A stretch of DNA of 64,000 nucleotides, from contig UQHQ01000005.1 of assembly GCA_900540945.1 (NCBI GenBank), positions 29,749 through 93,748 on the forward strand. Reading direction: 5' to 3'. Below, piece after piece: positions 1 to 64,000 of the stretch. This stretch comes from an uncultured Collinsella sp. (lineage in GTDB: Bacteria; Actinomycetota; Coriobacteriia; Coriobacteriales; Coriobacteriaceae). Numbering within the stretch: the stretch's first letter is position 1; each line of letters begins with the position of its first letter. The notes under the pieces were generated by a model. That model saw only the letters and a program-made list of their open reading frames with translations, made no database searches and was not told the DNA's origin. The position numbers and the translations under genes are program-made.

Positions 1-597
1 GTTGTACATGATGGTCTTGTAGCTGGCGATACCGGGCAGCACGGACTTGCGGCTGCCAGAGAAACCGGCAAAGAAGTGCGGCTCAATGAAGCCCTCTGCA
101 AGCAGCAGATCGCAATCGGCGGCAATCTTGTTGATGATGCACTCGCCACCAGAAGGCAGGGTACCGATCTTTTTCATCATGCTGTCGTCAGTCGCGACGT
201 GCATAACGATTTCCTCGTTGGCAACGATCTCCTCGCCGTACTTGTTGACGAGCTCCTCGTGCGTCGACGGACGATGCATACCCGTAGCAACCAGAATGCG
301 AACGCGCGCCTCAGGCGCAGCGGAGTGGATGTGATGCAGCAGAATAGGCATCGTCACACGCGAGGGAACGGGGCGCGTATGGTCGGAGCTAATGATGACG
401 ATATCCTTCTTGCCAGCACAAAGCTCCTCGAGCGAAGGCGAGCCATAAGGGTTGGCAAGCGACTCCTCTACCAGCTCTTCCTGCGATTTTGTAGTCTTAA
501 ACTCGTTTTGATGACCTTCCATCACACCTGCGAAGTTCTTATCCTCGAGCTCCAGATGCAACGTCTTGTGGTCAAACGGCAGTTCACATTCAAACAA
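1..597 (-). CDS. larA: Lactate racemase LarA-like protein (N-terminal ~199 aa; 3' end lies beyond window start). Probable TTG start at 597.
   Basis: Minus-strand translation gives ...LPFDHKTLHLELEDKNFAG...ANPYGSPSLEELCAGKKDIVIISSDHTRPVPS...RILVATGMHRPSTHEELVNKYGEEIV...FAGFSGSRKSVLPGIASYKTIMYN, near-collinear with Lactobacillus LarA (DxTRP and GxHRP motifs). RBS AGGAAGAGG precedes TTG. Not in the ORF track because it is truncated at the window edge. Confidence 0.8.
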   Translation of the reverse strand, partial: MFECELPFDHKTLHLELEDKNFAGVMEGHQNEFKTTKSQEELVEESLANPYGSPSLEELCAGKKDIVIISSDHTRPVPSRVTMPILLHHIHSAAPEARVRILVATGMHRPSTHEELVNKYGEEIVANEEIVMHVATDDSMMKKIGTLPSGGECIINKIAADCDLLLAEGFIEPHFFAGFSGSRKSVLPGIASYKTIMYN

Positions 598-1321
598 TGA
601 CGAGCGCCCTCTTCCTTTCAACTGACACACTAGATAAACCGTTGGAAGGATACGCCGCTCACCGAAAAACTCCACCGTCCACCGACTCATTAACACAACG
701 TTCATATTTGACCCTCAACAAAACGGCCGCGATCCCAAACGGGACCGTGGCCGCCTGTCAAAGACACTATAGACAGGATGACTTACGCAGCGCCGAGGCA
801 AACATCTACCCCGATGGCATGCGCGCGTAAGTCATATTGCATAAATACGTCAATAATTTGCATATAATGACGCATGGATTTCTAGCCGTAACAGGGTAGT
901 ACCCTCCGGAGCGTGCATTTTTGCGAGTATTCAGCATCGCGGGATAAGATTTTGGTGTCAAAAGTCTTTCAAAAAGTAGATAGTCCTCATGACTCGACCC
1001 ATCTGGATAGCATGCGGCGAGAAACCAGCCATATACGGGCATCGCCAAGGCCCCAATTAGCGTGCAAAGGCATCAACAAAGGCAGCGAAAGCCGGCTATG
1101 GCCTTATGCATCAATCTTTTGCTGCTGAAAACTCCGTTTTTTGCACGTCGCCCCAGGCACCACCCTCACCCAGCAGCTGATCCGCCGAAGACCGGACATC
1201 GCAGGGCCCGCCATAAGTTTACTTTTAGGCACACTCCGCAGGACGCAAGAAGCCCTCGCCGCACTCCGCATTGGCGCGAAGCGCACTTTAATCCCTTCAG
1301 CCCAATCCCCGAAGACCGAGG

Positions 1322-1465
1322 ACGAAGGGACCCGATGGGTTTCCCTCTGAATGCACTCCGCAGCACGAAGCCCCCTTATCCGCAGCTCCGAAGGAGTAGG
1401 ATAAGGGGGCTTCAAGTGCGAGGACGCATTCAGAGGGAAACCCATCGGGTCCCGGTGAGAGCTAC
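1322..1465. repeat. Long imperfect palindrome (about 55-nt arms, outer 28 bp perfect) immediately downstream of the ppc stop. No T-run follows.
   Basis: Left arm gggacccgatgggtttccctctgaatgc...cccccttatcc, right arm ggataaggggg...gcattcagagggaaacccatcgggtccc. The spurious ORFs 1104..1445 and 1062..1721 are artefacts of the symmetry. Confidence 0.7.
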
Positions 1466-1476
1466 AGGGCTATCGA

Positions 1477-4302
1477 TTACCCCGTGTTCTGCAAACCTGC
1501 CGAGACGCCGGTCACAGTCGAAAGAATCAGGCTCATGTACTCGGCCTTCTTCTCCTCTGCCATCTCGTCCTGGTTCATACGCACCTCGCGAAGGGCGCGG
1601 ACCTGGGCGATGGACAGGGCGTCGACGTAGGGGTTGCGCACGCGGACGGCGCAGCCGAGCACGCGGCGGCGCTGCAGCGGCCACTCGTCACCGACGATGG
1701 CAAGGACCCACTTACGCGTGAGCTGCATCTCGGTGAAGACCTTCTCGGACAGATCCTGCCGATCGCCCAGGTGCAGATACATCTTGGCGATGCGCTGGTC
1801 GGTCTTGGCAATCGACATCTCGATGTTGTCGATGAACGTGCGGAAGAACGGCCACTCCTGGTAGGCAGCCTTGAGCTGGTCAAGGTCGCCCAGCTGCTCG
1901 CAGGCGGTGCCCAGGCCGTACCAAGCGGCCAGGTTAATGCGTGCCTGGCTCCAGCTGAAGATCCACGGAATGGTACGCAGGTCGTCGAGCGACTTGGCAC
2001 CCAGGCCGCGCTTGGCGGGACGCGAGCCGATCGGCAGCAGACCGACCTCGGTCAGCGGCGTCACGGTCGAGAACCACGGCGTAAAGTCCTCGGTGTTCAG
2101 CAGGTCCAGATAGCGCTCGTGGCTTGCGGTGTTGAGCTTCTCGGCCATATCCCAGAACTTCTGCGTGGTCTCGGTGTTGGTCTTCTCGACGCTCGGGGCC
2201 GACTGCAAAAGCGTTGCGGCGGCAACGGACTCAACATGGCGCTGAGCCAGCGTGCGGTTGCCGTAACGGGCAAAGATGACCTCGCCCTGCTCGGTGAGCT
2301 TAAAGAAGCAGTTGACCGAACCCTTGGGCTGCGCCAGCACGGCCTTGTTGGCCGGGCCGCCGCCACGGCCCACGGCACCGCCGCGACCGTGCATGAGCAC
2401 CAGGTCGATATCGTTCTTCTCGGCCCACTTGGCGATGCGCTCCTGCGCGGAATGCAGCGCGAGCATGGCCGTGGTAGGACCGGCATCCTTGGAGGAGTCG
2501 GAATAGCCCAGCATGACCTCCATGCGGCGGTTGGTCTGGGCAAGGCGCTTTTGCACCACGGGCAGCGTAAGCATCTGGTCGAGCACGTCGACGCAGCCCT
2601 CGAGGTCCTCGAGCTGCTCGAACAGCGGGATCACGTCGAGCTCGGGGACATCCTCCTCGTGTGCGAAGGACAGGTGGGCCAGCTCAAAGACGTCGGCCAC
2701 ATGCTGGGCGCTCTTGGTGAACGAGATGATGTAGCGGTGCGCCATCTTCTTGCCGTAGCGCTTTTGGATGGAACCGATGGCACGGAAGGTGTCGATGACC
2801 TCGCGCGTCATGGGCTGCAGGTCGCCATGGATACCGTTCTCGTGGATATCCTTGAGGGCGCGGGCGTGCACCACGGAGTGCTGACGGAACTCCATCTCGA
2901 CCATATGGAAGCCGAAGGACTCGACCTGCCAGATGATGGTCTGGACCGGGCCGTAGGCAGCACGGACGGCACCGCAGGCGGCCAGCGAGCGCTGGACGAC
3001 GCGCAGGTCCTCCAGGAACTCATCGGCGCTGTGGTACATGGTGTCGGTGATACGGCGCACGGTGGCGTTCAGACGGTCGGCCATGACAAGCATGACGGCG
3101 CGATGCGGCTCGTGCTCGGAGATCAGCTCGGCGCGGGCCGTGTACCGAGGGCTCATCTCGACCTGATGGTTCCACAGGTTGATGAGCTCGGCAGACGGCT
3201 TGCTGTAGGTGGCCTCGAGCGTGAGGTTGCGGCCAATGTGGCGGCACTTGTCCTCGAGTTTGAGCACCATGTGAGTGAAGTACTTGGCGGCGACCTCACG
3301 GCTCACCTTGGCGGTGACGTTGGGGTTACCGTCGCGGTCGGAACCGATCCAGCTGCCGGGATGGAAGAACGCCGGGCACAGCGGCGGCACGGTACCGGCC
3401 TTGTCGCCCAGCACCCAGTCGTCAAAGCGACGATAGATGACGGGGATGACGTCGAACAGCGTGTTATCGAAGATGTCGATGATGGTATCGGCTTCCTCGA
3501 CCGGCGTGGGCTTCTTGAGCGCGATGGGGCTCGTACGCACCAGGGCGTCGATCTCCTGCAGCATATGGCGCTCGTTCTCCACCAGGTCGGAGCCGCCCAG
3601 ACGCGGACGCTCCTCCAGCAGGTTAGAGATACGGCGAATCTTGCCCTCGACGGCCTTACGACGGGCCTCGGTGGGATGCGCGGTAAAGACGGGGTGGAAC
3701 TCGAGCTTGCCGAGCAGCTCGTTGGCGCCCTCGACGCCCAGCTCATTCACCAGCTGGTGATAGGCGACGGTGAGCTCGTTGGCGGGATCGACCTCGGTAT
3801 CGGTCGACGCACCGGCCTCGCGCTCGCGCAGCTGCGCCACACGGTAGTTCTCCTCCGACAGGTTTGCCAGATGGAAGAAACTCGTAAAGGCGCGGACAAT
3901 GACCTGCTGCTTATCGAGCGGCAGGCTGTCGATCAGATCGACGACCTCACGAAATGCCACGGCGGTGGGCTCGTCGGCGGTGGGCACGCCCTGCTCGTCG
4001 ACGGCCTCGTCGGCAGCGCGGGTACCGGGGTTGCCGGCATTGACCACAATCTCGGCCGACAGGATCTTGTCGAACAGGTCCGCGATCTCGGGATCATACT
4101 CGCTAAGCACACGACGCTCCAGGCGCAGGAACAGCGCCAGATTATCGCGCAGCTCCTCGGGGATCTCGATCTCGGCGAGACGCTCCCTGGACTCGGCATT
4201 CGAGCCGATTCGGTTAACGAGGCGGTTGACCACGGCAGCGACGCGCGCCGCGGCTTCGGGTACAGACTGGTTGCTTAGGTTCTCAGCCACGTTTCCTCCC
4301 AT
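1477..4302 (-). CDS. ppc: Phosphoenolpyruvate carboxylase
   Basis: 941 aa. Motifs VFTAHPTE, GRGGAVGRGGGP and C-terminal QNTG. The start could instead be the in-frame GTG 12 nt downstream, because the RBS abuts the ATG. Confidence 0.95.
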   Translation of the reverse strand: MGGNVAENLSNQSVPEAAARVAAVVNRLVNRIGSNAESRERLAEIEIPEELRDNLALFLRLERRVLSEYDPEIADLFDKILSAEIVVNAGNPGTRAADEAVDEQGVPTADEPTAVAFREVVDLIDSLPLDKQQVIVRAFTSFFHLANLSEENYRVAQLREREAGASTDTEVDPANELTVAYHQLVNELGVEGANELLGKLEFHPVFTAHPTEARRKAVEGKIRRISNLLEERPRLGGSDLVENERHMLQEIDALVRTSPIALKKPTPVEEADTIIDIFDNTLFDVIPVIYRRFDDWVLGDKAGTVPPLCPAFFHPGSWIGSDRDGNPNVTAKVSREVAAKYFTHMVLKLEDKCRHIGRNLTLEATYSKPSAELINLWNHQVEMSPRYTARAELISEHEPHRAVMLVMADRLNATVRRITDTMYHSADEFLEDLRVVQRSLAACGAVRAAYGPVQTIIWQVESFGFHMVEMEFRQHSVVHARALKDIHENGIHGDLQPMTREVIDTFRAIGSIQKRYGKKMAHRYIISFTKSAQHVADVFELAHLSFAHEEDVPELDVIPLFEQLEDLEGCVDVLDQMLTLPVVQKRLAQTNRRMEVMLGYSDSSKDAGPTTAMLALHSAQERIAKWAEKNDIDLVLMHGRGGAVGRGGGPANKAVLAQPKGSVNCFFKLTEQGEVIFARYGNRTLAQRHVESVAAATLLQSAPSVEKTNTETTQKFWDMAEKLNTASHERYLDLLNTEDFTPWFSTVTPLTEVGLLPIGSRPAKRGLGAKSLDDLRTIPWIFSWSQARINLAAWYGLGTACEQLGDLDQLKAAYQEWPFFRTFIDNIEMSIAKTDQRIAKMYLHLGDRQDLSEKVFTEMQLTRKWVLAIVGDEWPLQRRRVLGCAVRVRNPYVDALSIAQVRALREVRMNQDEMAEEKKAEYMSLILSTVTGVSAGLQNTG

Positions 4303-4546
4303 TCCTCCTTCTATGCACGTAACATGCGATATTCATTATAGGCACTCGGCAAAAACTTTCGGCGCTGATTGCGCTTTACCACACAAAAGTATTTTCTGCA
4401 TTGCAAGGGTTTTGCCCTAAATGGTCGTATTTCTCGGTGGGCGGCATACGCAAACGGGGGCATTCCGCATAAAAGCGAAACACCCCCGTAACAATCGCTC
4501 GCCGCGAGCGGGACATGTTAGCGGGTCCGCAGCTCAAAAAGATGCG

Positions 4547-5866
4547 CTACAGGCGCTCGCGAACCGCCTCGACGACGTTGGCCAGATCGGCAAGGACCTC
4601 TTCATGGCTCTCCATGTCGCGCACCTTGACCTTGCCGGCGGCAAGCTCGTCGCCGCCCAGGACCAGGATGAGCTTGGCGCCTACCTTATCGGCCTGCTTA
4701 AACTGAGCCTTGAGCGAACGGCCCTGATAGTCGGCCTCGGTCACGATACCTGCGGCGCGAAGCTCCTGCGTAATGGCAAAGACGTTCTGGCGCAGTTCCT
4801 TGCCGGCATTGGCGACATAGACGCACGGGGCCTCATCGGTACCCAAATCGCTGCCAAAGGCCTGCAGGGCCAGCAGGGCGCGCTCAAAACCGACGGCAAA
4901 GCCGACGCCTGCCGTGGGCTTACCACCCTCGAGCTCGACCAGGCCGTCGTAGCGACCACCGCCGCCGATGGAGCCGACGCCGGCGCCGGGAGCCTCGACC
5001 TCAAAGACGGTACGGGTGTAGTAGTCAAGGCCACGCACCAGGGTGGGATCCTCGACATACTCGATACCCGCCGCATCCAAATAGCGCTTGACCTGCTCGT
5101 AGTGCTCGCGGCACTCATCGCACAAATTGTCGCCCATCAGCGGTGCGTCGGCCATGATTTCGCGGCAGTGGTCATTCTTGCAGTCGAAGGCGCGCAGCGG
5201 ATTGAGCTCGGCGCGCTCGCGGCACTCGTCGCACATCTCGTCGGCGTGATCGAGGATAAACTGCTTGACCTGCTCGCGATAGGCCGGACGGCATTGGGCA
5301 TCGCCCATCGAGTTAATGAGCAGACGGAGCTTGGAAAGATCGAAGCCCAGGCGCTTGTAGAACTCCATGAGCATGATGATGCACTCGGCGTCGGCAGCCG
5401 GATCGGGAGCGCCGAGCCACTCGATGCCCACCTGATGGAACTGGCGCAGGCGACCCTTCTGGGGACGCTCGCCACGGAACATGGCCTCGGCGTAGTAAGC
5501 CTTAAACGGCGTGGAGCCCTGGGGCACCAGGTTGTTCTCCACGACGGCGCGCACCACACCGGCCGTGCCCTCGGGACGAAGGGCCAGGCGCTGCTTGGGC
5601 TTGAGCTTGGTGTCGGTGCCTTCGGTAAAGACGCGCTCCAGGTTGGCGCCGCTAAAGACGCGGAACATCTCCTTGCGCACAACGTCGGTCGACTGGCCGA
5701 TGCCGTGGACAAAGACGTCCACCTGCTCGATCGCGGGCGTCTCGATAGGCTTAAAGCCAAACGGCTCGAATACGCCGGCCGCAATCTGCTGCATCTTTTG
5801 CCAAGCGCGCATCTCGGCGCCGATAAGGTCGCGGGTTCCCTCCGCCTTCTGTGCCTGCATGGGCAA
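4547..5866 (-). CDS. hisS: Histidine--tRNA ligase
   Basis: 439 aa. Class II motifs GTRD, LRPEGTAGVVR, RQFHQ, GGGRYDGL. Confidence 0.95.
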   Translation of the reverse strand: MPMQAQKAEGTRDLIGAEMRAWQKMQQIAAGVFEPFGFKPIETPAIEQVDVFVHGIGQSTDVVRKEMFRVFSGANLERVFTEGTDTKLKPKQRLALRPEGTAGVVRAVVENNLVPQGSTPFKAYYAEAMFRGERPQKGRLRQFHQVGIEWLGAPDPAADAECIIMLMEFYKRLGFDLSKLRLLINSMGDAQCRPAYREQVKQFILDHADEMCDECRERAELNPLRAFDCKNDHCREIMADAPLMGDNLCDECREHYEQVKRYLDAAGIEYVEDPTLVRGLDYYTRTVFEVEAPGAGVGSIGGGGRYDGLVELEGGKPTAGVGFAVGFERALLALQAFGSDLGTDEAPCVYVANAGKELRQNVFAITQELRAAGIVTEADYQGRSLKAQFKQADKVGAKLILVLGGDELAAGKVKVRDMESHEEVLADLANVVEAVRERL

Positions 5867-5925
5867 ACACCTTTCTTTTGTATCGCGTCATAGGTAGTGG
5901 ACATTATACGGCACAAAGCAGCAAC

Positions 5926-5985
5926 GCGGCGGTGCGTCTGACCGAACGAGGGTATGGGGACTCGTTCGGCCAGACGCACCGCCGC
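5926..5985. repeat. Hairpin with 25-bp arms (1 mismatch) and a 10-nt loop
   Basis: gcggcggtgcgtctgaccgaacgag / ctcgttcggccagacgcaccgccgc. Confidence 0.7.
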
Positions 5986-5992
5986 TGTTTGT

Positions 5993-6054
5993 GATCCGTT
6001 TTCCTCCGTCCCCTTCGGATTACGTGATCTGTTGGGGACGGAGGAAAACGGATC
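5993..6054. repeat. Perfect 21-bp-arm hairpin with a 20-nt loop. On the minus strand it begins directly after the TGA of the truncated MFS ORF.
   Basis: gatccgttttcctccgtcccc ... ggggacggaggaaaacggatc. No T-run, so it is not a canonical intrinsic terminator. Confidence 0.7.
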
Positions 6055-6472
6055 ATTTCGTAGGCCCGTGGCCGCCTTGGAAACCGAATGATGGTACGAG
6101 CATCCATTCGGCTTCCAGGGCAGCCACGGACAGAACGGAGCGAACAGAAAAGAGCACGTAGACCTGCCATAGCTCACCGGCAAAGCTCATGCCGGCAAGA
6201 ACGGCAGAGGTGGCGATAACGGTGGGGGAGCCCAAAACGCGGCCGTTTACTTTATCGGCAACATGGCCAATGACAAGTGAGCCGATGACGCCCACCACGG
6301 TGGAGATGGCGTTGGAGATGTTGTACTGGGCAAGCGTGATCCCGAGGTCGCTTACGATGAGCGGCTGGAACAGGCTCATGCAGTTAACGAAAATCGTGTA
6401 GCACGTGGCCATGATGACAAAGACGGAGGCCACGACGAGCCAACCGGGGAAGTATTTATGCTGCCGGGACAT
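6053..6472 (-). pseudogene. Probable remnant of an MFS transporter (only about 110 aa of N-terminal TM helices followed by non-MFS-like tail)
   Basis: 139-aa ORF with MFS-like N-terminus (hydrophobic helices, GHVADKVNGR motif region) that ends abruptly into the two large hairpins. A full MFS protein would be about 400 aa. Confidence 0.4.
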
Positions 6473-6594
6473 ACCGCTCCTTTTAAACAGACGAATAGCC
6501 TGCGCCGGGGGCCGGTAGTGCCCAAGATTGCCTTGAAAGACAAGGGCATAGGCCTTACGGCCATGCCCGCAGGCTTGAAAGGCAAGGTTGGGTG

Positions 6595-7893
6595 CTACCG
6601 GTGGTCGGCGATATAGCCCAAAGCGACGGCGGTATAGGCCGCGGCACCAAGCGGCAGCTCGGCATCGTCAAAGCGCGCCTTGGGATGGTGCTGGGCAAAA
6701 TGCTCATCCGTATCGGTTACAGCGGCGCCCACGGTAAAGTACGCGCTCGGGATCTCGCTCGAGATAAGCGCAAAGTCCTCGCTCGCCATGGCGTGGAACA
6801 ACGGCAGGAAAGCTGCCTTGGGCAATGTCGCACCCACATAGCCCAGCGATGCCTGGGTCATATCGTCATCGAGTACGAGTGGCGGAACATCCGAGAGCGT
6901 CTCGATGGTCGCCGGCGTACGATACGTTGCCGCGACGCCATTGACGACCTCGGCGATGCGGCTCTTAAGATGCGCCATGAGCTCGACATCGAAGCCACGC
7001 AGCGTTCCCTCGAGCACACAAGTGTCGGGGATGACATTTGCGGCCTGACCGCCAGCGAACTTGCCAACGGTAAGCGCGACCTCCTTGGCCGCCGGCACCT
7101 CGCGGGAGATGAGCTCCTGAAGCGCCAGATGCACATGGACGCCGGCCGTGATGGGGTCGATGCAGATCTCGGGGCTCGAGCCATGGCCGCCCTTGCCCTG
7201 CAGTGTAATGCGGAAACCGTACACGCCCGAAAGCGCCGGGCTTCCATAGAGCACCAGGCCGAGCGGCGATTGGCTGTTAACATGCATGGCGAAAGCCGCC
7301 TGGGGACGCGGGTTCTGCAGAAGGCCGTCGGCAATGGCAGCGCGGGCACCCTCAAAGGTTTCCTCGCCCGGCTGAAACAGCAGCTTAACCGTGGAATTGG
7401 CATCGGCAAGCTCGGCCTCGCGAGCCTTGAGCAGGCGGGCGGCACCAAGCAGGGCCGTCGCATGCATATCGTGGCCGCAAGCATGCATGCAGCCGTTGAC
7501 AGAGGCGAAAGACTCGCCCGACTCTTCCGCGACGGGAAGGGCATCCATGTCACCGCGCAACATGATGACCGTGCCGGCCTGATCGTCCGTGCACGTACCG
7601 TTGCCCTGGGCCGCCACGGCCGCACCGGCACCGATGAGGCCCACAACACAGGAGCCGTCGACGAGCGTGGCAAACGGGATGCCCATCTCGGTCAGACGTG
7701 CCTGGATATACGCAGAGGTTTGCGGAAGGCGATTGCCCAACTCAGGCGTCTGGTGCAGGTCGTGGCGCCACGCAGCAAGCTTGTCGGCAAAAGCTTGAGC
7801 CTCGGCAACAAGACCGTCACCGATAGCGGCTTGCGCTGCCGGGGTGGCCTTGGGCGCTGGTTGCGGTTGAAAATCGGACTGAGCTGGTGCCAT
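6595..7893 (-). CDS. M20 family amidohydrolase (peptidase M20D; N-acyl-amino acid / hippurate hydrolase-like)
   Basis: 432 aa. Metal-binding motifs MHACGHDMH and FQPGEE, typical of M20D. Confidence 0.85.
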   Translation of the reverse strand: MAPAQSDFQPQPAPKATPAAQAAIGDGLVAEAQAFADKLAAWRHDLHQTPELGNRLPQTSAYIQARLTEMGIPFATLVDGSCVVGLIGAGAAVAAQGNGTCTDDQAGTVIMLRGDMDALPVAEESGESFASVNGCMHACGHDMHATALLGAARLLKAREAELADANSTVKLLFQPGEETFEGARAAIADGLLQNPRPQAAFAMHVNSQSPLGLVLYGSPALSGVYGFRITLQGKGGHGSSPEICIDPITAGVHVHLALQELISREVPAAKEVALTVGKFAGGQAANVIPDTCVLEGTLRGFDVELMAHLKSRIAEVVNGVAATYRTPATIETLSDVPPLVLDDDMTQASLGYVGATLPKAAFLPLFHAMASEDFALISSEIPSAYFTVGAAVTDTDEHFAQHHPKARFDDAELPLGAAAYTAVALGYIADHR

Positions 7894-8009
7894 AAATGCC
7901 CTCCAGTATTATTTGTGCAGCAAACACTTTGATGGTCTAAAGTGCAAGGCATAACTGTAAGGGCGTTACATAAAAAACGCCGCCCCAGAAGGGCGGCGCA
8001 ACAAGTTGT

Positions 8010-8993
8010 TTACAATTGCGCGCAATTATTTCGGCGCAAAAAATCGAAATGTGTCTCGCTCAAGACGATCGACAAGAAGATGAGGACGAAGCCGGCGAGC
8101 AGACGCGAGGTAAGCGCCTCCCCCATCAGCAGCACCGAAAACAACACGCCCGAAGGGGACTCCATCGATAGGAGCAATGAACCCGTCGAGGCCGGAACGT
8201 GCGCCAAGCCGACGTTTTGGATGAGCAGCGCCACGCACGTGCAGCCCGCCGAGAGAAAGGCCATCACGCCGATAAAGCTCGGGGTCCACACGGACAGAGG
8301 CGCTTGGGTCTCGAATAGCAGCGACGAGATAAGGCTCAAGACGCCATTGCCCACAAACATCCAAAACGTGATGACGTTGATGTCCATTTTGCGACCGTAC
8401 TTGGCGGTCACCGCCATCTGGATGGCAAAGAAAACCGCACCGCCCAGCGTGATGGCATCACCGATGTTGAACTCGACACTATCGAGCGCCACCAGGCCAA
8501 TGCCTGCCAGGCACAGCAGCGCCGCGCCCAGGTTGTAGCGAGTGAGCTTTTCGCCGCTTAGGAAATAGCTCGCGAACGGGACCAGAATGCAATAGGTGCC
8601 CGTCAAAAAAGCGTTCTTACCCGCCGTGGTCTGAGCCAGACCGACCGTCTGCAAGGCATAGGCTGCCCACATGAGCGCGCCCATGCTCAGACCAACAATC
8701 AGATTGCGAGCGTTAAGGTGGGCGGCGATGCGCTTGCGAAAGATAACAAACATGACCAGCGCTGCGGGAAGAAAGCGAACATAGAGCAGTTCGAACACCG
8801 GGATGGTGTCGAGCGCGTCCTTCATAGTGGTAAAGGAGTAGCCCCAGATAATCGCCACCGAAAGCAGTAGAACTTTCCAGAACAGCGGCGAGCGAGCACC
8901 GGCGCCACGGGAGGTGCCGCCCGCACCCAGGTCATCGCGAGCAACAGGGCTATCGGGCATGTTTTCGATTTCGTTGGCAGCGTATTGGGCCAT
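8010..8993 (-). CDS. DMT superfamily (EamA-like) transporter. The start may be the internal Met at about 8960.
   Basis: About 10 TM helices. Duplicated EamA-like halves. Confidence 0.75.
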   Translation of the reverse strand: MAQYAANEIENMPDSPVARDDLGAGGTSRGAGARSPLFWKVLLLSVAIIWGYSFTTMKDALDTIPVFELLYVRFLPAALVMFVIFRKRIAAHLNARNLIVGLSMGALMWAAYALQTVGLAQTTAGKNAFLTGTYCILVPFASYFLSGEKLTRYNLGAALLCLAGIGLVALDSVEFNIGDAITLGGAVFFAIQMAVTAKYGRKMDINVITFWMFVGNGVLSLISSLLFETQAPLSVWTPSFIGVMAFLSAGCTCVALLIQNVGLAHVPASTGSLLLSMESPSGVLFSVLLMGEALTSRLLAGFVLIFLSIVLSETHFDFLRRNNCAQL

Positions 8994-9193
8994 GGAACAT
9001 CCTCACACTCAAACTGGGCGTGGTGTCCGCACGCGTATGGCTGCGTGCCGCCTCATGGTCAAATAAAAACGGGGCGCGCCGGACCCCCGGTACGCCCCGC
9101 TACTGTAGCAACAACCAACACGACATCGCAATCCAGCCCGCTAAAGTATCGGCAGAGTAGACCTTGATGTTTCGTCAACGCCACGTTGTTGCG

Positions 9194-11383
9194 CTAGATT
9201 AATTTAGTACTCTCAAGCTTTTCGATAATCCAGTCGTTGGCTTTGATGACCGGACGGCGGAAGACCACACCCAGTGCCAGCGACGGAATCAGATAACTCG
9301 CCAGAATGCCCAACTCAATCCAGTACTCCATATGGTAGGCACCGGCCATGGCGGCATGCATGGCGTTGATGCCGTGGGTAAACGGCAGGAACGGATATAT
9401 CGCCTGGAACACGGGACCGGTCATCTCGATGGGGAACGTGCCGCCCGAACCGCCGACCTGCATGACCAGCAACACGACGGCAAGCGCCTTGCCGATATCG
9501 CCAAACGAAACCGTAAGCGTATAGACGATATTGGAGAACACGAGACTCGCGATCCAGCCCGCCAGCACAAATTGCAACGGGTCGTCGCACTGGATGCCAA
9601 AGAACAGGATGTCGCCCGCGCACACGAGCGTTGCCTGCAGCAGCGCCAGACCGCCAAAGAACAGGTAACGGCCCAGGTAGATCTCGTGCAGGCGCACGGG
9701 GATGAGCTCGTTGATGAGCTCATCGTCAACCGACACCTTCATCATGGCCGCCAGCACGATCGAACCGACCCAGAGCGACAGAATCGTGTAGAACGGCGCC
9801 ATGGCAGAGCCGTAATTGCGAATCGGATAGACCGGCTTGCGGTCGAGCGCGACGGGGCCGGAAAGCGACGCGGCCAAACCCTCGGGGTCGTTGCCGATCA
9901 TTGTCTTGATCGTGGCCAGATCGTCCGACATAAGGGCGCCGTCAAGCTCGTCCTTAAACGCGCTGATCTTGTCCGATGCCTCACCCAGCTGATCGGAAGC
10001 CTTGTTGACCAGCCTTGCGGCCTTAGAGAGGCCCTTTGCCAGCGAACCAGATGCGTCGGTCAAGCCGTCTACGGCGCTATCCAGGTCGCCCGAGATGCTG
10101 TTCAGCGAATCCAGAACGCCCGAAATGGTCTTCTTGAGCTCCTTGGCCTTAACCGAAAACGTGGAATCGTAGTCGGACTTGGCACCCGCGATGCCGGCCT
10201 TGGCATCCGCGATTGCCTGATCGACCTCGGCACGCGAGCTGTTGACCTCGGCCATGCTGTCGGAGAGAGACTTCGCGGTCGCCTTCAGGTCCTTCTCATT
10301 ATTGCGGTACTCAACGGCGATTCTGCCCAGCGACGTCGCAGCGGACTTGAGGCCGTCCTTCAAATTCTCATCCCTCACCTGGTCGGCAAAGCTGCGGAGC
10401 TGATCGGCCATCGCATCGATATCCTTGGCGCGCGCATTGAGGGCCGCAGCGGCATCGTTGAGTTGGGACACCGTAAGGTCGACATGCTGGTTTGCGGTGT
10501 CGAACGCCTTCGCAAGCTCGGCAGACACGTTGTCGAACGAACCCGCACTTCCATCGATCGCGGCATCGATGGCATCGTTTGCCGCCTTAAGCGATTCTTT
10601 GGAATCATCGATGCCGCTTTTGGCATGTTCCATGAGCTGCTTTGTCGACTCATCGACGGCACCGGTCTGCTTGAGCATGCCGCTCGCCGACGTCAGCGAA
10701 TCGGACGTGGAGCTCAAAATGCCCGCAAGCGACGTTGCGCTGGCCTGAACGTCCTGCAGGTCCTGGGCCGAATCGCCGAGCGTCGAGGACAGGTTGGCGA
10801 TAAAGTTGCCAACCTGGTCGGTGCTCATGTAATCGAGCAGGCTGGACACCGTCTTAAGACCGATGCTCGTAATGGTCTCGGTAAAGGTCTCGTTAACCTG
10901 GCTCTGAACGGCACTCGAACCCTTCTCGGTCACGATCTGCGCAATGGCGTTGGCCTTCTGGTTCTCGTAAAACTCGATATCGGCGTGTTTCACGTCGGTC
11001 GAGAAAAGCGTCATCATGTCAGCGCTAAACGTTTTGGGGATAACGACGACAGCATAGTACGCGCCCGACTTAACGCCCTCGATAGCCTTTTCGCGATTGT
11101 TGAGCACAACCCAATCGAAGCTCTCGTTGCCGCGTAGGGTGGCGGTCACGTTTTCGCCCACGTTAACCTCGACGGGGATCAAATCGCTCTCGTAACCCTC
11201 ATCGGTGTTGACCACGGCGATCTTAAGATTGCCGGTGTTGCCGTACGGATCCCAGCTGCCGGCGATGTTAAACCACGCGTACAGACACGGTACGATAATG
11301 AGGCCCATCACGACAACCAAGCCGATCACGGAGCGAGACACGTTTTGGACATCGCGCTTAAACAGATGCAGGATGTTCTTCAT
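9194..11383 (-). CDS. YhgE/Pip domain membrane protein (paralog 1)
   Basis: 729 aa. N-terminal TM + WDPYGN motif, long coiled-coil extracellular region, C-terminal multi-TM ABC-2-like domain. Its ATG directly abuts the TAA of the upstream paralog (gcaTAAATG). Confidence 0.85.
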   Translation of the reverse strand: MKNILHLFKRDVQNVSRSVIGLVVVMGLIIVPCLYAWFNIAGSWDPYGNTGNLKIAVVNTDEGYESDLIPVEVNVGENVTATLRGNESFDWVVLNNREKAIEGVKSGAYYAVVVIPKTFSADMMTLFSTDVKHADIEFYENQKANAIAQIVTEKGSSAVQSQVNETFTETITSIGLKTVSSLLDYMSTDQVGNFIANLSSTLGDSAQDLQDVQASATSLAGILSSTSDSLTSASGMLKQTGAVDESTKQLMEHAKSGIDDSKESLKAANDAIDAAIDGSAGSFDNVSAELAKAFDTANQHVDLTVSQLNDAAAALNARAKDIDAMADQLRSFADQVRDENLKDGLKSAATSLGRIAVEYRNNEKDLKATAKSLSDSMAEVNSSRAEVDQAIADAKAGIAGAKSDYDSTFSVKAKELKKTISGVLDSLNSISGDLDSAVDGLTDASGSLAKGLSKAARLVNKASDQLGEASDKISAFKDELDGALMSDDLATIKTMIGNDPEGLAASLSGPVALDRKPVYPIRNYGSAMAPFYTILSLWVGSIVLAAMMKVSVDDELINELIPVRLHEIYLGRYLFFGGLALLQATLVCAGDILFFGIQCDDPLQFVLAGWIASLVFSNIVYTLTVSFGDIGKALAVVLLVMQVGGSGGTFPIEMTGPVFQAIYPFLPFTHGINAMHAAMAGAYHMEYWIELGILASYLIPSLALGVVFRRPVIKANDWIIEKLESTKLI

Positions 11384-14200
11384 TTATGCCTCACCTCCTT
11401 TGGAGTGCTTGCCAAGCGCGGTGGTATCTCCATCATTTGTGGCTGTGCTGTCGCTGCCCTGAGATTTATGGTGCGAACCGATATGCGGCAAGCGGCCCGT
11501 GGACTGATCGCCGCCCTTGGCGCCGCGCTCGCTGGCGTTGAGGCCAAACATGTGGCGGGCGGCAGGAATGGCGGCCGTGTGTTCGCGCATCTCGCGACGC
11601 AGGTCCTCATCCGAAAGCGCCGAGATGCGCATCTGGGTATTGAGGCTCGCTCGGATATATTCGATATTGATAAGCCAGCCGCAGATAGCAATAACCGAGA
11701 TGATCCAAATGACAAGCAGGATGATCTTGCCGTTATTGTCGATATCGAGAACCGTCGACAAGACAAAGAGCAGGACCTGAACGCCCACCACGGCGGCAAA
11801 ACCGCCCTTGATGTAGTACGGGTAGCGATGTTCAAAGGCGACCGCATGATCGAGCAGTTCGCGACGGTACGAATCGGAATCGAGCATGACGCGCATGGCC
11901 GTGCGCAGCGAGTAGCGCTGGCGCGGCAGGTCGTTGGACTCGCAAATCATCATACCGGTCGTGGAGAGCTGTTTATCAAAGAGCAGGTTGAGGTTGAGCA
12001 GCAGCGGACGCAGCTGCAAGCCAATAAAGAGTGCGATGGCAAGGAACACGCCCAAGATGCACAGGTTGAACAGGTAGTTGAACGAGTACATGCCGCCGAC
12101 CGTCTCGCGCAGCAGATTGATGCCGTAGGTAAAGGGCAGCAGCGGGTGCAGCCACTGGAAGAAGCCGGGCATCATCTCGATGGGGTACATGCCCGACGAA
12201 CCCGGGATCTGCACGATGACGAGAATGACGCCGATAGCCTTGCCGATATGCTTAAACGTGGTGGACAGCGCATAGATGATATTGACGTAGGTGAACGAAA
12301 TGGCGATGCCGCCCAGCACGAACAGCAGCGGGCTGACGCACTGCACGCCAATCACCAGATCGCCTACCGTAACGATGATGGCCTGCAACGCGCCCAGGAT
12401 CACCATGAGCAACCAGCGGCCAAAGTAGCCTTGGCGCGCCGTAAAGCTGCCAACACCTTCACGGTCGACCTCGAGCTTGTAAATGGCGATGAGCACATAG
12501 CCGCCCACCCAAAGCGCCAGATTGGTGTAGAAGGGAGCGATGCCCGAGCCAAAGCTCTTGACCGGATAGATTGACTTGGACGTCAACTCAACCGGAGACG
12601 CCATGAAATCTGCCACGTCATTGACATCGACGCCCATCAGATCGGCCAGCTCGCCCATGGACTCGGAGGTCTGCAGCGCCGCGATGTCATTGGCGGCGGT
12701 TGCAAGCTTGTCCTGGACCTTGGCAAGCGAGGAATCGGTCTGGGACAGCGTGGTCTTGGCCTGGCCGAGCGTAGCGCTAAGCTGCGCCAACGTGCCGCGC
12801 GCATTTGCAAGTGTAGGTGTCATACCCGAGACGATACCGGTCAGGTCGCCCGAAACGGCAGCAAAAGAGTCGAGCGCGCTCGAGGCCTTCGGCAGCGCGT
12901 TTTGACCCAGGTCCGTCTGGGCCTGGCCAAGGTTGGTCGCACCGGTCTGAATTGCGTTATTGATAGCGTCGCTGGCACCCGAGACAGCCGCGGCGTCATT
13001 CGCCATGGCGCTCGACTGCGCAGACAGACCGTCCTTGATGCTCTGCAACTTCTCGTTCTGCTCACGGAGCGTATTGATGGTCGATACAATGCGCGCGTCA
13101 ATTTCCTCGGAACCTGTCGACGTGTCATTGGCGAGAATCTCCAAGTGCCCGATAACGGCCTTATTGTGGTCGATCGTCGCTTGGAGAGACTCGAGCGAGT
13201 TGTCGATACGGGTGGTCGTAGATGTGACCGTGCCCGTCAGCTTGCCGATGGCAGCGTTCGCGGAGGCCGACGTCTTGGTGAGCGCAAGGCTGCCTTCCGA
13301 GAGCGCCTTGGAGAGCGAGGCGATAGAGTTGCCCGCCGTGGTGCGAGCTTCACCCAGCAGGTCGTTGCCCTGAGAGATCGCTTGCGTCAGTGACGGCGCC
13401 TGACCCTGCATGCCGGCAAGTGCCGCATCAGCCGAGGCGATAGCGCCACTCGTCTTATCGATGGCGGCATTCATGTCGCCAATCGAATCGCGCACCTCGC
13501 CCAAGGTATCGGATGCCTCGGAGACAGAACTTGCCAACGAATCCTGAGTCTGGGTTGCCTTGTCCTTTAAATCGACTCCGGCATCCTTGGCAATGCTGGC
13601 AACGGTCTCGCCCACCGTGGAGACAAATTCCGAGTTGATCTGCTCCTCGATGGTGCTTGCACCGGTGTCGGTAACCTTGGGCGCAATAGCGCTCTTCTTC
13701 TCATTGACGTAGTACGTAAGCTTGGGCTGATGGTAGTTACCGTCGAGCATCGAAACCAGGTTATCCGAGAAGTTCTTGGGGATTACGATGGCCGCATAGT
13801 ACTCACCGCTCTCGACGCCCTCCTTGGCATCGGACGCCGAATCGACGAAGGTCCAGCCCAGCTGATCGTTCTCCTTGAGCTGATCGACAACCTGGTCGCC
13901 CGCGTTGAGCTCGCCCACCAAGTCGTTTTGGGTGCCCCGATCGTTGTTGGCGATGGCAATCTTGATACCCTGGGTGTTTCCGTACGGATCCCAGTTGGCC
14001 ACGATGTTGTACCAGGCATACAGCGAGGGAATAACGCACACGCCAAGGGTAACCACCAAGGCGACGGGGCTCACAAGCAGTCGCTTAATGTCGCGCTTAA
14101 ATATCGCAAAGGACACCTTTGCATTGGATAGTTTGCTGCCGAGACTCACGCTTGGACCATCCATCCTGTCGTTAAATCGAATCGTACTATCGACAACCAT
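11384..14200 (-). CDS. YhgE/Pip domain membrane protein (paralog 2, longer). The start is uncertain: candidates are TTG at 14233 (track M1), ATG at 14200 and ATG at about 14164.
   Basis: FAIFKRDIKRLL...WDPYGNTQGIKIAIANND, same architecture as paralog 1, translationally coupled to it. Confidence 0.8.
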   Translation of the reverse strand: MVVDSTIRFNDRMDGPSVSLGSKLSNAKVSFAIFKRDIKRLLVSPVALVVTLGVCVIPSLYAWYNIVANWDPYGNTQGIKIAIANNDRGTQNDLVGELNAGDQVVDQLKENDQLGWTFVDSASDAKEGVESGEYYAAIVIPKNFSDNLVSMLDGNYHQPKLTYYVNEKKSAIAPKVTDTGASTIEEQINSEFVSTVGETVASIAKDAGVDLKDKATQTQDSLASSVSEASDTLGEVRDSIGDMNAAIDKTSGAIASADAALAGMQGQAPSLTQAISQGNDLLGEARTTAGNSIASLSKALSEGSLALTKTSASANAAIGKLTGTVTSTTTRIDNSLESLQATIDHNKAVIGHLEILANDTSTGSEEIDARIVSTINTLREQNEKLQSIKDGLSAQSSAMANDAAAVSGASDAINNAIQTGATNLGQAQTDLGQNALPKASSALDSFAAVSGDLTGIVSGMTPTLANARGTLAQLSATLGQAKTTLSQTDSSLAKVQDKLATAANDIAALQTSESMGELADLMGVDVNDVADFMASPVELTSKSIYPVKSFGSGIAPFYTNLALWVGGYVLIAIYKLEVDREGVGSFTARQGYFGRWLLMVILGALQAIIVTVGDLVIGVQCVSPLLFVLGGIAISFTYVNIIYALSTTFKHIGKAIGVILVIVQIPGSSGMYPIEMMPGFFQWLHPLLPFTYGINLLRETVGGMYSFNYLFNLCILGVFLAIALFIGLQLRPLLLNLNLLFDKQLSTTGMMICESNDLPRQRYSLRTAMRVMLDSDSYRRELLDHAVAFEHRYPYYIKGGFAAVVGVQVLLFVLSTVLDIDNNGKIILLVIWIISVIAICGWLINIEYIRASLNTQMRISALSDEDLRREMREHTAAIPAARHMFGLNASERGAKGGDQSTGRLPHIGSHHKSQGSDSTATNDGDTTALGKHSKGGEA

Positions 14201-14444
14201 TGTACGTAGGCGCTTTAGCGTCTCAGAGCACAATGGTATTGAGTTTTGCGGGTAGCAATATACTACGAAGACAAATTAACGTACAGTTGTACAGTATCTT
14301 TAATTTCAGCATGTCACAAAACCACAACCCGCACAAATTAGCAATTCAAATAGCATCGGGGACGTTCTTAAACGACTAGTCAAACAAAAACGCCCCCAAT
14401 GACTACTTAGGACCACGAAAGCGTCGCTGGTTGAGCATAAGTCA

Positions 14445-14587
14445 GCGAAAACGCCCCTAAGCGAGCAAGGTGACGCGAAAGAGGAGGGAAGCGTACTTCG
14501 GTACGCGACCGACGATTGAACGTCAGATTGCCGCTTAGGGGCGTTTGCAGCGTCGAGCTGTTACGCGGTTTGGTAAAACCGCGTAAC
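14445..14587. promoter_or_regulatory. Palindromic region between the htpG 3' end and the yhgE2 5' end: 15-bp inverted repeat arms (14447-14461 / 14533-14547) plus a perfect 12-bp-stem hairpin (14560-14587)
   Basis: gaaaacgcccctaagcg ... cgcttaggggcgttt; gttacgcggttt-ggta-aaaccgcgtaac. A related third copy caaaaacgcccccaatg lies at about 14383. Confidence 0.5.
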
Positions 14588-14594
14588 TACCTAA

Positions 14595-16619
14595 CTACAT
14601 CAAGTTGCAGATAGCCGCCGCGAAGGCTACGGGGTCCTCGGGGAGGATGCCCTCGACCAGCAGAGCCTGGTCATAGAGCAGACCGGAGTACTGCTTGATC
14701 TTGTCGGTGTCGCCCGCCTTCTGGGCAGCGACAAGCTTGTCAAAGACCGGGTGCTTGGCGTTGAGCTCGAGCACGCGCTGGCTCTTGGGCATGCCGTCGG
14801 GCGCGCCCTCGGGTCCCTTCTGGAGCACCTTCTCCATCTCAAGCGAAAGCGGACCCTCGGTGGTGATGCAAGCGGGGGCATCGGTCAGGCGCGCGGAGAC
14901 GGCAACCTTCTCGACCTTGTCACCGAGCGCCTCCTTCATAGCGCTGAAGAGGTCCTCGTTTTCCTTGGTGGCGTCCTCGGCCTCCTTCTTCTCGTCCTCG
15001 GTCGCCAGGTCAAGATCACCGGTCGCGACGTTCTTGAGCTCCAGATGACGATCCTCGACCTCGGGCTCGGCACCGTCGGCCACAGCCTTCTCGGCAGCCT
15101 CGCGGGCAGCATCGTCCTCGTAGATCTTGGGCATATCGGCGGCAACGTACTCACGCATAGCCTGGAACGTGAACTCATCCACATCCTGCGTCAGCAGCAG
15201 CACGTCATAGCCGCGGTCGAGCACGCCCTTTACCACGGGCATCTTGGCCAAGCGCTCACGCGAGTCGCCGGCGGCGTAGTAGATGGCCTTCTGATCCTCA
15301 GGCATGCCCTTGGCATACTCGGCCAGGGTAATCATCTTCTGTTCCTTGGCAGACCAGAACAGCAACAGGTCGGCGAGCTCATCGGCCTTCATGCCATAGC
15401 TCGAGTAGATGCCGTACTTAAGACCGCGGCCAAAGTTCTCAAAGAACTTCTCATAGGCCTCGCGGTCGTTGTCACGCATATCCTCAAGGTCGGCGGTAAT
15501 CTTCTTTTCCACACGCTTGGCGATGGCCTTGAGCTGACGGTTCTGCTGCAGCGTCTCGCGCGAGATGTTGAGCGACACGTCGGCGGAATCCACGACGCCG
15601 CGGACAAAGTTGTAGTAGTCGGGCAGCAGGTCGTCGCACTTCTCCATGATCAGGACGTTGGAGCTGTAGAGCGCCAGACCCTTCTCGTAGTCCTTGCTGT
15701 ACAGATCGAACGGCGCGCGTCCCGGCACAAACAGCAGGGCGTCATACTCGAGCGTGCCCTCGGCGTGGAAGCTGATGGTGCGCGCAGGATCGTCAAAGTC
15801 GTGGAACGTGGACTTGTAGAACTCGTCGTAGTCCTTCTGCTCGACATCGGAGCTGCGCTTCTTCCAGATCGGTGTCATGGAATTGACGGTCTCGAGCTCC
15901 TGGTAGTCCTCGTACTCGGGCTTGTAATCGTCGCCGGCGTCCTCGGGCTTGGGTTTCTGGCGGCTCTTGGACACCATCATCTGGATCGGGTAGCGCACAT
16001 AGTTACTGTACTGCTGAATCAGGCTCTTGAGACCCCACTCGGTCAGGAAGCGATCGTAGGTCTCGGCCTCGCCGTCGGCGTCGAGCTTCTCGTTCTCACG
16101 CAGCGTCAGGATGACATCGGTGCCGTGCTCGGCGCGCTCGCCATCTTCGATGGTGTAACCCTCAAGACCATCAGACTCCCACACGTGAGCGGTGTCCTCG
16201 CCATAGGCGCGGCTGACGACCTTCACGTGGCTGGCGACCATAAAAGCCGAGTAGAAGCCCACGCCAAACTGGCCGATGATGTCGACATCCGAACCCTGCT
16301 GCTCGGCGTTCTCGGTCTTAAACTCCTCGGAGCCGGAATGGGCGATGGTGCCCAGATTGCGCTCGAGCTCCTCGGCGGTCATGCCAATGCCGTTATCCGA
16401 GATGGTAATGGTGCGGGCGTCTTTATCAAAGGAGACGCGAATGGCCAGGTCGCCCTGGTCGATCTTGACGCTCGGATCCTGCAGGCTCTTAAAGTTGAGC
16501 TTGTCGACGGCGTCGCTCGCGTTAGAGATAAGCTCGCGCAGGAAGATTTCCTTATTGGTGTAGATGGAGTTGATCATGAGGTCGAGCAGTTTTTTGCTCT
16601 CGGTCTTAAATTGACGCAT
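14595..16619 (-). CDS. htpG: Molecular chaperone HtpG (Hsp90)
   Basis: 674 aa. N-terminal KEIFLRELISNASDA, GHKL ATPase, C-terminal charged linker. Confidence 0.95.
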   Translation of the reverse strand: MRQFKTESKKLLDLMINSIYTNKEIFLRELISNASDAVDKLNFKSLQDPSVKIDQGDLAIRVSFDKDARTITISDNGIGMTAEELERNLGTIAHSGSEEFKTENAEQQGSDVDIIGQFGVGFYSAFMVASHVKVVSRAYGEDTAHVWESDGLEGYTIEDGERAEHGTDVILTLRENEKLDADGEAETYDRFLTEWGLKSLIQQYSNYVRYPIQMMVSKSRQKPKPEDAGDDYKPEYEDYQELETVNSMTPIWKKRSSDVEQKDYDEFYKSTFHDFDDPARTISFHAEGTLEYDALLFVPGRAPFDLYSKDYEKGLALYSSNVLIMEKCDDLLPDYYNFVRGVVDSADVSLNISRETLQQNRQLKAIAKRVEKKITADLEDMRDNDREAYEKFFENFGRGLKYGIYSSYGMKADELADLLLFWSAKEQKMITLAEYAKGMPEDQKAIYYAAGDSRERLAKMPVVKGVLDRGYDVLLLTQDVDEFTFQAMREYVAADMPKIYEDDAAREAAEKAVADGAEPEVEDRHLELKNVATGDLDLATEDEKKEAEDATKENEDLFSAMKEALGDKVEKVAVSARLTDAPACITTEGPLSLEMEKVLQKGPEGAPDGMPKSQRVLELNAKHPVFDKLVAAQKAGDTDKIKQYSGLLYDQALLVEGILPEDPVAFAAAICNLM

Positions 16620-16821
16620 GTGCAGTCCTTTCGCGCTACCCCTGTCCGCAAAAACGGCCCGGTCGCCCGAGCCGCATCGCAGACCTGCTATGTTCAGACT
16701 TAGATTTTATAACCCATTAACGCGCATATATACATACGGAATCGAAAAACTGTATGTCCGAGCGCTCCAATGCGTCAATTGCCAAGGAGTGTCCCCAACT
16801 GCCGGCAGAAAAGGAACGTCC

Positions 16822-17340
16822 CTATCTGCCATCTACGCGCTTGGCCATCCAGGCGTGGGGCTGGCCTTCGTCTTCGTAATCTACCGGGGCAATTTGCGTG
16901 TAGCCCGCCTTTACATAGAGCGGCAGCACGTATTCCTGCGCATGCAGCTTAATAAGCTTGGCGCCGGCATCACGCGCGGCGGCATCACTGGCCTCGACAA
17001 TCTTGCTCGCCAAACCGCGACGGCGCATGCTCGGCAGCACAGCCACGCGCCCCATAATGTAGGTCTCCCCCGCCGCAACGCCTTCATCCATGTCGCATGC
17101 CGGCAACACCGGGGCCTCTGCGTCAGCCACGCGCTCAAGCTCTTCGGGAAACACGCGCGAGCAACCGGCAAGCTCGCCGTCTACATAGAGCGTCACATGA
17201 ATGCAGTTCGGATCCTCGTCGATAGCGTCGAACTCATTCTCGTAGCCCTGCTCGTCCATAAAAACGACGCGGCGCACCAACGCCGCGTCATCAAAGCATC
17301 CCGTCTTAAGTTGAATATCCATGGCTGCCCCTTCATTCAA
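16822..17340 (-). CDS. GNAT family N-acetyltransferase
   Basis: 172 aa. Acetyl-CoA binding-like VLPSMRRRGLASKIV motif. Confidence 0.75.
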   Translation of the reverse strand: MNEGAAMDIQLKTGCFDDAALVRRVVFMDEQGYENEFDAIDEDPNCIHVTLYVDGELAGCSRVFPEELERVADAEAPVLPACDMDEGVAAGETYIMGRVAVLPSMRRRGLASKIVEASDAAARDAGAKLIKLHAQEYVLPLYVKAGYTQIAPVDYEDEGQPHAWMAKRVDGR

Positions 17341-17361
17341 TGCGAACGTTAGGGACAGATT

Positions 17362-18012
17362 TTAGCGAAAATGAGCTCCGCGTACGCTAAACTTCGCGCG
17401 AGCCTTCGCCAGGCAGTCGTAATGACCCACGTTATGGGCATCGCTCGCGATGAAGCTGTACAGGTTCTGATCGAACAGGCGCTGTGCCGGCTTTTTCTCG
17501 CGACCAAAGCGACCGCCGGCAATAAAGTCCGCCGAAGCCTGCAGCTTGCAGCCCATATCGACCAGGCGCTCCGCCACGCTTACATCCTTTTGAACCGCAC
17601 GATAGCGCTCAGGATGAGCGATGATCACCTGGTAGCCACGACACTGCAAATCGTAAATCGTGTTCTCGTACTCTCTAAACGCATACGCATCGGCATGCGT
17701 CGAAAGCTCAAGCAGAAACTCGTTGGTCCCATCGAAATGCAGGTATTCCGCGGCGTCGATGCCCAGCTCGACAAGCTTTCGGTGGTTGACCTCAAAGCCC
17801 ATCTGAAGCGGAAAACCATCTGCGTTATCCCGCAATAGCTCAAAGGCATCCCACATCTTGTCGTAGTCAAAATAGGGATCTCGGCAGTGCGGGGTGCAGA
17901 CAATTCTGGTTACGCCAGCCCGCTTGGCAGCCTCGAGCATCGCCAAGCTCTCATCGAGATCGGCGGCGCCGTCGTCTACACCCGGCAAGATATGGCAATG
18001 AATGTCACGCAT
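17362..18012 (-). CDS. cpsB: CpsB/YwqE-type manganese-dependent protein-tyrosine phosphatase (PHP domain)
   Basis: MRDIHCHILPGVDDGA N-terminus, diagnostic of CpsB/YwqE. 216 aa. Confidence 0.85.
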   Translation of the reverse strand: MRDIHCHILPGVDDGAADLDESLAMLEAAKRAGVTRIVCTPHCRDPYFDYDKMWDAFELLRDNADGFPLQMGFEVNHRKLVELGIDAAEYLHFDGTNEFLLELSTHADAYAFREYENTIYDLQCRGYQVIIAHPERYRAVQKDVSVAERLVDMGCKLQASADFIAGGRFGREKKPAQRLFDQNLYSFIASDAHNVGHYDCLAKARAKFSVRGAHFR

Positions 18013-18029
18013 AGGTCAGCCTTAATCAA

Positions 18030-18767
18030 CTAAACGTTTGCTCGGTTGGTGAAGATGCCCTTTTTGGAAGTCCCCTGATCGTCGGAGCCCTTCTTAACCT
18101 TCTTACCGTCCTTGGTGTAGTAGGAGTAGTAGTACTCGCTGGTCTCGGTCTCGCAGTAGTTCATGACGGTACCGATGAGCTTAACCTTCTCGGACTTCTT
18201 AAGCTGGCCGATAGCGTTGAGTGCCTCCTCGCGCTTGGTGAAGTCCTCGCGCACCACGAACAGCGTACCGTCGGTCAGGCTGGCAATCTCGGCAGCATCG
18301 ATGAAGGTGCCGACCGGAGGAGCATCAAAGATGACGTACTGGAACTTGGCAGACAGCGCCTTGACCAGTTTGGCAAAGCGGTGAGAAACGATGATGTCGG
18401 CAGGATTGGGAATGTGCGGCTCGGCATCGAGGAAGTAGAAGTTCTTCTGACCCGTCTCGACAATTGCCTGGTCGATGGAGATCTGCTCGGAAAGGACCGC
18501 ATAGAGTCCGCCGCGCGAACGAACGCCGAGCATATCGGAAAGGGACCTGCGGCGCATATCGGCCTCGACCAGGAGCACGGACTTGCCGCTCGTGGCGATT
18601 GCCTGGGCAAGGTTAATGGAAACCGTAGACTTGCCCTCGTTGGGAATCGAGGAGGTAACGGTGATGGTGCGAATGGGGTCGTCCACGCTCGCAAAGCGGA
18701 TGTTGGCCAGAAGGGTCTTGGCGGCATTCTGTACAACGAGCTTATCGGTGTTCTTTGCCTTAGCCAT
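18030..18767 (-). CDS. cpsD: BY-kinase catalytic subunit (CpsD/YwqD-type tyrosine-protein kinase)
   Basis: Walker A SSIPNEGKST, Walker A'/B, Tyr-rich C-terminal tail YYYSYY. Confidence 0.85.
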   Translation of the reverse strand: MAKAKNTDKLVVQNAAKTLLANIRFASVDDPIRTITVTSSIPNEGKSTVSINLAQAIATSGKSVLLVEADMRRRSLSDMLGVRSRGGLYAVLSEQISIDQAIVETGQKNFYFLDAEPHIPNPADIIVSHRFAKLVKALSAKFQYVIFDAPPVGTFIDAAEIASLTDGTLFVVREDFTKREEALNAIGQLKKSEKVKLIGTVMNYCETETSEYYYSYYTKDGKKVKKGSDDQGTSKKGIFTNRANV

Positions 18768-18769
18768 GC

Positions 18770-19426
18770 CTATTTACCACCTTTCATAGCCGGAATTCGG
18801 CCAACAACGGGAATGCCCAGGAGCTCTTCTGCCTCTTCGGCACCGCGGATGCGGGTATTGAGCATGTCTGCCAAAACGACATAGGCAACTGCGATAAAGA
18901 TACCGGCGAGGAACGCGACAGCAACGTACAGCGTGCGCTTGGGGCCGCTGGGGACTTCGGGAGTCTTAGCCTCGTCGATAACGTTGATGCTCTGGGCAGC
19001 GCCGACGTTCTGAGCGACCGTACTCACCGAGCTGGCCATGGCCTTTGCGACCTTAGCCGTCTCCTTGGCATCGGTGCCGGTAACCGAAAGCGTAATGACA
19101 CGCGTGGTGGTCTCGGAGGAAACAGACACCTTGTAGTCATCCAGGTCAGCAAGGCCCAACTCATTGGCAGCACCGCTCTTAACGCTATCGCTATCCAGCA
19201 GCGTGGCGATATCGTTGGAAAGCATCTGGCTCGCCGAGAGATCGTTGTAGCTCATCTGACCGCTATCGTCGGTCTTGGCGAGAATGTACATGCTCGTCGT
19301 CGCGGTGTAGGTGTTGTCCATCGCAACGAAGGACACGATGCCCATGGCGATCGCGCAGACCACCGGAAGGGTGATGACCAGCTTAAGGTGCTTTTTGAGC
19401 AGCTGGAACAGTTCGAGAAGGGTCAT
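18770..19426 (-). CDS. cpsC: BY-kinase transmembrane modulator / Wzz-like chain-length determinant (CpsC/YwqC-type)
   Basis: 218 aa, two TM segments flanking a periplasmic domain. Directly upstream of cpsD with a 2-nt gap. Confidence 0.75.
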   Translation of the reverse strand: MTLLELFQLLKKHLKLVITLPVVCAIAMGIVSFVAMDNTYTATTSMYILAKTDDSGQMSYNDLSASQMLSNDIATLLDSDSVKSGAANELGLADLDDYKVSVSSETTTRVITLSVTGTDAKETAKVAKAMASSVSTVAQNVGAAQSINVIDEAKTPEVPSGPKRTLYVAVAFLAGIFIAVAYVVLADMLNTRIRGAEEAEELLGIPVVGRIPAMKGGK

Positions 19427-19621
19427 GCAGCTTGCCTTTCATTTCCCCAGTTCGGATTGACAAAACTGTCCGTATGTTATCGCATCTTTTTACCGAGGCC
19501 AAACTCTATACATAAGAAACAGGCTCTCCTGTAAAAATGTCGGAAGCAATCGTAAAATTGCACAACAACGCCGCACCCGAAAGTCAAATGCGGCGTCTAC
19601 ATCAATACCTATGTTGTATCG

Positions 19622-21046
19622 CTATGCGAATGGCTCGTCCTGCTGTATGGGAAACGTCACCGTAATGGTGGTTCCTACGCCCAACTCGCTCGACAGATCG
19701 AGCGTGGCGTGATGATACAGGGCCGCATGCTTGACAATGGCAAGCCCCAGACCGGTTCCGCCGCGCGCCTTGGACCTACTCTTGTCCACGCGATAGAACC
19801 GCTCAAATACCTTGCCCTGTTCTTCAGGCGCGATACCGATTCCCGTGTCGGCGACCGCGAGGAACGGATGGCCTTCGTCGTTGGTGCCGCACTGCAGCGT
19901 AACCGTACCGCCGGGTCGATTGTAGCGGATGGCGTTGCTTGCCAGATTATAGATGAGCTCGTCAATCAAGCGCGACACGCCCTCGATGACCACAGGCTTG
20001 GTCTCATGACTTATCGTCACATTCGCCTGACGGGCGACCTGTTCAAGACGCTGCTCAACCGCGTAGATGGCACGCGAGAGCTCAATAGGCTCCGTGGACC
20101 CAATGGGCACCGCCTCGCCCTCAGTTGCACGCTCGGCCTCGTCCAAGTTAGACAGCGTAAGGATGTCGTTGACAAGCGCTGCCAAGCGGCCCGCCTCACG
20201 ATAGATGCGACCGCCAAAGTTGCGCAGGTCGTCCTCGCCCTCGACCATGCCGTTTGCGATGAGCTCGGCATAGCCCGAAATCGCCGTAAGCGGCGTCTTG
20301 AGCTCATGGGTGATATTCGCCGTGAACTCGCGGCGCATACGGTCGTTGTCCGCCAGCACCGCCATTTGACGCTTGAGTTCCTGGCGCTGCGACTCGATAC
20401 GCTCAAGCATGGGGACCATCTCGGCATAGGCGTGCTCATAGCTACGGCGTGGGTGGTCCAAATCCACCTCTTGCAACGGCGCGATGATGGCACGGGACTC
20501 GCGGCGCGCCATAAAAAACGAGAGTACCGCGCCCGCTGCTGCGATAAGCAGCATCGGCGCCACCATCGACAGCAAAATCGCTGCAACGCCAGGCTGGGCC
20601 TGCGCCAAGCGGACAACCTGGCCGTTATCAAGGGCGACGGCGCGATACAGCATAATCTCGTCGAGCGTAGAGCTTGCGCGCTCCGCGGAACCCGAACCAT
20701 TCTCAAAGGCTTCGATGACCTCGGGGCGATCGCCATGGTTGGGCAGTGTGGAAGGCGACGCCTCGTTGTCGTAGGCAACCGATCCATCCTTGTTAATCAG
20801 CGTGATGCGCAAGTCCTCGCGATCAAGGCTACGCAAGAACGGGATGGGCTCCTGCTGCTCGTCGAGGGCGGCAGCAATGAGCTCGGTTTCCTGCGCCAGA
20901 TTGGCACTCGTGGCATCCGCCAAGGTGTTTTGCACAAAGAACGCACCCAGCACCGTAAACGCCACGATAACCGCCATGGCGCAGACAAAGATCGTCACAA
21001 AAACGCGGTGCGACAGCGTATGTTTTCCCTGGGGGGCGAAGACCAC
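19622..21046 (-). CDS. Sensor histidine kinase (partner of the upstream OmpR-family regulator; PhoR-like by context)
   Basis: 2 TM + extracytoplasmic domain. H-box ITHELKTPLTAISGYAEL, N/G1/G2 boxes (GGTGLGLAIVK). Confidence 0.85.
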   Translation of the reverse strand: MVFAPQGKHTLSHRVFVTIFVCAMAVIVAFTVLGAFFVQNTLADATSANLAQETELIAAALDEQQEPIPFLRSLDREDLRITLINKDGSVAYDNEASPSTLPNHGDRPEVIEAFENGSGSAERASSTLDEIMLYRAVALDNGQVVRLAQAQPGVAAILLSMVAPMLLIAAAGAVLSFFMARRESRAIIAPLQEVDLDHPRRSYEHAYAEMVPMLERIESQRQELKRQMAVLADNDRMRREFTANITHELKTPLTAISGYAELIANGMVEGEDDLRNFGGRIYREAGRLAALVNDILTLSNLDEAERATEGEAVPIGSTEPIELSRAIYAVEQRLEQVARQANVTISHETKPVVIEGVSRLIDELIYNLASNAIRYNRPGGTVTLQCGTNDEGHPFLAVADTGIGIAPEEQGKVFERFYRVDKSRSKARGGTGLGLAIVKHAALYHHATLDLSSELGVGTTITVTFPIQQDEPFA

Positions 21047-21049
21047 GGG

Positions 21050-21778
21050 TTACTCCTCCGATGCGGTGGCCGCGGTGACGTCACCTTCAGCACCATCACC
21101 GGCAGAAGGCTCGGCCAAGCGGTAGCCCACGCCGCGCACGGTCTCGATGGCGCTGGCATGCTCGCCCAGTTTTTGGCGAAGCGTCTGCACGTGCACGTCA
21201 ACAGTGCGCGAACCGCCGTCGAAGTCCCAACCCCACACGCTCTGCAGCAACGACTCGCGGGTAAAGACCACGCCGGGCTTGCGCATGAGGTACTCGAGCA
21301 GGTCGAACTCGCGCAGGGTGAGCTTAAGCGGCTCGCCGGCAACGGTCACCTCGCGATGGCTGGGCGAAAGCACGATGTCGCCCACGCTGAGCACATCGCT
21401 CGCCTGCTTGACCATTCCGCCGCGACGCAGCAGTGCGCGGCAGCGGCTCGCAAGCTCCATGAGCGAGAAGGGTTTAGTCAGGTAATCGTCGGCACCGCCA
21501 TCGAGCGCCATCACCTTGTCGAGCTCGGTGTCCTTGGCGGTAAGCATCATGATGGGCACCGTCGCCGTCAGGCGGTCGGCGCGGAGGCGGCGCATAATCG
21601 CCAAACCATCAGTATCGGGCAGCATGATATCGAGCAGCACAGCATCGGGCACCCGTCGCGCCACGGCGGCCTTAAACTCGCCGTCGCACGAAAAGCCCTC
21701 GGCCTCGATTCCCTGCTTGCGCAGCGCATAGACCGTCAGATCCCTGATGTTGTCATCGTCCTCGACGTAATAGATCAT
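21050..21778 (-). CDS. OmpR/PhoB-family response regulator. The track ORF extends to 21802; the likely start is the ATG at 21778 (MIYYVEDDD) with RBS AAAGGGG.
   Basis: Receiver domain (DD...D, K), winged-helix C-terminus GVGYRL. Confidence 0.85.
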   Translation of the reverse strand: MIYYVEDDDNIRDLTVYALRKQGIEAEGFSCDGEFKAAVARRVPDAVLLDIMLPDTDGLAIMRRLRADRLTATVPIMMLTAKDTELDKVMALDGGADDYLTKPFSLMELASRCRALLRRGGMVKQASDVLSVGDIVLSPSHREVTVAGEPLKLTLREFDLLEYLMRKPGVVFTRESLLQSVWGWDFDGGSRTVDVHVQTLRQKLGEHASAIETVRGVGYRLAEPSAGDGAEGDVTAATASEE

Positions 21779-21842
21779 GTTGAACCCCTTTGCGGCCGAC
21801 ATGACCGCATCTTAACCCTAAAGGTGCCTGTACTAGATGGTA

Positions 21843-22733
21843 TCAGCCAAAACGGCCCGTCAAATAATCCGCCGTGCGCGGATCGATCGGGTTTTTGAAG
21901 AGCTGGGCAGTGGGCGCATGCTCCACCAGCTCGCCCAGCAAAAAGAACGCGACCGAGTCGGAGATGCGCGCAGCCTGCTGCATGTTGTGCGTAACGACCA
22001 CCAGCGTGCAGGTCTCCCTGAGCTCGCAGGCCAGCTGCTCCACCACCAGCGTCGATACGGGGTCGAGCGCCGAGGTCGGTTCGTCCATCAGCAGAATGTC
22101 GGGCTGCACGGCCAGCGCACGGGCGATGCACAGACGCTGCTGCTGGCCGCCCGAAAGACCCAGACCCGATTCTTTGAGCTTGTCCTTGACCTCGTCCCAC
22201 AGGGCGGCGCGTCGCAGGGAGTCTTCGACCAGCTCGTCGAGCACGACGCGGTCGCGCACTCCCATGCCGCGAGGACCGTAGGCGACGTTGTCGTAGATGC
22301 TCATGGGAAACGGGTTGGGGCGCTGAAACACCATGCCCACGCGCTGGCGCAAACGGCAGATGTCGTAATCGCCCAGGATATCTTGACCATCGAGCGCGAT
22401 CTTGCCCTCGATGTGGCAATCCTTGATGCCGTCGTTCATGCGGTTAAAGCAGCGCAGCAACGTGGACTTTCCGCAGCCCGAAGGCCCGATAAACGAGGTG
22501 ATCTGCTTGTCGCGGATCTTGATATTCACGTCCTTGAGCGCATGATGGTCGCCATAGAACAGGTCGAGGCCCTCGACGTCGATGCGCGTCGGCGAGGCGG
22601 CAAGATCCTCTGCCGTGGGGCGAGTCGCATCCCCAACCTCGCGCTCGTGCGCGGCCTCGACCTGCGCTTTCATGAGTTCTTCAAGCTCCGTGGGCTCCAC
22701 AGCCGCAGCAGCCGTCATACCGCATACCTCCAC
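21843..22733 (-). CDS. pstB: Phosphate ABC transporter ATP-binding protein PstB (lone copy; no pstS/C/A or phoU in the window)
   Basis: Walker [10 protein letters not shown], signature LSGGQQQRL, PstB-specific ALDP/HNMQQA motifs. Confidence 0.9.
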
Positions 22734-22821
22734 ATCGATATCAATTCAGCAGTATCGATAGTAGAAATCGCGGCTCATATGCACGTGAGCGCATTGTCAA
22801 GTGTTTGTAAGGGCGCCTACG

Positions 22822-24060
22822 CTACGTGGCGGGCAGCTCGATGGTGAATATTGTGTGTTCGGGCGTCGATTCACATGCAACGGTACCGCCGTGTGCTGCG
22901 ATGATCTCCTTGGCGATGGCAAGCCCCAGTCCAGCGCCGCCGCGATTGGTCGCACGCGCCGCATCCAGGCGATAGAACTTCTCAAAGATCACCTTGAGCT
23001 TTGCCTCAGGGATGGGATCGCCCTGATTGATAAAGCGCACGCGCACGCCGCCATCGTCTTGGCGCCCGGCCTCAATCGTGATAGTCGAGCCCTCATAGCT
23101 ATAGGCGACGGCGTTTTTCATGATGTTGTTAAACACGCGGGCCATCTTGTCGCCATCCACGAGCACCGTCATGTCCTCGCGAATATCAACTTGGGCTTCC
23201 TTATGCTGCTCGTTGAGGATGGGATAGAACTCGTCAGCCACCTGAGCCAGCAGCAACCCCAGATCAACATAGCCGCGCGTGAGCACGATATCGTGGAAGT
23301 CAAAGCGCGTGATATCGAAGAACTCCTCGATGAGCGCATCGAGCCGGTGCGCCTTGTCGAGCGCCACGCCCGTAAAGTGCGCACGTTGCTTAACCGGCAG
23401 CTCGGGAGCCTCTTGCAGCAGCGAAAGATAGCCCACCACACTGGCAAGCGGGGTGCGTAGGTCATGTGCCAAGTACGTGACCAGATCGTCCTTGCGATGC
23501 GACTCGTCACGCAGGGCCTGTTGCACCTTGCGCTCACGGTCACGCACGCGGTTAAGGGCGCCCTCGACCTCCAAGAAGTCGCCGTCGATGTTATCCCAAG
23601 TGTCGGGGTGATCGATCAGGCGATCTTGAATACGAGCGGCCAGCACACAATCGGCATGCTGCTCGCCCTGCTCGTAGCCCTGGTAGTACAGGGCGCGGCC
23701 GCAAAAGAACAGCACGCACACGGCAAGCGCCAGCACAAAGCCAAGCATGTTGAATACAAAGCCGGCATCGAACAACACCGGACCTTCGATGCCGCCGAGC
23801 GCCATGGCGCCAATCGTCAACGTCATGGCCCACGCGGCACCGCCAATCACCACGCAACGGCGCACGATTTCAAATCGATCGATCAGCAAAAACCCGATAA
23901 GCAAAACTGCCAAAATGCCAGCGATGTTGTCGATACCGACCAGCAGCAGGCTCAGCAAAAAGAGCAGTACCGTCGCGAGCGCGCGGTTGTCGACGACCGC
24001 CCTCACGTATTCAAAGAGTCGATCGGGCACCTCGAACGCCTGTCTATCATCTTTTGTCAT
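22822..24060 (-). CDS. Sensor histidine kinase (VanS/short-sensor type). The track ORF runs to 24225, but the likely start is ATG at 24060 (MTKDD...), which removes the overlap with the regulator.
   Basis: 2 TM, H-box LAHDLRTPLASVVGYLSLL, G-boxes GGAGLGLAIAK. Confidence 0.85.
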   Translation of the reverse strand: MTKDDRQAFEVPDRLFEYVRAVVDNRALATVLLFLLSLLLVGIDNIAGILAVLLIGFLLIDRFEIVRRCVVIGGAAWAMTLTIGAMALGGIEGPVLFDAGFVFNMLGFVLALAVCVLFFCGRALYYQGYEQGEQHADCVLAARIQDRLIDHPDTWDNIDGDFLEVEGALNRVRDRERKVQQALRDESHRKDDLVTYLAHDLRTPLASVVGYLSLLQEAPELPVKQRAHFTGVALDKAHRLDALIEEFFDITRFDFHDIVLTRGYVDLGLLLAQVADEFYPILNEQHKEAQVDIREDMTVLVDGDKMARVFNNIMKNAVAYSYEGSTITIEAGRQDDGGVRVRFINQGDPIPEAKLKVIFEKFYRLDAARATNRGGAGLGLAIAKEIIAAHGGTVACESTPEHTIFTIELPAT

Positions 24061-24086
24061 ATCAAGATCCTCACAAGCGAAAAGCG

Positions 24087-24782
24087 TTATTCGATGATGT
24101 AGCCGACGCCCCAGACGTTTTTGATAAAGCGCGGTTTTTGGGCATCGTCGCCAATCTTTTCGCGCAGGTGGCGAATATGCACCATCACGGTATTGTTGGA
24201 GCCGGGCATAAAGTCCTCGTTCCACACCGCGCGGAACAGGTCCTCCACGGGCACTACGCTGCCGCGATGCTCGGCCAGATACAGCAAGATGGAATACTCG
24301 ATGGGCGTGAGGCGCACCGGCGCACCGTCCACTGTCACGGCACGAGCGTCGCGATTGATCTCGAGACCGTCGAGCTGAATGACCGGAGACTCAGCCACCT
24401 GCACTCGGCTACCGTAGCTGGTATAGCGGCGAAGCTGGGCGTGGACGCGCGCAACAAGCTCCAACGGGCGGAACGGCTTGACCACGTAATCGTCCGCACC
24501 GAGCGAAAGGCCCTCAATCTTATCCTGCTGGGCATCACGAGCCGTCAGCATAATCACGGGATAGGTGTGGCTGGCACGAATCGTGCGCAGCAGTTCAAAG
24601 CCGTCGATATCAGGCAGCATGACATCGAGCAACGCCAGATCAAACTCTTGCTCCAAGATTGCTTTGGCCGCGTCGGCCCCGCTATAGGCAATCTGAACAT
24701 CAAAGCCTTCTTTTGTAAGGTAGATACCCACCAGGTCGGCGATGGCCTTCTCGTCGTCGACTACCAAAATGCGCTCGTTCAT
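24087..24782 (-). CDS. OmpR-family response regulator
   Basis: MNERILVVDDEKAIADL receiver, C-terminal winged helix VWGVGYIIE. Confidence 0.9.
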   Translation of the reverse strand: MNERILVVDDEKAIADLVGIYLTKEGFDVQIAYSGADAAKAILEQEFDLALLDVMLPDIDGFELLRTIRASHTYPVIMLTARDAQQDKIEGLSLGADDYVVKPFRPLELVARVHAQLRRYTSYGSRVQVAESPVIQLDGLEINRDARAVTVDGAPVRLTPIEYSILLYLAEHRGSVVPVEDLFRAVWNEDFMPGSNNTVMVHIRHLREKIGDDAQKPRFIKNVWGVGYIIE

Positions 24783-24943
24783 GCGTGCTCCTCTCGCGCT
24801 CCATTATGCCCGAGGGGACGCTCGCCACACACAACAAGCGCGGGCGATTAAGTCGTCCTTAAGCACCCATATGTCCGTTCGGGCACAGATGCAGGCCATG
24901 CGCGCGCTCGACGCTCGCCTGCGCCGGCAAACGATATACTCTA

Positions 24944-26320
24944 GTGCCAGAAGAGACCACCCCGTCGAAAGCGAAATCCGTGAAGCCCTTCACCTCTTTT
25001 GCAAAGCGCTCTGCCCAGCTTGCTGCCGGCTTTATCTGTGCCGTCGCCCTTGTTGCCGGCGCGCCAACGGTCGCCGGCGCCCAAGTGCTAACAACTGACG
25101 ACATTTGCGGCAAAACCGCCGATGCACGCGGTATTACGGCCGAAAACCTCCCCGATATCGAGGCAACCAATGCCGTTGTCATGGGGAAAGACGGCACCGT
25201 CTACTACGCCCGCAGCGCCGATGATCAGGTCAAGATTGCCTCGATCACCAAGGTGATGACCGCGATCCTGACCGTTGAGAACTGCAAAATGGACGAGAAG
25301 ATCACGGTGAGCAATGCTGCCGCCACCGTAGGCAACTCGACCGCCGGCCTGCTCGAAGGCGACGAGCTCACCGTGGAGCAAGCTCTGCGCGGCCTGATGA
25401 TCCCCTCGGGCAACGATGCCGCCATCGCGCTTGCCGAGCACGTGGGCAAAAAGATCGACCCCAAGACCAAGGACGCCATGGCCACCTTTGTAAAGGCCAT
25501 GAACGAGCGCGCTCAAGAGCTCGGCTGCACGGGAACGCTTTTTGAGAATCCGCACGGTCTGGACTTTGATGAGTGGGCCGGTAACATGCACTCCACCGCG
25601 CACGATGTAGCCCTGATGATGCAGGAGGCAATGAAGAACGACACGTTCCGCGAAATCGTGGCGAGCGATGATTCCTGGATTGAGGTTACGGGCGCCGACG
25701 GTTCCGACCATTCGCATTCCATGGATACGCACAATGAGCTGCTGGGGCAGGACGGCAATATCGGCGGTAAGACCGGCACCACCGACGATGCCGGCTATTG
25801 CTTTACGGGAGCCTACAACCGCGATGGCGACGAGACCTACACCGTCGTCTTGAACTCCAGCACCACCGATCAGCGCTTTGCCGACACGGCCGCCCTTGCC
25901 AACTGGTACTACGACCACAAGGTGACGGTTGCGATCGCCAACACGCAGGAAAAGACCGCCAACGGCAATCCGCTCATCGCGCGCATCAGCCAGACCGACT
26001 GGACGGACAAGACGATCGATGCCACGCTCGCCGATCCCGCAGCTCAGGCGACCGTCTTTGCGCTTGCCGGAGAGGTGACCGAGAAGGTTACCTATGATGA
26101 CCTTTCGGGCACGGTACATGTGGGCGACAAGGTGGGTAGCGTGACGCTCAAGCAAGACGGCACCAAGATCGCCGTCATGGATTTGGTTGCCGACGAAGAA
26201 GGCTCGGGGCCGAATCCCATTGAGTGGCTCCTTGTGAAGCTCGACCGCCTGGGCCGCCGCATCGACAATCGCCCGCTTACGGCAGAAAGCGAAACCGTAG
26301 CCAAGGCACCCGAGATGTAG
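24944..26320 (+). CDS. Serine-type D-Ala-D-Ala carboxypeptidase (peptidase S11, PBP5/DacA-like) with signal peptide. GTG start.
   Basis: SITK (SxxK), SGN, KTG motifs. The C-terminal domain resembles the PBP5 C-terminal domain. Confidence 0.85.
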   Translation: MPEETTPSKAKSVKPFTSFAKRSAQLAAGFICAVALVAGAPTVAGAQVLTTDDICGKTADARGITAENLPDIEATNAVVMGKDGTVYYARSADDQVKIASITKVMTAILTVENCKMDEKITVSNAAATVGNSTAGLLEGDELTVEQALRGLMIPSGNDAAIALAEHVGKKIDPKTKDAMATFVKAMNERAQELGCTGTLFENPHGLDFDEWAGNMHSTAHDVALMMQEAMKNDTFREIVASDDSWIEVTGADGSDHSHSMDTHNELLGQDGNIGGKTGTTDDAGYCFTGAYNRDGDETYTVVLNSSTTDQRFADTAALANWYYDHKVTVAIANTQEKTANGNPLIARISQTDWTDKTIDATLADPAAQATVFALAGEVTEKVTYDDLSGTVHVGDKVGSVTLKQDGTKIAVMDLVADEEGSGPNPIEWLLVKLDRLGRRIDNRPLTAESETVAKAPEM

Positions 26321-26346
26321 GGTCGAAGGACAATACGCTCGCCGAA

Positions 26347-26386
26347 AGGAGGCATCCGAAAGGATGCCTCCTTTTTTGAGGGTTCG
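26347..26386 (+). terminator. Rho-independent terminator of the carboxypeptidase gene
   Basis: ggaggcatcc-gaaa-ggatgcctcc followed by tttttt. Confidence 0.7.
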
Positions 26387-26405
26387 AATCCCCAGCGCCC
26401 TTTCT
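26381..26405. repeat. Short tRNA T-arm mimic (inverted copy of the tRNA-Ser T-arm) downstream of the tRNA-Ser terminator
   Basis: gagggttcgaatccccagcgccc versus tRNA-Ser T-arm/acceptor ctggggttcgaatccccagctctcc on the opposite strand. Confidence 0.45.
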
Positions 26406-26409
26406 CGAT

Positions 26410-26453
26410 AATAAAAAAAAGGCCCCAAATGGGACCCTTCTTTCAATTCATAC
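26410..26453 (-). terminator. Terminator hairpin + T-run downstream of tRNA-Ser
   Basis: On minus: CCA-gtatgaattgaaagaa-gggtcccatttggggcc-ttttttttatt. Same architecture as the terminators after the other tRNAs. Confidence 0.6.
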
Positions 26454-26544
26454 TGGCGGAGAGCTGGGGATTCGAACCCCAGATGCCCTTTTGGGGCATA
26501 CTCGCTTAGCAGGCGAGCACCTTCGGCCTCTCGGTCAGCTCTCC
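26454..26544 (-). tRNA. tRNA-Ser (anticodon GCT), type II with long variable arm, CCA encoded
   Basis: GGAGAGC acceptor, anticodon loop CTGCTAA, variable arm TATGCCCCAAAAGGGCATC, T-arm TGGGGTTCGAATCCCCA, GCTCTCC-G-CCA. Confidence 0.9.
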
Positions 26545-26638
26545 GTAACAGCCGTTCTATAGTAACCAAACAGCCGAAGTTGAGCAAGAGGGAATTTTCT
26601 AATTGCCTAGAGGCCTTTCCTCCTTGCAGTTTTCGCCC

Positions 26639-29080
26639 CTACCCCAACGAGCGGTTGAGGGAGCCAAGTTCGTCGTTGCCCATGGTGCGCCACATTTGGA
26701 AGATGCAGACGCGCGCCAGGAAAAAGAAGCCGTTATCGACCAACTGCACAGCAGCATCCGCCAGCTGGTTGGTCACGGCGAGCACGGGAGGCAGCTCGAG
26801 CCCGGCTTTACGGATGGTCTCAACCGCATCCTCGAACGTCGGCGGCTCATTGACGCCCATCTCGTTCATAAGGCCCTGCATTTCCTCCAGCGCGCTGCTA
26901 CCCGACTCCTCGCCGCGCGGCACGAGGCGGTAGCACGCCAACGCGAGCTCGAGCTGGTCGCAGTTCCAATAGGCAAACGCCAGACGATAGAACAGATAAC
27001 CGATTGCGGAACGGTCACTGGCAATGCGCAGGCCGTGGCGCGCAACCTCGATAATCTCGTCAAAGCGCTCCAGGCGCGCCAGCACGTTGATGAGCGCAAA
27101 GTGCGACTGCATGGACGAGCGAGCCAGATCGTAAAGACGACGCACCTCGGGCAATGCCCGTTCAAAATCCTCCTGCTCGGCGTAATAACTGCAGATCTCG
27201 TGCTGGGCAAAGTACAGCGCATCGGGAGCACGCAAAATACGAACGGAGCGGTCTTCCTCCATTACCGGCAGCACCATGCGTACCAGCTGGTTGTCGCAAA
27301 ACTGCGTCTGGACCGGACCCGTTGCCAAAAGCTCGGCAACGGCGCACTTAGCCTCCAACTCCTCAACAAGACGGGAGAAGCCCTCAAACGCGCTTGCACG
27401 GTCAACTTTTGCCTGCTCGCGCAACTCAACGACGCGCGCCACATACGGGTCATCGTCCATCTCCATGACCTCGAGCTCATCAGCCGTATCGGCAAGCAGC
27501 AGGTCACGCAACGCCGGCGGCAGCGAACGGTGGTCGTCACGCGGGCGAGCGTGAACCTCTGCAGGCTCAATCGCATCCGGCGCGTCCGACTCATATGCCT
27601 CAAGCATGCGCTTGCACGGCATATCGTCCATATCCATGCTCTCAAGATCCTTGGCGACAGGCACGCAATTGGCCAGATAGGCCGCACGCCCAAAGGAATA
27701 TGTTGCAATGACGCGCTCGCCCTGCTCGCCGTCGGGAGCCGCAATCTGAACATAGCAGCGCGCAATGCAGGCACCTGCGGCAAAGCAAGCCGCTGCCAGC
27801 GTAAGCGCCACGCGCGCGTCGTGCTCCGCGGCCCAAATCGCACGCGCACTCTCGTCCAACTCGCGCCAAACATCATCCTGGGCGTCGTATTCACGTTGTG
27901 GCATGGCATCCACGACAGAGTGCCCAAACCGAACGAGCATAATCCCCTCGGCAACGTTTGCCCGATAGGTATAGTCGAGCCGTGTGACCACGTTAAGTGC
28001 CTCGACAATACGCGCGAAGCGGCTGCGCACATCCCACTCACCGCCCGGCTGGCAAGCCACCGTTCCCGGTTTGCCCCACGGGTTGTCGCTCGAGGCCGTA
28101 TCGAGCAGTCGGGGAACATCGTTGGTCGTCTTGGCGATATGCCACGCGTCAAAGAGCGCGCAGCCCTCAAGGCTCGGCGAGGATGCCGCCGGGACCAATC
28201 CGGCCCCGATGCGTTCAAGGATGCCAGAGAGGCGATTGAGACGGCACTCGATGGCAAGCAGCATGTCAATCTCGTCCTGGTCCAGCAGGCTGCGATCAAA
28301 ATTGAGATAGAACAGCTTTGAGCGGTCGATGCGCGCTAGGCTCATTTCGGACTTGGCAGCAATGGTGCGCAGGCGGGGTAAGTCGATCTCGCTCATAAGG
28401 GCGGCGGCATAGCGCTCGATACCGCTCGGATTCTCGGCATGGTCAACACGGTAAAGCAGCGTCTCGATAGCATCGGGGAGCGGTGCCGTGTCAAAGCCCA
28501 AAAACACCTCGACCGGCTCGGGCAACTTTACGAGTTTGATCTTGTCGACAACGTTTTGCATGTCTGCATCGAGACCGTCGACGCCCGCCGTGTTCGCAAG
28601 AGCGCTTTCGGAGTTGGCAAATATCACGTAGCGCAAGAACATCGAGGCCATGAACTCGCCGAAAGGAAGGGCGCGGGTCGAATTCCATGTCTCGTGGTCG
28701 GACTGCTCGCGCATGGGGCCTTCGGGAGAGCCGGCAGTTCGCGCACACGCGCGCATTGCACCGTTAGCTTCCCTCACCATAATCTCGCCAATACTGGAAT
28801 CGGACTCGTGAAGGACCAGCTCCATGTCAGGGTCCTCGGGCAACGGTACTTCCCGAACAGGACGATCAACCTTATAAACCTTGCCCGACACGCTCACGTA
28901 GCCCAAGAGCGATATGTGAGTTTTGCCGACGAATTCGACGACATAGCACGACTCTTTGGGGTCCTCGCCAAAGACTTTCCAGACAACACCATATGAGCGC
29001 CCCGCAGGCTGCTCTGGCATCGATGGAAAACGCTTTTTGGGGTCGAGAAACCTGAGCTTGTATGTCGGACGCTCTGCCAC
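26639..29080 (-). CDS. Large hypothetical cytoplasmic protein (813 aa), acidic, C-terminal TPR-like helical repeats. No recognisable catalytic motif.
   Basis: Long uninterrupted ORF with coding-like GC3 bias. The C-terminal about 150 aa show helical-repeat character (AIGYLFYRLAFAYWNCDQLELALACYRLV). Flanked by tRNA-Ser and the tRNA-Arg array. Confidence 0.6.
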   Translation of the reverse strand: MAERPTYKLRFLDPKKRFPSMPEQPAGRSYGVVWKVFGEDPKESCYVVEFVGKTHISLLGYVSVSGKVYKVDRPVREVPLPEDPDMELVLHESDSSIGEIMVREANGAMRACARTAGSPEGPMREQSDHETWNSTRALPFGEFMASMFLRYVIFANSESALANTAGVDGLDADMQNVVDKIKLVKLPEPVEVFLGFDTAPLPDAIETLLYRVDHAENPSGIERYAAALMSEIDLPRLRTIAAKSEMSLARIDRSKLFYLNFDRSLLDQDEIDMLLAIECRLNRLSGILERIGAGLVPAASSPSLEGCALFDAWHIAKTTNDVPRLLDTASSDNPWGKPGTVACQPGGEWDVRSRFARIVEALNVVTRLDYTYRANVAEGIMLVRFGHSVVDAMPQREYDAQDDVWRELDESARAIWAAEHDARVALTLAAACFAAGACIARCYVQIAAPDGEQGERVIATYSFGRAAYLANCVPVAKDLESMDMDDMPCKRMLEAYESDAPDAIEPAEVHARPRDDHRSLPPALRDLLLADTADELEVMEMDDDPYVARVVELREQAKVDRASAFEGFSRLVEELEAKCAVAELLATGPVQTQFCDNQLVRMVLPVMEEDRSVRILRAPDALYFAQHEICSYYAEQEDFERALPEVRRLYDLARSSMQSHFALINVLARLERFDEIIEVARHGLRIASDRSAIGYLFYRLAFAYWNCDQLELALACYRLVPRGEESGSSALEEMQGLMNEMGVNEPPTFEDAVETIRKAGLELPPVLAVTNQLADAAVQLVDNGFFFLARVCIFQMWRTMGNDELGSLNRSLG

Positions 29081-29160
29081 GAAATATCACCCTGATCGGT
29101 CGTCGAGAGAAGGAGTGGTCGCGGATGGGCCGCGACACCTACTCGGAATCTTACACGAGT

Positions 29161-29215
29161 CGATAAGAAATAGTCCGCTTTACACTCACGCCTCGACTGA
29201 GGTTCGGATCCATGG
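29161..29215. repeat. Partial (3' about 55 nt) copy of the tRNA-linked GC-rich element
   Basis: gtccgctttacactcacgcctcgactgaggttcggatccatgggatgccggcg, similar to the ends of the full copies at 29276-29404 and 29701-29830. Confidence 0.55.
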
Positions 29216-29256
29216 GATGCCGGCGTAAAAGAAAAGCCCCCGTTGCCGGAGGCTTG

Positions 29257-29404
29257 AAGTTCAATTGGTGCGGCGTATAGGATTCCGCGCATCCGCTTCG
29301 CGGATCCGCGCCGGCTTCGCCCGCCTGCCGGCGTGCTCGCCCGCTCGCTACGGACGCTCCGCGTCCGCTTTACGCTCGCGCCTCGACCGAGGTTCGAATC
29401 CATG
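29257..29404. repeat. Chimeric pseudo-tRNA unit A: 19-nt tRNA-Arg 3' fragment (29257-29275) fused to an about 125-nt GC-rich structured element containing an inverted T-loop mimic
   Basis: tggtgcggcgtataggatt | ccgcgcatccgcttcgcggatccgcgcc...cggacgctccgcgtccg...cgaccgaggttcgaatccatggg. Flanked on both sides by the shared terminator hairpin. Confidence 0.7.
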
Positions 29405-29405
29405 G

Positions 29406-29446
29406 GATGCCGGCGTAAAAGAAAAGCCTCCGTTGCCGGAGGCTTC
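29406..29446 (-). terminator. Terminator hairpin + T-run after tRNA-Arg copy 1
   Basis: On minus: CCA-attgaacttga-agcctccggcaacggaggct-tttcttttac. Confidence 0.6.
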
Positions 29447-29523
29447 AAGTTCAATTGGTGCGGCGTATAGGATTCGAACCTATGACGTTCTGATTCGTAG
29501 TCAGACCCTCTATCCAGCTGAGG
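29447..29523 (-). tRNA. tRNA-Arg (anticodon ACG), copy 1, CCA encoded
   Basis: GCGGCGT-TA-CCTC-AGCTGGATA-GAGG-G-TCTGA-CTACGAA-TCAGA-ACGTC-ATAGG-TTCGAAT-CCTAT-ACGCCGC-A-CCA. Confidence 0.92.
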
Positions 29524-29535
29524 TAACGCCGCGAC

Positions 29536-29564
29536 TTGTTGATTATTATGCACATGGACTGAAT
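29536..29564 (-). promoter_or_regulatory. Sigma-70-like promoter for tRNA-Arg copy 1 (TTGACC-N17-CATAAT on the minus strand)
   Basis: Revcomp reads cTTGACCattattcagtccatgtgCATAATaat, then about 7 nt to the tRNA 5' end. Confidence 0.6.
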
Positions 29565-29681
29565 AATGGTCAAGCGTTTTTTCAAAAAAAGTTATCGAAT
29601 TTGATTTTTACTCATTTGGAGCACTTGGCGCGATCCTCGACGTATCGCGATATAAGAAAAGCCCCCGTTGCCGGGAGCTTC

Positions 29682-29830
29682 AAGATCAATTGGTGCGGCG
29701 TATAGGATTCCGCGCATCCGCTGCGCGAATCCGCGCCGGCTTCGCCCGCCTGCCGGCGTGCTCGCCCGCTCGCTGAAAACGCTCCGCGTTTTCTTGACGC
29801 TCGCGCCTCGACCGAGGTTCGAATCTCCGC
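29682..29830. repeat. Chimeric pseudo-tRNA unit B: 19-nt tRNA-Arg 3' fragment (29682-29700) fused to an about 130-nt GC-rich structured element. On the plus strand it ends in T-arm-like gaggttcgaatctcc + gcaatgct-c-cca.
   Basis: About 90% identical to unit A. The central hairpin gaaaacgc-tcc-gcgttttc (unit A: cggacgc-tcc-gcgtccg) shows compensatory changes. Confidence 0.7.
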
Positions 29831-29871
29831 AATGCTCCCATATAAGAAAAGCCCCCGTTGCCGGGAGCTTT
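29830..29871 (-). terminator. Terminator hairpin + T-run after tRNA-Arg copy 2
   Basis: aagctcccggcaacgggggctt + ttcttatat on minus. Confidence 0.6.
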
Positions 29872-29948
29872 AAAGTCAATTGGTGCGGCGTATAGGATTC
29901 GAACCTATGACGTTCTGATTCGTAGTCAGACCCTCTATCCAGCTGAGG
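29872..29948 (-). tRNA. tRNA-Arg (ACG), copy 2, identical to copy 1
   Basis: Identical 77-nt sequence including CCA. Confidence 0.92.
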
Positions 29949-29960
29949 TAACGCCGCAAC

Positions 29961-29989
29961 GCACGGATTATTATGCACGCGAGCCCCCG
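29961..29989 (-). promoter_or_regulatory. Promoter for tRNA-Arg copy 2 (TTGACC-N17-CATAAT)
   Basis: Revcomp reads gcTTGACCcatcgggggctcgcgtgCATAATaatccgtgcgt-GCGGCG. Confidence 0.6.
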
Positions 29990-30036
29990 ATGGGTCAAGC
30001 GACAATTTGAAAAAATTTTACGGAGTGGTGATTAGG

Positions 30037-30065
30037 CTGTTCACACCCCGACCGAGGTTCGAATC
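30037..30065. repeat. Short partial copy of the element end with T-loop mimic
   Basis: ccccgaccgaggttcgaatccatgcatgg. Confidence 0.5.
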
Positions 30066-30069
30066 CATG

Positions 30070-30111
30070 CATGGTTTCCAAAAAAGAAAAGCCCCCGTTG
30101 CCGGAGGCTTC
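30070..30111 (-). terminator. Terminator hairpin + T-run after tRNA-Arg copy 3
   Basis: aagcctccggcaacgggggctt + ttcttttttgg on minus. Confidence 0.6.
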
Positions 30112-30188
30112 AAGTTCGATTGGTGCGGCGTATAGGATTCGAACCTATGACGTTCTGATTCGTAGTCAGACCCTCTATCCAGCTGAGG
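30112..30188 (-). tRNA. tRNA-Arg (ACG), copy 3, identical
   Basis: Identical 77-nt sequence. Upstream TTGACT...TTTATA promoter-like sequence at 30196-30235. Confidence 0.92.
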
Positions 30189-30271
30189 TAACGCCGCAGC
30201 GCAAGTCATATAAAACCACTTTAGTTAGTTGGAGTCAAGCACAATCTCAAACTTTTTTGAGAATATGTTCC

Positions 30272-30649
30272 TTACGCAGCTCCGCATGCGCCAGCGTCCC
30301 CCATGCGATCAATCGGTTTTTCAACCACATCGAACCCGGCACCGAGCTCCCTCAAAAGCGAGCGCACCCGCTGGGCACAGTCATAATCGGCAAACGAGAT
30401 GCTCAGCATGCGCGCGACCTGGTTAGAAGTCCCAACTCCATAGAACCGCTCAAGCGTCACAAGCCCCTCGTGCGTCACAAAAGTCTCGACTACATGCGAC
30501 GACTCCTCAAAACACCATTGGGTCAACGGGCCCTCGCTCGTCTGCCGCACCACCAAACCACCCACACCCGATGGCTCACACGTAACTAGTAAGTGCTCCC
30601 CACCTTCATCGCTCTCAAACAAAACTACCCGCTCATCAAACAGCTCCAT
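30272..30649 (-). CDS. Hypothetical small protein (125 aa)
   Basis: ORF with coding-like composition between the tRNA-Arg array and serS. No recognisable motif. Confidence 0.35.
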   Translation of the reverse strand: MELFDERVVLFESDEGGEHLLVTCEPSGVGGLVVRQTSEGPLTQWCFEESSHVVETFVTHEGLVTLERFYGVGTSNQVARMLSISFADYDCAQRVRSLLRELGAGFDVVEKPIDRMGDAGACGAA

Positions 30650-30769
30650 CGCATCCCCTTCCTCTCGCTTCTATTTAACATAAGCATAGCAGGTAGATGG
30701 CTGTATACAGAACGTTTGTTCGTGTGTTTTCTATTGAGCTGTCCGCACGATATGGTATAGCTCCGCACA

Positions 30770-30812
30770 CAAAAAGGGCGCCCCAGAAAGGAGCGCCCTT
30801 GCAAATCGCTTA
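30770..30812 (-). terminator. Terminator downstream of serS
   Basis: On minus aagggcgctcctttctggggcgccctt + tttgtgtg. Confidence 0.6.
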
Positions 30813-30822
30813 TGTAGGCAAC

Positions 30823-32106
30823 CTACGCGACCGGCTCGATCTTCTCGAGGCCGCCCATGTAAGGACGAAGAACCTCGGGAATCGTGATGGTGCCGTCGGC
30901 GTTCTGGTAGTTCTCCAGGATGGCGGCCATGGTGCGGCCAGCCGGCAGGCCGGAACCGTTGAGGGTGTGCAGGTAGCGCGAGCCCTTGAAGTTCTCGGGG
31001 TCGCGATACTTGATGTTAGCGCGACGGGCCTGGAAGTCGCCGCAGTTGGAGCAGGAGCTGATCTCCTTGTAGGCGTTGTAGCTCGGCAGCCAGACCTCGA
31101 TGTCGTAGGTCTGACGGGCAGAGAAGCCCAGGTCGCCGGTGCACAGGCTAATCACGCGATACGGAAGGCCCAGCTGCTGCAGCAGGTACTCGGCCTCGGC
31201 GGTCATGCTCTCGAGCTCCTCGTCGGACTCCTCCGGCTTGGCAAACTTGACCATCTCGACCTTGTCGAACTCGTGCTGGCGAATGATGCCGCGAGTGTCG
31301 CGACCAGCGGAGCCGGCCTCCTCGCGGAAGCAGGGGGTGAAGGCGGTGTAGCGGCGCGGCAGGGTATCAGCATCGAGAACCTCGCCGGCGTGCAGGTTGG
31401 TAAGCACGACCTCGGCGGTGGGGATCAGGAAGTTGTCGCCCGAGACGTGATAGGCGTCGTCCTCGAACTTGGGCAGCTGACCCGTGCCAAACATGGTCTG
31501 ACGCTTGACGACGATGGGCGGCCACCACTCCTTAAAGCCACGGCTGGTGTGCGTGTCAAGGAAGAAGTTGATGAGGGCGCGCTCAAGACGGGCGCCGGCG
31601 CCACCGAGAACGGTAAAGCGGCTACCGGAGAGCTTGTTGCCGCGCTCGAAATCGAGGATGTCGAGGTCGGTGCCCAGGTCCCAGTGCGGCTTAAAGTCGA
31701 AGTCGAACTCGCGCGGGGTGCCCCAACGACGGCGCTCGATGTTCTCGTCCTCGTCCTTGCCGTACGGCGTGGCCTCGCAAGGGATGTTGGGAAGGTGAGC
31801 CATAAAGTCGTACTGCTCCTGCTCGAGAGCGGTGCGGCGCTCGGCCAGACCGTCAATCTTCTCGTTGACGGCGCGCACGGCCTCCTTGGCGGCCTCGGCC
31901 TCGTCCTTCTTGCCCTCCTTCATCAGGGCGCCGATCTTCTTGGACTCGGCATTACGCGTGGCCTGGAGCTCCTCGACCTCGGTGATGACGGCACGGCGCT
32001 CGTCGTCGAGCTCGAAGAACTTCTCTCGGTCCCAAGACGTCTGGCGGTTGGCCATGGCGGTATCGATGGCATCGGGGTTCTCGCGAACAAACTTGATATC
32101 AAGCAT
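30823..32106 (-). CDS. serS: Serine--tRNA ligase. The track ORF starts at 32133, but the conserved N-terminus [10 protein letters not shown] begins at 32106.
   Basis: N-terminal coiled-coil, class II motifs ([23 protein letters not shown]). Confidence 0.93.
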
Positions 32107-32217
32107 TAGATCCTCCGGCGATATACATTCCATTTAGGTTGCAACCTTGTACATGTATGGGCAAGTATATACTTATGAGCGTTTACGACCCAACCCAACT
32201 ACGCAAGAAGGCACCCA

Positions 32218-32391
32218 ATGGACGCAGTTTTTTCCTTTTTGTTTGGCACCCGCACCGGTTTTGCCATCCTTTTCGCCGGCGGCATCCTACTGTTTGCGAT
32301 TCTTGCCTTTGTAATGGAGAAGCGCACCCATAAGATGTATGTCGACCGCGGCCCCAAGGACGAGGACGATCAAGACAGCTTCTGGGACTAA
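32218..32391 (+). CDS. Possible small membrane protein (57 aa), below the track threshold
   Basis: ATG at 32218, MDAVFSFLFGTRTGFAILFAGGILLFAILAFVMEKRTHKMYVDRGPKDEDDQDSFWD, one TM helix, followed by the terminator at 32446-32498. Weak RBS. Confidence 0.3.
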   Translation: MDAVFSFLFGTRTGFAILFAGGILLFAILAFVMEKRTHKMYVDRGPKDEDDQDSFWD

Positions 32392-32445
32392 CCTGCCAAA
32401 AAGGGACTGGTTTATTTTGGTCGGTTTTATCTGGGCAAACGCAAG

Positions 32446-32498
32446 CGCCTCGCAACTGGAATTGAGCCAGTTGCGAGGCGCTTTTTGCTATAGAGATA
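32446..32498 (+). terminator. Rho-independent terminator (15-bp stem) + T-run
   Basis: gcgcctcgcaactgg-aattgag-ccagttgcgaggcgc-tttttgct. Confidence 0.65.
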
Positions 32499-32547
32499 AA
32501 ACCGCAGGAAAACCTGCCAAAATAAACCTGTCCCTAAATGGCAGGTT

Positions 32548-33318
32548 TTACTGGAGGGTGGCGTCGATGGCCTTGACCAGGGCGCTGCGCATGCCGGCGT
32601 CCTCGAGCGCGACGACGCCCTTGATGGTGGCGCCACCGGGTGAGCATACGGCATCCTTCATCGCCGCAGGATGCTGGCCAGTCGCAAGCTGTAGCTTTGC
32701 CGTGCCCAGCACCATCTGGCTCACAATGCGATAGGCATCGGCGCGCGGGATACCGTGCTTGACGGCCGCGTCGCCCAAGGCCTCAATCGCCATGGCGACA
32801 AATGCCGGTGCGCAACCGCCCACGGTACCGCCCACAAACAGCAGACTCGAATCGAGCTCGACGACGGTGCCAAGCTTTCCGAGCAGACCGAGCACCGTGG
32901 CACGCTGCTCATCGCTAAGCGTGGAAGCCTTCTCGCAGGCGATAACGCCCTCGCCCACCGAAACCGGTGTGTTGGGCACCGTCGAGATGTGTGCGACACC
33001 CGGCAGGACCTGCTCCCACTTGGCGCTATCCCAGGTCCAGGCGACCGAAAGGACAACCTTGTCGGCAAGGGTTTCTTTGAGCGGAGCGAAGACCTTCTCA
33101 ATCATGTATGGCTTGACCGCAGCAACCACGATATCGGATGCGGCGACAACCTCCGCCGCATCACGACAGGCAACCATCCCACGTGCCTCACAACGCTCGA
33201 CCAAGGCGTCGTAGTGGCCCGCGCAGGCGCACATATCGCTCGCAGCCACACCGGCGGCGATCCAGCCATCGGCCATAGCGCTCGCCATATTGCCAAAACC
33301 GACAAATCCGATCTTCAT
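32548..33318 (-). CDS. proC: Pyrroline-5-carboxylate reductase
   Basis: MKIGFVGFGNMASAMADG Rossmann N-terminus, ProC C-terminal dimerisation domain. Confidence 0.9.
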   Translation of the reverse strand: MKIGFVGFGNMASAMADGWIAAGVAASDMCACAGHYDALVERCEARGMVACRDAAEVVAASDIVVAAVKPYMIEKVFAPLKETLADKVVLSVAWTWDSAKWEQVLPGVAHISTVPNTPVSVGEGVIACEKASTLSDEQRATVLGLLGKLGTVVELDSSLLFVGGTVGGCAPAFVAMAIEALGDAAVKHGIPRADAYRIVSQMVLGTAKLQLATGQHPAAMKDAVCSPGGATIKGVVALEDAGMRSALVKAIDATLQ

Positions 33319-33391
33319 ATCTCATAGTCCTCTCAGACACGCTCTTCAAAACGAAGGCTATTGTCCCACGGCATTGTTTCGTATTGCCGAC

Positions 33392-33862
33392 CTATTTGTG
33401 ATACGGCTCGCCACGGCTGATCTTGCAGGCGCGGTAGATTTGCTCCAGCAGCACCACGCGCGCCAAGTTGTGCGGCAAGGTAATACGTCCAAAGCTGAGC
33501 ATCTCGTCGGCTCGTGTGCGCACGTCATCGCTCACGCCGTCCGATCCACCAATCACAAAGGCGATGTCGCTGTTACCACGCAGCATAAGATCGTCGAGCC
33601 GCGCCGAAAGCTCCTCGCTCGAGCGCTCTTTGCCCTCAATGGCAAGCAGGATCACATGCGCTCGAGGCGGCAGGGCTGCGAGAATCGCCGCACCCTCCTT
33701 GTCGCGTGCGGCATCCACGCCGCCCGCCTTAGCCGGGTCGATATCGGCCACCTCGCGGATATCCACCTTGGCATAGGCACCTAGGCGCTTGGTGTACTCA
33801 GCGCACGCGTCCTTCCAAAAGCGCTCCTTGAGCTTACCGACGCAAACGACGGTGTATTTCAC
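33392..33862 (-). CDS. rlmH: 23S rRNA (pseudouridine1915-N3)-methyltransferase RlmH (SPOUT)
   Basis: 156 aa. MKYTVVCVGKLKERF... C-terminal knot region LPHNLARVVLLEQIYRA. Confidence 0.9.
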   Translation of the reverse strand: MKYTVVCVGKLKERFWKDACAEYTKRLGAYAKVDIREVADIDPAKAGGVDAARDKEGAAILAALPPRAHVILLAIEGKERSSEELSARLDDLMLRGNSDIAFVIGGSDGVSDDVRTRADEMLSFGRITLPHNLARVVLLEQIYRACKISRGEPYHK

Positions 33863-33868
33863 GCGCGT

Positions 33869-34810
33869 CTACTCCTTCGAATCGTTTTGAACTTTGCTGG
33901 CGGTCAGCATCTGCTCGAACATCGAGGCCGACTGCGAGAAATCGCTCGGCAGTACGACCGTCGATGTTTTACCCGTGCGAGCGAACTCTGTCATCATCTC
34001 GGACCACTGCGTAAACATGAACAGCTGGTTGGCCTCGTCGTTACCGACACCCGTCTCCTGGATGATCTCGAGCGAATCCTTGATGCCCAGCGCGATGGCC
34101 TTGCGCTGGTTGGCGATGCCTTCGCCCGCCTTTTCCATCGCCTCGGCCTCGGCGGTCGCCTCGGTGACGCGCTTGATGCGGTCGGCCTCGGCGAGCTCCT
34201 GCGCAGCAGCGCGCTTTCGCTGGGCAGCATTGATGTCGTTCATGGAGTTCTCGACCTCGGTCGGCAGCGCGATCTTGGTGATGAGTGTCGACACGAGGGT
34301 AAAGCCGTAGGCAGCCATCTGCTCGGACACGGTGGCATTAACGTCCTTGGCGATGTCATCCTTCTTGGCAAAGACCTCATCGAGCGTATAGACAGGGATG
34401 GAAGAGCGCAGGGCGTCGGTGATGAAATCACGCATCTGGTCGACGGGCTCCTGCAGCATGTAGTAGCTCTTGTAGATGCCCGAATCTGCCGGGCCGGCGC
34501 CCATGTCATAGCTCACGTGGTACTGAGCAGAGACCTCAAGGCCGATGGTCACGTTGTCCTGGGTCTTAACGTCGATGCCAAAACCGTTTTTCATGGTGCG
34601 CAGACTCACCGTGGCGGCCTTGCGGTCGATCACGGGCACCTTCATGTGGAAGCCCGCGTTGACGATGCGGTTAAACTTGCCCAGACGCTCGATGATCACG
34701 GCATGCTGCTGTTCAACGACATAGCAGGCGTTGGGGAGCAGCAGCAACAAAATGATGATGGGAAGTAGAAAGCTCGTAAGAGCAGCGATAATACCGGACA
34801 ACAGCATGGT
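33869..34810 (-). CDS. SPFH/band-7 (stomatin/prohibitin-like) membrane protein. Likely start at about 34810.
   Basis: N-terminal TM, SPFH core VIIERLGKFNRIVNAGFHMKVPVIDR, C-terminal coiled coil. Confidence 0.8.
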   Translation of the reverse strand, partial: TMLLSGIIAALTSFLLPIIILLLLLPNACYVVEQQHAVIIERLGKFNRIVNAGFHMKVPVIDRKAATVSLRTMKNGFGIDVKTQDNVTIGLEVSAQYHVSYDMGAGPADSGIYKSYYMLQEPVDQMRDFITDALRSSIPVYTLDEVFAKKDDIAKDVNATVSEQMAAYGFTLVSTLITKIALPTEVENSMNDINAAQRKRAAAQELAEADRIKRVTEATAEAEAMEKAGEGIANQRKAIALGIKDSLEIIQETGVGNDEANQLFMFTQWSEMMTEFARTGKTSTVVLPSDFSQSASMFEQMLTASKVQNDSKE

Positions 34811-34883
34811 CTCTCCTCTGATAGGCACACGTTGGCACTAGGATACCCATCTCAGACCCTCACACGATCCCGACGAGAGGAGC

Positions 34884-35098
34884 CGTGGACAAAAAAGTCC
34901 AAATATGAGTACTGCTACCAGTTTAGTAACAGCGTTTTAAAGACCAAAACGCACTGTTGGACCAAGATTCCTTTCAAATTGACTCAGTTCAGCTCAAGGC
35001 AGTGTTAAGTTAGCAAACATTTGTTGCGTAAATAGTGCAATGATCACCTTTGAAAATGTGATTCATTTAGTGACAGTACTCATATTTGACATTTTTTG
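34884..35098. mobile_element. MITE-like element: about 215-bp AT-rich segment bounded by 24-bp terminal inverted repeats
   Basis: TIRs caaaaaagtccaaatatgagtactg / cagtactcatatttgacattttttg (1 mismatch). The interior is AT-rich with nested inverted repeats and no ORF. Confidence 0.55.
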
Positions 35099-35148
35099 CC
35101 CCACAGGAAGCTTCGCTATACGAGGACCCTATGTCACATCTGTCAATT

Positions 35149-35240
35149 CGCCTGCCAGCGGACTCGCCAGCTCGCTAAAAACGCTCCGCGTTTTCTTTGC
35201 GCTCGCTCCTTCACAGGTTCAAGTCCCCGTGATGGGCCCA
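35149..35240. repeat. tRNA-linked GC-rich structured element (Leu-locus copy), ending on plus in the T-arm mimic caggttcaagtcc + gtgatgggccca
   Basis: cgcctgccagcggactcgccagctcgctaaaaacgctccgcgttttctttgcgctcgc... aligns with the Arg-locus copies over about 85 nt. The T-loop TTCAAGT matches the tRNA-Leu T-loop rather than the Arg one. Confidence 0.65.
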
Positions 35241-35280
35241 TAACAAAAAAGCTCCCATTGCTGGGAGCTCTTTCAATCAA
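35241..35280 (-). terminator. Terminator hairpin + T-run after tRNA-Leu
   Basis: On minus: CCA-ttgattgaaa-gagctcccagcaatgggagctc-ttttttgttat. Confidence 0.65.
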
Positions 35281-35367
35281 TGGTGCGGGCGAAAGGACTT
35301 GAACCTTCATGGGGTTGCCCCCATACGGACCTGAACCGTACGCGTCTGCCAATTCCGCCACGCCCGC
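35281..35367 (-). tRNA. tRNA-Leu (anticodon CAG), type II, CCA encoded
   Basis: GCGGGCG acceptor, anticodon loop TTCAGGT, variable arm ATGGGGGCAACCCCATG, T-arm GAAGGTTCAAGTCCTTT, CGCCCGC-A-CCA. Confidence 0.9.
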
Positions 35368-35410
35368 GTGCAGGAATTAGAATAACGGAGCGCTACCGCG
35401 AACGCAAGAA

Positions 35411-36328
35411 CTATTTTTGAAAAAGTTTGCAGGCATTTTCCCAAGCTGCTCGCGCGATTGCCTCAGCATCCTCGCCGGTACGATCGACACGGTCGTTGAC
35501 CAGCGTGTTTGCCGTGATAGAAATCATTGCCGGCTCGCACTCAAGACCACGAATGGGCTCCGGTGCCATATACGGGCAATCCGTCTCGAACAAAATGCGA
35601 TCGAGCGGGGTCGCCGCAAATGCCTCGCGCACGTCGTCGTTGCGCTTAAAGGTGGCCGCGCCGCCATAGGCGATATAGCAGCCCAAACCCACAAAGCGCT
35701 CCATCGTAGCTCGATCCTCGCCAAAGCAGTGCAGCACGCAACCGGCCTGAGGCACGCCTACCTCGCGCAGCACGTTGTACGCATCAACGTGCGAAGTGCG
35801 CTCCCCATCCGAGTCCTCGTGCCGCAGGTGCAGCTCCACCGGCACATTGCGGCGCACGGCAACTTCGAGCTGACGCGCCATGCAATCAATCTGCACACTG
35901 TGGGGCGCCGGCGCGATGTCGTCGTCGTAATCCATGTGATAGTCCAGACCGATCTCGCCGATGCCAACGCACAAAGGGTCATCAAGCGCAGCAACAACCT
36001 GTGCGTGAATGTCGTCGGTATAATCCGGCGCGCCATAGGGGTGAACGCCAACGAGATACTTGATCTGCGGAATATCCCGCATCGGCAGAATTTCGCGCAC
36101 GAGCCAGTCGCTATAGTCCGTCACGCTGCGCTTGTCGGCGATGGGGTCGAGCATCGTCACCAACAGATCGACGCCCGCGGCTTTGGCGCGCACGAGCGTT
36201 TCGGGCACTTCTTTGCCCCAAAACGAAAGCAGATGCGCATGCGTGTCGGCAAGCGGTGCCAAGGGCACGGGGCAGGCAACAGTCTTCTTTTTCTTGGTAA
36301 ACGTCACGCGTTCGGCATTAAGCGTCAT
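35411..36328 (-). CDS. tatD: TatD family metal-dependent hydrolase/DNase
   Basis: DTHAHL, GEIGLDY and FETDCPYMAP motifs. Confidence 0.9.
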   Translation of the reverse strand: MTLNAERVTFTKKKKTVACPVPLAPLADTHAHLLSFWGKEVPETLVRAKAAGVDLLVTMLDPIADKRSVTDYSDWLVREILPMRDIPQIKYLVGVHPYGAPDYTDDIHAQVVAALDDPLCVGIGEIGLDYHMDYDDDIAPAPHSVQIDCMARQLEVAVRRNVPVELHLRHEDSDGERTSHVDAYNVLREVGVPQAGCVLHCFGEDRATMERFVGLGCYIAYGGAATFKRNDDVREAFAATPLDRILFETDCPYMAPEPIRGLECEPAMISITANTLVNDRVDRTGEDAEAIARAAWENACKLFQK

Positions 36329-37178
36329 GGATTAGCTCCTGGGCCAGGCGGACAAAGTCAGCAACATCAAGCGTCTCGGCGCGCGTGGTGGGTGAGATAC
36401 CGCAAGCCTCAAAGGCGGCATCGAGCACGTCCTTGGCAAAGCCGTTGGCGCTCATGGAATTGCGGATGGTCTTGCGACGCTGAGCAAATGCGGCGTCAAT
36501 CACGCGGGCCACAAACTCGCGATCGAGTCCTTCGGGCACCACGCCGTCAACACGGTCGATACGCACGACGGCCGAGTCCACGTGCGGTGCCGGCATAAAG
36601 CAACGCGGCGGCACCTCAAAGCGACCCGTCACCTGCGCATACAGGCCGAGCTTTGCCGTATAGCCGCCATAGGTCTTATTGCCCGGCACTGCGGCAATGC
36701 GATCGGCAACCTCCTTTTGAACCATGACGACGGCGCGCTTGAGCGCGGGCATCGTCTGGAAGAACTGCAGGATGATCGTCGCCGCCACGTTATAGGGCAG
36801 GTTCGCGACAAATACCGTCGGCTCACCGCCCGCAACCTGCTCAATCTGCTCCGGCGTCACCCTGAGCGCGTCGCCCATGATAAAGCGGAAGTTGGCGTAG
36901 TCAGCGGCATGGGCATCGAGCACCGGCTCGAGCTCGGGGTCGGCCTCGATCGACGTGACGCACGCCGCCTCCTGCAGCAGCGCAAGCGTGAGCGTACCAA
37001 CGCCCGGACCGACCTCGAGCACGCGCTCATCGCCCGCAAGCTCGGAAAGCTCGCAAATGCGCTCAATTACATGGTTGTCGATCAGGAAGTTCTGGCCCAG
37101 GCGATGCTTGGTCGCAAGGCCAAACTCCTCCAGCAGCTCCCTTGTTGCCGTGGGGTTTGCCAAAGGCGAAGTTGTCAT
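36318..37178 (-). CDS. rsmA: 16S rRNA (adenine1518/1519-N6)-dimethyltransferase RsmA/KsgA
   Basis: KHRLGQNFLID, VLEVGPGVGTLT SAM motif. Confidence 0.92.
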   Translation of the reverse strand: MTTSPLANPTATRELLEEFGLATKHRLGQNFLIDNHVIERICELSELAGDERVLEVGPGVGTLTLALLQEAACVTSIEADPELEPVLDAHAADYANFRFIMGDALRVTPEQIEQVAGGEPTVFVANLPYNVAATIILQFFQTMPALKRAVVMVQKEVADRIAAVPGNKTYGGYTAKLGLYAQVTGRFEVPPRCFMPAPHVDSAVVRIDRVDGVVPEGLDREFVARVIDAAFAQRRKTIRNSMSANGFAKDVLDAAFEACGISPTTRAETLDVADFVRLAQELIHDA

Positions 37179-37285
37179 AGTTGCCTCCTTAGCATGGTGG
37201 CGGCGTCTTGAAACAAAAGGGCATGGACCGTTGCGGCCATGCCCTTACATCTAAACAGCAAATTGCCGATATGGCGCGCGGCGGC

Positions 37286-38887
37286 TTAGCCCAGACGCGG
37301 GAACAGCGGCTCGCCCTTCTCGACGGGCTGACCACCGGCAAGCAGGCCCCAAGCGCAAATGCCCTTGAGGTCGTCGCTCGCGGCCTCGTCCTCGCACGAC
37401 AGGCGGCGCAGGGCCTCGGCAGAAGTCTGGGGCATGAGCGGCATCAGCAGGTGAGCGGCAATGCGGATAGCCTCGAGCAGGTTGTAGATCACAAATGCCA
37501 GCTCGTCAGCCTTGGTCTCGTCCTTGGCAAGCGCCCAGGGCTCGGAGTCCTCGATGTAGTGGTTGGCGGCATGGATGAGCTCCATGACCTCGTCCTTAGC
37601 TCCACCGTAATCGAGCACGTCCATCTTGGCCATGTAGCGCTCGACCAGGCCATCGGCGATCTTTGCCAGCGGGTTTTCGAACGCATCGAACGACGCGGGC
37701 TTGGCGGGCGCGCAACCGTCAAAGTACTTGCCGCTCATGTTGAGCGAACGCGAGATAAGGTTGCCCCAGCTGTTGGCCAGGTCGGCGTTGTAGACCTGCT
37801 CCATGCGATCGAAGCTGATGGCACCGTCGGTGCCGGGGACGACGTCGGTCATGAAGTAATAGCGATAGCCCTCGACGTCCAGCATGTCGATAACGTCCTG
37901 CGGAGCGATGGCGTTGCCGCGGCTCTTGGACATCTTCTCGGCCTTGCCGGTCTCGGCATTGCGCACGGTCAGGAAGCCGTGGGCAAAGACGTGCTCGGGC
38001 AGGGCCTCACCGATGGCCATGAGCATGGCGGGCCAAATGACGCAGTGGAAGCGGATGATGTCCTTACCCACGATGTGGAACTGCGCGGGCCAACGATAGG
38101 CCAGCTCGGCACGCGCCTCGTCGGTGTCGACGCCGTAGCCGACGGCCGTCATATAGTTGAGCAGCGCATCGAACCACACGTAGGTCACGTGGCCCTCGTC
38201 AAACGGGACCTGAATGCCCCAGTCAAAGCTCGTGCGGCTCACGGAAAGGTCGTTAAGGCCGCCCTCGACAAAGCTGCGCACCTCGTTCATGCGGAACGCA
38301 GGCTCGACAAAGTCGGGGTGCTCGTCGTAAAGCTTGAGCAGCTTGTCCTGGAAGGCGGAAAGCTTAAAGAAGTAGGACTCCTCCTGCACGCGCTCAAGCG
38401 GACGGTGGCAGTCGGGGCACAGGTGCTGGCCGACGCTGCCGTACTCCTCGTCGCCCTTCTGGACCTGCGTATCGGTGAAGTAGGTCTCGTCAGGCACGCA
38501 ATACCAGCCGTCGTAGCTGCCCTTATACAGGTAACCGGACTCCTTCATGCGCTCCCACAGGTACTGCACGGCATGATGCTGGCGCGGCTCGGTGGTGCGA
38601 ATGAAGTCATCGTTGGAAATCTCGAGCTTGCTCCAAAGCTCCTTGAAGTGCGGAGCCTGGCTGTCGGTCCACTCCTGCGGCGTCATGCCATGCTTGGCTG
38701 CGGCCTCGGCGACCTTCTCGCCGTGCTCGTCCATGCCGGTCAGGAACTTAACGTTGTAGCCAGCGGAGCGGCGATAGCGAGCCTGAACGTCGGCGATGAT
38801 GGTGGAATAAGCCGTGCCCAGGTGCGGATCGGCGTTGACGTAGTAGATGGGCGTCGTGATAAAGAACGAAGGCTTGCTTTGATCCAT
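37286..38887 (-). CDS. metG: Methionine--tRNA ligase (short, single-domain form)
   Basis: HLGTAYS (HIGH), KMSKSRGN, zinc knuckle CPDC. Confidence 0.95.
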   Translation of the reverse strand: MDQSKPSFFITTPIYYVNADPHLGTAYSTIIADVQARYRRSAGYNVKFLTGMDEHGEKVAEAAAKHGMTPQEWTDSQAPHFKELWSKLEISNDDFIRTTEPRQHHAVQYLWERMKESGYLYKGSYDGWYCVPDETYFTDTQVQKGDEEYGSVGQHLCPDCHRPLERVQEESYFFKLSAFQDKLLKLYDEHPDFVEPAFRMNEVRSFVEGGLNDLSVSRTSFDWGIQVPFDEGHVTYVWFDALLNYMTAVGYGVDTDEARAELAYRWPAQFHIVGKDIIRFHCVIWPAMLMAIGEALPEHVFAHGFLTVRNAETGKAEKMSKSRGNAIAPQDVIDMLDVEGYRYYFMTDVVPGTDGAISFDRMEQVYNADLANSWGNLISRSLNMSGKYFDGCAPAKPASFDAFENPLAKIADGLVERYMAKMDVLDYGGAKDEVMELIHAANHYIEDSEPWALAKDETKADELAFVIYNLLEAIRIAAHLLMPLMPQTSAEALRRLSCEDEAASDDLKGICAWGLLAGGQPVEKGEPLFPRLG

Positions 38888-38956
38888 GGGGTTTGTCCTC
38901 CAGAAAAACGTTGCATACAGGGGATGATTCTAGCGCAAGGGCTGGATATCCTCCAT

Positions 38957-39835
38957 CTATTGCATATCGAGCACCATGGCATAGACATCGCGCTTGCGGC
39001 GCGAATACTTCTGAGACAGGCGCTTGGCCACCGCAGAGGCGGGCTCCCCCTCCTCGAGCGCGGCGCGGATATCCTCGCGCAGGGCCTCGTCGGGATCCGC
39101 TGCCGCGGCGCCAACCGGTACGATGCCAGCCTCCTCGTCCTCGCTCGGCGGCGCGATGACCAGCGCAATCTCGCCCTTTACCTCGCCGCGAGCACGCAGC
39201 TCCTCGGCGAGCTGGGCAGCGGGCCCGCGCAAGACCTCCTCGTGCAGCTTGGTGAGTTCGCGGCAGACGGCAACCTCACGCTGGGGAAAGACCTCCGCCA
39301 CGGCCTCGAGCGTCGCCACGATGCGATGTGGAGACTCGTAGAAGATGAGCGCGCCGGGTACTACGGCAAGGCGCTGCAAACGGCGCACGCGGTCGCCGTG
39401 CTTTCGGTCCAAAAAGCCCTCGAAGAAAAAATGCTCGCAGGGAATGCCGGACGAAACGAGCGCCGTGACGCAAGCAGAGGGCCCGGGAATAACTTCTACG
39501 GGCACATCGGCCTCACGCGCTGCCTCGACCAGCACCTGGCCGGGGTCGGACACACTCGGCATGCCGGCGTCCGAGGCAAAGGCGAGGGTCTCCCCCGCCA
39601 GCAGGCGGTCGACCAGGCCGGCGGCGCGACTGGCGATCACATTCTCGTCGCAACGGACAAGCGGCTTGGAAATGCCCAGGTGCATCAGCAGCTTTGACGT
39701 CACACGCGTGTCTTCGCAGCAAATGGCATCGGCGGCGGCAAAGGCCTCGCCAACGCGCGGGGACAGGTCGCCCAGGTTGCCGATGGGCGTGCCGACCACA
39801 TAGAGTTTGCCCGTATGGGCGCTGTTTTGCGTCAT
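38957..39835 (-). CDS. rsmI: 16S rRNA (cytidine1402-2'-O)-methyltransferase RsmI
   Basis: LYVVGTPIGNLGDLSPR, tetrapyrrole-methylase fold motifs. Confidence 0.9.
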   Translation of the reverse strand: MTQNSAHTGKLYVVGTPIGNLGDLSPRVGEAFAAADAICCEDTRVTSKLLMHLGISKPLVRCDENVIASRAAGLVDRLLAGETLAFASDAGMPSVSDPGQVLVEAAREADVPVEVIPGPSACVTALVSSGIPCEHFFFEGFLDRKHGDRVRRLQRLAVVPGALIFYESPHRIVATLEAVAEVFPQREVAVCRELTKLHEEVLRGPAAQLAEELRARGEVKGEIALVIAPPSEDEEAGIVPVGAAAADPDEALREDIRAALEEGEPASAVAKRLSQKYSRRKRDVYAMVLDMQ

Positions 39836-39841
39836 ATCAAC

Positions 39842-40904
39842 CTATTCAATCATGCCGCGCTCGAGCGTACCGAGTGCCGCGCGGGCGTCCCATGCTGCAA
39901 TGCGCTTCTCGGTCTTCCACGTTTGGAAGAACCAACCGGCAGCCGGCGCAAACGAAGCCAGCTGGTTGGCGATAAACACGCGCTCGTAGGCATTGCGGCC
40001 CTCGGGCGTAACCGACGAGTTGGCAAAGATCGCCGCGCCCGACCATTCGCCCACCAGCACGGGGAACCCTGTCGAGATCGCTTCTTTAAGCTCGCGCTTG
40101 TTACGCGAAATCGCCGTCGTCAGCCCGCGGGGGCTCGTGATGTCGAGCGCATACTCGTCGCGGTAATGGTACAGGTGAAGGTCCATGTAGACGTTCTTGT
40201 ACTTGGCACCGCGCATAAAATGCTTCCACTCGCTGGGATGCCCCGAAGACGAGAAGACGACGATCTTATCCTCGGGCATATACGAACGGACGAGCTCGTA
40301 GGCATCGCGATAGAAATTGCGCAAGTAGTGGGCCGGAATTCCATCCGTCATGGTAAAGAGGCTCTTGCGGACGCTCATCTGCGGCGTGTCCAGCAGCTCA
40401 ATGCCCAGCAGGCTCTCGGCCTCGCCGTAGCGATCGGCCAAGCGCTCGAGCACGTCGAGTGCGACATGACGGCCGTTGGTGGACGAATGCCACTCGGCAG
40501 CAGCCTCCGGCGTGGTGGGCGAATCGTTGGAATCGCCCTGGCCACCGGGCACCGTCGCCAGATCGAGCAGCACGCGGATGTCGTACTTGGCAGCCCACTC
40601 AATTGCACGGTCGATGTAGTCGACAACCGAGATGTAGGACGCATCGGACTCCTGCGAACCAAAGGCATACCAGGGCACCGGCAGACGCACGGCATTGAGA
40701 CCAATCTGCGCCATGCGGCGAAAATCGTCCTCACTCACAAACGTCTCGTAATGACGGCGCATGCGCTCGTTATAGGCGGCGGTGCCCATGGCCTCCTGCA
40801 GCTCGGCCGCGTTGGATGCACCGGTCGCCGCGTATAGAGACGGGGTCACCCAAGGCTCGGGAATAAACCAGCCAGAGAGATTAACGCCGAGTATCCTCTC
40901 CATC
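39842..40904 (-). CDS. Glycoside hydrolase family 5 (exo-beta-1,3-glucanase-like). The track ORF starts at 41020; the likely start is the Met of MERILGVNLSGWF at about 40904.
   Basis: GVNLGGWF-like N-terminus, catalytic NEP-like and GEWS (nucleophile Glu) regions. Confidence 0.8.
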
Positions 40905-41197
40905 ACTGCCCCCTTCGGATCGTGCAGGCCAAACCTGCATCGTATTGCATAGGAAAAGTATCGTTTTGAGTATACCCGCGCGTGCGGACAGACGACCGAA
41001 CGGTCTGTAAAGTGGCGCAAAAGCGGGAGGAATGTCTGGGGCGAGCGGGGTCAAGATGACGTACCGAGATGCGCATACACGCCGAGGGCAGGCGCCGGAA
41101 AGCGCATTCCATTCTTTCGCTCAATAATGGGATGCGCTTTCCGCGGGTCCACATAAAAGAAAAGGACCCCTTTGCAGAGGTCCTAGTCAATTCAAGG

Positions 41198-41335
41198 TGG
41201 CGGGGAAGGGAATCGCGTCCGCGCGCTGCGCGGACGGACCGCTGCGGCGCCTGCGCGCCTTGCGAGCTACGCTGGAAAACGCTTGCGCGTTTCCTCAGCT
41301 CCGCGCCCTCACGGGGTTCGATTCCGTGCATGGTC
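41198..41335. repeat. Chimeric pseudo-tRNA unit (Phe locus): 18-nt tRNA-Phe 3' fragment (41198-41215) fused to an about 120-nt GC-rich structured element ending in the T-arm mimic cacggggttcgattccgtg
   Basis: Same architecture as the Arg units. The central hairpin ggaaaacgc-ttgc-gcgtttcc is homologous to the Arg/Leu hairpin with a different loop. The T-loop TTCGATT matches tRNA-Phe. Confidence 0.65.
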
Positions 41336-41383
41336 CACATAAAAGAAAAGGACCCCTTTGCAGAGGTCCTAGTCAATTCAAGG
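41336..41383 (-). terminator. Terminator hairpin + T-run after tRNA-Phe (a second copy after the pseudo-unit lies at 41150-41197)
   Basis: ggacctctgcaaaggggtcc + ttttcttttatgtgg on minus. Confidence 0.6.
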
Positions 41384-41456
<73 letters not shown>

Positions 41457-41591
41457 ATTTGAGGTGTGCCTTGTTTCAAGGCTTGATTAGTATAACCAAG
41501 GACGCGCTCCGGTCAACCGAGAATTTGAAAAAAGTTTTTGAGCACGGCGCCAGCCACAAGGCCGACCCTATAGAACAGCACGTTAGAGACA

Positions 41592-41879
41592 TCAACCCAC
41601 CGCAAGAAGTTTTTCGCTCAAGGCTGCACGGGCAAACTCACTTGGCGTCATTCCTTCAGCCGCCGCCCGACGACGAATCGCCTCCTTCATCCCTAGGGGA
41701 ATCTTGACCGATAGCGTTGCCGTCCCTTCGCTTGAGAGCGGAGGCCGCCCGTGCACGATCCCCCCAACGGTATGCTCGCCGTCCGGAAACCCGCCATGCT
41801 CGTACGACTCGCACCACGCGTCAATCATTTCATCCGTTACAACCTGACCATTGGCAGCCGTATACGCCTTGCTCATCAT
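41592..41879 (-). CDS. brnA: BrnA-like antitoxin (ribbon-helix-helix at C-terminus). The track ORF extends to 42062; the likely start is the ATG at 41879, overlapping the brnT stop as ATGA.
   Basis: C-terminal RHH-like LSVKIPLGMKEAIRRRAAAEGMTPSEFARAALSEKLL. 4-nt overlap with the upstream toxin ORF. Confidence 0.7.
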   Translation of the reverse strand: MMSKAYTAANGQVVTDEMIDAWCESYEHGGFPDGEHTVGGIVHGRPPLSSEGTATLSVKIPLGMKEAIRRRAAAEGMTPSEFARAALSEKLLAVG

Positions 41880-42139
41880 CGACCCCTCTGCCGAGCTTGC
41901 TCGATCTCTTGCCAAAATTTCTTCTGAACCGGAGACAGGGCATGAATAATGAGCCATCCACGAATTAGTTCGACTGCAACAAGTTCCATACTTCGACCAT
42001 CTGGAAGCCATCCAATGGCAAGCCATCTCGGCGGCTCGTCCTCCGACTCGCGGCGAATGCACTCAGTAACCGCGAACCAGGCACTAAGCACTTTCTTTTC
42101 CGTCAAGTGTTTTTTTGGCGTTGGGATGGATCTCAACAT
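41876..42139 (-). CDS. brnT: BrnT-like toxin (DUF497)
   Basis: 87 aa. Its size and its position immediately upstream of the RHH antitoxin, overlapping it, are typical of BrnTA modules. Confidence 0.6.
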   Translation of the reverse strand: MLRSIPTPKKHLTEKKVLSAWFAVTECIRRESEDEPPRWLAIGWLPDGRSMELVAVELIRGWLIIHALSPVQKKFWQEIEQARQRGR

Positions 42140-42201
42140 CCATGCATCTTCTCCTCCATCTTACCCAATTTCGTATGACGAAAGTCCGCTGTCGCCAATT
42201 C

Positions 42202-42666
42202 TTACGCCGGCACTTGTTGAAAGGCGGGAGGTGTAGCGAGGATTGAAGGGCGTTCCAGCACCGCCCAGGCACCGGGACAGGAACACATGCGCCAAGGACG
42301 GACGTTTTCGTAGCATGCGAGGATGCTGCCGTTGCGGTCGATAAAAGCAATGTCGATGGGGTAGGCCATAAAGCAGGTGTGGACCGAAGAGCAGCGTGGG
42401 AACGCCATGACGAGCGGCAACCCGTTGGCGGCAATCGGAGACCGTCCCAGCATGCCGCGCAGGCGCACGGCAAACGACTCCGCCACCACAAACTCGGCAG
42501 GCGCCCAACCCAGCCTGTTGAGCGCCCGCGCGTAGGCAATGTAGGATGAGGCCGCGGTCACATAACCACCCCCGGACGCCACGGATCGACCGTCACTGCG
42601 CGCTCGTGCGACAACTTTGCCGGTGCCCCCAGCGAAACGCCGGCGATGCTGAGCGAGCTCGGCCAC
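42202..42666 (-). CDS. DUF192 domain protein at the distal end of the Tad locus. The start is uncertain: the ORF as drawn overlaps the upstream tadE-like gene by 109 nt.
   Basis: RLRGMLGR...LVMAFP...IDIAFIDRNGSIL, DUF192 signature. Confidence 0.6.
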   Translation of the reverse strand: MAELAQHRRRFAGGTGKVVARARSDGRSVASGGGYVTAASSYIAYARALNRLGWAPAEFVVAESFAVRLRGMLGRSPIAANGLPLVMAFPRCSSVHTCFMAYPIDIAFIDRNGSILACYENVRPWRMCSCPGAWAVLERPSILATPPAFQQVPA

Positions 42667-43032
42667 GGCTCGTAGCGCATGGTACAGGTATAGGTCCTAA
42701 ACGTGCCGGAGAGCGAAAGCAGACCGCCATCCGATGTCGTCGCACCCTGCTCGCTCGAGACCTCAATCTGCAAGTCATAGCCTTCCATGGCATGTTGGAT
42801 CTGAGCCTGAACGGTCGCGGAGGCATCGATGGAGCTGTCATCGCCCTCCCCGCTCGGCGCCACGGCATGCGCTAGCACGATATCGGGCACCACGCGATCG
42901 AAGCGCGCGACCGCGTCGGCAAAGACCATGACGTTGTACACGATAAGCGCCAGAACCAGCAGGACGGGCGTGACCACGGCCATCTCGACCGTCGCCTGGG
43001 CGCGCTCCTCGCACAGGCGCGTGCGGATGCCC
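42558..43032 (-). CDS. TadE-like pseudopilin (Flp pilus minor pilin)
   Basis: MGIRTRLCEERAQATVEMAVVTPVLLVLALIVYN N-terminus (TadE signature E-x-GQ/AQATVE + hydrophobic helix). Confidence 0.75.
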
Positions 43033-43033
43033 A

Positions 43034-45094
43034 TTACGACCCACCGCCCAGGGCACCCGCCAGTGTGGCGACATCGACGGTAAGTGGGATGGAACCGCCG
43101 CCGGGCAGCGGAATCTCCGCAAGCGTGAACACCGTGCCGCTGATGGTGCGCTCGACTTGATATTCCAGCGCCTCGCAAAGCGCCTTGGGGTCGGTCACGC
43201 CCAGCGGAATACTTCGTAGCTTGTCCTGCACTTTAGAAAGACCTGTGATGTCAGACCCCGGGCTCTTGATGACATTGGCGGTGTCGGTCAGTACCGGCTT
43301 TCGTAGGCGCAAGTCGCACGGCTCCAAGCCCAGCGCCGCCACGGACGCCGAAACGGTATCGCCGAGCCACGACGCAATGGAGCCCAACGCACCGCTGCCC
43401 CCTCCCAGGCCATCGATCATCTCGCCCATGAGCTCGTCAGCCGAGCCTTGGATGTCTCCGTATCCCACAAGCAGCCGTCCCCAAACATCCATGACGCCAT
43501 CGAGTACACCGGCAACACCGCCCGAACGCTCCTCCAACGTCGAGAAAAACCGCGAGAGAACGTTGTTCTGCGCCGTCGCGTCATCGGGTGCCAGTACCGC
43601 AGCAGAGATAGCACCGCGCTCGCCAAGCCTGACCGCCGCGTTAAACGAAGAGCTGAGCTCATCGGGGCTCGAGATGGCACCCGAAACCGCAAAGGCGACC
43701 ACGCCATTGCGACCGGGCGGAGCGATACGCGGACGCTCGCCCGAAAGCGCTTTAATGGCCTCGTCAAACGCATTGCCCGCACGGTCAGCCTCGTCCTCGG
43801 TCTGGCACATGAGCTCGAGCTCTTTGTTGCGGCATTCGACGTAGTCTTCCAGAGCGCCTTTGAACTCATCAAAGTGGTACTCGAAGCCGTTTTCGATAGA
43901 AGTCGAAGGAGCCGCAACGGCGCCGAGCGACGAAACACCAAAATGGCATCTGTTGCATTTGTCCTGCCCGTCATAAGCAGCGACCGAGGCTAGCCCGCCT
44001 GGCGTCCCTTTCTTATAGTTGGGGCAGCTCGTTCCATAATGCAGATACGTTTTGCCATCGTTGGTACTAGTTGGCCACGCCGCATCGGTATAGAGTTCCG
44101 TCGCTCGCACCTCGTCAGTGTTGCGCGGCAACAACGGAATATAGGAAGTGGTCCGGTCTCCGTCTTCGGTTATATATGCGCGATTGACCTCTGCGCTCGC
44201 ATAGGTATAGAACGCCTTGCGCGCCGCCGACTCCGCCTTCGTCTCGACGCTTGAGCCTTGAGGCGCCTCGTTTGCAAGGCGCAAGCGGTAATAGGCCTTC
44301 GCGCGATCGAGCGCCACTTGCGGCTCCCATGTGACGCTCGAGGCATAGTGCGGATTCTCAATATCCGAAAGCTTCGCCAAACTCCTCGCGCGTTCCCACA
44401 TGCATGAGCAACTGCCGACCGAAGCCGGATCCGACCCGCCGCAATCCGCAAGCCAGGCGCGCTCTTTTGCTTTCGCCGTCTCCTCCGAGGCCTTCTGCAG
44501 CTCATCTGCTGCGCGTTCCAGATCTTTCGATGTGTCTTTAATGACATCGGTCGAGATCTCGGACCCCTCGAGCGCAACGAAATCCGACTCGGACGTCCTG
44601 GGCACGGCAAGCGCCGTACCGGTATAGGTCGCACCCTCGGTATCCTGCGCCGACACGGCCTGCGTAGCTCGCGCGGCAACCAGATACGGTAGAGCCGTCT
44701 CGATTTTCTGCAGGCCCTTGGAGGCGCTTTTGGCAAACTTATTGCGCGTTTTAATGATCTCGATCCCCGTGTCGACCATATCGCCCGCGGCAAGCTCGGC
44801 ACCCGGAATAAGGATGGCGACCAAGCCGGTGCCGATCGTGGCAAACCCCGCTAGGCCCAAGCTCAATATGCTCGCATCCACCACTGTCGCAGCCGTATGG
44901 TAGGACGCCACCACATTGGCGCCTGCCAGCGCGCCGCTATCGGCAGCCGCCTGGGTGTCCCCCGCGCGCGACATGCTCCATATCGCCGCCGCCGACGAAA
45001 ACAGCAACGTGAGCACCACCAAGATGACCACCGCAGAGGAGAGCGTGGTATAGGCACCGTCTTCGATAAACAGGTCGATCCCGGCTCGACCCAT
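43034..45094 (-). CDS. TadG-like large Flp-pilus assembly membrane protein. The track ORF runs to 45301; the likely start is MGRAGIDLF... at about 45094.
   Basis: N-terminal TadE/G-like TM helix followed by a large (about 650 aa) extracytoplasmic domain with Cys-rich segments. Sits within the tad operon. Confidence 0.7.
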   Translation of the reverse strand: MGRAGIDLFIEDGAYTTLSSAVVILVVLTLLFSSAAAIWSMSRAGDTQAAADSGALAGANVVASYHTAATVVDASILSLGLAGFATIGTGLVAILIPGAELAAGDMVDTGIEIIKTRNKFAKSASKGLQKIETALPYLVAARATQAVSAQDTEGATYTGTALAVPRTSESDFVALEGSEISTDVIKDTSKDLERAADELQKASEETAKAKERAWLADCGGSDPASVGSCSCMWERARSLAKLSDIENPHYASSVTWEPQVALDRAKAYYRLRLANEAPQGSSVETKAESAARKAFYTYASAEVNRAYITEDGDRTTSYIPLLPRNTDEVRATELYTDAAWPTSTNDGKTYLHYGTSCPNYKKGTPGGLASVAAYDGQDKCNRCHFGVSSLGAVAAPSTSIENGFEYHFDEFKGALEDYVECRNKELELMCQTEDEADRAGNAFDEAIKALSGERPRIAPPGRNGVVAFAVSGAISSPDELSSSFNAAVRLGERGAISAAVLAPDDATAQNNVLSRFFSTLEERSGGVAGVLDGVMDVWGRLLVGYGDIQGSADELMGEMIDGLGGGSGALGSIASWLGDTVSASVAALGLEPCDLRLRKPVLTDTANVIKSPGSDITGLSKVQDKLRSIPLGVTDPKALCEALEYQVERTISGTVFTLAEIPLPGGGSIPLTVDVATLAGALGGGS

Positions 45095-45170
45095 AAAGCC
45101 GCCTCGCTTGCAGCGAGCACGCGGTCGGCAACGGCCCGCAAGCCCCCTCGTCACCTTCAACAGGCAGCGC

Positions 45171-45640
45171 TTAATCCCATGCAGCAATCCATGAATCATA
45201 ATCTCCCTCCAGCCACTCGGGACGCGATCGATACGAGACGTCGACCTTAAGCTCGACATAGCCGTTTTGGCCTGCGCTACCCATAGCCTGCGCAAACGCA
45301 CCGATCACGGGCAGCGGTTTAACCTCGCCGGTAACGGAAACGGACGAGACGCCGCCCGCATCGGCCCGACCAAGCTCGATATCCCACGACAGGGGCCCGC
45401 CGGCATGGAAAATCGAAACGTCGGGAACCGCGGCAAGACGGCGGCGGGCAAACTCCTTAATATCCTCGTCATCCCCCACCGTCGTCGTGGTCATGAGCCG
45501 CGCGGTCTCGGCGGCGGCAGACTCCATGACCGCGCGTGTATAGAGCAGGCACACCGGCTGCAGCGCCAACAGGACGAGCGTCAGAAACGTCGGCAGTAGG
45601 AATGCCGCCTCGACCGTAGACTGCGCCCGGTCCTCGCGCG
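45171..45640 (-). CDS. TadE-like pseudopilin. No canonical start codon is found upstream of the conserved N-terminal helix (the frame is open back to 45926).
   Basis: REDRAQSTVEAAFLLPTFLTLVLLALQPVCLLY TadE signature. The upstream in-frame region lacks ATG/GTG/TTG near the motif. Confidence 0.6.
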
Positions 45641-45645
45641 TGACA

Positions 45646-45864
45646 TCAATAGAGCACGATGTCCTTAGCACCCGCAGCAGCGTCGACAACCGATGTCGAG
45701 GTGACGCCGTGAGACGCCGTCCTCTCGACCAGCGCCGCCAAGCGCCCATCGGCACCGGCACGCCAAAGCCCTGCGATCGCCAGCACGATGGAAAGCAGTG
45801 CCACCGTGACGATGGCGTATTCGACCGTTGCCTGGGCAGATTCCTCACGCAGGACATCATGCAT
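45646..45864 (-). CDS. Flp-family pilin-like protein (second copy, 72 aa)
   Basis: MHDVLREESAQATVEYAIVTVALLSIVLAIAG, Flp/TadE-type prepilin motif (E-x-x-A/GQ-x-TVEY + hydrophobic helix). Confidence 0.65.
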   Translation of the reverse strand: MHDVLREESAQATVEYAIVTVALLSIVLAIAGLWRAGADGRLAALVERTASHGVTSTSVVDAAAGAKDIVLY

Positions 45865-45865
45865 T

Positions 45866-46429
45866 TCACGACCCCTCCTTTGAGTTCATTGTCTGCGGGG
45901 TCAGGCGGACCACGCGCAGACGACACGAAGTATCACCAGCATCCGCGGCAACCGTCACCATATCGACCCAGCCGCGTCCGTCACGCACGATGGCGCCCCA
46001 CACGTTGCCCTTGATGTCAAGATAGCCGCTCAGAGCAAGTTGTGCCGTGGGCACCTCGCGATAGGCACGCAGCATATCCGCCGCCGCCTCGGTCATCGGT
46101 CGGCACTCGGACCATGCGAGACGAACAGCGACGGCATTGTTTGCAGATGAACCCGTTGCAGCGTCCGCTCGCTCGTCGAGTGCTTGCAAGAACGTTTGCG
46201 CCGTGACGGCGGCATTCGCATCGGCCGCGTCTCGCGCATCGTCTATTTGAGACGCCGCAGCCGAACCCGATCCCGCATCCGCGGCAGCCCCTAAACGTTG
46301 TTGCCGTGCTGCGTTAAGCCCCCAAACCGCCACTGCCACCGCCACGACCGCACAGGCGAGCACCAGCAACGCGCCGACGGGACGGGCGCCCTCTACAGGC
46401 TGTTGATGCCCTCGCTGATAGCGCTCCAT
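45866..46429 (-). CDS. Hypothetical single-TM protein inside the tad operon
   Basis: 187 aa, N-terminal TM helix VGALLVLACAVVAVAVAVW, Ala-rich extracytoplasmic part. Overlaps the flp stop by 37 nt, so the real start is probably internal. Confidence 0.5.
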   Translation of the reverse strand: MERYQRGHQQPVEGARPVGALLVLACAVVAVAVAVWGLNAARQQRLGAAADAGSGSAAASQIDDARDAADANAAVTAQTFLQALDERADAATGSSANNAVAVRLAWSECRPMTEAAADMLRAYREVPTAQLALSGYLDIKGNVWGAIVRDGRGWVDMVTVAADAGDTSCRLRVVRLTPQTMNSKEGS

Positions 46430-46626
46430 AGATCTTGGACCTTGCCCTTAAATGCGACGATGGCAATGATGGCGATCACCACGAGCACACCGACCAGGAT
46501 GGCGTACTCGGTGGTGCCCTGCGCGCTCTCCTCCCGCAGCAGTTCCTCGGCACGCTGGCGAGCGTGAATTGACTGGCAAAACGCCCAGCTCCAGACCTTG
46601 CCAGCAACGTCAGTCATCGTATTCAT
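46393..46626 (-). CDS. flp: Flp family type IVb pilin
   Basis: ...AEELLREESAQGTTEYAILVGVLVVIAIIAIVAF..., canonical Flp prepilin (G/EY processing motif). Confidence 0.85.
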   Translation of the reverse strand: MNTMTDVAGKVWSWAFCQSIHARQRAEELLREESAQGTTEYAILVGVLVVIAIIAIVAFKGKVQDLWSAISEGINSL

Positions 46627-46636
46627 GTATTCCTCC

Positions 46637-47416
46637 CTACATCATCCCGCCTGCTCCCAGCAGCGGGCCCAATATGGACAGAAGCAACGCCGGCAAGATG
46701 AGCGTGCCGGTGGGAATCAGCAGCTTGACCGGCGCGCGCTCAATCTCGCGCTCGACTGCAGCGCGATGGGCCGCGCGAATCTCGCGACTTTGAGCCGCCA
46801 GCGTCTCGGCAAGCGGGGCACCGAGGGCAAGCGCCTGCCCCGCTGTGATGGCAAAGGTCTCGAGCGCCCGCACATCCAGGTCGCGCGCGGCCGCCAGAAG
46901 CTCGTCCTCGCGCGTCCCTACGCCCACCTGCCACGCCATGCAGGCTCGCTCAAGGCGGATCGCCAACGTCGATCGGCGATTGGCGCAAAAAACCTCAAGC
47001 GCCGCATCGAACGAAAGGCCGGCCGAAAGCCCCAGACGCACCACGTCGATCATCTCGGACACCTCGCCAAGCGACACCTGCGCCGTACCACCCGTGCCGA
47101 GCATGCCCTTCAACCGTGTTACCAGGACATCGGTCACCGAGCGGGCAGCCGCGACAACCAGCAGCGCCTCGCATTTGCAGACCTGGGCGATCTTGCATGC
47201 GTCTGCACGCTCCAAACCCGTCACGATAAACACACTGAGCGCGCACAGGCACGCCGCGGCCCCGACCAAGACGCTCATAGCTCCACCCGCATAATGCGCC
47301 GGATAACCACCAGCGCGACGGCGTTGAGGGCAAGGCCCAACACCACGGTACCGGCACCTGCCGGCGTTGCAAGGCCGCGGCGAAAGTCGGCCGAAAGCAG
47401 CGCCAGCACCGCGCAC
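46637..47416 (-). CDS. tadC: Flp pilus assembly inner-membrane protein TadC (T2SS F domain)
   Basis: T2SSF domain, C-terminal LLIPTGTLILPALLLSILGPLLGAG. Confidence 0.85.
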   Translation of the reverse strand: MRGAGAAFGRLSPRPCNAGRCRYRGVGPCPQRRRAGGYPAHYAGGAMSVLVGAAACLCALSVFIVTGLERADACKIAQVCKCEALLVVAAARSVTDVLVTRLKGMLGTGGTAQVSLGEVSEMIDVVRLGLSAGLSFDAALEVFCANRRSTLAIRLERACMAWQVGVGTREDELLAAARDLDVRALETFAITAGQALALGAPLAETLAAQSREIRAAHRAAVEREIERAPVKLLIPTGTLILPALLLSILGPLLGAGGMM

Positions 47417-48201
47417 ATACCCGCCGGCATCGCCGAGACCATGTGTGCCGACATACGAGCCTGCGATGTCTTGACGTCCAGGCGGCGCTTGAGCTCAATG
47501 CGCTCCCCCACCATGCTCGACGCCTCGGATAGCAGGTCAGCAAGCGGGGCGCCGGTTCGCTGCGACACCTTGAGCGCCAAAGTGACAAGCGAAAGGCCGG
47601 GGGCATCGATACGGTCGAGTAGGTCATCCAACGCATCAGTCGCCGAGACGCCGCAGTCGATCGCCGCCGCAACGCGCAAAAACTCGGTATGCACCGGCTC
47701 TTGCGCGTGAGTTCCCACAAACCTCATGCCCTGGGCCAGCGAATGACCCGAGGCGAGCGACATAGAGAGCGCCGTAAAGGCCTCGGGCATGGCTTCTTCC
47801 ACATCGTGTTGCTCGCGGCGACGGTCGAAGGTGTCGCGAGCGGCACCTACGCCAAACGGTGCGAGCAGCCCCAGGACAAAGCCGATGGGCGACAGCGATA
47901 CGACAGTCAGGGCAATGCCGCAGACACCACTCGACAGCAGTAAGCATGCCAGTCGCGCCTTGTCATCCTCGATGACAAGGCCAACGCGATGTGCCGGAAC
48001 CAGCGCCGCCCAGGAGTGGGCAATCTTTTTTAGCAGGTCGTTTTCTACCAACTCGCGCGGCAGCCTCTCGGCAACCGACTCAAGCGCATGACTGACCAGC
48101 TCCGCCGGCGGCACGCGCGGCGCACGAGGCTCCGCCCCACACGCCACCGCGGCCGAAAGCCCCGTCAAGCCCCCTACGACGAGGGGCACAACGATCTCCA
48201 T
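47275..48201 (-). CDS. tadB: Flp pilus assembly inner-membrane protein TadB (T2SS F domain)
   Basis: T2SSF domain paralog upstream of tadC. Confidence 0.85.
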   Translation of the reverse strand: MEIVVPLVVGGLTGLSAAVACGAEPRAPRVPPAELVSHALESVAERLPRELVENDLLKKIAHSWAALVPAHRVGLVIEDDKARLACLLLSSGVCGIALTVVSLSPIGFVLGLLAPFGVGAARDTFDRRREQHDVEEAMPEAFTALSMSLASGHSLAQGMRFVGTHAQEPVHTEFLRVAAAIDCGVSATDALDDLLDRIDAPGLSLVTLALKVSQRTGAPLADLLSEASSMVGERIELKRRLDVKTSQARMSAHMVSAMPAGMCAVLALLSADFRRGLATPAGAGTVVLGLALNAVALVVIRRIMRVEL

Positions 48202-49502
48202 TCGTCCACCTCCTCTTGTGTGAGCGTTCCCGAGCGCAGGCCCTCCGCGATAAACGGAGGCTCGCGATCGAGCGTCCAGGTGCGCGTGGCGGCATCGAAC
48301 GTCACGTAGCGCTCAAGCTCCACGCCGCCCGACGCGCCGCGTCGCACCCCCGAATAGGAGGACACGAAACGCCTGCCGTCCGCATGACGCTCGGACATCA
48401 CGATGCCGTCGAGCGCCATGGCAATCTGCTCCTCGATAAGCTCGCTCGGCAGATCGATGCCATAGCGCGCAAGCAGCGTCAAACGCACCACGGTCTCCTG
48501 CTCGGTGCCCGCATGAAGCGTGGTGAGCGATCCGTCGTGCCCGGTGTTCATGGCCTGCAGCATGTCGCAACATTCCGCACCGCGCACCTCACCCACCACA
48601 ATACGGTCGGGACGCATGCGCAGGGCGTTGGTCACCAGATCGCGGATTGTCACCGCGCCCTCGCCCTCAATTGAAGCCTCGCGTGCCTCCAGGCGAACCA
48701 CATGCGGGTGATGCGCAAACTTGAGCTCGGCGGAGTCCTCGATCGTCACGATGCGCTCGCCGGTGGATATCTCGCACGACAGCGCGTTGAGCAGCGTGGT
48801 CTTGCCCGATCCCGTGCCACCTGCAACCGCCAGATCTTGACGCAGCGATACCGCACACGACAGCAGCTGCGCATACCAAAGCGGTAGCGACCCCAGGCCC
48901 ACAAGCTCGTCCAATGAACAGATGCGGTCTGAAAACTTACGGATGGTGAGGATTGGCCCATCGATCGCCACAGGCGGAATCACCGCGTTGACGCGATAGC
49001 CCGTCTTGAGGCGAGCGTTGACGATAGGGCTGCGCTCGTCGATGCGCCTGCCCAGCGGCGAGATGATGCGGTCGATGAGCACGCGGATTTGCTCATCGTC
49101 CTCAAACGCATGCTCGATGGGATATAAGACGCCGCCGCGCTCAAAGAAAGCCGAGCGACAACCGTTGACCATGATCTCGGTGACGGTGTCGTCCTCGATG
49201 AGCGGCTGCAGCGGGCCCAGGCCCACCACGTCATCCAAAATCTCGTCAATGATGGTCTCGCGCTCGGGCGTCGCCAGGTCGGTCGCCTCCTCCACGTTGA
49301 GCGCCGCCTCCACCGCAGGACGCAATTCCGAGCGGGCACGCGCCGGATCGATGTATGCGCTGATACGCGCCACCTCGTCATAGCCCATGCGGTCCATCAC
49401 GGCGCGTTTGGTGCGGCGCTTGACGGCACGGTGGCGTCCCGCATCAACAGGCACTGTCGCCGCGGCTGCACCGGCTTCCTTAATCCTTGTTTGCAAACTC
49501 AT
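48174..49502 (-). CDS. cpaF: Flp pilus assembly secretion ATPase CpaF/TadA
   Basis: Walker [15 protein letters not shown], Asp and His boxes, VirB11/T2SS-E family. Confidence 0.93.
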
Positions 49503-51145
49503 CGCGAATCACCCTCGCGCGACCAGGGAAGACGGATGCGCGGGCGCTCGGTGCGCGTCGCACGGTCGGTGACCATATCGCTCCAGGGACCGACGGCGCA
49601 GCCCAGCTCCACGAGCATCTTGCGCGTGGCTTCGCGTACGCTGGTGGCAAAAGCGCTGGTCTGGCCCACTGCCTCGTCAGCACGGCCGAACGCCATGAGC
49701 GCCGCCAAGTCCTGCCCGCCGTCGGCGATGCGGATCTTGGAGCTCAACGCGCAGGTAATCTCAAAGCGCATGGCGACATCCTCGTCAGCGCCGCGCGCGC
49801 CAAACCGGTTGAATACGGCGCTCATGCGCGTACGCGGCACGCCCACACGGCTCGCCAGCTCGATGACGCGTGCCGCGGACGTCGCAGACGACACCGATGG
49901 ATCGCCCACGACCAGGCAGCGGTCGCTCGCCGCCACCGCGGCCGCCACGGCGTCGCCCCAAAAGACCGAGGTGTCGACAAGCACCACGTCGGATTCGTGA
50001 CGCAAGACGTCAAGCAGCAGCTCCACCGGACGCGCCATGAGCTCGGCCTGTTCGGGCGCGGCGACCGGACCCCAAAGCGTGACGCCCGGGGCCACGCGCA
50101 TCGAGGCGGCCACGATGTCCGATTCGGCAAGTGCGCCCGCAGCCGATGGCTCGATAAGCGTCGCCATGTCATGCGGGGCATCGGCACCCAACAGGTCGTA
50201 GAGGTTTCCAAACATCAGGTCCAAGTCGAGCACGGCAGCGCGCAGGCCCAGCAGCGACGCCGCGTGCGCCATGGCGGCGACGATCGTCGACTTGCCGCAA
50301 CCGCCCGAACCCGAGACGGCGCAGACAACCGGGGCTCGATGCGACGAAGCGGCGGCATCCGCCGACGGCGTGGGGGCAGGCGGCGCCGGCACGGGCGGCA
50401 ACGTCCCTGTCTCCCCGGCAGCGCTCATATGCTGCGCCCAAGCCGGCATGGCAGGCTGCTCGGTCCGCGGGGCCGAATCTGGGGACTTCACGGTCGCATC
50501 GACACGAACATTGTCGTTCCCGGCAAGTCCCTCAACCTCGTCGAGCTCATCGACCAGGCTCACGCCATGCACGTATCCCATATCTACAGCCAAAAGATCC
50601 TCGCCATACGGCACCGGCTCTCCGACTTCATCGTATGCAAGGGGGTCCCGGGGACACCGACCATGCTCGGCTTCCGCTTTTCCACAATCATCAACACGCG
50701 GGCCTCTTGTAGCGCGAGGCGCCCCGGGTTCCCTATCAACAAAAGCATCGGGCTCAATCGTCATACACCGGCCGTAATCAACCGTTCCCTCGCCCGCGCG
50801 CCCGTTGCCGCATATGCTGCGCGCAGCGATAACCTCGGTCGCCCCTGCGCGAAACAGCCCCTCGATATCCGAAGGATCGAGCGTCTCTATCAGTACGACC
50901 ACGCGGCTCACGCGGCCCTCGGCCGTCAGGCGCGCAACGGTCTTTCGCACGTCTTCGGCATCGAACAGGGCTGCCGCGATAATCGCCGCCCCGCGACGCG
51001 ACGGAAACGCCCGTGCCATGGACAACAGCCCGTCCAGGTCGCCCACGCGAAGCACTTGCGCGCCCGCATCGCGGCCCTCGACTTCCCGCTGCAGCAATCC
51101 GTAATCACCGCACGCGCAGCATGCAAGCCAGATCGCCTTCATCAC
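49499..51145 (-). CDS. tadZ: TadZ/CpaE-like pilus assembly protein (receiver-like N-domain + ParA/MinD-type ATPase)
   Basis: Deviant Walker A SGSGGCGKST, N-terminal pseudo-receiver. Ala/Pro-rich linker. Confidence 0.8.
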   Translation of the reverse strand: MMKAIWLACCACGDYGLLQREVEGRDAGAQVLRVGDLDGLLSMARAFPSRRGAAIIAAALFDAEDVRKTVARLTAEGRVSRVVVLIETLDPSDIEGLFRAGATEVIAARSICGNGRAGEGTVDYGRCMTIEPDAFVDREPGAPRATRGPRVDDCGKAEAEHGRCPRDPLAYDEVGEPVPYGEDLLAVDMGYVHGVSLVDELDEVEGLAGNDNVRVDATVKSPDSAPRTEQPAMPAWAQHMSAAGETGTLPPVPAPPAPTPSADAAASSHRAPVVCAVSGSGGCGKSTIVAAMAHAASLLGLRAAVLDLDLMFGNLYDLLGADAPHDMATLIEPSAAGALAESDIVAASMRVAPGVTLWGPVAAPEQAELMARPVELLLDVLRHESDVVLVDTSVFWGDAVAAAVAASDRCLVVGDPSVSSATSAARVIELASRVGVPRTRMSAVFNRFGARGADEDVAMRFEITCALSSKIRIADGGQDLAALMAFGRADEAVGQTSAFATSVREATRKMLVELGCAVGPWSDMVTDRATRTERPRIRLPWSREGDSR

Positions 51146-51816
51146 TCGTCGCCTCCGCTCTTTTTGTCGCGCACCGTGGCGGGAATCGTCAAACTGACCG
51201 TCCCCTTACCCGAGGCCCCCAGCAATTCCTTAACGTCTTCGGGGTCGGCCGCCAGCGTCACCCATTCGATCTTGCCTTCACGCGTGGCGCCGGCATCTTC
51301 GCTGGTATCGATTACGCGCGCGCCGCACAGCCGATCGGTCACGCCGTCCTTTTGCACGTACACGTCCACGTAGCTGCCCACGCCCGTGGCGCCCCCGACC
51401 GAATGCTCGGCATCGACCGCCACCGAAACGGCGACCTTGCCTTTGGGCACCTCGAGCGTGTGGGTTTCGGCCTTGGTGTAGACATCGCAAATCACGGCAT
51501 TTTTAGGGATGCGCGAGGTCGTCACGTCGCCGCGCACCTGGCGCAGCTCGGTCGCCGCATCGCGCGGCAACAGGCTCGCCAGCCATTCCTGGGTTATGAC
51601 ATTGGTCTCGTCGAGGGTCTCGCCCACATCGATATCACGCGCCGCGACGCACACCTCGACGCGATCGCCGCCATACTTGGCCAGCGTCTCGGCCTGGACC
51701 TGCTCAGCCTGCGAGCGAATCGACGATGCGTAGACCATGCAGAGCAGCGCGGCGAGCACACCCGCGATTAGACTGATGGCGATGCGCTTGCTCTTGTTCA
51801 CGGCCGCTCCTCTCAA
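51142..51816 (-). CDS. cpaB: Flp pilus assembly protein CpaB/RcpC (SAF domain)
   Basis: N-terminal TM, SAF-like beta-rich domain. First gene of the tad operon. Confidence 0.8.
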   Translation of the reverse strand: MRGAAVNKSKRIAISLIAGVLAALLCMVYASSIRSQAEQVQAETLAKYGGDRVEVCVAARDIDVGETLDETNVITQEWLASLLPRDAATELRQVRGDVTTSRIPKNAVICDVYTKAETHTLEVPKGKVAVSVAVDAEHSVGGATGVGSYVDVYVQKDGVTDRLCGARVIDTSEDAGATREGKIEWVTLAADPEDVKELLGASGKGTVSLTIPATVRDKKSGGDE

Positions 51817-51994
51817 GGTAGCACCGGGCGGATGCCCGTAGCACCATTGTCCGAGCGGGCAAGCAGCAAAACGGTGCGATCGCGATCTTGGTTTTGAGTG
51901 TCAAACCAATTGCCGACCAAAAGCTGACCGGCCCGTCAAGCTCGTGGCAAGGTTTTGGTCAGCACGTCAGCAAAACGCACGTTTAGGGGCGCAT

Positions 51995-52045
51995 CGGCAA
52001 TAAAAAAGCCGCCTCCCGCACCATTGGGAGACGGCTGTCATAGAT
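51995..52045 (-). terminator. Rho-independent terminator downstream of rsgA
   Basis: On minus gccgtctcccaatggtgcgggaggcggc + ttttttattgcc. Confidence 0.7.
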
Positions 52046-52053
52046 AGATTCAA

Positions 52054-53322
52054 TTACAGATGAACATCGGGATCGAGCATCTGAGCACTCACGCGCATGG
52101 ATGACGCCAAGTTTTGGAACGTCTCCAGACGCAGGCTGTCAATCTGTCCCGCGTCCTCGGCCTCGCGAACGGCACAACCCGGCTCATGGGTGTGTGTGCA
52201 ATCGCCAAACCGGCACGCGCGCGACGCCTCGACGATCTCGGGAAACGCGCGGGCCAACCCCCGCTCGTGGCCCACAAGCGGCAGGCTCCGCAGACCCGGG
52301 GCATCGGCGATCACGCCGGCTTCGCCCGGCAGTACCACCATCACGCGCGCGACCGTGGTGTGACGACCCTGGTCGTCGCGCTCACGCACGCCGCCGGTAG
52401 CCAACGTATCGTGGCCCAACAGTGCGTTGAGCAGCGTCGATTTGCCGGCACCCGACTCGCCCAGGATCATGGCGCAGCTCCCGGCGGGCACGCAGACGCG
52501 CACCTCGTCCAGGCCACGGCCCTCGGCAGAAGATGTCACGATTACGCGCACGTCCGGACCCACCAGGCAGTGTACGCGGTCCAAATCGCGCTCGAGCTCA
52601 TCGGTGTCGCAACGGTCGGCCTTGGTGAGTACCACCACCGGCTCGGCATCGCAGTCGAGTGCCAGCACCAGCGAGCGCGCCACGCGGTCGAGCAGCACCT
52701 CGCCGGCGCCGAGCGCCTGCACGATCAGCACGCTATCCACGTTGGAGCAAAGCACCTGACGCTCACCGCGAGCGCGTCCGCGCCAGCGCTCAAAACTCGT
52801 GCGGCGTGGCAGCACGCACTCGATCACGCCCATGTCATGCCCGGGCGCACGGCGCACCGCCACGCGGTCGCCCACGGCGGGCAGCAGAACCTCATCCTCG
52901 CCACGCGACTTGGCAAACCCCACGGCATGCTCGGCACGAAAGGTGTCGTCGGTAGTCGCCACCAGCGGAAACCCGCGATCCAAGCGCACCACGGCACCAA
53001 GTTGCATCTGCTCGGGCTCCTCGGCCCGAGCACAATAATCATCGAAGGCAGCCCGCTGAGCATCATCGACCGGCAGATCGTCGAACGCCGGAACATCCTG
53101 CAGCGCATCGAGTCCCGGCACGCTTGCCAGCAGCTCCTCGGCAGACGCGGGAGCTTCGGTCGCAAGCTTCCGACGACGATCGCGCTTAGCCCGCGCCCCC
53201 GTCGTCTTTTTCTTCGCCTTAGCCTTCGCCTTGCCCACAAGCGCCTCCCAGCACCACAAATCACAACTGAGCAGGTATTTTAAATCAAAAAGAGCTGGCC
53301 GGGCAAAGCCCGACCAGCTCAC
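52054..53322 (-). CDS. rsgA: Ribosome small-subunit-dependent GTPase A (RsgA/YjeQ) with lysine-rich N-terminal extension
   Basis: Circularly permuted GTPase. GESGAGKSTLLNAL, zinc-finger CRFGDCTHTHEPGC. N-terminal KAKAKAKKKTTGARAKRDRRRK tail. Confidence 0.9.
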   Translation of the reverse strand: MSWSGFARPALFDLKYLLSCDLWCWEALVGKAKAKAKKKTTGARAKRDRRRKLATEAPASAEELLASVPGLDALQDVPAFDDLPVDDAQRAAFDDYCARAEEPEQMQLGAVVRLDRGFPLVATTDDTFRAEHAVGFAKSRGEDEVLLPAVGDRVAVRRAPGHDMGVIECVLPRRTSFERWRGRARGERQVLCSNVDSVLIVQALGAGEVLLDRVARSLVLALDCDAEPVVVLTKADRCDTDELERDLDRVHCLVGPDVRVIVTSSAEGRGLDEVRVCVPAGSCAMILGESGAGKSTLLNALLGHDTLATGGVRERDDQGRHTTVARVMVVLPGEAGVIADAPGLRSLPLVGHERGLARAFPEIVEASRACRFGDCTHTHEPGCAVREAEDAGQIDSLRLETFQNLASSMRVSAQMLDPDVHL

Positions 53323-53376
53323 ACACTTTCCTTCAGCTTACGGTCCCGAGAGGCTATCCGAAGGCCCGCCCGCCGG

Positions 53377-53447
53377 GAGGGGTTTCTTCTGAGCGATCCC
53401 GCAGCGCGAAGCGCGAGGACCAGCGAAGAAGAAACCCCGCAGGCGGT
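53377..53447. repeat. Stem-loop with 12-bp stem (ggggtttcttct / agaagaaacccc) and a structured about 35-nt GC-rich loop, downstream of the ATPase gene. No T-run.
   Basis: Inverted repeat read directly from the sequence. Confidence 0.5.
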
Positions 53448-53476
53448 CGGACCGGTGGGAAGGTTGACCTTTCGAC

Positions 53477-56158
53477 CTACTCCTTCTCCACTGCGCGCAT
53501 GATCGCCTTGTAGATCTCCATCAGCGGGATGATCAGGAAGGCAAGGCCCAGCGCGGCGATAACGCCCTTGAGCTCAAGCGTCACGGGGCCAAAGAACATC
53601 TCGGCAAGCGTCGGCTGCACGGTTACGATCACCGTCAGCACCAGCGCCAGCGCGGCAGAGGCCCACAGCCACTTGTTCTGCTTCTTCATGCTAAACAGCG
53701 ACGCACGACGGCTGCGCATATTGAAGCAGTGGAAAATCTCGACCATGTTGAGCGTGATGAAAGCCATCATCACGCCTTCCTCGTCGGCATTGCCGGCGAT
53801 CATATCGGCGATGTGGATGTAGCCCATGTCAAAGTACACGCCCACAAAGAAGCTCGCCAGCACCAGCACAGTGATGATCAAGCCCTGGACCACGCAGTCC
53901 AGGCCCATATTGCCGGCAAAGACACCATCCTTGGCGTTGCGCGGCTTGCGCTTCATGATGTCGCCCTCGGCATCCTCCATGCCCAGCGCGAGCGCGGGGA
54001 AGCAGTCGGTGACCAGGTTCACCCACAGCAGCTGCACCGGCTGGAAGATGGTGAAGCCGATGAGCGTGGCGATAAACACCGAGAACACCTCGGCAAGGTT
54101 AGCCGAAAGCAGGAACTGGATGACCTTACGGATGTTGTCGTAGATGCGGCGACCCTCTTCGCAGGCGCCGATGATGGTGGCGAAGTTGTCGTCGGCAAGC
54201 ACCATGTCGGCGACGTTCTTGGTGACGTCGGTACCGGTGATGCCCATGCCAACGCCGATGTCGGCGCGCTTGATGGACGGGGCATCGTTGACGCCGTCGC
54301 CCGTCATGGCCACGATCTGGTCGCGCGACTTCCAGGCCTCGACGATGCGGGTCTTGTGCTCGGGCTGGACGCGAGCGTACACGCCGTAGTCCTCGATGTG
54401 CGCGTCGAGCTCCTCGTCGCTCATGCGATCGAGATCGGCACCGGTGATGGCATGGCTGCGATCGGTGACGATTCCCAGCTGCTTGGCAATGGCCACGGCG
54501 GTGTCGATATGGTCGCCCGTGATCATGACGGTGCGAATACCGGCATCATGGGCCTCGCGGATGGCGTCGGCGACCTCGGGGCGGACAGGGTCAATCATGC
54601 CGGACAGGCCGCAGAAGACCAGGTCGTGCTCGAGCGCAGCGGGGCTGCAGTCTGCCGGAACCTCGGTGTAGGTGCGGCTTGCCAGCGCCAGCACGCGCAG
54701 GGCCTCGTCGGCCATGGCCTTGTTGGCGGCCACGAGCTCGGCACGGCGCTCCTCAGTCAGGGGGACGACCCTATCGCCCTCGTAGATGTGGGTGCACAGG
54801 CCGATTACCACGTCGGGCGCGCCCTTGGTGTACTGCTCGTACTCGCCGTCCAGGGTCTCGACGACCACGGACATCATCTTGCGGCCCGAGTCGAACGGGG
54901 CCTCGCCCACGCGCGGGTGCTCGGCAGTCAGGCCAGTGAGACCAGCCTTGCCGGCATCGTTGACGAGCGCGCACTCAGTCGGCTCGCCCACGGCCTCGCC
55001 CAGCTCCTCGTCCCACTGGGCATCGGAGCACAGTGCCATACCGGCCAGGAACTTCTCCTTGGGCGCAGCGAGCTCGTGCTTGACGACGGTCATCTTGTTC
55101 TGGGTAAGGGTGCCGGTCTTGTCGGAGCAGATGGTCTGCGTGCAGCCAAGGGTCTCGACGGCAGAAAGCTTGCGGATGATCGCCTGGCGCTTGGCCATCT
55201 TGGTCACGCCGAGCGAAAGCACGATGGTCACGACGGCGACCAGGCCCTCGGGGATGGCGGCGACGGCAAGCGAGACGGCGACCATAAAGGTGTCGAGCAG
55301 GGCAGTCGGGTCGGTGAGGACGTTGCCCACGCCGTGACGGATGATGTCGACGCCAAAGATGACGACGCAGATGACGATAACCATAATGGTAAGGATGCGG
55401 CTGAGCTCGGCGAGCTTCACCTGCAGCGGCGTGAGCTCTTCCTTGGCCTCGGCCAGGGCGCCGGCAATCTTGCCCATCTCGGTGTTCATGCCGGTGCCGA
55501 CCACGACGGCGCGACCACGGCCGTACACAACGGTGGAACCCATATAGCACATGTTCTTGCGGTCGCCGAGCGGCACGTCATCGGTGCCCGCGGCGAGCTC
55601 GATCACGTTGGTATGCTTCTCGACGGGCACGGACTCGCCGGTAAGGGCGGCCTCTTCGATCTTCATCGTGGCGCTCTCGAGGACGCGGCAGTCGGCCGGA
55701 ACGGAGTCGCCCGCCTCGAGCATGATCACGTCACCGGGCACGAGCTCGGCGCTCGGCAGGTGCACGAGCTTGCCGTCGCGCAGTACCTTGGACTGCGCCG
55801 CGCTCATCTCCTGCAGGGCCTCGAGGGCTTCTTCGCTCTTGGCTTCCTGGACCACGCCCAGCACCGAGTTGACGATAACGACGAACATGATAATGACGAC
55901 ATCGGCAAAGTCGGGCTCGCCCTTGACCATGCCCGTGAGCGCACTGATGACGGCGGCAACGATCAGCATGATGACCATGGGATCGGCCATCTGCTCAAAG
56001 AAACGCTTCCACAGCGGCGTCTTCTCGGCTTCCTCGAGCTTGTTAGGGCCTGTCTTAGCGAGGCGCGACGACGCCTCGTCGTCGCTCAGGCCGAGGTTCT
56101 CATCGACACCCTGGTCGCTGAGCACCTCCGCCGCGGCGGACAGGTATTCCTTTTGCAT
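53477..56158 (-). CDS. P-type ATPase, type IIA (Ca2+-transporting, SERCA/PMR1-like)
   Basis: 893 aa. CSDKTGTLT phosphorylation motif, TGDHIDTA, MTGDGVNDAPSIKRADIGVGMG, 10 TM. Confidence 0.92.
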   Translation of the reverse strand: MQKEYLSAAAEVLSDQGVDENLGLSDDEASSRLAKTGPNKLEEAEKTPLWKRFFEQMADPMVIMLIVAAVISALTGMVKGEPDFADVVIIMFVVIVNSVLGVVQEAKSEEALEALQEMSAAQSKVLRDGKLVHLPSAELVPGDVIMLEAGDSVPADCRVLESATMKIEEAALTGESVPVEKHTNVIELAAGTDDVPLGDRKNMCYMGSTVVYGRGRAVVVGTGMNTEMGKIAGALAEAKEELTPLQVKLAELSRILTIMVIVICVVIFGVDIIRHGVGNVLTDPTALLDTFMVAVSLAVAAIPEGLVAVVTIVLSLGVTKMAKRQAIIRKLSAVETLGCTQTICSDKTGTLTQNKMTVVKHELAAPKEKFLAGMALCSDAQWDEELGEAVGEPTECALVNDAGKAGLTGLTAEHPRVGEAPFDSGRKMMSVVVETLDGEYEQYTKGAPDVVIGLCTHIYEGDRVVPLTEERRAELVAANKAMADEALRVLALASRTYTEVPADCSPAALEHDLVFCGLSGMIDPVRPEVADAIREAHDAGIRTVMITGDHIDTAVAIAKQLGIVTDRSHAITGADLDRMSDEELDAHIEDYGVYARVQPEHKTRIVEAWKSRDQIVAMTGDGVNDAPSIKRADIGVGMGITGTDVTKNVADMVLADDNFATIIGACEEGRRIYDNIRKVIQFLLSANLAEVFSVFIATLIGFTIFQPVQLLWVNLVTDCFPALALGMEDAEGDIMKRKPRNAKDGVFAGNMGLDCVVQGLIITVLVLASFFVGVYFDMGYIHIADMIAGNADEEGVMMAFITLNMVEIFHCFNMRSRRASLFSMKKQNKWLWASAALALVLTVIVTVQPTLAEMFFGPVTLELKGVIAALGLAFLIIPLMEIYKAIMRAVEKE

Positions 56159-56505
56159 ATAGAGTCCCCTCCTGGGATTCGGGCCACTCAGCAGATTGAT
56201 GCCCGATCATAATTCCCAGGAGAAGGGCAAGGGCTCATCAAGGCTGCCGTGCTGAGCGGCAGTTGATAGTGGAGCTATGGTACCCCAAAGCAACGCGTCT
56301 AGCCAAAACAATCCATTTGGAAATATGGTCCATAAGCAACGGTGCAGGCCGTGTGATGCTCAACATTGATAAAACGTTTTTTCTTCGGCGCATCATCAAA
56401 CTGAAATATCGCCCAGATAGCAGCGGTTAGAACGGTTGGTAAAGTTTTTGCATATACCGTTTTTCCGCAAAAAATGAACTTCTAATTCGGCATACGGTCG
56501 ATTTT

Positions 56506-56537
56506 TTGGGGTATTCGGTCGCCATTTCGTTATAATC
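56506..56537 (+). promoter_or_regulatory. Probable pyk promoter (perfect -10 TATAAT at 56531-56536, weak -35 TTGGGG) in the AT-rich divergent intergenic region
   Basis: ttcgtTATAATcaac about 65 nt upstream of the pyk ATG. RBS GGAGG 6 nt before the ATG. Confidence 0.4.
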
Positions 56538-56599
56538 AACTCAGTTTTATTTCTTATGGTTTATCTATCAGCGCAAGACGATGTCAGATGGAGGTCTGA

Positions 56600-58060
56600 A
56601 TGTACAAGCGCACTAAGATTGTATGCACCATGGGTCCCGCCTGCGATAGCGACGAGACCATCCGCGAGATGATCAAGGCGGGCATGAACGTCGCCCGTTT
56701 TAACTTCTCGCACGGCTCCTACGACGAGCACCACGGTCGCATCGAGCGCGTCCGTCGTATTTCCAAGGAGCTCGGTATGCCCGTCGGCATCCTGCTCGAC
56801 ACCAAGGGCCCCGAGGTCCGCACCGGCCTTCTGGTCGATGGCAAGAAGGTTGCCGTCAAGACCGGCGACAAGATCGTCGTCACCGCTCAGCCCACGACCG
56901 AGGATTTCCACGGCACCGCTGAGCACATCTCCCTCGACTACCTGGCTCTGCCCTCCGAGGTCGAGAAGGGCTCCCTCATCCTGATCGATGACGGCCTGGT
57001 TGCCCTCGAGGTCGAGTCCGTCGACGGCCAGGACATGACCTGCGTCGTCAAGAACGACGGCCTGATCGGCGAGCGCAAGGGCGTCAACATGCCCAACGTC
57101 AACATCTCGCTGCCCGCTATCACCGAGCGCGATCGTCAGGACATCCTCTTTGGCCTGACCGAGAACATCGACTACATCGCCGCTTCCTTCATCCGTGACG
57201 GCGAGTCCGTCCGCGGCATCCGCGAGCTTTGCCGCGAGAACGGTGGCGAGCACGTGACGATCTTCCCGAAGATCGAGTGCGCCCTGGGCGTCGAGAACTT
57301 CGACGAGATCCTCGAGGCTTCCGACGGCATCATGGTTGCCCGTGGCGACCTGGGCATCGAGATCAAGCCCGAGCTCGTTCCCCACATCCAGAAGGAGATC
57401 ATCGCCAAGTGCAACGCGGCCTACAAGCCCGTTATCACCGCTACGCAGATGCTCGACTCCATGCAGCAGAACCCGCGCCCGACGCGCGCCGAGGTTGCCG
57501 ACGTTGCTAACGCCATCTACGACGGCACCGACGCCGTTATGCTTTCCGGCGAGTCCGCTGCCGGTAAGTACCCGGTCGAGGCCGTCAAGATGCAGGCCAG
57601 CATTGCTCTCGAGACCGAGAAGTACCTCCCGGCCCACGCTCCGCTCGAGGTTCCGGCTGACGCTCACGGCACCCGCGTTGTCAACAACGTTGTGGGTATG
57701 TCCGCTGTGAACATGGCTACCACCGTTGGCGCCAAGTGCATCACCGTGCCGACGACCACCGGTCGTACCGCTCGCCTGATTTCGCACTTCCGTCCCAACA
57801 TGCCGATCTGCGCGTTCTCCCGCCACGAGTGGGCCGTCCAGCAGATGATCATGTACTGGGGCGTTATCCCGCACCAGGCCGAGATTACCCAGGGCACCGT
57901 CAACGGCACGATCGTCAAGGCGATTGAGACCGCTAAGGAGCTCGGCTACGTCAAGACCGGCGACCTGACCGTCGCTACCGCCGGCGATCCCCGCATGAGC
58001 GTCCAGCTCGAGGACAAGGTCTCCTCGACCAACGTCGCTTACGTCGCTCAGGTACGCTAA
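56600..58060 (+). CDS. pyk: Pyruvate kinase
   Basis: 486 aa. KIVCTMGPA, LDTKGPEVRTG, MVARGDLGIE motifs. Confidence 0.95.
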   Translation: MYKRTKIVCTMGPACDSDETIREMIKAGMNVARFNFSHGSYDEHHGRIERVRRISKELGMPVGILLDTKGPEVRTGLLVDGKKVAVKTGDKIVVTAQPTTEDFHGTAEHISLDYLALPSEVEKGSLILIDDGLVALEVESVDGQDMTCVVKNDGLIGERKGVNMPNVNISLPAITERDRQDILFGLTENIDYIAASFIRDGESVRGIRELCRENGGEHVTIFPKIECALGVENFDEILEASDGIMVARGDLGIEIKPELVPHIQKEIIAKCNAAYKPVITATQMLDSMQQNPRPTRAEVADVANAIYDGTDAVMLSGESAAGKYPVEAVKMQASIALETEKYLPAHAPLEVPADAHGTRVVNNVVGMSAVNMATTVGAKCITVPTTTGRTARLISHFRPNMPICAFSRHEWAVQQMIMYWGVIPHQAEITQGTVNGTIVKAIETAKELGYVKTGDLTVATAGDPRMSVQLEDKVSSTNVAYVAQVR

Positions 58061-58067
58061 ATCGCAC

Positions 58068-58129
58068 TTGCAAGCGCGCTTGCATTGCAAAGGGCCCGGA
58101 AGGCTTCGCCTTCCGGGCCCTTTTTCTTT
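58068..58129 (+). terminator. pyk terminator: 17-bp perfect palindrome (58068-58084) followed by a strong GC hairpin + T-run (58092-58129)
   Basis: ttgcaagcgcgcttgca; gggcccggaaggc-ttcg-ccttccgggccc-tttttcttt. Confidence 0.8.
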
Positions 58130-58301
58130 GCGCCAATGCCGGCGCACGGCAAAACACGCACTCATTTCTTTACCAAAAGCGCGAAATCCACCCTTCGAGG
58201 CCCAAAAAATAAAGCCCCAAGCGCTAAAAGTGTTCGCCCGGTGGCAAACCCGTACCTTGACCGACGCTGCTAAATCGTTTTAGCAATAACCAAATCGACC
58301 T

Positions 58302-58435
58302 GGTTTTCGGAAGTATGCGGCAAATTCTGGAACCTCCGAGCACACCCTGTTTTTTCGCAACAAAATGCCTGATAAACTAGCCTCAAAAGCCAGGTCTGCT
58401 CATAGGGTTCAGATTTTGCCGCATACTTCCGGATT
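58302..58435. repeat. About 22-bp inverted repeats flanking an about 85-bp spacer (MITE-like or long regulatory stem-loop) upstream of the DUF559-like gene
   Basis: cggaagtatgcggcaaattctg ... cagattttgccgcatacttccg (2 mismatches). Confidence 0.5.
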
Positions 58436-58485
58436 GACGCTGGCATCACTCGCTTCAAAGAGATGATTTCGGCCAGGAGGGCATT

Positions 58486-59559
58486 ATGGACCTGACGCTA
58501 TGCGGTCAATCCGCTTTTTACTATCACCGTATCCCGCCGCAGGTATTAGGCCTTTACCCCGCCATTAGCCTTGGCAATATGGATCGCAGATGTTGCGGCC
58601 TCGGAAGTCATGCAGTTGTAAAGGACCTGCTTCACGCACCGCTTCACAGGCTTGTATTCACTCGAGCACAATCCGGGTCGCGAAGCCTGTTTAAATCGCA
58701 CCTCCTGACCCAAGAGCCGCCTCCCGGGTCGTTTAGGCAGACTGAGCATGGGTTTGATGTCACGTCCCCAGAGTTCACACTGCTCAACCTTGCTACGCAG
58801 GTCTCACGCAACCAGCTGCTTATGGCGTGTTATGAGATGTGCAGCTCATTCGCGGTGTTCACGCCTTGCAAACGTACACAACAGCAACTTGATGAGGCAA
58901 TTTCCCTTAAGCTCATTCCGCCTGGCTGCGGTTGGAAGCGTGTTGTCAACACCAAGGGAAATGACACCAACTTGTGGAAGCGCGCACCGCTTCTTGCCGC
59001 AGCGGATATCGCCGCGTTCGCCAAGCAGGCCGCAGGCCTGCGCGGCGTTAAACAGCTCCGCTGGGCGGCCGAGCACATGACAGGGCAGACCGCCTCGCCC
59101 TTCGAAGTACAGACCTCCATGCTTGTCTCGCTCCCCCGCGACGAGGGCGGCATGGGCATCAACATCGCAAACAACGTGCGCATCCCACTCAACGACGCCG
59201 CGCGCTCACTGTATGACAAAACCTGCTGCTACGCCGATATCCTCATCGAGAGCAACACCGACAGCATGGGCGTCATCCTTGAATGCCAAGGCCGCTCCGC
59301 CCACGACAGCGAAGCCGCGAGCCTCTCCGATGCCGAGCGCGCCACCGCACTCACAAGCATGGGCTACGACGTCATCCAAATTACCTATGATCAGATCAAG
59401 GACAAAAGGAGCTTTGGCAACCTAGCCGAACTCATCCATAAAAAGGCGGGGCTCCCCTACATCCCAAAGACCGATCAGGAACGCTCCACCGAAGATGCCC
59501 TGCGACGGGAGCTGTTGTTCAATTGGGATGAGCTGTTCACTGCCGGGCCGGCCGGCTAG
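58486..59559 (+). CDS. Hypothetical protein with C-terminal DUF559-like (restriction-endonuclease-fold) domain
   Basis: 357 aa. C-terminal CYADILIE...MGVILECQGRSAHD...DAERATALTSMGYDVIQI resembles the DUF559/Vsr-like fold. No other motif recognised. Confidence 0.5.
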   Translation: MDLTLCGQSAFYYHRIPPQVLGLYPAISLGNMDRRCCGLGSHAVVKDLLHAPLHRLVFTRAQSGSRSLFKSHLLTQEPPPGSFRQTEHGFDVTSPEFTLLNLATQVSRNQLLMACYEMCSSFAVFTPCKRTQQQLDEAISLKLIPPGCGWKRVVNTKGNDTNLWKRAPLLAAADIAAFAKQAAGLRGVKQLRWAAEHMTGQTASPFEVQTSMLVSLPRDEGGMGINIANNVRIPLNDAARSLYDKTCCYADILIESNTDSMGVILECQGRSAHDSEAASLSDAERATALTSMGYDVIQITYDQIKDKRSFGNLAELIHKKAGLPYIPKTDQERSTEDALRRELLFNWDELFTAGPAG

Positions 59560-60416
59560 CAGCTAGCGATCAGGGGCAGAGCGGGCACACCGGGTGATGC
59601 GACGCGGGCGGCAAATCCCGCCTCAGTTAGCTCGACGACCTCGGTAAACGTTGCATCGAAAAACTCCTCGGTTAGCAAGCGATACGGCGGATGATCGGGC
59701 TCGCCGGGGTTTTCGCGTACAATCTCGTGCATAACGCCGATGGTCTTGAGCACATACTCCTTATGGATGGGATACTGACCAAAACGCGTCGCCGCAGTAT
59801 AGAGGCGATCGGTCGCGCGCGGAATCGAAACAATGCCGAGCGTCTTGCCAAACCAGTCAAAGTCGCCTTGCTTTTTAATGCGGAATTCCTCGCACGGCTT
59901 GCCGCCGTGCGCCTCCAGGTACTGATTCACGCGCGTATTCCACACGGTATCGGCCACGAGGTGAGACCAAACACCCAGCGTCAGATCGAGCAGCGACTGC
60001 GCCACGTCATCGGGCGCGAGCGAAAGCTCGCTAGCACCGGGACCGACAACCGGCTCGGCGTCCTTGTAACGTTGGGGATAATGCACCCGATTGAGTCGCT
60101 CGCGCTCCTCGACAATCGAGGTCGCGGCAGCCGGCGTACCAACAGGCGCCCCTTTAAGCAGCGGCGCCACATAGGTATCCCAGAACTCGTGCTCGCGCGG
60201 CTTAGGGATAGGCTCGGGCTTTGCAAAGTGCGTAATGCGGTACGGGATGGGATCGGCGATGCCAGGGACCATATAACCCACGAAGATATCCGGAACCACG
60301 CAGCCAAACAAAAAGGCATTGCGGTCGCGCACGCTATTGGCAAGCGCACCGGTGCGCTCCAGCAAACGCTCCGTCTGAGCGATATGAATGTTCCAGCTTG
60401 GCATAGCCACCCCCAT
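59556..60416 (-). CDS. Hypothetical protein, possibly zinc-dependent phospholipase C-like (H-x-x-x-A N-terminal Zn motif)
   Basis: 286 aa. MPSWNIHIAQTERLL N-terminus resembles the PLC-like zinc-binding start. Otherwise unassigned. Confidence 0.4.
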   Translation of the reverse strand: MGVAMPSWNIHIAQTERLLERTGALANSVRDRNAFLFGCVVPDIFVGYMVPGIADPIPYRITHFAKPEPIPKPREHEFWDTYVAPLLKGAPVGTPAAATSIVEERERLNRVHYPQRYKDAEPVVGPGASELSLAPDDVAQSLLDLTLGVWSHLVADTVWNTRVNQYLEAHGGKPCEEFRIKKQGDFDWFGKTLGIVSIPRATDRLYTAATRFGQYPIHKEYVLKTIGVMHEIVRENPGEPDHPPYRLLTEEFFDATFTEVVELTEAGFAARVASPGVPALPLIASC

Positions 60417-60483
60417 AAAAACCTGGATAACTATACCATCACGGCAAAGCCGCGCGGGCGGCTACGCACGCTCTACGCAGCAA

Positions 60484-61254
60484 CTATTCCGCAGCGCCGC
60501 TCTCGGTTCCATACGACGGCGAAGGCGCCTCGACCACATGGTGATATCGATCGATATAGATGGCGCGGGTGCCCAGGCGCCGCACCAAATCCTGATGATG
60601 TGTGCTCATCAAGACCGTCTTGCCAGCAGCAACATAGGCCAGTAGAAAGTTGACCACGATGTCGCACGAGTCCTCGTCAAGTCCGTTGGTAGGCTCGTCG
60701 AGTACCAGGATATCGGGGTTCATCGACACCACCGCAGCCAGCGCAACGCGCTTCTTTTGCCCGCCCGAGAGCTGATAGGGAGAGGCGTCGGCAAGGTCGG
60801 CAACCTGGAACAGCCCCATGGCATCGCGCACGCGGCGCTCGAGCTCGTCTGCCGGCAGCCCCATCTGCGCGGGACCAAAGGCAACTTCCTCGCCCACCGT
60901 AGCACAGAACAGCTGGGCGTCGGCATTCTGGAACACAAAGCCCACGCGCTGATGAAAACGCTGAGCGGCCGCGGAATCCTTTAGAAACGCCGCATCGATC
61001 ACGTGCCCGTCAAACAGGTATGCCCCTGCGTCCGCGAGTTCAAGGCCGTTAATAAGGCGCATAATCGTCGTCTTACCGCAGCCGTTGGGACCGAGCAGGG
61101 CAACGAGTTCACCACGATCGACCTGCAGCGACACGCCATCGACAACCGTATGCCCCGCATAGGAAAACACCACGTCGCGAAACTCGATGAGCGGCGTGGT
61201 CTCGGCGCCGCCCGCACCGTTCGTGCCCGCCGCACTCTTCATATCGATCGTCAA
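60484..61254 (-). CDS. cbiO: ECF/cobalt transporter ATP-binding protein (CbiO/EcfA)
   Basis: Walker A GPNGCGKTT, signature LSGGQKKRVA, Walker B ILVLDEPT. Confidence 0.9.
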   Translation of the reverse strand: MTIDMKSAAGTNGAGGAETTPLIEFRDVVFSYAGHTVVDGVSLQVDRGELVALLGPNGCGKTTIMRLINGLELADAGAYLFDGHVIDAAFLKDSAAAQRFHQRVGFVFQNADAQLFCATVGEEVAFGPAQMGLPADELERRVRDAMGLFQVADLADASPYQLSGGQKKRVALAAVVSMNPDILVLDEPTNGLDEDSCDIVVNFLLAYVAAGKTVLMSTHHQDLVRRLGTRAIYIDRYHHVVEAPSPSYGTESGAAE

Positions 61255-61298
61255 AACGTCGCCCTTCCCTACTCACATCGACGGCTCGGCCGCCCGCA

Positions 61299-62141
61299 CT
61301 ACAGCACGGCGCACAACACTGCCAGCAGCGCCACGCCGGCCGCATAGACCGCATCGCGCCAGCTAAACCCGGCGCGCGCGGGCGCCGGATACGTACCGGC
61401 AAAGCCGCGGCACAGCATAGCCTCGTCCATCGCGCGGCTGCATTCCATCGCCTTGATAAAGGTCATGCCCATGATACCCGCCAGCGAGTCGGTGCGCGAA
61501 AAACCCGCAGGCGCACGGCCAACGCTGCGCAGCATGACCGATTCACACAGATCGTGCGCCGTGCGACCCAGCACCTCGATGTGCTTGAGCGCCATATCAA
61601 ACGTAAAGATAACTTCGTCGGGTAGATGCAGCATCTTAAGCGCCGCCGACATTCGGCTCCACGTGAGGGTCCACGAAACGCCCAGCACCAGCGACACATT
61701 AATGAAGGTCTTGAGTGCAATCTTGAGCATGGCGCCCGTGGCAGAAGCACCCAGCAGCAGGGCAGGAAGCGCCAGAACTACGGCAAACCCCGCGGCAGCC
61801 AACGCCGGCACAAAGGTTGCCCGCAGCCCGCGTACGGGGCGCACGGCAACGAGCACCAGCGCGATAGCCGCCATCAACATGAGGTACAGCGGACTCTGTG
61901 TCAGACACACGCACAGGACGCAAACGAACATCCCCACCAGGCGCACCGGAGCCGAAACGCAAGAAAGGGCGCGGTCGACCATCGACCCGCCCTCGTGCGC
62001 GCCTCCACCCAGGCGAACCCGCTCAAGCAGGCTCGCCAGGTGCAGGACATTCTTTTGCATCACACGATGCCGAGCCCCCGCGGGCTCGTATCGCTGCTCG
62101 ACCGCAAGCCAGCTAGGCAGCTCGGCTATTGCCATGAGCAC
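61299..62141 (-). CDS. cbiQ: ECF/cobalt transporter transmembrane T component (CbiQ/EcfT)
   Basis: 280 aa, about 6 TM, CbiQ family features. Overlaps cbiM by 29 nt. Confidence 0.8.
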   Translation of the reverse strand: MLMAIAELPSWLAVEQRYEPAGARHRVMQKNVLHLASLLERVRLGGGAHEGGSMVDRALSCVSAPVRLVGMFVCVLCVCLTQSPLYLMLMAAIALVLVAVRPVRGLRATFVPALAAAGFAVVLALPALLLGASATGAMLKIALKTFINVSLVLGVSWTLTWSRMSAALKMLHLPDEVIFTFDMALKHIEVLGRTAHDLCESVMLRSVGRAPAGFSRTDSLAGIMGMTFIKAMECSRAMDEAMLCRGFAGTYPAPARAGFSWRDAVYAAGVALLAVLCAVL

Positions 62142-63195
62142 CGCTTTCCTTGACCGTCAGCGAGACCAGGCGGAATGCGATGGTGAGCACCGCCACGCCA
62201 ATCACGCCCGAAAGAATATACATCGCGGCCTGGCCGGCAAAGCCAAGGCCCTGCTCCTCGGAATAGGCCTGCAGATAATCGCCCGTGGGCAGAGCGTCTG
62301 CAAAGGTCGGGGTATCGAGGCCGACCGAAGCCTGCAGGCTGTTGTCGCCAGCCTCCTGAACGGCAGTCGCGGCGCCCTCGGCGTCCCACTCGCCCCAGGC
62401 GTCACCCGTGGCTAGCAGGCCCAGCGGCGTGGCCACGACAAGGACGGCGACCAGGATGAGCGTGGGAATCAGGGAAGTCTTCTTGGCAGCACCATCGGCG
62501 GCAAGCTGGCCATCGGCGGCTTCGGGACCGACGATAATGCCCGGCGCCGTCTTCTTGATAAAGCCGTAGATGGCGGCCGTCGCCACGCCCTCGACCACGC
62601 CGGCAACCAGCATATGCGGGATCAACATTGCCGGAATAGCCACGGACAGCGGGAAGGGGCAGTACAGTGGAGCACCCGAGGCGTTGGTGAAGAGCATCGG
62701 CTGAATACCAAACTCGATTGCCGCGCACAGGGCCGCCAGGCACAGGCCGACCCAGCCGCTTACGATAGCCGAAACCGAGGTGCCCCAGCTCTTGTCGTGC
62801 AAACGGCTGTTGAGCGCACGGAACACGACAGCAGCGGCAAACGGCAGCACGAAGGCCATGTTAAAGCAGTTGGCGCCAAAGGACAGAATGCCGCCGTCGC
62901 CAAACAGCAGCGCCTGCAGCGCCAGCGCGACCGAGACAGCGATGGCAGCGGCCTCGGGGCCCAGCAGCAGCGCGATGAGTGCGCCGCCGACGGCGTGGCC
63001 TGTGGTGCCGCCGGGCAGCGGCACGTTGAACATCATGAGCAGGAAGGAGAACGCGGCGCAGATGCCCAGGAAAGCCATGTGCTCGCGATCGAGCGTGGCG
63101 CGCACCTTCTTGATGCAGTGGACCCAAACGGGCACCATTGCCACCGCCATGACGGCATCGGTCTGCGGGGACAGATAATTATCTGGAATGTGCAT
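62113..63195 (-). CDS. cbiM: Cobalt/nickel ECF transporter substrate component CbiM with fused C-terminal CbiN-like extension
   Basis: MHIPDNYLS N-terminus (CbiM signature MHIPDG-L), 7 TM, then an additional TM + soluble tail. RBS GGGAGG 5 nt before the ATG. Confidence 0.88.
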   Translation of the reverse strand: MHIPDNYLSPQTDAVMAVAMVPVWVHCIKKVRATLDREHMAFLGICAAFSFLLMMFNVPLPGGTTGHAVGGALIALLLGPEAAAIAVSVALALQALLFGDGGILSFGANCFNMAFVLPFAAAVVFRALNSRLHDKSWGTSVSAIVSGWVGLCLAALCAAIEFGIQPMLFTNASGAPLYCPFPLSVAIPAMLIPHMLVAGVVEGVATAAIYGFIKKTAPGIIVGPEAADGQLAADGAAKKTSLIPTLILVAVLVVATPLGLLATGDAWGEWDAEGAATAVQEAGDNSLQASVGLDTPTFADALPTGDYLQAYSEEQGLGFAGQAAMYILSGVIGVAVLTIAFRLVSLTVKESGAHGNSRAA

Positions 63196-63282
63196 GTACG
63201 CCTCCCGGTTGTCGGCGCACAGAATTGCAACGCCGCTTAAATCGCCTTGTCAGTGTTACGTATTGTCAGATTCGTAACACGC

Positions 63283-63323
63283 CGCGGGCTATCATAGCAA
63301 AACGGCGCGCTGCCGACAAAGCA
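63283..63323 (-). promoter_or_regulatory. Putative cbiMQO promoter (TTGTCG-N17-TATGAT) and about 85-nt leader containing an 8-bp hairpin
   Basis: Minus strand ttgtcggcagcgcgccgttttgctatgatag. Leader hairpin gtgttacg...cgtaacac. Confidence 0.4.
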
Positions 63324-63443
63324 GCACGCCGTTATGTAATGCGCGTGTCATATATGCAGGCTCAGCAATGCCTTTTCCAAACACTGCGGTCACGCAGGGC
63401 CCCACAGCAACTGCCGAGGGGTCCTGCGCTCCCAGCGCAAGCC

Positions 63444-64000
63444 TTATCCGCGGACCTCGCCGTTTACGCCCTTGCACACCTTGGTGACGATCTTCTGGTG
63501 CGCTTTTTCGACCTCTTCGCTGGTGAGCGTGTGGTCGTCGGAGCGATACGTAAGCGCAAAGGCCATGGACTTCTTGCCCGCTCCGATGCGGATGGGATCG
63601 CGGTAGACGTCGAACAGGCGCACGCCCTCGAGCAGCTTGCCACCGGCGCTGGTAATACGGCGCTCAAGATCCTCGCAGGTCACAGCGTTGTCGACCACGA
63701 TAGCAAGGTCGTGCTCAACAGCCGGGTACTGCGAGAACTCGCGGTAGTTCTCCTGGTTGCGGGCGCCCTTGATCAGCTTGTCCAGATCGAGCTCAAAGGC
63801 AACGACGACCTCATCGATGCCCATCGCCTCGCGCGCCTTGGGGTGAATCTCGCCGACCCAGCCCAGCACGGTGCCGCCGGACAGAACCTCGGCCGCACGA
63901 CCCGGCTGCAAGAAAGCGTAGCCCTCGCCCTCGACGGGACGGAAGCGGACCTTCTCGATGCGCAGCTGGGCGAGCAGCTCCTCGACAATGCCCTTGCCAA
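63444..64000 (-). CDS. pheT: Phenylalanine--tRNA ligase beta subunit, C-terminal part (5' end beyond the window)
   Basis: C-terminal FDX-ACB domain ...KSMAFALTYRSDDHTLTSEEVEKAHQKIV. Frame open to the window end. Confidence 0.85.
   Translation of the reverse strand, partial: GKGIVEELLAQLRIEKVRFRPVEGEGYAFLQPGRAAEVLSGGTVLGWVGEIHPKAREAMGIDEVVVAFELDLDKLIKGARNQENYREFSQYPAVEHDLAIVVDNAVTCEDLERRITSAGGKLLEGVRLFDVYRDPIRIGAGKKSMAFALTYRSDDHTLTSEEVEKAHQKIVTKVCKGVNGEVRG

What the first reader, a model, noticed from the sequence alone, without database searches (positions are those of the whole stretch)
26381..26453. All four tRNA loci share the same downstream architecture: CCA - ATTGA/TCAAT box - GC hairpin - TTTTCTTTT - inverted T-arm copy
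Downstream of Ser, Arg (x3), Leu and Phe the sequence after CCA starts aTTGAa/TCAAT, then a locus-specific perfect hairpin (gggtccc..gggacc, agcctccg..cggaggct, gagctccca..tgggagctc, ggacctct..agaggtcc), then a T-run, then the inverted T-arm copy. The hairpins differ in sequence but keep their position and spacing, which suggests a selected processing or termination module rather than simple duplication.
Basis: seen in the sequence. Interest (0 to 1): 0.55.

Follow-up and report, generated by a model that had tools for sequence, protein, structure and literature searches.

The report
Small repeat units behind tRNA genes
The hairpin, T-run and inverted T-arm after each tRNA gene are real, and they are the front end of a gene-less repeat unit of about 185 bases that sits behind at least eight different tRNA genes across the gut genus Collinsella, carrying its own terminator and a spare copy of the tRNA's 3' end; how it moves is not known.

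Summary
Observation confirmed. All six tRNA genes in the window (Ser, Arg x3, Leu, Phe, all on the minus strand) are followed by an AT-rich TTGA spacer, a GC hairpin with a T-run, about 12 variable bases, and an inverted copy of that tRNA's own T-loop.

Past the inverted T-loop lies a GC-rich, ORF-less core of about 100 nt made of conserved hairpins. After it comes a second direct copy of the tRNA 3' end (from T-loop position ~57-59) with its own terminator.

A model of the core hit 151 sites in 112 genome loci, nearly all titled Collinsella. Of these, 147 lie 40-61 nt (or one unit further) downstream of a same-strand tRNA of eight isoacceptor types. Copy number varies between genomes, and an empty tRNA-Phe site exists. 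tRNA-Pro genes in C. aerofaciens have the terminator but no inverted T-loop, so this is not a general tRNA signal.

Units with the same layout but unrelated cores occur at a bacterial tRNA-Arg(CCT) and in archaeal-looking metagenome contigs.

Best reading: a miniature, non-autonomous insertion unit specific for the tRNA T-loop that renews the tRNA 3' end and terminator. Its enzyme was not found. No Rfam family and no paper found describes it.

The parts
26454..26544 (-). tRNA-Ser(GCT) gene
   Evidence: ARAGORN
26413..26453 (-). Ser locus: TTGA spacer, then A-tract/GC hairpin/T-run (terminator)
   Evidence: Sequence. Folds at -19.7 kcal/mol, z -4.3. Not called by the simple scan.
26380..26396 (-). 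Ser locus: inverted copy of tRNA-Ser positions 51-67 (GCTGGGGATTCGAACCC), a 'solo' copy with no core behind it
   Evidence: L094 has a full unit inserted at the same place.
30121..30197 (-). tRNA-Arg(ACG) gene, copy 1
30082..30111 (-). Arg1 terminator
30039..30066 (-). Arg1 inverted T-loop (30055-30066) plus the first ~16 nt of a truncated core, then the promoter of the next tRNA-Arg
29881..29957 (-). tRNA-Arg(ACG) gene, copy 2
29842..29871 (-). Arg2 terminator
29710..29827 (-). Arg2 unit: inverted T-loop (29815-29827) and full GC-rich core (29710-29814)
   Evidence: nhmmer E = 3.6e-35.
29652..29709 (-). Arg2 unit: direct copy of tRNA-Arg 3' end from the T-loop (29691-29709), spacer and second terminator (29652-29681)
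29456..29532 (-). tRNA-Arg(ACG) gene, copy 3
29417..29446 (-). Arg3 terminator
29285..29401 (-). Arg3 unit: inverted T-loop (29390-29401) and full core (29285-29389). Its H1 hairpin carries compensatory changes (CGGACGC/GCGTCCG instead of AAAACGC/GCGTTTT).
29173..29284 (-). Arg3 unit continued: direct tRNA 3' copy (29266-29284), terminator (29227-29256), degenerate inverted T-loop (29200-29211), partial core (29173-29199)
35281..35367 (-). tRNA-Leu(CAG) gene
35244..35271 (-). Leu terminator
   Evidence: Folds at -19.6 kcal/mol, z -4.8. Not called by the simple scan.
35149..35226 (-). Leu unit: inverted T-loop GGACTTGAACCT (35215-35226) and a core truncated after ~66 nt
41382..41456 (-). tRNA-Phe(GAA) gene
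41341..41370 (-). Phe terminator
41216..41325 (-). Phe unit: inverted T-loop GGAATCGAACCCC (41313-41325) and full core (41216-41312)
41146..41215 (-). Phe unit: second copy of the tRNA 3' end, spacer, terminator and 9 more nt. It is a perfect 70-nt direct repeat of 41332-41401, with a 186-nt period.
   Evidence: family D5. Empty site in L106.

Best explanation
The flagged pattern is the tRNA-proximal part of a gene-less repeat unit of about 185-190 nt.

In tRNA sense, a unit consists of:
- a copy of the tRNA 3' end from T-loop position ~57-59 to CCA;
- an AT-rich TTGA spacer;
- an A-tract/GC-hairpin/T-tract intrinsic terminator;
- about 12 unconstrained bases;
- an inverted copy of the same tRNA's positions 51 to 62-68;
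- a GC-rich core of about 100 nt made of conserved hairpins.

Most likely way of working (inferred, not shown): the unit inserts at the T-loop of a tRNA gene. The gene keeps its 5' part and receives the unit's 3' end and terminator. The old 3' end and terminator are pushed downstream of the core. Repeated insertion, together with recombination between the repeats, builds and shrinks tandem arrays.

Within the unit, the hairpin plus T-run ends tRNA transcription. The inverted T-arm piece is one strand of the stem that closes the core, pairing with the T-stem 3' strand of the next tRNA 3' copy. It is the only complete copy of the target site that the unit carries, so it is probably the unit's recognition or recombination site.

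The recombinase must act in trans and was not identified. The layout (hybrid site, terminator 'loop', full inverted site, cargo, hybrid site) is what a folded single-strand recombination site would leave, as in integron attC or CTX-phage attP. This is a lead only.
For: Position and spread:
- The core occurs in the window only next to tRNA genes.
- 151 core hits fall in 112 of 120 genome loci; 147 of them lie 40-61 nt or ~230 nt downstream of a same-strand tRNA. The tRNAs are Val, Leu, Arg, Gln, Glu, Phe, Ala and Ser.
- The inverted T-loop is present with at most 1 mismatch in nearly all core-bearing loci and tracks the local tRNA. Its inner boundary is fixed at position 50/51.

Presence or absence:
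- tRNA-Phe is empty in L106, with the same flank as follows the second repeat in the window.
- tRNA-Ser has only a solo inverted T-loop in the window and a full unit in L094.
- tRNA-Val has one unit in L007 and two in L001.

The terminator belongs to the unit:
- Units in one array carry different terminators (L001: three kinds). By my reading of the sequences, related terminators recur behind different tRNA types.
- Displaced tRNA 3' copies decay, as in Gln.
- No ORF and no larger island lies inside any array.

Structure and conservation:
- Hairpins are conserved with compensatory changes: P2 CG/UA 14:9, also H1. The arms of terminal mini-units covary: GCCGTGAT/ATCACGGC and GCCGCGGT/ACCGCGGC.
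- The 5' core is as conserved as the tRNA itself (pi 0.003-0.05 against 0.4-0.5 in the flank).

Same layout elsewhere:
- Unrelated cores in the same layout occur at a bacterial tRNA-Arg(CCT) and in archaeal-looking contigs at Arg, Leu, Gly and Val tRNAs.
Against: - No recombinase, transposase or reverse transcriptase was found in or consistently beside the units.
- No excised form, circle junction or demonstrably new insertion was seen. Every presence/absence difference could also arise by deletion between the direct repeats.
- The phase of the unit (where it starts and ends) cannot be fixed from periodic arrays.
- A double-stranded circle of 186 bp would be hard to form.
- The element would need a matching 3' end and a matching inverted T-loop for each tRNA type, and I cannot show how it retargets.
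- The bases between the T-run and the inverted T-loop are not significantly complementary to the acceptor 3' strand (mean z -0.35). Any folded site therefore has only a 5-9 bp stem.
- The very high conservation of the 5' core across species could instead mean a host function.
Confidence: 0.5

Rival explanations
1. The units are inert scars. Classical integrase-carrying islands or prophages integrated at these tRNA genes, bringing a tRNA 3' end and a terminator, and later lost their interior by deletion. What remains is their two ends fused together (like the cis-mobilisable elements of streptococci). The small units were never mobile themselves.
For: - These tRNA genes are used by integrating elements. 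Prophage ends abut the 3' tips of tRNA-Glu, tRNA-Arg(CCT) and tRNA-Gln directly upstream of units.
- A half tRNA-Glu lies next to foreign-looking DNA in L059.
- Direct repeats of a tRNA 3' end around an insert are the signature of integrase-type integration.
Against: - All ~150 copies have the same complete core with the same ends. No intermediate-sized or full-length relative was found among 120 loci, although the search pattern lies in the part nearest the tRNA.
- The same core is found at eight tRNA types, whereas an integrase normally uses one.
- The prophages seen recombine at the extreme 3' tip, not at the T-loop, and lie upstream of the units.
- No match to the core in 50,697 phage records.
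- The model does not explain the locus-matched inverted T-loop.
Confidence: 0.2
2. A host-selected RNA or cis-signal. The hairpin and T-run terminate the tRNA transcript. The inverted T-arm and core are a structured trailer or separate small RNA that works in tRNA 3' processing, in termination, or as a tRNA-linked regulatory RNA.
For: - Terminator anatomy.
- Conserved hairpins with GNRA or GNA loops and compensatory changes.
- In the consensus folds, the tRNA-sense strand is more stable than the antisense strand in 4 of 4 subfamilies.
- The 5' core is as conserved across species as the tRNA.
Against: - Absent from the two tRNA-Pro genes examined and from empty Phe and Arg sites, so it is not needed for tRNA expression.
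- The core lies behind a strong terminator and has no promoter-like site of its own.
- The helices are almost purely Watson-Crick: 2011 WC, 21 G.U in sense, 11 A.C. The strand, and hence RNA rather than DNA, is undecided.
- Single-sequence fold z-scores are modest on both strands.
- No Rfam family matches.
- Copy number varies between close relatives.
Confidence: 0.15
3. Purely local events: tandem duplication by unequal crossing-over and template switching at the palindromic T-arm and terminator hairpins, spread by gene conversion, with no dedicated mobility mechanism.
For: - Tandem arrays with a 186-190 nt period and a perfect 70-nt repeat at Phe.
- Array contraction patterns can be explained by recombination between repeats.
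- T-arm and terminator are hairpin-forming sequences.
Against: - The same ~100-nt core is found behind eight unlinked tRNA genes. It is as similar between Val and Gln loci as among Val orthologues. Local duplication cannot place it there.
- The same layout recurs with other cores in unrelated organisms.
Confidence: 0.05

Closest known systems
Integrase-type genomic islands and prophages that integrate into tRNA genes (T-loop sublocation), and their gene-less derivatives (cis-mobilisable elements, CIMEs)
   Same: The insert is flanked by direct repeats of the tRNA 3' end starting in the T-loop. The incoming DNA restores the tRNA 3' end and brings a terminator. Tandem accretion occurs at the tRNA.
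   Different: Only ~186 nt and no integrase. One core family serves eight tRNA types. It carries an inverted copy of the target T-loop. The junction on the core side has no recognisable second half-site.
Integron gene cassettes (attC x attI) and CTX-phage/IMEX folded attP
   Same: Cargo is bounded by an imperfect palindromic, structure-conserved site. In the array the inverted half pairs with the start of the next unit. New units would enter at one fixed site (here the tRNA T-loop), giving arrays. The layout of hybrid site, loop, full inverted site, cargo and hybrid site matches what single-strand hairpin recombination leaves.
   Different: No IntI or Xer involvement was shown. There is no GTTRRRY or dif consensus. 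The stem is only 5-9 bp. The cargo is a non-coding hairpin cluster.
MITEs and REP/BIME-type palindromic repeats
   Same: Small, ORF-less, multi-copy, hairpin-rich and intergenic. They depend on an enzyme encoded elsewhere.
   Different: Strictly placed 40-61 nt after tRNA genes in one orientation. The 'terminal inverted repeats' are copies of the local tRNA's T-arm and differ from locus to locus. There is no short target-site duplication.
IS200/IS605-derived PATEs and IS110-family bridge-RNA elements
   Same: Hairpins near the ends and no terminal inverted repeats of their own. Insertion next to a short fixed motif (here after TTCGA or TTCAA of the T-loop). Those families are found in both bacteria and archaea. 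An IS110 bridge RNA holds one guide antisense and one guide sense to its target, as this unit does.
   Different: No TnpA, TnpB or DEDD transposase gene is linked. No Rfam hit. The segments matching the target are much longer than known guides. This comparison rests on my recall of those systems, not on a test.
Rho-independent (intrinsic) terminators of tRNA operons
   Same: GC hairpin followed by a T-run directly after the tRNA, with an upstream A-tract (bidirectional type).
   Different: This accounts only for the hairpin and T-run, not for the inverted T-loop, the core or the second tRNA 3' copy.

Membership tests
Intrinsic terminator | GC-rich stem-loop immediately followed by a T-run, downstream of the gene on the same strand | tested here: met
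   The scan sites at Arg and 2 at Phe. Ser and Leu are not called by the scan but fold as A-tract/GC stem/U-tract hairpins of about -19.7 kcal/mol, z below -4.
Intrinsic terminator | Transcripts end in the T-run | not testable with these tools
   Needs Term-seq or 3' RACE.
tRNA-integrating integrative element (integrase type) | Insert flanked by direct repeats consisting of the tRNA 3' part | tested here: met
   Perfect 70-nt repeat at Phe. Second 3' copies at Arg, Phe, Val, Glu, Leu, Gln, Ser and Ala.
tRNA-integrating integrative element (integrase type) | Encodes its own integrase | tested here: not met
   100-116 nt lie between the repeats, with no ORF. No larger insert in 120 loci.
tRNA-integrating integrative element (integrase type) | Occupied and empty sites exist in related genomes | tested here: met
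   L106 Phe is empty and the window is filled. Ser: window against L094. Val: one against two units.
MITE | Terminal inverted repeats shared by all copies, plus a short target-site duplication | tested here: not met
   The inverted arms are the local T-arm and differ by locus. The repeats are 50-70 nt, and their terminators can differ within one array.
MITE | Small (<300 nt), ORF-less, many copies | tested here: met
Integron cassette / attC | Structure-conserved imperfect palindrome whose inverse core site pairs with the core site at the cassette boundary | tested here: inconclusive
   The inverted T-arm pairs with the next 3' copy (5-9 bp), and the arms covary in mini-units. The stem is short, and the attC consensus boxes (as I recall them) are not visible in the unit sequences.
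Integron cassette / attC | Adjacent intI gene and attI | not tested
   No recombinase gene was seen next to the arrays by eye in the ORF lists. No systematic domain search was made.
Any Rfam RNA family | Covariance-model match to the core | tested here: not met
   Only tRNA reaches the gathering score. Nothing credible on the core at E up to 5.
IS200/IS605 PATE or IS110 bridge-RNA element | Linked or co-occurring TnpA/TnpB or DEDD transposase with the same ends | not tested
   No such ORF lies inside the units. Genome-wide co-occurrence could not be examined.

The most novel reading that the evidence does not exclude
The units are the non-autonomous form of an unrecognised recombination system that targets the tRNA T-loop, present in both bacteria and archaea. 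In it, the locus-matched inverted T-loop, displayed at the base of a folded single-strand DNA or RNA hairpin, acts as an exchangeable target-recognition segment. The unit's own copy of the tRNA 3' end acts as the donor homology. This would be an integron-like or bridge-RNA-like logic in which the 'cassette' repairs the gene it enters.
Probability: 0.15. Interest if true: 0.85.

Novelty: new variant of a known kind. Interest (0 to 1): 0.6.

Why it matters
tRNA genes are the classic landing sites of islands and prophages. Here a unit of under 200 bases, without any gene, appears to do the same job: it enters at the T-loop, renews the tRNA 3' end and supplies the terminator. It is found at eight tRNA species in one of the commonest human gut genera.

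If it is mobile, it is about the smallest tRNA-targeting insertion element I am aware of, and it points to a trans-acting enzyme that recognises T-arm DNA or hairpins. Look-alike units with other cores in a second bacterial lineage and in archaeal-looking contigs suggest a general mechanism, not a curiosity of one genus.

There are practical consequences too. These units supply the terminators of many tRNA genes. They create pseudo-att sites and long repeats that will confuse prophage-border and island callers. They also give strain-level copy-number markers.

Tried and rejected
- **Opposite-strand tRNA.** I first read the inverted T-loop with its flank as the 3' end of a tRNA-like gene on the plus strand (T-loop + 5 + 7 + N + CCA). 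No 5' acceptor partner exists, Rfam and ARAGORN find nothing there, and the flank is not significantly complementary to the acceptor strand.
- **Long target-site duplication by an element inserting after the terminator.** Rejected because terminators within one array can be unrelated.
- **Phage-borne units.** Rejected. The core hits in IMG/VR contigs lie in host flank beyond the prophage end, and there is no match in the phage collection.
- **Autonomous copy.** None was found among the 120 loci. The unpaired TIR in L040 is an unrelated IS256-type insertion. The IS1595 transposase next to the Val array in NZ_OY725717 has different ends.
- **Strand of folding.** The consensus folds favour the tRNA-sense strand, but counts in helices shared by both strands are 21 G.U against 11 A.C among 2011 Watson-Crick pairs, and single-sequence z-scores are mixed. 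Left undecided.
- **Which neighbour the inverted T-arm covaries with.** A generic scan was too noisy to use. Only the targeted mini-unit scan was informative.
- **Metagenome scan.** Mostly trivial matches inside tRNA-Ser(CGA) genes and eukaryote-like palindromes. Only 9 of the listed loci were relevant.
- **Literature.** Five searches and one paper check found no description of such units.
- **Reverse-transcription origin.** The direct copy starting after A58 recalls RT arrest at m1A58. I considered and dropped this: the repeat extends past the terminator T-run, the start varies from 56 to 59, and no RT is linked.

Full report
**What is at the coordinates.** The window holds six tRNA genes, all on the minus strand: Ser(GCT), three Arg(ACG), Leu(CAG) and Phe(GAA). 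The finding's interval, 26381-26453, is the 3' flank of tRNA-Ser.

Read in tRNA sense, each gene is followed by five things:
- the encoded CCA (CC only for Phe);
- an AT-rich spacer containing TTGA;
- a GC hairpin flanked by an A-tract and a T-run;
- about 12 poorly conserved bases;
- an inverted copy of that tRNA's own T-loop.

The consensus scan calls the hairpins terminator-like at every Arg and Phe copy. It does not call Ser or Leu, because there the A-tract pairs with the T-run. Both still fold into 13-15 bp hairpins of about -19.7 kcal/mol with z below -4.

The motif GGRWTYGAACC occurs nine times in 64 kb against 0.25 expected. Five are the T-loops themselves and four are inverted copies 54-62 nt downstream. 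Leu and Arg2 carry the matching variants ACTTGAACC and GAGATTCGAACC.

TTGA is enriched in the spacers: 27 of 54 distinct spacers against 4.4 expected. Its 3' part is simply the A-tract arm of the terminator.

At Arg2, Arg3, Leu and Phe, a GC-rich stretch of about 100 nt lies beyond the inverted T-loop and is shared between these unlinked loci. At Arg2, Arg3 and Phe it is followed by a second, direct copy of the tRNA 3' end starting inside the T-loop, again with spacer and terminator.

At Phe the repeat is a perfect 70 nt with a 186-nt period. A profile of the four cores finds six hits in the window, all next to tRNA genes. No promoter-like site lies inside the units on either strand, and there is no ORF.

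**Distribution.** Of these, 112 carry the core, and nearly all are titled Collinsella. They include C. aerofaciens ATCC 25986 and C. tanakaei.

Of 151 core hits, 147 lie 40-61 nt, or about 230 nt (a second tandem unit), downstream of a tRNA on the same strand. By tRNA: Val(TAC) 40, Leu(CAG) 34, Arg(ACG) 28, Gln(TTG) 20, Glu(TTC) 17, Phe 5, Ala(CGC) 2, Ser(GCT) 1. The other four hits are at locus edges or behind a half tRNA left by another integrated element.

Nearly every core-bearing tRNA has the inverted T-loop 11-mer with at most one mismatch. The inverted copy always ends at tRNA position 50/51 on the core side. On the other side it runs to position 62-68.

The direct copy begins at position 56-59, depending on the tRNA.

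**Not a general tRNA signal.** A 900-kb C. aerofaciens record gave an unbiased sample of 150 kb. tRNA-Val there carries a full unit. tRNA-Pro(CGG) and tRNA-Pro(GGG) have CCA, spacer, hairpin and T-run but no inverted T-loop and no core.

The terminator part is therefore ordinary. The inverted T-arm marks only those tRNA genes that carry the unit.

**Signs of insertion and turnover.**
- L106 has an empty tRNA-Phe site whose flank (..TTTTATGTGGACC|CGCGGAAA..) equals the sequence after the second repeat in the window.
- tRNA-Ser in the window and in L043 has only the inverted T-loop. L094 has a complete unit there.
- tRNA-Val has one unit in L007 and L008, with different core variants, and both variants in L001.
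- Within L001 the three terminators differ. By my reading of the sequences, the same terminator families recur behind different tRNA types: GCTCCCAGCAATGGGAGC at Val and Leu, a close relative at Arg, and a GGACC/GGTCC type at Val, Phe and Ser.

The terminator therefore travels with the unit and is not a duplicated piece of resident flank. This argues against a long target-site duplication. It argues for insertion at the T-loop by a unit that brings a fresh 3' end and terminator.

Displaced 3' copies decay, as in Gln. No array contains a larger insert with genes.

**Structure and conservation.** An alignment of 23 diverse units gives conserved hairpins with compensatory changes:
- P2, a CCN-GNRA-NGG hairpin that uses the last three bases of the inverted T-loop (C-G in 14 sequences, U-A in 9);
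- H1, with A-U to G-C and C-G to U-A changes, including window copy Arg3.

The later hairpins (H2, H3) are replaced by different sequences that keep hairpin potential. Loops are often GNRA or GNA, and GCGAAGC recurs.

Terminal 'mini-units' at tRNA-Glu arrays read GCCGGGAT-TCGAACCC-GNNA-GGGTGCGG-ATCCCGGC. Their arms covary: GCCGTGAT/ATCACGGC and GCCGCGGT/ACCGCGGC. So pairing between the inverted T-arm piece and the following direct piece is what is being maintained, even where it no longer matches the tRNA.

Across orthologous loci the 5' core is as invariant as the tRNA (pi 0.003-0.05). The flank beyond the unit has pi 0.4-0.5. The 5' core is as similar between Val and Gln loci as among Val loci.

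The strand that folds is undecided:
- Consensus folds are more stable in tRNA sense.
- Helices common to both strands are almost purely Watson-Crick, with 21 G.U against 11 A.C.
- Single-sequence z-scores are mixed.
- The 12-nt variable segment is not significantly complementary to the acceptor strand.

**Not a known RNA, not phage-borne.** Rfam matches only the tRNAs. The core has no match in 50,697 phage records, and its only plasmid-collection match is the C. aerofaciens record above.

The IMG/VR contigs with the core are prophage ends joined to the 3' tip of tRNA-Glu or tRNA-Gln, with the units lying in the host flank beyond. Those prophages recombine at the tip of the tRNA, not at the T-loop.

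**The same layout elsewhere.** Prophage-flank loci L132, L134 and L141, and metagenome locus L256, show a bacterial tRNA-Arg(CCT) followed by:
- spacer, terminator and variable bases;
- GGCGGATTCGAACCG;
- an unrelated core of about 38 nt;
- TTCGAATCCGCCCGGGGGCACCA;
- spacer and terminator.

The single metagenome scan was designed to catch an inverted T-loop followed within 25-55 nt by a direct one. Most of its hits were trivial, lying inside tRNA-Ser(CGA) genes.

Seven contigs were not trivial. They carry GC-rich tRNAs without an encoded CCA, next to genes for acidic proteins. I infer they are haloarchaeal, but I did not test this. They have the same arrangement behind tRNA-Arg(CCT), Leu(TAG), Gly(TCC) and Val(TAC), with a shared short hairpin core and, in L255, tandem units. 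By eye, no integrase-like ORF lies beside them (no domain search was made).

The architecture therefore recurs with unrelated cores. This points to a common mechanism acting at the T-arm, not to one Collinsella RNA.

**Most likely explanation and its limits.** I commit to a miniature, non-autonomous insertion unit specific for the tRNA T-loop.
- Shown: the anatomy, the strict position and orientation, the multi-tRNA and multi-genome distribution, the presence/absence and copy-number differences, the unit-borne terminators, and the conserved paired structure.
- Inferred: that the unit inserts at T-loop position 56-59, that the inverted T-loop is its recognition or closing-stem site, and that a trans-acting recombinase moves it.

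The order of parts is hybrid site (the tRNA), terminator, complete inverted site, cargo, hybrid site. This is what recombination of a folded single-strand site would leave, as at integron attC or CTX-phage attP. I offer it as the leading mechanistic lead only.

Every polymorphism seen could also come from deletion between repeats. I found no enzyme, no circle junction and no route for retargeting.

The rivals, each scored separately in this report, are:
- scars of classical islands;
- a host RNA or cis-signal;
- purely local duplication.

**Novelty.** Five literature searches and one paper check found no description. The nearest known things are tRNA-integrating islands and their gene-less derivatives, integron cassettes, folded attP elements and MITEs. 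The unit shares features with each but fails a defining feature of each. I rate it a new variant of a known kind, with a modest chance of something more unusual.

Noticed in passing
window 34885-35102 (minus strand); also 50 of the 120 genome loci, e.g. L007 5225-5433: A MITE-like element of about 220 nt with ~30-40 bp terminal inverted repeats (..CCGTGGnCAAAAAATnGCAAATATGAGTACTGTnAC..). In the window it cuts the tRNA-Leu unit's core. In the loci inspected (L001, L002, L007, L008 and others) it sits at the distal end of the tRNA-unit array (Val, Glu, Gln, Leu). The interior differs between loci while the ends are conserved.
   Followed up: partly
L040 7200-8000: The MITE-like element is itself interrupted by an ORF that looks like an IS256-family transposase (..NGYRPRSLKTAVGDVELEIPKLRHGTYYPE..). 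The ORF runs off the locus end.
   Followed up: partly
L263 (NZ_OY725717.1 612348-613403): An annotated IS1595-family transposase starts right after the second terminator of the tRNA-Val array (end GGCTCTGTTAGACC..). tRNA 3' flanks in Collinsella collect several kinds of insertion.
   Followed up: partly
NZ_OY725717.1 (L263-L265): The record is labelled 'plasmid 6' of C. aerofaciens TSDC17.2-1.1. It is 900 kb and carries recA, ftsK, groEL, lysS and rny, so it looks like a chromosome segment filed as a plasmid.
   Followed up: no
L125-L131, L132-L142 (IMG/VR contigs): One prophage family ends in ..CTCGGTTCGAGGAGATGCGCAAACGGTGCACCA, joined to the 3' tip of tRNA-Glu in some contigs and of tRNA-Arg(CCT)-type ends in others. 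Another is joined to ..CCCAGCCA of tRNA-Gln. The called viral contigs include host flank with the units.
   Followed up: partly
L138, L139, L128, L059 (after tRNA-Glu 3' copies); L137: Native-looking terminators are built from T-arm pieces, e.g. ACGAACCCGC..GCGGGTTCGT. One hairpin has the loop AATTCGAA. T-arm-derived palindromes downstream of tRNAs are thus not limited to the units.
   Followed up: no
L009, L040, L123, L127 (tRNA-Gln loci): A long perfect palindrome, GCCGGCACTTGGGGACG..CGTCCCCAAGTGCCGGC, sits where the displaced tRNA-Gln 3' copy would be. It is another small hairpin element.
   Followed up: no
window 41382-41456: The tRNA-Phe gene ends ..GCCACC followed by T, so the CCA is not fully encoded. 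The acceptor stem has a T4:C69 mismatch. The other five tRNAs encode CCA.
   Followed up: no
window 29456-30240: Three tandem tRNA-Arg(ACG) genes. The scan finds a TTGACC-17-CATAAT promoter with an A/T-rich upstream stretch before two of them (copies 2 and 3); the sequence before copy 1 looks similar by eye. The junction between unit core and the next promoter falls at different core positions in different genomes (window, L018, L025, L028).
   Followed up: partly
L006 near its tRNA-Leu unit: A run GGGGGGGGGGGGCGGGGGGGGGGG replaces the 3' half of the core at the contig end. It looks like an assembly artefact.
   Followed up: no
L143, L144, L149, L155, L163 and others (samples Ga0126337, Ga0268261; 37-45% GC): Large perfect palindromes are centred on inverted plus direct T-arm sequences inside a longer repeated element. 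They are probably eukaryotic tRNA-derived repeats and are unrelated to the bacterial units.
   Followed up: no

Follow-up and report, generated by a model that had tools for sequence, protein, structure and literature searches.

The window, by which we mean the whole 64,000-nucleotide stretch of Collinsella DNA analysed, carries on its minus strand a tandem array of three tRNA-Arg(ACG) genes and five terminators, along with two units that fuse the 3' end of the tRNA to a GC-rich element, hereafter X. Genes neighbouring the array encode SerS, a PBP, ProC and an SPFH protein, together with two ORFs without a family match; searches of Pfam, NCBIfam and PADLOC with the 813-aa and 125-aa ORFs beside the array returned only one faint TPR-like match. 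The features of the array, in minus-strand order, are as follows.

30210-30238, minus: promoter-like site of tRNA-Arg copy C, the copy nearest serS (TTGACT-N17-TTTTAT; read from the sequence, missed by the consensus scan)
30121-30197, minus: tRNA-Arg(ACG) copy C (ARAGORN; Rfam tRNA, 66 bits)
30088-30111, minus: intrinsic terminator after copy C (terminator scan)
30037-30066, minus: degenerate left end of X, consisting of an inverted T-arm copy (GGATTCGAACC) and decayed sequence; the next promoter follows (BLAST; weak covariance-model match at 30026-30073, 18.6 bits)
29970-29998, minus: promoter of tRNA-Arg copy B (TTGACC-N17-CATAAT; promoter scan)
29881-29957, minus: tRNA-Arg(ACG) copy B (ARAGORN; Rfam; identity to the other copies)
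29848-29871, minus: terminator after copy B (terminator scan)
29711-29830, minus: X copy 2, with inverted T-arm copy, helix P1 and hairpins H1 (GAAAACGC-GGA-GCGTTTTC), H2 and H3 (hairpin covariation; covariance-model match 29696-29833, 142 bits)
29691-29710, minus: duplicated tRNA-Arg 3' part (nt 57-76) joined to X copy 2
29658-29681, minus: terminator after pseudo-unit 2 (terminator scan)
29545-29573, minus: promoter of tRNA-Arg copy A (TTGACC-N17-CATAAT; promoter scan)
29456-29532, minus: tRNA-Arg(ACG) copy A (ARAGORN; Rfam; identity to the other copies)
29423-29446, minus: terminator after copy A (terminator scan)
29286-29405, minus: X copy 1, with an H1 allele (CGGACGC-GGA-GCGTCCG) compensatory to that of X copy 2 (covariance-model match 29271-29408, 141 bits)
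29266-29285, minus: duplicated tRNA-Arg 3' part joined to X copy 1
29234-29255, minus: terminator after pseudo-unit 1 (terminator scan)
29173-29211, minus: terminal X copy that breaks off after the H1 5' arm (...GTAAAGCGGAC), marking a 3' boundary of the array common to L050 and L063

As the original prediction had stated, copies A, B and C are each 77 nt long and 100% identical to one another, and every unit ends in its own hairpin and T run, with 5 such terminator-like hairpins in the array compared to 2.0 expected from shuffles. The same promoter had been assigned to all three genes; this holds for copies A and B, but not for copy C. The units are arranged as TTxTx, with an irregular period of 190, 425 and 240 nt. 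A 19-nt 3' fragment of tRNA-Arg (AATCCTATACGCCGCACCA; 20 nt if the preceding G is counted) occurs 5 times, and 2 of these 5 copies (29266-29285 and 29691-29710) are joined at an identical junction to X, a GC-rich element of ~120 nt, again in agreement with the prediction. The two X copies are 91% identical, and two further partial copies are present, one degenerate (30037-30066) and one truncated within the first hairpin (29173-29211). The array repeat (D1/D2 families) does comprise the tRNA 3' end and terminator as proposed, but is longer than described, running on from the T loop across trailer and terminator and into the element that follows. The placement in Coriobacteriia assumed in the prediction is correct, as the window belongs to Collinsella.

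The fused units had been viewed as tRNA-Arg copies disrupted at the T loop by a precise event rather than by random decay. The precision is borne out, since both units, and dozens of genomes, share one identical junction, whereas disruption of tRNA-Arg copies is not, as the same element family sits behind other tRNA genes too. We likewise rejected decayed tRNA pseudogenes, given the lack of irregular breakpoints, the identical junction and the same architecture at other tRNAs. Instead, both 'chimeric pseudo-tRNAs' are made by copies of a previously undescribed hairpin-rich element; a search of the literature found no description of such elements, which is weak negative evidence.

Read in tRNA sense, an X unit consists of the intact tRNA, its trailer and terminator, a few nucleotides, X, a repeat of the tRNA 3' part, and a second trailer and terminator. 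The left end of X is an inverted copy of the local tRNA's own T arm (exact matches of 12-17 nt), followed by three or four hairpins. This left end itself forms a hairpin, whose 7-nt loop is the reverse complement of the local T loop: TTCGAAT at Arg and Ser, TTCAAGT at Leu and TTCGATT at Phe. The right end always joins the local tRNA in the T loop, at nt 57-59, as a direct repeat of the tRNA 3' part; in some copies (Phe, L110 and C. ihumii copy 1) the junction falls at nt 56-57. The direct duplication flanking X measures 55-70 nt, and the only inverted repeat is that between the left end and the target-derived flank, 6-13 nt long. The ~120-nt body contains no ORF and has no coding capacity, and no recombinase gene lies adjacent to X in the window.

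Within the window, tRNA-Phe and tRNA-Leu are each followed by a homologue of X, as are tRNA-Ser and one further tRNA in related Collinsella genomes. The additional features in the window are listed below.

41216-41331, minus: Phe-type X behind tRNA-Phe (covariance model, 85 bits)
41332-41401 and 41146-41215, minus: perfect 70-nt direct repeat flanking the Phe-type X, from the T loop through the terminator
35149-35228, minus: Leu-type X behind tRNA-Leu(CAG) (covariance model, 79 bits)
26380-26396, minus: solo 17-nt inverted copy of the tRNA-Ser T arm (26463-26479), behind the tRNA-Ser terminator

The Leu-type X of the window has lost its distal part and is followed by an AT-rich MITE-like insert, and full Leu-type copies with a tRNA-Leu 3' repeat were found in other genomes. 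A full Ser-type X occupies the position of the solo tRNA-Ser copy at five other loci (L016, L032, L036, L148 and L189), and the Phe-type site is empty in L005 and L021. Arg-type and Leu-type X share ~80% identity (in the window, 76-82% across 80-96 nt). Other Coriobacteriaceae and unrelated metagenome contigs harbour diverged versions, and in one distant family (L108, L161) the body of X lies in the opposite orientation relative to the tRNA. X is found behind several tRNA genes with ends cognate to each, and is therefore not a phenomenon specific to the Arg array. Within a genome, the trailer and terminator duplicates are near-identical, but between genera they cannot be aligned, and the orthologous Ser-locus X of C. 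ihumii can barely be aligned with that of another genus. Thus, X units were formed or homogenised within lineages. When close Collinsella genomes were compared for concerted evolution of the repeats, differences within a genome were no smaller than those between genomes, so that this depth is uninformative on the point.

The multi-hairpin fold of X is conserved. Of 920 cells, 92% are paired (99.6% in H1 and 97% in H3), and double changes occur in 14 of 27 pairs, a result reached by none of 500 shuffles. The compensatory changes span types and genera. H3 retains a conserved purine-purine mismatch, the linkers between hairpins are also conserved, and the hairpin loops are C-GNA-G or GNRA, the latter seen in H1 as GTGA, GTAA, GCAA and GAAA. 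G-T wobbles outnumber A-C pairs on the tRNA-sense strand, suggesting that X probably folds on that strand, either as ssDNA or as RNA. Two further pairings were considered and dropped. An acceptor-stem mimic formed by the tRNA tail and the segment 5' of H3, apparent in several types, is not claimed because its MFE was not significantly better than with shuffled tails, and a long-range helix pairing the CCGGTGC segment with the variable stretch that precedes the inverted T arm on its 5' side displayed no consistent covariation in 40 Arg copies. A covariance model (R1) is available for annotating X elements.

Arg arrays vary extensively between genomes. The 24 fully spanned Collinsella arrays, isolates included, represent 15 architectures with 1-4 tRNAs and 0-3 X units, which supports unit duplication as a force shaping the array, as had been suggested. 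X is missing at a given tRNA in many closely related genomes, with some sites exactly empty and others filled. Truncated copies are common, hybrid copies are also found, and one locus (L006) has an exact tandem of X plus repeat at tRNA-Leu. X units account both for a tRNA-Arg copy number of 1 to 4 among close relatives and for the breaking of Collinsella assemblies at tRNA loci.

Taken together, these findings make X look like a small tRNA-targeting mobile element. We tentatively propose, with a rough probability of 0.45, that it is a non-coding, non-autonomous insertion element that targets tRNA T loops, regenerates the tRNA 3' end and is reshuffled by homologous recombination. Formally, each unit would correspond to a segment composed of the tRNA 3' part, the terminator and X placed into the T loop, so that the tRNA gene stays intact. 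The body of X would move from locus to locus, while its tRNA-derived ends are cognate to the local tRNA, and a putative trans-acting enzyme would provide the targeting. The inverted T-arm copy on the left and the direct repeat on the right could pair in a helix, P0. Homologous recombination among tRNA units, 55-70-nt repeats and X copies may then give rise to tandem expansion, deletion, truncated copies and hybrids, and recombination among these repeated modules would thereby produce the hypervariable tRNA-Arg arrays, of which the TTxTx arrangement in the window is one. Tyrosine integrases classically use the T loop of tRNA genes as a crossover sublocation, and their action leaves a direct repeat of the tRNA 3' part.

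Mobility is what we infer from this comparative anatomy. Among the loci compared, we caught no insertion event with an unambiguous ancestral empty site; the 'empty' sites are ambiguous because repeat-by-repeat deletion can recreate them. No transposase or integrase could be linked to X, the sole recombinase seen beside a copy being an IS110-family element at L020 whose transposase starts 145 nt from a Phe-type X. That element has its own ends: full-length relatives (L081-L088) begin with ACGATATGAGCAGGACA... and finish with ...TGTCCTGCTCATAT amid unrelated flanks, and other copies of the transposase occupy unrelated sites that lack X. X therefore does not represent the non-coding end of this element, and a bridge-RNA end of an IS110 element was rejected. 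Insertion also leaves the cognate nature of the inverted T-arm copy unexplained, and to our knowledge a 55-70-nt duplication combined with an inverted target copy at one end fits no known transposition chemistry.

The compensatory hairpins, the H3 mismatch and the conserved linkers could equally mean a selected RNA function. X might accordingly be a functional structured ncRNA on the tRNA-sense strand, produced when transcription reads through the tRNA terminator and stops at the second one, with the 5' anti-T-arm and the 3' tRNA-like tail as functional parts (of a tRNA-related regulator, a decoy or a processing substrate, for example), in which case the repeats would reflect selection and not mobility. 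The GNRA loops of H1, the excess of G-T over A-C wobbles and the retention of an intact second terminator in most units are in keeping with this. However, a promoter scan found no promoter-like site upstream of X, where a strong terminator lies directly ahead of it, and Rfam 15 returned only tRNAs, with no match to X at E-values up to 10 in the window and up to 1 at four other loci. C-GNA-G triloops are at least as typical of stable ssDNA hairpins, which also counts against an RNA. Furthermore, X appears dispensable, being absent from a given tRNA in many close relatives and often truncated; its predicted pairing with the tRNA tail is no better than with shuffled tails; and the orientation of its body is reversed in the distant family. 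Overall, we consider an RNA function unlikely.

A quite improbable alternative is that the units are att-site relics of larger integrative elements, such as prophages or actinobacterial integrative plasmids, that had inserted in the T loop. X would then be an attP arm left by deletion, or a naked attP mini-circle that a phage integrase had inserted, and the direct repeat would be the att identity segment. The direct repeat of the tRNA 3' part starts in the T loop and spans 55-70 nt, as att identity segments in actinomycete integrative elements typically do, and it flanks an insert that leaves the tRNA intact; at ~190 nt, a unit is about as long as a complete attP. At one tRNA locus an X unit lies directly beside a prophage end, with tandem tRNA 3'-end repeats, and X also occurs at the termini of IMG/VR contigs that encode an endolysin and a reverse transcriptase. 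The prophage, however, has no X-like sequence in its own end, and L206, in which a tRNA-like 3' end and terminator precede X and host genes follow it, led us to reject X as a phage-borne attP arm; X beside the prophage is most simply read as host flank. Moreover, in ~200 loci, part of them screened protein by protein, X never adjoins an integrase gene inside a larger repeat-bounded element, and 50,697 GenBank phages gave no match. A double-stranded att arm is not expected to keep its hairpins through compensatory changes, and an identical, precise deletion would be needed anew at every tRNA locus.

The complementarity of the left end to its target also admits a bolder form of insertion, which we regard as a long shot. 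X could represent a new class of guide-directed non-coding mobile element, in which the anti-T-arm, as ssDNA or RNA, would pair with the T arm of a tRNA gene and so choose the insertion site, the guide being rewritten for each tRNA. A putative host or phage enzyme would then attach the 3' end of X at T-loop nt 57-59 and in doing so duplicate both the tRNA 3' end and the terminator. If true, this would be a programmable, tRNA-restoring insertion mechanism, and we know of no counterpart among known transposons or integrases.

Formation through an RNA intermediate is very unlikely. A reverse transcriptase would have copied an X RNA, switched to a tRNA precursor and stopped at m1A58, and the tRNA-derived part would for that reason start at nt 59. 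The tRNA part can indeed be read from nt 59 in the Ser, Leu, Arg and Z types, after a constant X end ...GCGGA(C), with position 58 readable as substituted by C in the Leu type and, in the Ser type, as having an additional C behind it. A tRNA part from nt 59 equals the 18 nt of the tRNA primer that retroviruses copy, and the associated prophages carry reverse-transcriptase genes. On the other hand, X has no linked reverse transcriptase, m1A58 is not known in this organism, and the repeat extends ~10 nt past the terminator T tract, further than a terminated transcript should. The junctions at nt 56-57 in the Phe copy, L110 and C. ihumii copy 1 disagree with such a stop, and an antisense template would be required for the inverted T-arm copy.

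An assembly artefact, by collapse, expansion or chimerism of repeats, is scarcely credible for the Arg array: many MAG contigs do end within it and hybrid X copies in metagenome contigs may be chimeras, but the 15 architectures include isolate genomes, arrays containing X units were spanned from serS to tRNA-Ser, the single-copy Phe and Leu units need no repeat resolution, and comparison with related genomes found GC-rich inserts with the same junction in >60 independent assemblies, including cultured isolates (L028, L041), which are therefore not the assembly chimeras that the original prediction had allowed for.

X shares features with several known systems. Its similarity to CRISPR arrays is limited, as already suspected, to a superficial periodicity and a repeat duplicated beside each insert; the 'spacers' share homology, the repeats consist of tRNA 3' ends and their terminators, the period is irregular and cas genes are absent. 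Group I and II introns, retrons, omega-RNA/TnpB guides and integron attC sites were not adopted as identities, as there was no ORF partner or the size or core motifs were wrong. Like MITEs, REP/BIME/REPIN sequences and IS200/IS605-derived palindromes, X is small, non-coding, multi-copy, dispersed and formed of imperfect hairpins, and it lies just behind terminators, is variable between strains and breaks assemblies. In contrast to these, it occurs strictly in association with tRNA T loops, its ends consist of target sequence, no partner transposase was found, and it has neither the ordinary terminal inverted repeats nor the short, fixed target-site duplication of a MITE. CIMEs and accretion arrays are likewise non-autonomous units with att-like repeats in tandem at a gene's 3' end, and one X locus adjoins a prophage; CIMEs, however, span kilobases and are recognisably ICE-derived, whereas X is 120 nt long with a conserved fold of its own.

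In integron attC sites and the attP of CTX phage, as in X, pairing between both ends of the element restores a duplex identical to that of the target, internal hairpins have conserved mismatches, and units can stack in tandem as cassettes do. X differs in having no integron integrase, GTTRRRY core or cassette ORF, and in forming a multi-hairpin junction instead of one long imperfect hairpin. Involvement of ssDNA in X is putative.

tRNA genes are the commonest landing sites of mobile DNA, and their known users are large and bring their own integrase. As in tRNA integration by tyrosine integrases, X is an insert between an intact, regenerated tRNA and a displaced 3' copy that begins in the T loop, and its 55-70-nt repeat is within the known range of att identity segments. 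Unlike tyrosine-integrase elements, X is ~120 nt long and non-coding, has no linked integrase, and places the same body, with its covarying hairpins, at many tRNA genes; its repeat includes the terminator, and one of its ends is an inverted T-arm copy. X is thus a 120-nt, target-complementary occupant of the same T-loop position at many tRNA genes, each of which it leaves intact. If mobile, it would be a minimal tRNA-targeting element, and would point to a further enzyme or to site choice guided by base pairing.

All features of the tRNA-Arg array lie on the minus strand, as do the tRNA-Leu and tRNA-Phe genes behind which element X, a GC-rich, hairpin-rich stretch of ~120 nt, was located:

Features of the tRNA-Arg, tRNA-Leu and tRNA-Phe loci
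29173-29211, minus strand: partial copy of X
29266-29285, minus strand: extra tRNA-Arg 3' fragment, beyond the three genes
29286-29405, minus strand: X, ~120 nt, GC-rich, preceding the fragment at 29266-29285
29456-29532, minus strand: tRNA-Arg(ACG) (ARAGORN and Rfam)
29691-29710, minus strand: extra tRNA-Arg 3' fragment, beyond the three genes
29711-29830, minus strand: X, ~120 nt, GC-rich, preceding the fragment at 29691-29710
29881-29957, minus strand: tRNA-Arg(ACG) (ARAGORN and Rfam)
30037-30066, minus strand: partial copy of X
30121-30197, minus strand: tRNA-Arg(ACG) (ARAGORN and Rfam)
35281-35367, minus strand: tRNA-Leu, with Leu-type X behind it
41216-41331, minus strand: Phe-type X, 116 nt, GC-rich, behind the tRNA-Phe terminator
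41382-41456, minus strand: tRNA-Phe, followed by its terminator and the 116-nt element

The three tRNA-Arg(ACG) genes were identical across 77 nt, and the 3' terminal 19 nt of the tRNA (20 nt including the preceding G) occurred in five copies, three of them within the genes. Each of these five 3' ends was followed by a near-identical intrinsic terminator (five such sites compared to 2.0 expected). The two X copies displayed 91% identity, and the junction with the fragment fell at the same nucleotide in both. Thus, the genes, fragments, inserts and terminators of the original prediction were recovered, but a promoter common to all three genes was not: two genes bear TTGACC-N17-CATAAT, while the third bears TTGACT-N17-TTTTAT. 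ORFs of 813 and 125 aa flank the array (26639-29080 and 30272-30649, both minus strand); neither matched a Pfam, NCBIfam or PADLOC family, a faint TPR-like hit aside.

X is not restricted to tRNA-Arg, and the original finding, albeit real, was too narrow. Leu-type X exhibited ~80% identity to the Arg element. Downstream of Phe-type X lies a second tRNA-Phe segment, from the T loop on, with the same trailer and terminator, giving a perfect direct repeat of 70 nt, and behind tRNA-Ser we found an inverted 17-nt copy of its own T arm. In the hairpin at the start of each element, the 7-nt loop matches the neighbouring tRNA's T loop in reverse complement (TTCGAAT at Arg and Ser, TTCAAGT at Leu, TTCGATT at Phe). 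Other repeats occur at these loci. An AT-rich, MITE-like insert of 189 nt (34900-35088; 15-nt terminal inverted repeats, CAAATATGAGTACTG) takes the place of the distal part of Leu-type X; it is present in loci L003, L149, L179 and L204, and absent in L032, among others. Behind tRNA-Phe, palindromic units (GCGGAAAnGCRTCCC...GGGAYGCGCTTTCCG) occur once in the window (41096-41144) and several times in tandem in locus L005 (L005:640-900).

Using the neighbouring SerS gene, we retrieved 80 syntenic loci, which identify the source organism as a Collinsella (aerofaciens group). X behind tRNA-Phe and tRNA-Leu was present or absent genome by genome, and sites lacking it were exactly empty; at tRNA-Leu of locus L006, two units of X plus repeat formed an exact tandem. 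Many MAG contigs terminate within the Arg array. Contigs covering the whole interval from serS to tRNA-Ser gave 24 arrays with 15 different architectures; these hold 1-4 tRNA genes plus 0-3 X-plus-fragment units, and among them only the window has the order TTxTx (T, gene; x, X-plus-fragment unit). Since X units also occur in the isolate genomes L028 and L041, the inserts are not the assembly chimeras that the original prediction had allowed for; together with the diversity of architectures, this indicates that they are real and that the array is hypervariable, most simply via homologous recombination among repeated modules. The region between array and tRNA-Ser is likewise variable, its length differing between genomes from 2.6 to 4.2 kb. 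We also saw truncated X copies that continue directly into a following promoter, as well as hybrids of different X types, although hybrids from metagenome contigs may be assembly chimeras. Locus L038 (775-1300) carries a Phe-type X with an 84-nt internal tandem duplication (GGAGCTGAG... to ...GCGCGCGG).

Scanning viral and metagenome collections for sequence patterns, and searching with a covariance model, extended the family. Some Collinsella genomes carry a Ser-type X, and another type, next to a prophage end, lies behind a further tRNA. The tRNA-Ser orthologues of C. ihumii and another Coriobacteriaceae genus have very diverged units, and on unrelated contigs units were located behind tRNA-Leu(CAA) and tRNA-Glu. 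In a distant family (loci L108 and L161), the body lies in opposite orientation within a partial tRNA-Leu copy. The covariance model found no copy in the Olsenella, Atopobium and Eggerthellaceae loci examined. The shared layout opens with the tRNA, its terminator and a short variable stretch; next come an inverted copy of the T arm, matching exactly over 12-17 nt, and three or four hairpins, and a repeat of the tRNA starting at nt 57-59, with trailer and terminator, closes it. X bodies at different tRNAs of one genome were more alike than orthologous bodies of different genera, and the duplicated trailer and terminator were nearly identical within a genome and unalignable between genera, which favours within-lineage copying over one ancient insertion. 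X apparently represents a family of tRNA-associated structured elements undescribed so far.

An alignment of 35 diverse X copies supported four helices, with 92% of 920 cells paired (H1, 99.6%; H3, 97%; H2, 94.5%; P1, 76%) and both sides changed in 14 of 27 pairs. None of 500 shuffles reached the observed values, and slid controls dropped to 23-51% paired. A purine-purine mismatch in H3 is kept in all X types, and the hairpin loops are triloops (C-GNA-G) or tetraloops (GNRA). In minimum-energy folds, the left end is predicted to pair with the T-loop-derived right flank, forming a closing helix whose sequence differs at each tRNA. If a single strand folds, as RNA or single-stranded DNA, it would be the tRNA-sense strand, since G-T wobbles are more frequent there than A-C (body, 13 versus 5; left hairpin, 9 versus 4 and 12 versus 2). 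Our scan of the window found no promoter preceding X, which has a strong terminator just upstream, and X matched no Rfam family. In the L145 copy, the H3 loop reads TTC in place of GAA with both arms unchanged, i.e., the loop is inverted; such inversion is typical of DNA-level events at palindromes.

An IS110-family insertion sequence (Pfam DEDD_Tnp_IS110 and Transposase_20) with conserved ends (ACGATATGAGCAGGACA... and ...TGTCCTGCTCATAT) and ~450 non-coding nt after its gene occurs in loci L020 (1-975), where it sits between the tRNA-Phe terminator and X, and L081-L088. Gut metagenomes are very rich in it, its clusters running to thousands of members. Where flanks could be read, in four copies, it lies at ...AG | TAAAA... 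sites, in some cases beside terminator-like hairpins. A Collinsella-type prophage with a GH25/LysM endolysin and a reverse transcriptase, possibly part of a diversity-generating retroelement, was found on contigs L091, L093, L095, L097, L098, L100 and L206. It terminates in a tRNA-like 3' end with terminator, immediately next to an X unit, resulting in three tandem copies of a tRNA 3' end; all its viral contigs break within X.

Taken together, the findings fit best with X being a small, non-coding, non-autonomous element that would occupy the T loop of tRNA genes, with the tRNA 3' end regenerated in the process and the X-bearing loci reshuffled afterwards by recombination. The anti-T-arm, the inverted T-arm copy at the left end of X, may have been made cognate by copying from the target, or by correction in a guide-target heteroduplex. 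Rival explanations hold that X is a selected structured RNA, or that its units are relics of larger integrative elements. A third rival, for which the boundary at nt 59 speaks, is a reverse-transcription product. We consider a truly new guide-directed insertion mechanism possible, though unlikely. Explanations invoking an IS110 bridge RNA or a phage-borne attP were tested and rejected. With respect to a T-loop element, integrases classically cross over in the T loop of tRNA genes, and the X-flanking repeat matches known att identity segments in length. A 120-nt insert with no linked recombinase and an inverted target copy at one end is at odds with any known chemistry; X and known tRNA-targeting insertions are alike in duplicating the target end, namely the 3' part of the tRNA.

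Follow-up and report, generated by a model that had tools for sequence, protein, structure and literature searches.

The window analysed in this study, a 64,000-nt stretch of DNA from an uncultured Collinsella sp., is a chromosomal housekeeping region with a GC content of ~60%, carrying genes for SerRS, MetRS, KsgA, TatD and a D-Ala-D-Ala carboxypeptidase. Six tRNA genes were found in the window, all of them on the minus strand:

26454-26544, minus strand: tRNA-Ser
29456-29532, 29881-29957 and 30121-30197, minus strand: three tRNA-Arg(ACG) genes
35281-35367, minus strand: tRNA-Leu(CAG)
41382-41456, minus strand: tRNA-Phe

The tRNA-Phe gene stops at ..ACC and is followed by its trailer, the terminal A of CCA not being encoded; the remaining five genes encode the full CCA. 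Copies and relics of a small repeated element lie downstream of these genes, as follows:

26380-26396, minus strand: antisense-T-arm-only relic of 17 nt, cognate to tRNA-Ser and downstream of it
29173-29226, minus strand: older truncated copy of 54 nt, with the antisense T-arm end kept (blastn 92.6% over 54 nt)
29234-29255, minus strand: second terminator, beyond the Arg-A tRNA fragment (terminator scan)
29266-29285, minus strand: direct copy of the tRNA-Arg 3′ end (GAATCCTATACGCCGCACCA, positions 57-76), abutting Arg-A (sequence, junction table)
29286-29415, minus strand: copy Arg-A (covariance-model match 29277-29405, 132.9 bits; sequence, alignment), made up of linker (29415-29402), antisense T-arm (29401-29390), central hairpin, P3 (CGCC-GGCA-GGCG) and end hairpin H0 (29286-29310)
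29658-29681, minus strand: second terminator, next to the tRNA-Arg copy at Arg-B
29691-29710, minus strand: direct copy of the tRNA-Arg 3′ end, abutting Arg-B
29711-29840, minus strand: copy Arg-B (covariance-model match 29702-29830, 136.4 bits)
30049-30069, minus strand: antisense-T-arm-only relic, Arg type (blastn 21/21)
35149-35238, minus strand: copy Leu(CAG), truncated after GGCAGGCG (covariance-model match 35105-35230, 72.4 bits; comparison with full copies in L001 and at other loci)
41146-41215, minus strand: distal direct repeat at Phe, 100% identical to 41332-41401 (repeat search)
41216-41331, minus strand: copy Phe, of a divergent subfamily (covariance-model match 41206-41329, 47.7 bits; fold z = -3.47), with H0 at 41216-41236 and the antisense T-arm at 41313-41325

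A first-pass annotation of this DNA proposed a conserved, GC-rich, structured family with four copies sharing a core, which is confirmed by both a repeat search and a covariance model. The repeat search returned a 62-nt core in three copies at 87% identity, a 300-nt repeat common to the two Arg units and, at Phe, a perfect direct repeat of 70 nt. The covariance model, trained on 38 element copies from other genomes with the window Phe copy left out of training, gave only the four matches listed above, each of them on the minus strand, which is the tRNA-sense strand; below these four, the highest score was 16 bits. The four copies are therefore confirmed as genuine, far exceeding chance. The annotation had identified the core and the antisense T-arm correctly, but missed the tRNA 3′ copies on the low-coordinate side (29266-29285, 29691-29710 and 41196-41215), as well as the second terminator that usually follows such a copy. 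The Leu copy it named is present but is not full, being truncated at 35149, where unrelated AT-rich DNA (34887-35148) takes the place of H0, tRNA fragment and second terminator. The short T-arm-only piece that it placed at tRNA-Ser does match that gene, over 17 nt.

Arg-B lies downstream of the tRNA-Arg gene at 29881-29957 and of that gene's terminator (29848-29871), and the relic at 30049-30069 lies downstream of the third tRNA-Arg gene, at 30121-30197, and its terminator (30088-30111); at the equivalent place other strains have a full element plus this relic. The 54-nt relic is the last member of the Arg array, with a truncation point that recurs in many genomes, and both it and the relic after the third tRNA-Arg gene represent older copies that have been truncated and that occupy the outermost positions of arrays. 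The distal repeat at Phe begins with the tRNA-Phe 3′ end, C56 onward (41196-41215), and continues through the terminator for a further 7 nt.

Other repeats were observed in the window. The AT-rich segment at 34887-35148 (~260 nt), which stands where other strains have the right end of the Leu element and their native flank, carries a 45-nt imperfect inverted repeat (34887-34931 / 35057-35101) and may be another small insertion. A second repeat family, at 41095-41146, consists of tandem hairpin units, GGAAA(N)GCGCATCCC ... GGGATGCGCTTTCC, of which one to four follow tRNA-Phe depending on the strain, often beyond the last element relic; such units are also found past tRNA-Phe in L004 and L005, and past tmRNA arrays (e.g., L045, L142 and L146). 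Long inverted repeats at 1327-1453 (with a perfect 28-nt pair, 1327-1354 / 1426-1453), 5992-6055, 32390-32547 and 58308-58431 appear to be unrelated to the T-loop elements. At ~15830-16910 in L001, L003, L007, L008 and L010, between tRNA-Ser and a conserved ORF of 793-813 aa, sits a strain-variable gene for a 360-aa AAA_16/AAA_22/HTH protein that is absent from the window.

Read in the tRNA sense, a unit is composed of a complete tRNA gene, an intrinsic terminator, a hypervariable linker of 8-14 nt, an antisense T-arm hairpin, a long central hairpin, the P3 hairpin (clamped by GGC/GCC) and H0, followed by CG(GA[C]), a direct copy of the tRNA 3′ end and, usually, a second terminator. The element is about 190-250 bp in size, the insert being 116-130 nt plus the repeat, and it contains no ORF; indels of 1-2 nt among copies fail to keep a reading frame. 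The loop and inner stem of the antisense T-arm hairpin are the exact antisense of the cognate T-arm, over positions 51-62 at least and up to position 67. The agreement between the T-loop of each copy and the neighbouring tRNA, which had been noticed earlier, thus extends further, with 12-17 nt shared with the cognate tRNA vs. 4-13 nt with non-cognate genes; the cognate gene was the best match in 7/7 host types tested, and the antisense T-arm is cognate too in the 16 host types found later. The 7-9 nt and CCCA/CCACA that were reported beyond the T-loop are literally there, but their description as an acceptor-like tail is unsupported, as they fall in the hypervariable linker, where pairing is not conserved. 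A pairing of the linker with the internal GCCGG(T/C)G segment, resembling an acceptor stem, was also considered and was rejected, its covariation being partial and failing in many copies.

The fold of the core is strongly conserved. In a set of 38 diverse copies, pairing in the three core hairpins reaches 87-100%, vs. 30-40% for slid partners, and 89.8% of cells overall are paired, vs. 30-40% in slid controls; two-sided changes occur in 79 cells, compared with 30.9 in shuffles (0/500). The compensatory changes previously seen in the central hairpin hold for the window stems (AAAACGC/GCGTTTT, CGGACGC/GCGTCCG and GGAAACGC/GCGTTTCC) and are joined by more alleles elsewhere, those of the family including AAAAC/GTTTT, CGGAC/GTCCG and CAAAC/GTTTG, and those of H0 including GGATCC/GGAT(G/A)C, GTATTT/AAATAC and GGGTTC/GAACAC, with the stem alleles of both hairpins mixed across host types. 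The Ser and Phe subfamilies retain the architecture with the sequence changed in every stem, so that covariation runs throughout, and the fourth pair of H0 is a conserved mismatch. When single sequences are folded with DNA parameters, they outperform shuffles only weakly (z -0.7 to -2.6). The antisense T-arm pairs with the tRNA fragment, and so closes the element, both in the consensus fold and in the minimum-free-energy fold of the Phe copy.

Modelled folding favours one strand. The consensus (alignment) folding energy is -36.0 for the tRNA-sense strand vs. -18.9 for the opposite strand, the mean minimum free energies are -65.3 and -55.3 kcal/mol, respectively, and in supported helices G.U-type cells outnumber A.C-type cells by 44 to 4, with one terminal pair giving 29 of the 44. 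These predictions indicate that the folded strand is the tRNA-sense strand, although part of the bias could come from transcription-associated mutation; GC skew suggests that this strand is also the lagging-strand template. The proposal that the copies encode a structured ncRNA antisense to the tRNA unit, on the plus strand, is not supported by either the folding energies or the G.U to A.C ratio. A version of this proposal, in which a plus-strand, tRNA-like ncRNA ends in a T-arm, an acceptor-like stretch and CCA, accords with the cloverleaf-like folds of single plus-strand copies and with 7-bp closing stems in Arg-A and Phe, yet the closing pairing and the 'CCA' fall in the unconserved linker, the family folds worse on the plus strand, where A.C mismatches replace G.U pairs, and the hairpin beyond is a terminator on the minus strand only. 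This reading is largely refuted and is considered extremely improbable. The shared terminator that had been placed at the plus-strand end of the element is likewise not one, as all five terminators predicted in the Arg region (29100-30300) are minus-strand tRNA terminators; the only good promoters in that region are those of the tRNA genes.

The junctions are informative about how the element enters. In nine host types (Phe, Arg, tmRNA, Lys, Thr, Ser(TGA), Ala, Gln and Glu; junction table) the tRNA-derived part starts at G57, directly after G53-T54-T55-C56, and in the other host group the junction is offset to N59, with AC replacing G57-A58. The flanking repeat measures 12-90 nt and consists of tRNA 3′ end, in some cases together with the terminator. 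In most hosts (tmRNA, Gly, Leu(TAA), Val, Lys, Gln, Ser(TGA) and Ala) the direct repeat is the tRNA 3′ end alone, with a median of 12-35 nt, and the trailers differ on the two sides; at the four loci of this genome it spans the T-loop to just past the terminator, i.e., the end of the pre-tRNA. Between contigs of the Lys locus the two terminator types trade places, the proximal one becoming distal and vice versa. The differing trailers and terminators, together with the exchange at Lys, show that the element carries its terminator along, in the manner of tRNA-targeting integrative elements, and the host gene copy upstream of the element is complete and terminated. A start at G57 or N59, a repeat consisting mostly of the tRNA 3′ end, and terminators that differ argue for the logic of an integrative element rather than for target duplication.

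A 'tRNA-templated' origin, which had been one of the earlier suggestions, does not agree with the Phe fragment, in which the terminal A of CCA is missing and the sequence continues into the gene trailer; this fragment was therefore copied from DNA or from the primary transcript and not from a mature tRNA. In the case of an RNA-mediated (retro) element, reverse transcription of a copy's transcript and insertion into the tRNA 3′ region, by target-primed or R-loop synthesis, would give a duplication reaching from the T-loop through the terminator, and the repeat at this genome's four loci does end just past the terminator; the hypervariable junction linker and a structure in the transcribed sense point the same way. 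However, most hosts repeat only ~20 nt of tRNA with unlike terminators, which target copying cannot give, there is no linked reverse transcriptase, and truncations occur at either end, making a retro element very unlikely.

A number of narrower candidates were tried and rejected. The fragment is not the cDNA of a mature tRNA (an 18-nt stop at m1A58), as the Phe fragment is without A76 and runs into the trailer, and target-primed or R-loop duplication was rejected as the general mechanism, most hosts having a proximal terminator unlike the distal one. Truncations that always keep the terminator-proximal end would have hinted at 5′-truncated retro-copies, but right-half relics exist at Gly(CCC). 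Integration by recombination of the tRNA T-arm with the antisense T-arm predicts a broken tRNA or a perfect palindrome, which were not observed. Retrons, group II class C introns, bridge-RNA and omega-RNA systems were discounted, since there is no linked protein gene, and their size and architecture do not fit. The 813-aa ORF beside the Arg array, considered as a recombinase, has no Pfam match and a weak TPR-like NCBIfam match, and is present in all strains.

The specific core pattern was found in at least 120 stretches, all of them from Collinsella (C. aerofaciens or Collinsella sp.) among the matches listed. A looser pattern added at least 120 more stretches in metagenomes, mostly from the human gut, with the genus being known for the genome matches only. 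Among the matches listed, from Collinsella genomes and gut metagenomes, 16 gene types possess an antisense T-arm together with a direct 3′ copy, namely tRNA-Arg(ACG), Leu(CAG), Leu(TAA), Gly(GCC), Gly(CCC), Ser(GCT), Ser(TGA), Phe(GAA), Val(TAC), Lys(TTT), Lys(CTT), Gln(TTG), Glu(TTC), Ala(TGC), Thr(TGT) and tmRNA. The further tRNA-adjacent copies with a matching T-loop that the first-pass annotation anticipated are therefore many, and all are cognate. Some other tRNAs of the same loci carried no element (e.g., Cys(GCA) 0/16, Leu(GAG) 0/13 and Val(GAC) 0/11).

The context of 277 near-full copies of the main subfamily was counted. A tRNA or tmRNA gene on the same strand precedes 240 of them, 235 lying <120 nt downstream of the gene and 5 within arrays. 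Of the other 37, 20 are too near the end of the sequence available and 17 lie after ...CCA and a terminator without a called gene, in arrays, or by an assembly gap; these 17 are uncalled tRNA or tmRNA genes, tandem arrays, and attR ends of islands or prophages. Not one of the 277 near-full copies was found in an unrelated context.

The first-pass annotation did not recognise the element as a known RNA family, and only tRNA reached the gathering threshold when the whole window was searched against Rfam, and permissive scans of the Arg and Phe regions produced only sub-threshold chance matches. No description of the family emerged from the searchable literature on Collinsella repeats, on attC-like tRNA sites or on tRNA-targeting elements that are miniature or non-autonomous; the family is previously undescribed. 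Some loose-pattern matches in environmental metagenome contigs (L191, L202 and L215) are due to chance and share the motif ..GGTGGT(C/T)GGGAGTTCGAC(A/C)AAACGCG...GCGTTTTGG...

Strain variation was compared over ten loci (L001-L010) sharing an identical SerRS protein, the exact protein being present in 2,807 blocks of the public assembly collection. The Phe element is filled in L001, L002, L006 and L009, and empty in L003, L004, L005, L007, L008 and L010, while L003 and L007 are also without the Leu element. Empty alleles are precise, missing exactly the core and one repeat copy, and are common even among very close strains. This polymorphism fits either gain or loss, and all of the empty alleles could be deletions between direct repeats. 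Full Ser-type elements are located between tRNA-Ser and the relic in L002, L004, L005, L050 and L068, and the window, which keeps the 17-nt relic alone, looks like the product of such a deletion. Truncated copies retain either end, with isolated right halves at Gly(CCC), and half copies parted by a long insert were not seen.

At the Leu locus of 39 species-level representatives, the mean pairwise column identity is 0.966 for the core, 1.0 for the tRNA and 0.95 for the terminators, compared with 0.907 for the coding end of tatD and 0.759 for the downstream flank. As the identity of the core exceeds that of the adjacent coding sequence and flank, the core is either constrained, or continually homogenised or re-spread. 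One alternative is a host ncRNA module, in which the core and tRNA fragment, transcribed by read-through of the tRNA terminator, would act on the cognate tRNA or pre-tRNA (for example, by kissing through the antisense T-arm, or by sequestration of the duplicated 3′ half), with spread being secondary. The high identity of the core relative to the flank, the structure favoured on the tRNA-sense strand, the terminator after the tRNA fragment and an antisense T-arm perfectly complementary to the cognate T-arm would all agree with this. On the other hand, no promoter of its own was found and the module sits behind a strong terminator, the empty alleles common in very close strains show it to be dispensable, copies are often truncated, and 16 tRNA types with cognate ends still require duplicative, target-specific insertion. 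A host ncRNA module is for these reasons thought unlikely.

Larger mobile elements use some of the same genes. Prophages and islands integrate at the same tmRNA and tRNA genes beside the elements, and direct repeats of tRNA 3′ ends with tandem accretion match the pattern of CIMEs and ICEs (PMC5704250), so the copies might be decayed remnants of integrase-bearing islands or prophages (CIME-like attL/attR remains) instead of a mobile miniature family. This would, however, need an identical internal deletion to have happened independently at 16 targets, and cores are 85-97% identical across host types with their covarying hairpins kept. The core was also not found in a phage genome collection (blastn), and viral contigs gave no match to the specific core pattern; the copies that the looser pattern found in viral contigs are host flank past the attR end of a prophage, located at tmRNA or at a tRNA with the ending GGGGGCACCA, and so lie outside the prophage end. 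Descent by decay is thus distinctly unlikely.

The tmRNA and Gly loci show additional structure. Islands or prophages at the extreme tmRNA 3′ end, upstream of tmRNA-type elements, were observed in L085, L117, L126, L130, L142, L144, L146, L182 and L266, and end in G(G/T)GTTCG + 16 nt + GCTCCACCA, a pseudo tmRNA 3′ end with at least four distinct versions of the 16 nt, located directly before the tmRNA terminator and element array. In older units of the tmRNA and Gly(CCC) arrays (e.g., L013 3100-3700 and L203 5100-5300) a spacer of ~90 nt, rather than a terminator, follows the fragment, and its motif (AGATTCGA..GACCGG) is common to both loci. About 300 nt downstream of the element at the Gly(GCC) locus (e.g., L012, L027 and L056) there are two allelic structures, one of which has ~250 nt, with a different terminator and an inverted core-like piece (GCCCGCTCGCT), separating the tRNA fragment from the terminal relic; the allele breakpoint is inside the antisense T-loop.

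The family combines a constant anatomy, exclusive and oriented linkage to tRNA or tmRNA genes, cognate ends, presence/absence alleles, element-borne terminators and a conserved structure. It is suggested, with moderate confidence, that these are ORF-less, non-autonomous, site-specific elements that target tRNA and tmRNA T-loops and are mobilised in trans by a putative recombinase. The 'tRNA-gene-targeting small element' named among the earlier alternatives fits the data in the same way. In the tRNA sense, the mobile unit would consist of a replacement tRNA 3′ end (after G53-T54-T55-C56) with its own trailer and terminator, the linker, the antisense T-arm hairpin and the core of three covarying hairpins, the last being H0 plus CG(GA[C]). 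Insertion would leave the tRNA intact and terminated, displacing the original 3′ end downstream, where it would survive as the 'fragment'; repeated insertion would build arrays and recombination between repeats would remove copies. The recombinase may be of the tyrosine integrase type or of the HUH single-strand type, cutting after GTTC, and its substrate would be the folded tRNA-sense strand as the lagging-strand template, in which the antisense T-arm may pair with the T-arm 3′ half and so build or align the recombination site. No recombinase gene adjoining the elements was found, and neither excised circles nor fresh insertions were observed.

Two points sit poorly with a conventional integrase. 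The 16 host types with closely related cores imply frequent host switching, which is difficult to reconcile with a classical integrase and attP because non-cognate insertion would give a chimeric tRNA, and the antisense T-arm is without a counterpart in known attP sites. With related cores at 16 targets, a strand-specific fold and an antisense T-arm, the element is unlike a classical attP and resembles folded single-strand substrates. A more specific proposal, which can be put forward only tentatively and is rather improbable, is that of a self-guided single-strand element in which the antisense T-arm serves as an internal guide or splint across the cleavage point, spanning tRNA-side positions 51-56 and positions 57-62+ of the element or fragment. 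A recombinase (HUH or tyrosine) cutting after GTTC would then be sent to whichever tRNA matches the guide, and target choice, encoded in the DNA of the element, would be reprogrammable, which would account for 16 hosts with one core.

If the reading as T-loop-specific elements mobilised in trans is correct, these would be the smallest known class of elements using the strategy of integrating into a tRNA gene and repairing it, with many tRNAs served by a single conserved folded module. This would point to a recombinase target set by nucleic-acid complementarity instead of protein specificity, which would bear on mobile-element biology and on programmable insertion tools. The elements also account for tRNA 3′ pseudo-fragments, for the duplication of terminators and for variation in the flanks of tRNA genes in a very common human gut genus, and provide presence/absence markers for strain typing. 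They are, in addition, repeats across which metagenome contigs may be joined chimerically. In one such contig (L184, ~1600-1900) an Arg-type terminator, linker and antisense T-arm on the left are joined to Gly(CCC)-type H0 and tRNA fragment on the right, either through misassembly across the repeat or through real recombination between copies.

Comparison with known systems separates this family from several classes. Group I introns are known in the T-loop of tmRNA (PMC11915505), but here the upstream gene is complete and terminated, the core is 120 nt and there is no Rfam intron match. As with MITEs, the elements are small, ORF-less, structured and present in many copies, with a terminal inverted repeat of 6-17 nt (antisense T-arm vs. 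T-arm 3′ half). Unlike MITEs, this inverted repeat is target-derived and depends on the locus, site and orientation specificity is absolute, and the target-site duplication of 2-10 bp is absent, the flanking repeat of 12-90 nt not being fixed. Integron attC sites offer a closer likeness, in that the site is conserved as a one-strand fold with inverted terminal boxes and a crossover at the edge of a box shared with the primary site; newcomers enter beside the primary site and push older units away, as integron cassettes do, and the conserved mismatch of H0 recalls the extrahelical bases of attC. The context of intI, attI or Pc is nevertheless lacking, a tRNA gene serves as the primary site, the cargo is limited to a terminator and a tRNA 3′ end, and the attC boxes (RYYYAAC / GTTRRRY) do not fit the T-loop box (GTTCGAA or GTTCAAG), which has C at the fourth position.

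Among HUH transposons, IS608 uses the element's own bases to pair with the cleavage or target site, and unlike IS608-type elements the putative 'guide' here is 12-17 nt rather than 4. Strand-specific activity and single-strand intermediates, as in IS91 and other HUH transposons (IS200/IS605; PATE/REPIN-type derivatives), would be a further likeness. IS91 relatives insert beside a GTTC/CTTG tetranucleotide, have two unlike hairpin-bearing ends and form a single-strand circle, and a mini-IS91 of 89 + 82 bp suffices with transposase in trans (PMC13181058). The present elements similarly insert after GTTC without a classical short target duplication, the tRNA part abutting GTTC in nine hosts and the others reading AC at 57-58, and their ends are dissimilar, each bearing subterminal imperfect hairpins. 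The terminal bases (GCGCG / CGGC / GGAC) differ from those published for oriIS and terIS, the last four (GCGC/CGGC) not matching the known terIS cleavage tetranucleotides (CTCG/GTTC), no HUH gene was found linked to the elements, and, unlike IS91 and HUH elements, the targets are tRNA T-loops only, not any GTTC, with a target-side end that is itself tRNA sequence.

Integrases that target tRNA genes at the T-loop belong to elements that supply their own tRNA 3′ end, displacing the original, and Williams, in 2002, reportedly described sublocation classes of tRNA- and tmRNA-targeting integrative elements that include crossover at the T-loop. The family shares with these the insertion in the 3′ part of a tRNA or tmRNA gene and the replacement 3′ end, a direct repeat starting in the T-loop flanking the insert and the tRNA gene being restored. 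An integrase gene inside the element is absent. CIMEs are flanked by attL and attR and are without integration and transfer genes (PMC5704250), and the elements likewise have attL/attR-like flanks, accrete in tandem at the same gene and are without integration, transfer or recombination genes. CIMEs derive by decay from an ICE or IME; for the present elements no such parent was found in the phage collection or, with the specific core pattern, in viral contigs. They differ from T-loop integrative elements and CIMEs alike in measuring ~190-250 bp rather than kilobases, in carrying a terminator as their only cargo, in having one folded core across 16 targets, and in their internal antisense T-arm.
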